Shown here one piece after another: positions 1 to 10,330 of a stretch of 10,330 nt of DNA. This stretch comes from Planctomycetota bacterium (GTDB taxonomy: Bacteria; Planctomycetota; SZUA-567; H5-PLA8): positions 1-10,330 of the forward strand of contig JBBRPR010000121.1 of the NCBI GenBank assembly GCA_038227875.1, in the 5' to 3' direction. The translations under genes were made by a program, and so were the position numbers. The notes beneath the pieces were generated by a model, which was not told the origin of the DNA, did no database searches, and saw only the letters and a program-made list of their open reading frames with translations. The number at the start of each line of letters is the position of its first letter. Position 1 is the stretch's first letter.

Positions 1-145
1 ACGCTTGGAAGAACGACTTTATTTGATTGCTGACGCGCCTCAGCAAGGAGCAATCGAACAGCAGACTGATCCTTGGCACCCCGGCGACTCGGCCGCCGGA
101 GATCGACGAAATGACTGATCTGGATTTTGAGAAAGGGAGCAACCC

Positions 146-1783
146 GTGAGCAAGAAAAGTAAGACCGCCGCGAGCATGCCAAAAAAGCCGGAACACAAGC
201 CGCCCAAAGTGAAAATCCGCCTGCTGCCGACCGGCGTGCGCGGCCTGGATGAAATCCTGGACGGCGGGCTGCCGGAATTCTCCTTCAACATCATCGCCGG
301 CGCTCCGGGTTGCGGCAAGACCACGCTGGTGCATCAGATCATCTTCGCCAACGCGACCCCGCAGAAACCCGCGCTTTATTTCACCGTGCTGGGCGAACCC
401 GCCATCAAGATGCTGCGTTACCAGCAGCAATATACCTTCTTCGATCCGGCCATGCTGGGCAAGGCCATCCGCTTTATCAACCTGAGCGACGTGCTGTTGG
501 AGAAGGATTTGGATGGAGTACTGGAGAAAATTATCAAGGATGTGCAGGCGATCAAACCCAGCTTGGTCGTGGTGGACTCCTTCCGCACCGTGGTGCGCAA
601 AGCGATGGCCAGCAGCGGCGATACGAAACTGCAAGCCTTCATCCAGCGGCTGGCACTGTTCCTGACCAGTTGGGAAGCCACCACGTTTTTGATCGGGGAA
701 TATACCGAGGGGGAACTGCGCGACAATCCCGTCTTCACCGTGGCCGACGGTCTATTCTGGCTGACCCAGAATACACAGCGAAATTCCGTGGTGCGAAAAT
801 TGCAAATCATGAAGCTGCGCGGGCAGGACTCGGTGCCGGGATTGCACACCGTCCGCATCAACGATGACGGGTTGCAAGCCTTCTCGCGCACTCTGGGTCT
901 GGCGGGCCCGAAAAAAGATAGACCACTCAATCCGCGGCGTCTTTCCACCGGTATTTCGGAACTGGATAAGATGATGAACGGGGGCATTCTGGAAGGCGAC
1001 AGCGTGCTGATCTCAGGCCCTTCGGGCACGGGAAAATCGGCGCTGGCCACCCAATTTCTCGCCGATGGCCTGCGCCACGGAGAAGCAGGCATCGCGGCGA
1101 TCTTCGAGGAACGCCCTCGCGGCTACGTGGCCCGGGCCAGGAATTTTGGCCTGGACTTTGAGACGCCGCAAAAAAACGGCATGCTCGAAATACTTTACCT
1201 GCGTCCGCTGGATCTCTCGGTGGATGAGACGATGCAGGAAATCCTCGATGCGGTGAAAAGGCTCAACGCCAAGCGGCTGGTGATCGATTCGCTGGTGGGC
1301 TTTGAGATGGCGCTGGCCCCCGATTTCCGCGACGACTTTCGTGAGTCGCTCTACCGCATGGTCGCGGCGCTGACCGGAGCGGGGGTGACGATCTGCACCA
1401 CGGTCGAGATCGAGGACACCTTTACCGCGATGCAGTTCAGTCACTACGCGATTTCGTTTCTGACCGATGACATTATCCGGCTGCGTTATGTGGAGATTGA
1501 CGGCCAGTTGCGCAAAGTCTTGGCGGTGATCAAAATGCGCGGCGGCAACCACAGCAAGGATCTCCGCGAATATGTGATCAACGACTCAGGCATGACCGTG
1601 ATCGGCCCGCGCCAGACGGATTACGCGCGCCTGATCAGCGGGCTGCCGGATCGCATCGGCCTGGTGCCGCCCGAGCTGCCGCCGGAGCCGAAAGAGAGAT
1701 TTAACCCGGATCTGGGATGGAACCCGGAGCCGAAAGGGAACCCGAAGCCGAACTTGAAACCGGCGCCGAAAAAGAAACGGTAA
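146..1783 (+). CDS. kaiC: KaiC-like (RAD55/KaiC family) tandem-domain ATPase
   Basis: Two RecA-type domains. Walker A: GAPGCGKT and GPSGTGKS. Walker B: VVVDS and LVIDS. Domain starts PTGVRGLDEIL and STGISELDKMM; arginine-finger motifs MKLRG and IKMRG. SD GGGAG shortly before GTG 146 (alternative ATG at 176). KaiC-like, not necessarily a clock protein. Confidence 0.9.
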   Translation: MSKKSKTAASMPKKPEHKPPKVKIRLLPTGVRGLDEILDGGLPEFSFNIIAGAPGCGKTTLVHQIIFANATPQKPALYFTVLGEPAIKMLRYQQQYTFFDPAMLGKAIRFINLSDVLLEKDLDGVLEKIIKDVQAIKPSLVVVDSFRTVVRKAMASSGDTKLQAFIQRLALFLTSWEATTFLIGEYTEGELRDNPVFTVADGLFWLTQNTQRNSVVRKLQIMKLRGQDSVPGLHTVRINDDGLQAFSRTLGLAGPKKDRPLNPRRLSTGISELDKMMNGGILEGDSVLISGPSGTGKSALATQFLADGLRHGEAGIAAIFEERPRGYVARARNFGLDFETPQKNGMLEILYLRPLDLSVDETMQEILDAVKRLNAKRLVIDSLVGFEMALAPDFRDDFRESLYRMVAALTGAGVTICTTVEIEDTFTAMQFSHYAISFLTDDIIRLRYVEIDGQLRKVLAVIKMRGGNHSKDLREYVINDSGMTVIGPRQTDYARLISGLPDRIGLVPPELPPEPKERFNPDLGWNPEPKGNPKPNLKPAPKKKR

Positions 1784-1797
1784 CGCGGGCACCGTGC

Positions 1798-1883
1798 CGT
1801 GCCGTTCCTTGCCCCAAAGGGGCAATGTAACAAAGTTACGGTGTTCGTGCCGTGCCTTGCCCCAAAGGGGCAATGTAACAAAG
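1798..1883. repeat. Direct repeat, two 38-bp copies (1798-1835 and 1846-1883), each with a TTGCCCC-AAA-GGGGCAA hairpin
   Basis: cgtgccgt(t/g)ccttgccccaaaggggcaatgtaacaaag, 37/38 identical, 48-bp period. Confidence 0.95.
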
Positions 1884-1954
1884 CCCAGGGTTGCGCCCGC
1901 AGGCGCTACCCTGGGTAACGAAACGCCAGATGCGAAACAACCCCGAAGGGGTTG
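1857..1954. repeat. REP-like three-hairpin intergenic element
   Basis: Hairpins TTGCCCC-aaa-GGGGCAA (1857-1873), CCCAGGGT-t-GCGCC-cgca-GGCGC-t-ACCCTGGG (1884-1915) and CAACCCC-gaa-GGGGTTG (1938-1954). The layout resembles palindromic repeats associated with Y1/RAYT-type transposases (inference). Confidence 0.7.
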
Positions 1955-1990
1955 CGGCGGGACGGCGACGAACGGAAGATGAACGGAGCT

Positions 1991-2151
1991 TTATGGATAC
2001 AGAACGCACACCCGGCAATAAAGATCCCGCGCCGGAACCAAAGATTTCAATAAAAATAATTCCAACCGGAATTATGCCATGCAGCCGGCACTTGGAGTAA
2101 GTGGTTATGGATACAGAACGCGCACCCGGCAATAAAGACACCGCGCCGGAA
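1991..2151 (+). repeat. 47-bp direct repeat (1991-2037 and 2105-2151) duplicating the start of the kinase gene
   Basis: ttatggatacagaacgc(a/g)cacccggcaataaaga(tc/ca)ccgcgccggaa, 44/47 identical, offset 114 bp (in frame). Both copies are preceded by GGAG. Confidence 0.95.
1993..2100 (+). pseudogene. 35-aa mini-ORF, probable 5' remnant of a kaiC-like paralog
   Basis: MDTERTPGNKDPAPEPKISIKIIPTGIMPCSRHLE*. PKISIKIIPTGI aligns with PKVKIRLLPTGV at the N-terminus of the upstream KaiC-like protein. GGAG at 1985-1988. Confidence 0.55.
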
Positions 2152-3798
2152 ATTCGAAGTTACTCCGCGCCGATCATCGAGCGCGCGCCGCTGCCCATCG
2201 TCGAGGTGCAGGGGAATAACCACATCGTTTCATTTGTGAATTCAGCTTTTTGCAAACTGATGGGGAAAACCAGGGCGGAATTGATCGCCAAGCCCTTCGC
2301 CGACATCGTGCCGGGCGGTGGCCACTGCGTTCCGATCCTGGATAAAGTTTACGAAACCGGCGAGGCCGTCACTCATGCGCGTGAGGACGATTCCGAACCC
2401 AGCCCTGCGTACTGGCTGTATGCGATGTGGCCGGCGCTGGATGCGGATGAACGCCCGGCGGGCGTGATCATCCAATTGACCAAGGCGGTCGAATTTCGGC
2501 AGAACGTCGCGGCAATGAACCAGGCCTTGCTGCTTGCCGGGTTGCGCCAGCATGAATCCCTTGAAGCGCTTCAGAAGATGACTGCCGAACTGGAAGCGGA
2601 AATCATCGAACGCAAACGCGTCGAGGAAGCATTGCGCGACAGCGCGCAGCGCCTGGCGGAGACGGATCGCCAGAAGGATGTCTTCATGGCGATCCTGGCG
2701 CATGAACTGCGCAATCCCCTCGCGCCGATCAAAAGCTCGGCGCAGATCTTGCGCCTGGCCAATATCGACAACCCCACGGTGATCCGGGCGCAGGCGGTGA
2801 TCGAGCGCCAGGCCAACCATATGGCGCGGCTGGTTGACGACCTGCTGGATGTTTCACGCCTGCAGAATGGCAAGGTGCGGCTGCAGAAAGAAGCCGTGAA
2901 TCTGGCCGATGCGGTCGCCAATGCCCTTGAGACCTGCAATCATCTCATTTCTTCACGCCATCATCAGGTGATCTTGAACGTGCAGAACGAGCCGCCGGTC
3001 TTTGTCGATGCCGACCCCGCCCGGCTGGAGCAGATCGTCGCCAACATCGTCGGCAACGCCGCCAAATACACGCCGTCTCACGGCAGGATTGAAGTGATCG
3101 CCGCCGCGGAAGAAGACGATGCCGTCCTGCGCGTGAAAGACAACGGCGCCGGCATCGAAGCCAGCATGCTGGGCCGGATTTTCAACGTGTACACGCAGGT
3201 CGAGCAGTCGCTGGACCGCAGCCAGGGCGGGCTGGGCCTGGGACTGAAGCTGGTCAAGGAGCTTGTTCAACTGCACGGCGGATCGGTGGAAGTGAAAAGC
3301 GAAGGGCTGGGGATGGGCAGCGAATTCATCGTCAGGTTGCCACGCTTGCAGAAAGCGTTTTCCAGCGTGCGCGCGGCGAAGATGATACCGGGCAAGAGCA
3401 CGGTCAACCGCAAGGTTCTGGTCGTCGAAGACAGCACCGACATCCTCGACACGATGCAAATGCTGCTGACGATGAACGGCCACACGGTTGAACAGGCCGT
3501 GGATGGACCCGAAGGAATCGCCAAGGCGTTCTTGACCGCCCCCGACGTGGCGTTGATCGACATCGGACTGCCGATCCTGAATGGCTACGAAGTCGCGCGC
3601 GAAATCCGCTCCAAGCCCGGTGGCGACAAGATCGTGCTGGTCGCGCTGAGCGGCTATGGCCAGGGCGAAGACAAGCGCGCCGCGGCCGAAGCCGGCTTCG
3701 ACCACCATCTGACAAAACCCGTCGACGCGGAAGAATTGATCTTGTTATTAAACGATCTGGAACGGTTCGTCCTGCGCAAAAAGTTCGTTTCAGCGTAA
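2107..3798 (+). CDS. Hybrid sensor histidine kinase (PAS-HisKA-HATPase_c-REC)
   Basis: PAS-like N-terminus (IVSFVNSAFCKLMG), H-box LAHELRNPLAPI, N-box NIVGNAAKYT, G1 VKDNGAGI, G2 GGLGLGL, receiver VLVVEDS...LIDIGLP...LTKP. ATG 2107 is preferred over GTG 2101 because SD GGAG (2094-2097) is 9 nt from the ATG. Confidence 0.95.
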   Translation: MDTERAPGNKDTAPEIRSYSAPIIERAPLPIVEVQGNNHIVSFVNSAFCKLMGKTRAELIAKPFADIVPGGGHCVPILDKVYETGEAVTHAREDDSEPSPAYWLYAMWPALDADERPAGVIIQLTKAVEFRQNVAAMNQALLLAGLRQHESLEALQKMTAELEAEIIERKRVEEALRDSAQRLAETDRQKDVFMAILAHELRNPLAPIKSSAQILRLANIDNPTVIRAQAVIERQANHMARLVDDLLDVSRLQNGKVRLQKEAVNLADAVANALETCNHLISSRHHQVILNVQNEPPVFVDADPARLEQIVANIVGNAAKYTPSHGRIEVIAAAEEDDAVLRVKDNGAGIEASMLGRIFNVYTQVEQSLDRSQGGLGLGLKLVKELVQLHGGSVEVKSEGLGMGSEFIVRLPRLQKAFSSVRAAKMIPGKSTVNRKVLVVEDSTDILDTMQMLLTMNGHTVEQAVDGPEGIAKAFLTAPDVALIDIGLPILNGYEVAREIRSKPGGDKIVLVALSGYGQGEDKRAAAEAGFDHHLTKPVDAEELILLLNDLERFVLRKKFVSA

Positions 3799-3861
3799 AC
3801 GGTTGGCAGTGTAGCGGCCTGCTTCCGAAATCCTGTTGATCGGCGCGTTGAAAAGCCGGCT
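3790..3861 (-). pseudogene. Short remnant of a paralog of the adjacent DDE transposase
   Basis: 3814-3861 encodes SRLFNAPINRISEAGR versus SRLFSAPINRISEAGR at 4857-4904: 15/16 aa identical and 37/48 nt identical, with 8 synonymous changes. Confidence 0.8.
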
Positions 3862-4025
3862 GGTGTCGCGGCCCGACAGACTGTGAGACGGAGAATGGAA
3901 GTCGAAAACGCAGGATATGAATTTTGCACGCAGTGCATGAGGAAGATGAGGACGGAGTATCTCTGCGCGGAGGAAACGAAGAGAGAAAAAGTTTTCAAAG
4001 AGCCGGGCTCTGAAACAGAATTCGC

Positions 4026-5306
4026 TCACGCCACGAGTTCGACGGAATCGACGATTTGGATGGACAGAGTTGGCAAATGGAAATCGCCGTGGAAATGAAT
4101 GCGTTGAACATTGATCGCCGGCTTGATTGCGCTGCGTTCGAGCATCGGCTTCGGGTGCGGCAGCACGACGCCGGACCAGACTTCTTCCGGGGTTCGGCCG
4201 CCGTGCAGCCACATCGGTCGTTGGATGTTGTACCAATCGCGGAAGATGTCGAGTTTGCGTTGAATCCAGTCCTTCTTGCGCGCGAAAAGCGTGAGCCGCT
4301 GCCAGAGTTTGAAGGTCCTGAAGAACCGCTCGACCTTTCCGTTGAACTGCTTGGAACGATCCTTCATGCCTTTGACGACTTCGATCTTGAGCGGATTCTT
4401 CTTGAGAGCGCGCTTGAATTTGCCCCGGAACTGGCAGCCATGATCGGTGACCATGAAGCGCGGCGCGCCGAACGACTTCGCGCAGGCCTTGACGAGAGCA
4501 ACCATGTTGCGCGTGGCCGGCGCATCCTTGTAGACTTTGAGGGCCAGCAACTTGCGCGAGAAGCCATCGACAACGGCGGCGACGTAAAAGCGAACGAGAA
4601 TCAAGTCGATGGTGGTGAGGTCAAGGTGCCAGGTTTGGTTGATCCGCTCAGGTCGCAAGATGTGATGAGGCGGAACATCCGTCACGGCAGATTCCTTTTT
4701 TGCAGGCGCGTTCGGCTGCTGGGGCTTCATTTCACGGAGAATGCGCTGGACGGACGAGCGACTGATCTGGCGGCCCATTCGGACGATTTGCATGGCAATG
4801 GTCCGCGTGCCGAAGTCTTTTTCGGGGCACAGTTCTCGAATCTGGTGCACCATCCAACGCCCGGCTTCAGAAATCCTATTGATTGGCGCAGAAAAGAGCC
4901 GGCTCCCTTTCCCGCTCGTGTTCATTTCTTTGATCCAGCCGCGAAGCGTATTGGGATGCACGACGAAACGGACCGCCGTCGTTTCAATGCTCCAGCGGCG
5001 CAAGCGCATGAGTTGAACGATTTCAAAGCGGGCTTCTGGCAAATAGTGCGGCCTGTGTTGCGGCGTATGGCTTTCGATGCGCCCACGCAGAATATCGGCT
5101 TCGCGCTTCGACAATGCCGCGTCCCAGGCGTGCTCATCCCGATCGGCGAAACTGCGTACAATAGGCGAACCACTCGCCGCCGCGCGGGAGCGAACCAACA
5201 TCAGCACGGCGGTCAGGCTGCAAGCGATGGTGTCCAACGTCCGAAGAACGGATGCGGGCCAGGTGGACGGATTGTTGACGCGGACTCCGGAGTCAGGCTT
5301 TGCCAT
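4026..5306 (-). CDS. DDE transposase / integrase core (rve) protein, IS481/IS3-like
   Basis: Catalytic triad contexts QTWHLD, VTDHGCQF and NGKVERFFRTFK; C-terminal WYNIQRP...GGRTPEEVW; N-terminal HTH-like segments (TAVRFVVHPNTLRGW, ISRSSVQRIL). No convincing terminal inverted repeats were found. Confidence 0.9.
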   Translation of the reverse strand: MAKPDSGVRVNNPSTWPASVLRTLDTIACSLTAVLMLVRSRAAASGSPIVRSFADRDEHAWDAALSKREADILRGRIESHTPQHRPHYLPEARFEIVQLMRLRRWSIETTAVRFVVHPNTLRGWIKEMNTSGKGSRLFSAPINRISEAGRWMVHQIRELCPEKDFGTRTIAMQIVRMGRQISRSSVQRILREMKPQQPNAPAKKESAVTDVPPHHILRPERINQTWHLDLTTIDLILVRFYVAAVVDGFSRKLLALKVYKDAPATRNMVALVKACAKSFGAPRFMVTDHGCQFRGKFKRALKKNPLKIEVVKGMKDRSKQFNGKVERFFRTFKLWQRLTLFARKKDWIQRKLDIFRDWYNIQRPMWLHGGRTPEEVWSGVVLPHPKPMLERSAIKPAINVQRIHFHGDFHLPTLSIQIVDSVELVA

Positions 5307-5434
5307 GGAGAACGAAGTTCCTTTTCAATAGTGAAGGTCGGCCATCGTATGTACCTGGCGACTGGCCGCAAGGCGGCGTGAGAGTTCTTTGATTCTTAAA
5401 TAAGCGCGGGCACGGAATCTCGCCTGAAATCGCA

Positions 5435-5463
5435 TTGACTGAAATACGTCAATGGCGTATAGT
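5435..5463 (+). promoter_or_regulatory. Sigma70 promoter of the TA operon with overlapping operator palindromes
   Basis: TTGACT (5435-5440), 17-nt spacer, TATAGT (5458-5463). Palindromes ATACGtCA-a-TGgCGTAT (5444-5460) and CATTGAC-N8-GTCAATG (5433-5454). Confidence 0.85.
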
Positions 5464-5489
5464 CCATTCCAGGATGGGGTTCCAGAGAA

Positions 5490-5813
5490 ATGTCGGACGT
5501 TATACTTGTCGACACACCGGTGTTCTTTGAGGAGATTCATCAATATATCGACTCAAACGACCTCTGGAGTCTGCAAGAGGCATTGATACGGAATCCCGAG
5601 AAGGGCGCGATCGTCAAGGGGAGCGGAGGAATCCGAAAGATGCGCTGGCCATTGCCCGGCAAAGGCAAGAGCGGTGGGCTGCGGATCATTTACCATTGGG
5701 ATTCCACCGACCGGCGGCTGTTCTTTCTGTTTTGCTATCCGAAGTCCAAGCAAGGCGATCTGACTCCGAAGCAGATCAAGGCATTGAGAGAGACTTTGGA
5801 AGCAGACGAATAG
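5490..5813 (+). CDS. higB: Type II toxin, RelE/HigB-2 family
   Basis: Motif NPEKGAIVKGSGGIRKMRW...GKGKSGGLRIIY...YPKSKQGDLT; toxin-first gene order. Confidence 0.88.
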   Translation: MSDVILVDTPVFFEEIHQYIDSNDLWSLQEALIRNPEKGAIVKGSGGIRKMRWPLPGKGKSGGLRIIYHWDSTDRRLFFLFCYPKSKQGDLTPKQIKALRETLEADE

Positions 5814-5825
5814 GAGCTAACTCCG

Positions 5826-6125
5826 ATGAAGAAGAACGACTTCGACAAGCTGCTCCTCAGCGTGCGGCAAATGAAGCAAATCAAGAAGGGCTCGCTTAAG
5901 CCGGCGCGAGAGATCCGTGTTTCTGTTCCAAATGCCAAGCAGATTCGTGAGAAGCTGCACATGTCGCAGACGGAGTTTGCCACGTTGATTCATGTAAGCG
6001 TGGACACGATACAGAACTGGGAGCAGGGGCGCCGTATACCTGACGGGCCTGCCAGGGCACTTTTGCAGGTGGTCGAGAAATGTCCCGAGCAGGTACTTGA
6101 GGCTTTGCATGCAGCAACTCATTGA
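5826..6125 (+). CDS. higA: XRE-family HTH antitoxin (HigA-2/NadS-like)
   Basis: IREKLHMSQTEFATLIHVSVDTIQNWEQGRRIPDGPARALL; SD AGGAG at 5812-5816. Confidence 0.88.
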   Translation: MKKNDFDKLLLSVRQMKQIKKGSLKPAREIRVSVPNAKQIREKLHMSQTEFATLIHVSVDTIQNWEQGRRIPDGPARALLQVVEKCPEQVLEALHAATH

Positions 6126-6155
6126 ACAAATCGCGACGCGACAGGTCGCGCCATT

Positions 6156-6177
6156 CTGTGCCTACGCTGTGCCTACG
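6156..6177. repeat. Tandem 11-bp direct repeat, putative integrase arm-type sites (left arm)
   Basis: CTGTGCCTACG twice, perfect, about 150 bp left of the tRNA fragment. Confidence 0.75.
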
Positions 6178-6254
6178 AGTGGTCTCATTAGGGCGCGATT
6201 TGGCGCGTCCTGTCGCGAAGGCGGATTTTCGGCGGTTCTTCCAACCTCAAAATC

Positions 6255-6290
6255 TGACGTGAGTTGACGCTTGTTGACGCATCCTGTCGC
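6255..6290. repeat. Four TG(A/T)CG motifs at exact 10-bp period, putative Xis/RDF binding sites
   Basis: TGACG at 6255, 6265 and 6275, TGTCG at 6285; located between the left arm repeat and the att core. Confidence 0.65.
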
Positions 6291-6324
6291 TTAAACGCGA
6301 AAATGGCGAAATCGCGGGGGTTCT

Positions 6325-6368
6325 GCTTCCCAAGCCGAAGGTCGCGGGTTCGATGCCCGTCGCCCGCT
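6325..6368 (+). other. att core: 3' half of tRNA-Gly(CCC), not a complete tRNA
   Basis: Anticodon loop TTCCCAA (6327-6333), T-arm GCGGG-TTCGATG-CCCGT (6344-6360), acceptor 3' strand CGCCCGC (6361-6367), discriminator T. No D-arm upstream, and the 5' anticodon stem strand is mismatched. Confidence 0.9.
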
Positions 6369-6439
6369 TCAGTTTTTTCAGTCGATAACACCATGGCGTC
6401 ACAAGCCTTTACGTCAACGGCTTCCGCCCCCACTGCAAC

Positions 6440-6461
6440 CCGTTGCATACCCGCTGCATAC
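6440..6461. repeat. Tandem 11-bp direct repeat, putative integrase arm-type sites (right arm)
   Basis: CCGTTGCATAC CCGCTGCATAC; shares the TGCnTAC core and 11-bp period with 6156-6177. Confidence 0.7.
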
Positions 6462-6850
6462 TTTTCATCGAAAATGACCCGTGCGCCCACGGCTTCGGCG
6501 GTTGCGGCCAGTCGGTGCTTGCCCACGTGGGAATAGACATTCATCGTGATCTTCGGGTCCATGTGACGCAGCAACGTCTGTGCTTCCTTGACATTCGCGC
6601 CCGATTCAATCAGCAATGAACAGTACGTGTGCCGAAGACCGTGAAAGACAAGTGTTCCACCCGGCGCGATTTCTGGAATGCCCGCGGCGTCATAGTCACG
6701 GAAAAAAAGCCGATCGATGTGCTTGTCCACTGTCAGCAGTGGCGCGGCGGCGGGCTTGCCTTCGCTGGCGGTCTTCAACTTCGCGGCCAGCGCGGCCGGA
6801 ATCGGTTGTTGTGAATCCCTTCGGCCTTTCGAGTACTTCGCGGCAAGTTT

Positions 6851-6870
6851 CAGCGTGCAGCGTGCAGCGT
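6851..6870. repeat. 7-bp tandem repeat (CAGCGTG x2 + CAGCGT) at the integrase frameshift
   Basis: cagcgtg cagcgtg cagcgt read directly from the sequence. Confidence 0.95.
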
Positions 6871-7545
6871 TCGGCGTCCAGATCCGCCACGGTCAACGCG
6901 GCCAGTTCGCCCTTTCGGTACCCCGTGCACAACGCCGTTTCGTACAGCAGGCGCCGGGCGGGCGGCGCAACGTCCAGCAGCTTACCGATTTCCTTTTCAG
7001 TCATGGCGCGCCGGACAGTCTTCGGCGTCACGTCCAGCGGCGCAAAGCCTTCAAGTGGATTGCTGGCGAGATACCCGCGCCCTTTCGCCCACAAGCACAA
7101 AGCCTTGAGACTTTCAACATGCGTGTAGGTCGTCTTCCCACTCTTGCCGGCCGTCAAAAGTTCACGCGCCACGGCTTCGACCTTCGGCAGTGTAACGTCC
7201 ACCAGCGTCGTAAGGTTCAATCGTTTCGGCCAGAATTCAGTTAGGTGACGTGTTCTCGTTTCGACGTGCGTGGAACTCCACGGGCGCCCGCCATGCCCGC
7301 CTTGCGCGGTTCCCCATGCGATGTATTCAGCGGCCATGTCCGTGAATGGGCGCGCCTTGTCGCTGGCCTTCGGCGGGGGAATATGCCCTTGGCGAATTAG
7401 ACGGTCGTGGTGTTCCTTCGATTCGGCTGTCTGCCGGACTTCCTTTTCCTTCGCGTCACTGACGGGAAGGAAACGCTGTTTGCCTTGCCAGTCGATATAC
7501 CAGCCTCGAAACTTCCCGCTCGCAAGTTTCACGACTCCGGCCATG

Positions 7546-7764
7546 TCATTCACCCTTTCCCATTGCGTCTCGGCGCGGCTTGGCGATCCACGGACCCAAG
7601 CCCATGCCTTCCGCCTGAGAGGCTTTCGTCCACGCGGTTTTCTCGCTGGCCGATATTCGAATCAGAACAGGAATCTGCCGCGTCTCCGGTCCCGACGGCG
7701 GGCGTCCGGTGCGCTTCTTGTCCGCTGCAATTTCGGCGCGTGTGCGTTTCACTTTTTTAGCCAT
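7546..7764 (-). CDS. Small DNA-binding protein, probable ribbon-helix-helix regulator with a GRPP motif
   Basis: KRTGRPPSG followed by the alternating strand IPVLIRIS and two helices (ASEKTAWTKASQAEG, GLGPWIAK); stop lies 1 nt before the int ATG. Confidence 0.7.
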   Translation of the reverse strand: MAKKVKRTRAEIAADKKRTGRPPSGPETRQIPVLIRISASEKTAWTKASQAEGMGLGPWIAKPRRDAMGKGE

Positions 7765-7771
7765 GCCTCAC

Positions 7772-7801
7772 TATGTACCATTTGCGTATATCAGAAGTCA
7801 A
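7772..7801 (-). promoter_or_regulatory. Putative promoter for the RHH-int transcript, possibly leaderless
   Basis: Minus strand TTGACT (7801-7796), 18-nt spacer, TGn-TACATA (7777-7772), with ATG 7 nt further on. The -10 is imperfect. An imperfect inverted repeat overlaps it. Confidence 0.45.
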
Positions 7802-8103
7802 GACCGTAGGCGCGCAAATTTTCGCGCTTCGGCCTCAAGTCGTGCTTCGTGATGGCGAACAATGGCGCCCGCCGTCCACGTGTTCTTGCCCATCAGGCGC
7901 GCCGGGCGGGGCAATTCTCCCCGATCCACGGCGGCTTTGATGCTGGCCGTGCACTTCCCGAAAATCGTCGCTAAGCCTTCCTCGGTCACCAGCGCGCCGG
8001 GCGGGAGGGCACCGATGGAAGAAAAGACGCCGGGCATTGACGTCGCTGATAATGCGGTCACAACCGGCGGAGTGGGTGTTGCAGTATCGTTGTTCTCGGT
8101 CAT
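7798..8103 (-). CDS. AlpA/excisionase-like HTH protein (recombination directionality factor)
   Basis: LVTEEGLATIFGKCTASIKAAVDRGELPRPARLMGKNTW matches the AlpA/Xis winged-HTH pattern; located upstream of int. Confidence 0.8.
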   Translation of the reverse strand: MTENNDTATPTPPVVTALSATSMPGVFSSIGALPPGALVTEEGLATIFGKCTASIKAAVDRGELPRPARLMGKNTWTAGAIVRHHEARLEAEARKFARLRS

Positions 8104-9734
8104 GACGTGACGCTCCCTTGGGATTTTGTCTTTCGGCGTGGGTGGGTGTCAGAGTGAGAGTTTCCCCTTAAAGTTTCCTTTAAGGGAAAAACACTCTCAC
8201 ACTCCCCCCCTGTTACCTTGGGTTGAAGGTCGAGCTTAGGTTGAGGAATTGTTGCGAAACTGGGCGGCTTGTTTCCGCCATTACTCCAGCGGAAAGCTTG
8301 GCCAGTGGCCTCTGCCTTCTCTAAGAATTTCACTGCCTTGTAGTCTGTCAGGCCTTTTTCGTTTGCGTCGGCGAGTATTGCGCCCTTCAGTTTTGGACTT
8401 TGACTGATAAGCGCAGCGACGAAGCTTGTCGTGGTCCATTCGACTTTTGCTGGCTCCGTAGGTGTCGAAGAAACTTCAGGTTTCTTCGCTTTAGCGTTTG
8501 CCCTTTTGAACTCCGTCGGATCCAAGTCGGGCGCCGGCGTCCACAGCGGGAATTCAAAGCGAAGGCACCTTGAAAGCACGGGCGGCCAGCTGCGCGGCGC
8601 GGCGTCGAGCACCACCGCCGCTTCTTCGGAGTGTGGGCGCAGGATCACATGACAATCCGCGGCGCGGGAGATTGCCCCGGCCCCGGCGCCTACGTCGGTG
8701 ACGGCGCGGCCGGACTGCAAGCCTTTGCTCGTGTGGTGAATCAGCACGAAGGCACAGTGTAACTTTTCCGCATAGGCGTCGATTTGATTGTAGAGACCCG
8801 CCATGCTTCCATTGTCGTTTTCGTCGGTGTCTTTCGGTAAGAACCGATAGAAGGCATCCAGCACAATGACGCTGAAGTACCCCGGCTCCAGCGCGTTTAA
8901 CATGGGCCCCAGGGTGAATATGTCCTTCAAATTTCCGCGCAATAGCTCGTACGCAATTTTGTTTTCATATCGATCACGCGCGATACCCTTTGCTTCCGCA
9001 ACCCGTGGCAATCGGTTGCCGATCGTTTCGGCGTGCAACTCGTTGTCTAATATCAGCACCCGCCCCGGCGCCACATCGAAGCCAAGCCATTTCAGACCCG
9101 TCGCCACGCTCAAAGCAAAATCCAGTGTTAGCCAGGTCTTGCCCGTCTTCGGCGGCGCGATGACGTTCATCGTCTCGCCTTCGCGAAGTAGACCGTGGAC
9201 TAGCGGCCGCCGTAAGCATGTGTATTTGTCAATGAGCGACCCCACAAAATGATAGGGCGGCGTCGAAGTAGCGCGTTGCACGGCGGTCACTGCTTTCAAC
9301 GCGTCCACCGCGGCGCCGTCTTCACCTTTTTGCAGCAAGGTGCTTGCGCTGACGAGTGCCTCGGCAAGTTGGCGGCGACGCGTGTACTGTTTGAGCGTGG
9401 AAATCTCGGTTTCAATGTTTGCGCCGCTGTGCAAGCCGGCATCATGATACAGGTTCCCAATGAAGCGCTTCCCGCCCACAGATTCAAGATTTCCGGCGCG
9501 TTCCATTTCCGCCACGATGGAAATTTCATCTCCCAAGTTGAGTCTGGCGAGATGACAGGTGCGGAAGGCAATGAACGCAGCGCGGTACATCGGACTGTAA
9601 AAGTCCGATTCGAGCAATTCCTCGAACGCAATTCCTGCACACCTCGAGTCCGCAAGGCATGAAAGAATCGGACTGCGTTCGGCATCCTGTGAGTACAGTC
9701 GGGCGATAGGCCGGCCAGCGTTCAAGTTACACAC
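8100..9734 (-). CDS. Replicative helicase: DnaB-like N-terminal domain plus AAA_25/RepA(RSF1010)-type ATPase
   Basis: N-terminal SQDAERSPILSCL...LESDFYSPMYRAAF...LESVGG resembles DnaB_N. Walker A APPKTGKT, RVLILDNE, Walker B IVLDAFY, LIHHTSKG, GAGAISRAAD. Start codon uncertain (no SD seen); possibly 5'-truncated. Confidence 0.85.
   Translation of the reverse strand: MCNLNAGRPIARLYSQDAERSPILSCLADSRCAGIAFEELLESDFYSPMYRAAFIAFRTCHLARLNLGDEISIVAEMERAGNLESVGGKRFIGNLYHDAGLHSGANIETEISTLKQYTRRRQLAEALVSASTLLQKGEDGAAVDALKAVTAVQRATSTPPYHFVGSLIDKYTCLRRPLVHGLLREGETMNVIAPPKTGKTWLTLDFALSVATGLKWLGFDVAPGRVLILDNELHAETIGNRLPRVAEAKGIARDRYENKIAYELLRGNLKDIFTLGPMLNALEPGYFSVIVLDAFYRFLPKDTDENDNGSMAGLYNQIDAYAEKLHCAFVLIHHTSKGLQSGRAVTDVGAGAGAISRAADCHVILRPHSEEAAVVLDAAPRSWPPVLSRCLRFEFPLWTPAPDLDPTEFKRANAKAKKPEVSSTPTEPAKVEWTTTSFVAALISQSPKLKGAILADANEKGLTDYKAVKFLEKAEATGQAFRWSNGGNKPPSFATIPQPKLDLQPKVTGGECESVFPLKETLRGNSHSDTHPRRKTKSQGSVTS
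8154..8200. repeat. Long imperfect inverted repeat inside the helicase 3' end, candidate replication origin
   Basis: GTGAGAG-TTT-c-CCCTTAAAG-tttc-CTTTAAGGG-a-AAA-aca-CTCTCAC. Confidence 0.7.
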
Positions 9735-10220
9735 GGGTACTTATGGAATCACCGGTATTCAGGGCATCACGGGTGCCGGTTCGGGCAGTTCTGCTTCTGT
9801 GAATTACCTGATTAATCCTGCGTGGGAAATAGCGGGCTTTGCTGAAGGTCAGATAGTCGGTGTTCTGAGTGAAGACTCGATGTTCCCAGGCTGGAGAGCC
9901 AACGGTTGGACAGGTATGGCTGGTGTGACCGGTGTTGCTTACATTCAAGTCCAAAAATACAACAGATTGAGTGGTGGTGTCTGGTCCTGTGGTCTCGGTG
10001 CCACGGGAATACTTGGAACTAATACCTAATGGCAGCTAACGTTTCGTCACCAGTATCAGTAGTCGGGCAGCACTATTTCGTTTCCATATCCGCTGGCACG
10101 GATCGAAACACGGACCAAGTGTTTACCGTTGGACTGAAAGCTGACGGCTCCGCTTGGTGTTGGGGCGATAACTCACACGGTAATTGCGGTGGAAGCGTCC
10201 CACTGATTGTTGAAAATTGA
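9733..10220 (+). pseudogene. Broken fragment of a collagen-like plus RCC1-repeat protein gene
   Basis: Frame 1 gives TGTYGITGIQGITGAGSG...GGVWSCGLGATGILGTNT*. A shifted frame continues AANVSSPVSVVGQHYFVSISAG...VGLKADGSAWCWGDNSHGNCG, an RCC1-type repeat. No ATG upstream in the open frame, and the repeat stops abruptly near 10190. Confidence 0.75.
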
Positions 10221-10330
10221 AGAGCGTCCCGTGCCGATGAAGAAAGGTATGGGAGCGATGAAAATGGAAAGTGACGAGATAGTGGAAGAGGTTGGCAGGA
10301 TGGGGCCGCAGGCAGCGGGAGACACGTTTC

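Follow-up and report, generated by a model that had tools for sequence, protein, structure and literature searches.

A probable attP-type site around a tRNA-Gly(CCC) fragment, overlapped by a defective integrase gene of a Planctomycetota-like mobile element

The stretch of DNA analysed here (the window, which is an entire contig of 10,330 bp) carries at 6138-6461 what we read as an attP-type site, un-recombined and with an arm, a tRNA core and a second arm in that order; the element would be small and integrative, and its host Planctomycetota-like. We put the probability of this reading at about 65%. The window site is a defective example of a kind of site that is already known, and the new points are that the integrase gene (int) overlaps the site, that this overlap is a family trait and that the copy in the window is defective. 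This copy is best seen as a relic, with an int gene frameshifted by a 7-bp duplication and with the conserved C-terminal peptide of the family missing left of the core. The features of the window are collected in Table 1.

Table 1. Features of the 10,330-bp window, with positions, strand and the evidence for each.
Feature	Position	Strand	Evidence
KaiC-like double ATPase	146-1783	+	Pfam, NCBIfam
PAS hybrid histidine kinase/response regulator	2101-3798	+	Pfam, NCBIfam
IS481/IS3-like insertion sequence (transposase 4026-5306)	4012-5395	-	rve domains; transpos_IS481 3.2e-34
Toxin-antitoxin pair, abutting the left arm	5435-6125	+	Pfam, NCBIfam, PHROG, promoter scan
Promoter-like site before the toxin gene	5435-5463	+	promoter scan
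RelE-like toxin	5490-5813	+	Pfam RelE 6.7e-9
NadS/MqsA-type HTH antitoxin	5826-6125	+	HTH_3; NadS 2.6e-18
Terminator-like hairpin past the int stop codon, facing the end of the antitoxin gene	6134-6153	-	consensus scan only
Three copies of GCGACAGGNNGCGNCA, candidate accessory-factor sites	6138-6153, 6201-6216, 6275-6290	+, -, -	motif scan
Left arm, candidate pair of arm-type sites: perfect tandem CTGTGCCTACG (CGTAGGCACAG on the minus strand)	6156-6177	-	TRF
Tyrosine integrase gene in two frames (N-terminal part 6696-7544, C-terminal part 6188-6892)	6188-7544	-	Pfam Phage_integrase on both parts
Homology break, presumed strand-exchange region, 5' edge of the anticodon loop	6320-6333		ends of alignments; position presumed
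tRNA-Gly(CCC) copy, anticodon stem to discriminator base; core of the attachment site	6322-6368	+	Rfam, Microvirga match
Right (P') arm, three 11-bp units GTATGCAGCGG, GTATGCAACGG, GTTGCAGTGGG	6429-6461	-	TRF, GTAKGCA scan, covariation
Frameshift site, 7-bp unit ACGCTGC/CGCTGCA with one copy too many	6851-6881	-	sequence; TRF period 7, 4.4 copies
Two small ORFs upstream of int (7546-7767 and 7798-8103)	7546-8103	-	
DnaB-N + AAA_25 primase/helicase-like replication protein of the element	8100-9734	-	Pfam

The core was recognised with the Rfam tRNA model (RF00005). When 6322-6375 was searched alone, so that a 5'-truncated tRNA could be scored, the model matched over its positions 26-71 of 71 with 21.2 bits and E=0.0069, a score below the gathering score of 29 as is expected for a partial tRNA. 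The fragment is made up of the anticodon arm, the variable region, the T arm, the 3' strand of the acceptor and a discriminator U, which is followed by TCA instead of CCA. Its anticodon stem (UCUGC/GCCGA) has one mismatch, and the loop UUCCCAA (TTCCCAA at 6327-6333) holds the anticodon CCC, which makes it a tRNA for Gly. A tRNA-Gly(CCC)-like gene of a Microvirga megaplasmid matches the window at 6317-6371 with 85.5% identity. ARAGORN found 0 tRNA genes in the whole window, an Rfam scan of the whole window at E<=10 gave no tRNA match, and a 101-nt slice gave a tRNA-Sec match only, a weak one. There is no 5' half of a tRNA anywhere in the window and no second copy of the core.

The preliminary description had taken this element for a truncated 3' half of tRNA-Gly(CCC) that does not continue leftward, and had named a complete tRNA at this place as the result that would speak against it; the two scans bear it out on each of these points. 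It had also proposed to look for an intact tRNA-Gly(CCC) or further copies of the core on the contig, and for a second integrase beside the full tRNA, and neither search gave a result within the window. What is present is a tRNA fragment that starts at the presumed crossover region and includes the 3' end, with the full tRNA absent, as in an attP. Next to the anticodon stem, at 6314-6320, lies the heptamer GCGGGGG, which could pair with the 3' strand of the acceptor at 6/7 positions. It hints at a tRNA that has lost its D arm and has host DNA on its left, and it counts against the attP reading. A mini-tRNA without a D arm was considered as a candidate and rejected, its fold having z = -0.25 with 67/200 shuffles at least as stable, and the promoter scan gave no promoter-like site upstream of it. 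With 0 genes by ARAGORN, no 5' half and such a fold, the window holds no complete cloverleaf of a functional tRNA gene.

The arms were found as tandem repeats. Tandem Repeats Finder (TRF) reported 12 arrays in the window, and the only 2 with a period of 11 lie one on each side of the tRNA fragment, the left one with 2 copies at 100% and the right one with 3.1 copies at 82%. Both share the motif GTAKGCA, which occurs 4 times in the window (6159, 6170, 6444 and 6455), every time on the minus strand, against 0.84 expected, and 0/200 shuffles reach that number; the two GTAGGCA of the left array thus have the same orientation as the GTATGCA of the right one. TGCNTAC is found 9 times against 2.12 expected, again reached by 0/200 shuffles, and the p-values of both patterns are optimistic because the patterns were derived from the data. 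That the arm motifs were chosen after the data had been seen counts against the attP reading. Family members conserve the right array. The left array, a candidate, is a single case, and its units agree with the right ones at only 7/11 positions. It is unlikely that an array of period 11 with a GTAGGCA core in the same orientation would fall less than 175 nt from the tRNA core in random host DNA (10^-3 to 10^-2 by a rough, post hoc estimate), and the left flank may be a true arm. Three matches to GCGACAGGNNGCGNCA were found against 0.01 expected, a number that 0/200 shuffles reach, and these copies make up an inverted pair (I25) and a direct family (D9). TTGACGC occurs twice at 6264-6280. The whole putative site measures about 325 bp, with the anticodon loop inside it.

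The units of the right arm lie inside the int frame, where they encode KYAAGMQRVAVG, and the homologues of the integrase make it possible to follow the arm through the proteins. After the catalytic tyrosine their conserved tail reads ..EKYAxGMQRVAVGAEAVDVKACD.., and two residues in it, 8 and 4 positions before AVGAE, vary together. Ten sequences (9 homologues and the window) combine Y/H/N at the first with M at the second, the other 14 combine C/R/S with V, and mixed pairs occur in 0/24 (23 homologues and the window); the covariation is taken from amino acids and is confirmed at the nucleotide level only in the window and in its relative L001. As groups, the sets Y/H/N and C/R/S are chemically senseless, and they match what would be encoded by xAT-GCA...ATG-CA and xGT-GCA...GTG-CA, respectively. 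Judged from these codings, the underlying signal is a direct repeat of RTGCA with 11-bp spacing that is read in two phases, and the right arm is by the same token constrained as a DNA signal within a coding region. In a neighbour-joining tree that was built from the catalytic parts with Biopython and drawn without support values, the pair has switched jointly at least 4 times.

The int gene of the window is broken. The region of the frameshift reads GAACGCTGCACGCTGCACGCTGAAAC with one surplus 7-bp unit, and 'RCTL' is found in both frames; for each frame, similarity to the homologues is confined to the side of the frameshift on which it lies. From the catalytic tyrosine the frame is open across the core to the stop codon at 6188-6190. 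The tail of the gene, which is antisense to the tRNA copy, passes through this copy and the right arm and overlaps the attachment site. The core lies about 60 codons past the catalytic tyrosine, and the last c. 115 codons are made up of the right arm, the antisense tRNA copy, which reads EAGDGHRTRDLRLGK, and 45 codons past the core. A crossing of the core by the int frame, as in phage Mx8, is thus seen in the window, and in the homologues it is conserved up to the loop. The 45 open codons past the core are unremarkable by themselves, as 41% of random positions in the window have at least that many codons without a stop. In a set of 5.8 billion proteins this post-core tail matched no protein other than the window's own ORF, and it has no homology to P0007, P0005, P0006, P0004 or P0002. 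A profile of the C-terminal peptide of the family had no match in any frame of the window, where the ORF in the int frame scored -1.0 and ranked 316 of 1221. Because that peptide is absent from the window, the left flank is not a typical arm of this int family.

The type of junction is judged from where the homology to the relatives ends. The similarity of the int tail to P0002, which is 77% identical overall, ends at LGK, and that to P0007 ends two codons further. Taken together with P0005, the alignments end at LGK or LGKQN, the codons antisense to 6320-6334. Because homology to the relatives stops at the anticodon loop, the junction is best read as of the attP type (arm, core, arm), and because the sequence past the break is not a tRNA 5' half, it is not an ordinary integrated junction. 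We read 6138-6461 as arm, core and arm because the left pair of repeats is similar to the right one and points the same way, an arrangement shared with six relatives whose boundaries are known. The adjoining tyrosine integrase gene is oriented as in the integrated relatives, and it is frameshifted. That the site is a working attP of a live circle is doubtful, because int is frameshifted, the left flank lacks the family peptide and the tail past the core is unique.

Held against these results, several points of the preliminary description look different. The arm repeats that it had seen on both sides of the fragment, with their 11-bp period, were recovered by TRF, and the right ones turn out to lie inside the int reading frame, not between genes. 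It had int on the 3' side of the fragment, which is the right position, but the gene overlaps the fragment rather than neighbours it and is split in two frames. Both sides of the fragment had seemed to be element DNA; this holds for the int side, and on the left the tandem pair does resemble the right one but the peptide of the family is missing from the flank. Its attP-like junction survives as the best reading, given the homology break and the repeats in the same orientation, while a working attP is made doubtful by the frameshift and the absent peptide.

The integrase of the window has 62 homologues, the best of them 77% identical, mostly from metagenome-assembled genomes of Planctomycetota. 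Most are full length, up to 496 aa, and some are shorter fragments. Several of their tails continue after the AVGAE region with a translation of an antisense tRNA, e.g. AGEGVRTLDFDLGK, and other peptides of this type are GFEP and WRRRESNPRP. A scan of genome loci with an alignment of 12 int sequences gave 80 related loci, all from genomes other than the source genome of the window. In 28/80 of them the int match is followed, at no more than 600 nt, by an intact tRNA of opposite strand, so that int converges on its 3' end, and in 22/28 of these the int ORF enters the adjoining antisense tRNA by 3-92 nt; a tRNA on the same strand as int is present in 7/80. The overlap between int and tRNA is a family trait. 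More distant relatives use the T-loop sublocation, with repeats of 25-28 nt.

Six of the loci (L008, L013, L018, L021, L023 and L030) have a second copy of the last 25-28 nt of the tRNA 4.6-8.1 kb upstream, where the element has its far end. Tandem motifs of like orientation are common to their P and P' arms, e.g. GCCTCACAAATAGCCTCACAG and CCCTCACAAGGAGCCTCACAG. When the phase of int is carried over the core of the far junction, the frame stays open for about 60-75 codons in 6/6 of them, which represent only two lineages, one in tRNA-Asp and one in tRNA-Val. In all six it ends in the conserved ..VVxAWxxLPxxLKAAILAIV.. and then a stop, and the other two frames contain stops. Because this frame remains open to a conserved peptide in 6/6, the int gene of these elements, when circular, would reach across the site, and integration would replace the C-terminus of the protein. 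Such a swap of the Int C-terminus in this family is what would follow from the int gene running across the site. The replacement is deduced from reading phase for the six bounded relatives, and the window is without the conserved C-terminal peptide.

A related peptide also ends the long Planctomycetota proteins P0005, P0013 and P0007, where P0005 and P0013 match in their far C-terminal parts with E=1.75e-5 and P0007 joins through a profile alignment only. As a motif common to all long-tailed homologues it was rejected, the match between P0005 and P0013 being the only significant one. Long tails that do not read as tRNA are found in P0005, P0007, P0013 and P0015, i.e. in 4/14 of the homologues in alignment A1, and circular forms thus seem to be common among the relatives, as far as protein tails can tell. 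The closest relative with available DNA, L001 (63% identical), has the same layout as the window with a fragment only, and no tRNA was found there. It carries the same DNA motif in its right arm, its int ORF is unbroken across the core and through an antisense tRNA-Gly(GCC) half, and phage- or plasmid-like genes flank the site on both sides. In another relative (L003) a HTH_17 protein is encoded at the place of the two small ORFs upstream of int, which themselves had no Pfam, NCBIfam or PHROG match. The product of the next gene, the primase/helicase-like protein, matched phrog_2597 (DNA primase, 4.5e-34) and, weakly, phage_DnaB of NCBIfam.

Outward from the left side of the site come the toxin-antitoxin pair, with matches to phrog_5869 and phrog_2104, the insertion sequence (IS), the PAS hybrid histidine kinase and the KaiC-like ATPase. 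The terminal inverted repeats of the IS are imperfect (inverted pair I3, 71% complementary). The KaiC-like ATPase and the hybrid kinase may be cargo or host genes, and together with the IS these left-side genes look like part of a chromosome or a large island more than of a small episome, a point that weighs against the attP reading.

If the attP-type reading is right, two explanations for the junction have about even odds, namely two islands stacked in one tRNA gene and a free circle, and they predict identical local sequence. According to the first, an older element on the right, with int and helicase, sits in tRNA-Gly(CCC), and a second element on the left, with the toxin-antitoxin pair and the left arm, has entered the regenerated tRNA or the displaced fragment; the intact tRNA and the second int would then lie off the contig, further to the left. 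We regard this as a possible explanation, well short of a probable one. An int that has decayed at the junction is what would be expected of a displaced older element, a left flank without the family peptide fits a partner of another kind, and the IS and the chromosome-like cargo are in line with it. Tandem arrays have been catalogued, 125 of them among 3919 islands in the survey data of PMC4383910, and L013 offers a precedent within the family, since on its contig of 672 kb the displaced core copy is joined by P'-like DNA of 56 nt and the repeat reaches 83 nt (a second integrase upstream of this repeat was not found). The window, however, contains neither a further int nor an intact tRNA nor another copy of the core. 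The partner itself poses a difficulty, for if it was unrelated the resemblance between the two pairs of repeats would be due to chance, and if it was related its arm should encode the family peptide.

The second explanation is a free or plasmid-like circle, an excised and replicating element for which 6138-6461 is the working attP and the toxin-antitoxin pair, the IS and the KaiC-kinase genes would be cargo of the same replicon. We find it tentative at best. It gains from the fragment-only layout that recurs among the closest relatives, of which L001 has mobile-type genes to the left and right and an int ORF that is not broken, and from the four long tails that do not read as tRNA; moreover, the element has its own primase/helicase-like gene, and a toxin-antitoxin pair beside the site suits a plasmid-like lifestyle. 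Against it stand the frameshift, the missing C-terminal peptide and a post-core tail that is unique in the protein database, and the KaiC-kinase cargo would be unusual on a small circle. The circularity of the contig, which the preliminary description had wished to see checked, found no backing, as its ends do not overlap. Known plasmids and phages offer little more: the whole window had no match in a search of plasmid DNA, the part 5400-6480 matched plasmids only in the antitoxin HTH stretch and the tRNA core and had no match to phages at the DNA level, and protein searches with P0002 among plasmids and phages gave distant integrases only.

An ordinary integrated junction with host DNA on the left, at which a deletion or rearrangement, perhaps linked to the IS 900 bp away, removed the D arm or 5' half of the tRNA (or, as a variant, a secondary site), is less likely than the circle or the stack and in our view improbable, for even if GCGGGGG can pair beside the anticodon stem and the KaiC and kinase genes look chromosomal, the D-arm-less fold is no more stable than those of shuffles, no promoter-like site precedes it, no 5' half is present in the window and the same-oriented left array would hardly occur so close to the core by chance.

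Returning to the attP-type reading, a mechanism can be proposed along the lines of known tyrosine integrases that use tRNA genes. Int would bind the two stem halves of the core (TCTGC and GCCGA), and strand exchange would take place in the host tRNA gene, within the 7 nt of its anticodon loop; on integration the tRNA copy of the element would restore this gene. The tandem 11-bp units, with GTATGCA on the right and GTAGGCA on the left in the same orientation, are likely arm-type sites, and the three GCGACAGG..GCG.CA sites are likely to be bound by an accessory factor. Integration would then swap the C-terminus of Int, as in phage Mx8. The fragment, the repeats, the overlap with int, the frameshift, the trait in the family and the place of the homology break are observed directly; which protein binds which repeat, and where the strands are exchanged, we infer.

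In textbooks, an integrase gene that extends through its own attachment site is a rarity, with Mx8 as the case from bacteria and the SSV type as that from archaea. The target of Mx8 is a tRNA-Asp gene, and the change of its int upon integration is named IntP to IntX. In the accounts of Mx8 the attP lies inside int, and integration exchanges the 3' end of the gene for a new one but does not destroy the enzyme (PMC6070905, PMC4383910); the integrases of Mx8 and SSV are both described as extending across attP, and anticodon-centred sites as common (PMC4383910). The likeness to Mx8 is that attP lies in the 3' part of int, past the catalytic domain (as given for Mx8 in PMC6070905 and PMC4383910), and that the int frame of the 6/6 bounded relatives passes through the core and on into a conserved peptide, from which integration would separate it. 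There is no specific kinship, however. Mx8 Int and P0002 match by BLASTP with E=0.006 over 77 aa only, and Mx8 is absent from the best 15 of 28 phage protein matches of P0002. The host phylum also differs, and Mx8 is a phage of 49.5 kb, whereas the elements here are small and carry a primase/helicase.

An anticodon-centred attP of Islander class A is described as holding, in about 250 bp and with int adjacent, the part of the tRNA that starts in the anticodon region and includes the 3' end, and integration restores the tRNA gene because the attP carries that part of it (PMC4383910). The window site resembles this in its size and in having the anticodon loop inside, and it differs in that one arm and the core are int coding sequence. 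The 'suicidal' integrases of the SSV type have the recombination site inside the integrase frame, where it is translated with it, and integration cuts the gene into two inactive halves, an arrangement that PMC7253208 describes as so far restricted to archaea. Since the core of the window lies downstream of the catalytic tyrosine, only the tail of Int changes, unlike in the SSV type; an SSV-type suicidal integrase was therefore rejected, as the catalytic domain is not split. In a tandem array of islands, the tRNA fragment at an internal junction is enclosed by island DNA (PMC4383910), and the window has what appears to be island DNA around its fragment in the same way. The definition of such an array needs an intact tRNA together with an integrase and a fragment for each island, but the window has one int and one fragment. 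In the literature searched we found no description of the site-spanning arrangement for an int family of Planctomycetota, and it may be unpublished.

On this contig the site marks the start of a mobile element that is no longer able to move alone. The same DNA is under two constraints, as arm sites and as codons, and software for finding islands must allow for tRNA fragments within int genes. There is a bearing on annotation as well, because one gene may, in its two states, be annotated as a 'long' or a 'short' integrase, and the arrangement is useful for mining integrases with known target sites. The related loci suggest that int genes which span the site are commonplace in a large bacterial group that has received little study. 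It is a more speculative thought, which we consider doubtful for now, that Planctomycetota and Verrucomicrobiota share a widespread integrase family whose gene spans its own site, that the Int of the circular form ends in a helix ..AW..LP..LKAAILAIV.., and that integration detaches this helix to the far end of the element and puts a short antisense-tRNA tail in its place. This would be a built-in switch of activity or direction that needs no separate excisionase, with the window as a dead copy. If true, it would be a bacterial counterpart of the arrangements in Mx8 and SSV.

The integrase of L002, a related locus in another genome, is 61% identical to the integrase of the window, and the two are close relatives. 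Behind its tail come the final ~21 nt of a tRNA-Gly(GCC)-like gene, which reads in the sense direction, with host genes (ThuA, LarA) beyond them. This tRNA end is inverted in comparison with L001, another of the related loci. The join is located within the palindromic T-loop GTTCGAAC, which suggests that this element recombined in reverse orientation. The element of L013 is bounded by a direct repeat of ~83 nt and not of 27, and the repeat takes in 56 nt of the int-side arm DNA that adjoins the displaced tRNA end. The repeat has the look of a scar left by an earlier element; we searched for a second integrase upstream of the repeat and found none.

The frame of the window's own integrase is broken where a tandemly repeated 7-bp unit (ACGCTGC) occurs once too often, at a place that is prone to slippage. 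Other repeats are found to the left of the site, at and after the KaiC-like gene, where an 18-bp tandem repeat encodes the repeated PEPKE-type tail of the protein, and long direct repeats, in two pairs, follow before the kinase. One pair is of 38 nt (97% identity) with a GCCCCAAAGGGGC hairpin within each copy, and the other is of 47 nt (94%), its second copy covering the start of the kinase. The tRNA-Gly(CCC)-like gene of L082, the Microvirga sp. VF16 plasmid pMVF16-2, is called tRNA-Leu(cag) by ARAGORN, and it is absent from the gene table of the plasmid, from which RNA genes are omitted.

Positions of the repeats, junctions and other features in the window and the related loci
Locus	Position	Feature	Remark
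Window	1719-1778	18-bp tandem repeat	~3 copies, 3' end of KaiC-like gene
Window	1798-1883 and 1991-2151	Two direct-repeat pairs	
Window	3815-3861	47-nt stretch immediately outside IS	79% identical to 4858-4904 within transposase gene
Window	4012-5395	IS481/IS3-like element	Terminal inverted repeats, imperfect, 21-nt
Window	6851-6881	Run of 7-bp units	Place of integrase frameshift
L002	11100-11200	Integrase tail and tRNA end	
L013	3397-3480 and 10844-10927	Boundary repeat	
L082	280-355	tRNA-Gly(CCC)-like gene	D region unusual

In the integrases of the Verrucomicrobiota loci L005, L008, L013, L018, L020 and L023, short DNA repeats, among them CCTCACAA pairs and TGTCRCAAC, crowd the last 60-90 codons. 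The left arm of the window carries three copies of CCTGTCGC, which are related to these repeats, and the arm-site vocabulary may be common to the whole integrase family, the window and the Verrucomicrobiota loci alike.

Follow-up and report, generated by a model that had tools for sequence, protein, structure and literature searches.

An integrase reading frame that continues through its own att core and an antisense tRNA-Gly fragment in Planctomycetota

Introduction

The myxophage Mx8 integrates into tRNA-Asp genes; the title of a 1996 study by Tojo et al. is part of the basis on which loci with attP inside int are compared with this phage. In lambda, the DNA across attP differs between the free and the integrated state and can change int expression (the sib effect). 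This effect acts via an RNA structure that triggers mRNA decay, and the lambda int ORF stops before the core.

In other systems the recombination site lies inside a coding sequence. The Mx8 attP is within the int coding sequence and integration makes a new 3' end, the new C-terminus having modified but not abolished integrase function, according to a review that gives the details of IntX second-hand (PMC6070905). The Islander paper notes that tRNA fragments may overlap integrase ORFs since Mx8 and SSV integrases extend across attP, and the A and J att site classes are taken from the same paper. In 'suicidal' integrases of the SSV type the recombination site is within the ORF and integration splits int into two inactive pseudogenes (PMC7253208). 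In the BPs type (PMC9934374) the attP core is in the repressor gene, the prophage form is shorter, with a host stop at attL, and the lost repressor tail bears an ssrA-like –AA degradation tag. Our literature search on integrase/attP overlap in Planctomycetota found no paper on the arrangement.

Here we describe a Planctomycetota locus of this kind and its relatives. The window, meaning the whole stretch of DNA analysed, is the entire 10,330-bp contig C121 of a 9.3 Mb assembly (176 contigs, 88% complete).

Results

The window integrase is a tyrosine recombinase interrupted by a 7-bp duplication

The features of the locus are collected in Table 1. By its residues the minus-strand int product is a tyrosine recombinase / phage integrase (PF00589): the first catalytic Arg sits in the N-terminal frame (YRKGEL), the ORF that follows has HGLRHTY, LRH and the Tyr in NVYSH, and alignments A2 and A5 show no variation in the H, R, H and Y columns. 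The C-terminal part matched Pfam PF00589 with an E of 1.4e-8 (35.1 bits, cut-off 27.1), while the match of the N-terminal half, which is 60–68% identical to the intact integrases of G013 and G015, was weak and under the cut-off (E 0.0064). The candidate excisionase/regulator ORF has no match in Pfam or NCBIfam and shows 61% amino acid identity to the syntenic ORF of G013.

Table 1. Positions of the att core, the integrase gene and neighbouring features in the window.
Feature	Position	Strand	Remarks
rve-family IS transposase	4026-5306		just left of the toxin-antitoxin pair
RelE-family toxin	5490-5813	+	Pfam PF06296, E 6.7e-9
HTH antitoxin	5826-6125	+	Pfam PF01381, E 5.6e-10; ends 9 bp before the P arm
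Left (P) arm	6134..6324	.	conserved DNA module with repeats, ~190 bp
P-arm 17-mer, inverted copy	6137-6153
P-arm tandem	6156-6177		CTGTGCCTACG x2, 11-bp motif
P-arm 17-mer	6200		TTGGCGCGTCCTGTCGC
P-arm 17-mer	6274		TTGACGCATCCTGTCGC
Post-core int tail	6188..6325	-	45 codons QNPRDF...RQIAP plus stop 6188-6190; part that recombination would exchange
att core	6325..6369	+	tRNA-Gly(CCC) 3' part, 45 bp; minus-strand reading AGDGHRTRDLRLGK
Right (P') arm = conserved Int C-terminal extension	6371..6532	-	..RLAATAEAVG..KYAAGMQRVAVGAEAVDVKA..
Tandem pair (repeat D8)	6438-6459		11 bp, inside the P' arm / Int extension
int C-terminal catalytic part	6533..6862	-	HxxR, RH; catalytic Tyr codon 6533-6535
ORF with the int C-terminal part	6188..6778	-	in-frame open back to 6862
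7-bp tandem duplication	6851..6869	.	unit cagcgtg, 2.7 copies; frameshifts int
int N-terminal half	6867..7553	-	arm-binding and core-binding domains and start of catalytic domain; ORF 6696..7553
Candidate excisionase/regulator	7546..7764	-	72-aa ORF directly upstream of int, overlapping its start; role from position only

The first-pass annotation made no mention of a break in the integrase, which is not a single reading frame: the duplication puts the two halves in different frames, with RCTL read across it in both. Run X1 is the probable source sample, and one of its Logan contigs matches 6340-10219 without a single difference, duplication included, so that the duplication is not peculiar to the assembly. 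In the intact relatives int is continuous across the site, and programmed frameshifting at the 7-bp repeat was ruled out because these relatives stay in one frame there. Judged from its sequence, the window copy of int is disabled by the duplication.

The frame remains open through the P' arm and an antisense tRNA-Gly(CCC) fragment

The same annotation had read the frame as open past the catalytic Tyr through the right arm and the antisense tRNA to position 6188, and here we find what it described: 114 open codons follow the Tyr codon, the core lies 55 codons past the Tyr and the stop comes another 45 codons on. The Int extension that precedes the core carries the motifs AEAVG and AxGAE..D, which are found again in homologs of 35–45% identity. 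Within the product, EAGDGHRTRDLRLGK, the antisense reading of the tRNA-Gly(CCC) 3' part, follows the NVYSH region and precedes the 45-aa tail.

The tRNA fragment was identified by comparison with relatives, a complete tRNA having been found in the window neither by ARAGORN nor by Rfam at E up to 1. In alignment A1 the sequence is identical to intact tRNA-Gly(CCC) between 6325 and at least 6369, with 0 mismatches over 6327-6367 to the genes of G001, G015 and G009; the core begins two bases ahead of the anticodon loop and ends one base past the discriminator. A core search in the order's 20 genomes gave a match within 3 mismatches in 5 of them, and ARAGORN called an intact tRNA at 4/5 fetched core-matching loci. 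The element thus carries a 3' tRNA fragment from the anticodon stem-loop and would regenerate the tRNA, as A-type islands do; by architecture its int is an integrase extending across attP, with the core inside the ORF and downstream of the catalytic Tyr.

The probability of 70 codons without a stop downstream of the last conserved residues is about 0.07 in shuffles and 0.085 by composition, so the run alone is unremarkable. The weight is carried by the pattern across relatives rather than by the open run.

Integration would exchange the integrase C-terminus

Recombination within the core would exchange everything after ...LGK. The host tRNA-Gly(CCC) was not found among the 81 tRNA genes of the assembly (four Gly, none CCC), so the prediction is based on the 5' halves of the relatives' genes; the 176 contigs also lack a second core copy, the best partial matches being other tRNAs. 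Read antisense in the int frame, the relatives' intact tRNA-Gly(CCC) gives ...AGDGHRTRDLRLGKPTLCH and then a TGA in the antisense D-loop, and the predicted integrated ending is ...LGKPTLCH*, with 5 aa (PTLCH) in place of 45.

An exhaustive protein search over 1.84 billion representative proteins revealed P0004, which is 56% identical to the C-terminal part of the window's int and ends ...AGEGVRTLDFDLGKVALYH (...GKVALYH). This ending is the letter-for-letter antisense reading of an intact tRNA-Gly(GCC) (G013:C578). P0004 is a natural integrated isoform, and the swapped C-terminus is thus observed in a relative. In both CCC and GCC elements the integrated form ends at the same antisense D-loop TGA, 5–6 residues past the core. 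The first-pass annotation had proposed that the 45-aa tail is exchanged with the catalytic residues kept, and had pointed to the attL translation as the way to see it; both ideas are borne out, the core being inside the int ORF and downstream of all catalytic residues, the translation giving PTLCH and a stop, and P0004 providing the counterpart in nature.

A closely related element has the same layout

The closest genomic relative, G013:C290, is 65% identical and has an attP-type layout. Taken from the MAGV start, its int is an uninterrupted ORF of 494 aa. The frame passes antisense through a 3' fragment of tRNA-Gly(GCC) and goes on for 79 more residues, and an intact tRNA-Gly(GCC) is present elsewhere in the genome. 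Homology between the window and G013 breaks off at 6319-6323, the core's left edge.

The target fragment can also lie the other way round. The integrases of L005 (G015:C223, about 1440-1470) and L004 (G013:C290, 1513-1560) are 83% identical in the catalytic body (91/109 codons), and their tRNA-Gly(GCC) fragments are opposite in orientation and different in extent: the G013 fragment runs from the anticodon loop to the end and is read antisense by int, and the G015 fragment is a ~21-nt piece from T-loop to end, read by int in sense orientation, where int itself occupies the other end of an element of ~20 kb. A sense tRNA-like or tmRNA-like 3' end was found within the ORF tail of L005, L006, L011, L012 and L014 by eye and by T-arm motif, L005 being the one confirmed against an intact gene. 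By appearance P0007 and P0005 belong to this sense type as well.

The P arm abuts the core as in an attP

The order P arm, core, int is that of an attP or of a joint between two tandem elements. The 17-mers and the 11-bp tandem of the P arm are typical of arm sites, and we regard them as putative ones. The module is also found in metagenome contigs, at 82% over 236 nt in L056 and 85% over 127 nt in L057, where it is joined via the same core to a different right flank without integrase; the antisense ORF in these modules is just 42 aa, with no int reading in.

The rare hexamer CCTACG is paired in tandem, at a spacing of 10–11 bp, in the P arm of the window (6156-6177) and in that of G013 (L004 1452-1467), in opposite orientation. 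A CCTACG-like pair, GTGCCTAC, follows the core of L056 and L057 at about 35–60 bp and is also present downstream of the intact tRNA-Gly(CCC) of G009:C235. The pair may be an arm-type binding site, in which case the right flanks of L056, L057 and G009 would be element DNA and not host DNA.

Left of the P arm, beyond the toxin-antitoxin pair and the transposase, are genes for a hybrid histidine kinase and a KaiC-like ATPase. The spacer between these two (1798-1883, 1991-2151) holds two pairs of long direct repeats, one of 38 nt at 97% identity and 48 bp apart, the other of 47 nt at 94% and 114 bp apart, the latter reaching into the kinase ORF at its start. Run X1 also contains a second, diverged version of 4920-5445, with 60 differences.

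The X1 Logan contigs (6006-6354 and 6340-10219) break inside the core, with a depth of 14–19 on the P-arm side and 9.6 on the int side. Some of the population may have the P arm linked to different DNA, which contig depth cannot prove. Runs X2, X3 and X6 contain short pieces of the locus only, and the two ends do not overlap in the window contig or in G013:C290.

These observations bear on whether the locus is a decaying relic, consisting of a dead integrase and a leftover tRNA fragment, perhaps at a tandem-element joint; the 45-aa read-through would then be meaningless here because full-length Int is not made. The frameshift, found identically in an independent contig, fits this account, as do the IS transposase and the toxin-antitoxin pair just left of the P arm, the lack of a second core copy or a tRNA-Gly(CCC) in the assembly, the uneven depth with contigs breaking in the core, and the end of G013 homology at the left edge of the core. 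However, the 7-bp event is the one lesion in int, whose two halves are otherwise intact and 60–68% identical to working-looking relatives, so that the damage is recent, and a conserved element-type P arm directly abuts the core as in a genuine attP. The attP-type layout recurs in G013, where int is uninterrupted and the intact tRNA lies elsewhere, and decay would in any case concern the window copy and not the architecture. We give the relic account a small chance, and we infer that the junction is an attP instead of a tandem-element joint.

Integrase ORFs of the clade end within or beyond their target genes

We surveyed the integrase clade in Planctomycetota twice. The first survey had 19 loci, 18 after L020 was set aside as without match, 9 of which have a convergent intact tRNA beside int. 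In 8/9 the stop is inside the tRNA (L007, L009, L013, L017, L018, L022) or beyond its 5' end (L008, L019), and the exception, L010, has a run of N in its ORF. The second survey had 18 loci, two of them already in the first and 16 new, drawn partly from a search with the 4-sequence alignment A3 (8 loci) and partly from a phylum-wide search of 401 genomes. At ten of the new loci an intact tRNA or tmRNA gene converges on int at most 500 nt from the stop, and eight of these ORFs stop inside the gene (L046, L049, L051, L053, L055, L032, L036) or beyond it (L047), the exceptions stopping 27 nt (L035) and 243 nt (L052) short. Together, the int ORF ends inside or beyond the convergent gene at 16/19 loci, a denominator that leaves out L021 (genome G017), which has no tRNA near its stop. 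The first-pass annotation had named homologs stopping before the core as what would speak against its reading, and most of the homologs do the opposite. By these surveys the int/core overlap is a trait of the whole clade.

The geometry is also shared. The tRNA 3' end lies 53–57 codons past the Tyr in 6/9 loci of the first survey, and the antisense T-arm begins 49–58 codons past it in 8/9 loci of the second that have such a match. Between Tyr and tRNA the first ~45 codons are conserved protein, which leaves about 10 free codons. By composition 5.7 of the 9 ORFs in the first survey are expected to reach the tRNA, and the overlap is thus mostly due to core position and not to selection for an open frame.

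Several unusual tRNA genes came up alongside. Integrases of the clade are seated in tRNA-SeC genes at L007 and L008. ARAGORN also called two tRNA-SeC genes in this genome, G000 (C13:840-935 and C47:42458-42548), a tRNA with anticodon CTA, labelled Pyl, at G000:C67:21469-21544, and an array of 30 tRNA genes for many amino acids on one strand over about 6 kb at G000:C25:15917-21842, which may be a phage-like or mobile tRNA island.

The tail resembles a by-product of P-arm DNA more than a conserved peptide

Nei-Gojobori counts between the window and G013 indicate protein constraint in the catalytic body (109 codons; pN 0.21, pS 0.69) and in the Tyr-to-core extension (54 codons, 32 identical; pN 0.27, pS 0.67), and DNA constraint in the core (15 codons; pN 0.32, pS 0.29). 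In the post-core tail (34 aligned codons, 8 identical; pN 0.54, pS 0.77) constraint is not detectable, this estimate being one saturated pairwise comparison over 34 poorly aligned codons. Tails of the attP form differ in length and in ending: 45 aa in the window (RQIAP), 79 in G013 (TRS), 21 in P0009 (LDI) and 50 in P0010 (DQS), and an ssrA-like –AA ending is absent from the window tail.

Alignments beyond residue 183 of 224 are limited, within the best 150 of 7307 matches, to P0003 (which is the window product itself), P0010 and P0073. P0010 is an integrase 41% identical in the catalytic part with the same CCC core, and its tail aligns gapless with the window tail, with about 18/45 residues identical by a by-eye count. 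The shared peptide blocks KRQDA and DRTR coincide with the P-arm 17-mers, and conserved P-arm DNA is the likely reason for the resemblance, which could instead reflect selection on the peptide. The DNA encoding P0010 was not found in a scan of viral contigs, and a phylum-wide search of 401 genomes gave relatives of at most 51% identity, none covering the tail.

An AlphaFold2 model of the G013 integrase, built on a shallow 11-sequence alignment (mean pLDDT 76.6), is confident in the catalytic domain and the post-Tyr helix and falls below pLDDT 50 at residues 371-457, which span the part encoded by the core and some 40 aa at the start of the tail. The final 35 residues are predicted as a confident helical hairpin (pLDDT 85–91) specific to G013. 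Homologs do not align with this far end of the tail, PPATLLAELKKLLASLPEDQRLEFLNSLKND (L004 1273-1380, residues 460-488), and the modelled hairpin may be a separate small gene fused in frame.

These data speak to the proposal that the state-dependent C-terminus is an evolved switch, as has been suggested for Mx8 IntP/IntX, in which the long-tailed free form and the prophage form, trimmed by the in-frame TGA of the tRNA, would be unequal in activity, site preference or stability and would bias the element to integration when free and to staying when integrated. The swap is real and found in nature, the integrated forms of CCC and GCC elements share their stop, the overlap is retained across a phylum-wide clade, and the P0010 tail is similar to that of the window. 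Tail function also has a precedent, because the review of Mx8 reports that its altered C-terminus changes integrase behaviour. Against this, the free-form tails vary in both length and sequence, protein-level constraint is undetectable against G013, the likeness to P0010 is probably explained by P-arm DNA that is present also without int, the tail lacks an ssrA-like ending, and most overlaps are predicted from geometry alone. We hold an evolved switch to be unlikely. The first-pass annotation had suggested isoforms differing in stability or directionality; the same variable, seemingly unconstrained tails, together with the frameshift in this copy of int, leave that suggestion unsupported.

Discussion

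Our analysis indicates that the tail swap is a real consequence of integration and that the tail itself is probably a tolerated, disordered by-product of the compact att/int layout and not an evolved switch. The clade places its core about 50–57 codons past the Tyr, directly behind the conserved C-terminal extension, and the ORF is therefore normally still open at the core. It then continues to the first chance stop in whichever DNA lies across the core. In the attP form this is the P arm, giving 45 aa here, and in the integrated form it would be the antisense tRNA 5' half, giving PTLCH (5 aa) before the antisense D-loop TGA. We infer that the tail is without function, and from the alignments a functional isoform switch seems less likely than a by-product. 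Several points count against the by-product: the 8/9 ORFs that reach the tRNA are somewhat more than the 5.7 expected, and there are the tail likeness of P0010, the confident hairpin in the G013 tail, the single saturated comparison behind the constraint estimate and the precedent of Mx8.

A bolder idea, modelled on Mx8, is that across this Planctomycetota clade a core ~55 codons past the Tyr could act as a built-in integration-state sensor. The protein would carry a long disordered tail encoded by the P arm when the element is free, trimmed by an antisense tRNA or tmRNA stop when it is integrated, and the difference might tune activity, stability or directionality with no dedicated regulator needed. 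We consider this quite unlikely. If the tail swap were functional, it would be a very economical sensing of integration by a mobile element, and the clade, whose geometry stays constant over its many tRNA gene targets and tmRNA, would be a good test system.

The by-product reading has practical consequences for annotation. Planctomycetota integrase ORFs are expected to enter tRNA or tmRNA genes, and such an overlap should not be mistaken for a gene-calling error. The C-terminal 20–100 residues of these ORFs should not be assigned to the protein family. With its constant value, the spacing between Tyr codon and core is a simple locator of att sites for the clade.

We also compared the locus with known phages and described systems. 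By tblastn, the C-terminal part of int matched 543 of 50,697 phage records, all at less than 60% identity and none covering 80% of the query; the 25 matches listed include no Myxococcus phage. SSV1 and BPs had been offered as precedents, and Mx8 IntP/IntX is closer, since SSV1 splits the catalytic domain and the BPs gene is a repressor. The locus shares with SSV1 a recombination site inside the integrase ORF; unlike a suicidal integrase, the window int keeps all catalytic residues on the int side of a core that lies ~55 codons past the Tyr. With BPs it shares a core inside a coding sequence and a shorter integrated form, but the gene here is int, the tail has no –AA tag and the arrangement is not one of integration-dependent immunity. 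In lambda sib the consequence is mRNA decay, whereas here it is a changed protein tail. What Mx8 has in common with this locus, by the review's account of IntP/IntX, is an attP core in int downstream of the catalytic residues and a recombinant int 3' end; the two differ in phylum, and the target here is tRNA-Gly, read antisense. The architecture is thus already known from Mx8, and what is new is its modest generalisation to one integrase clade.
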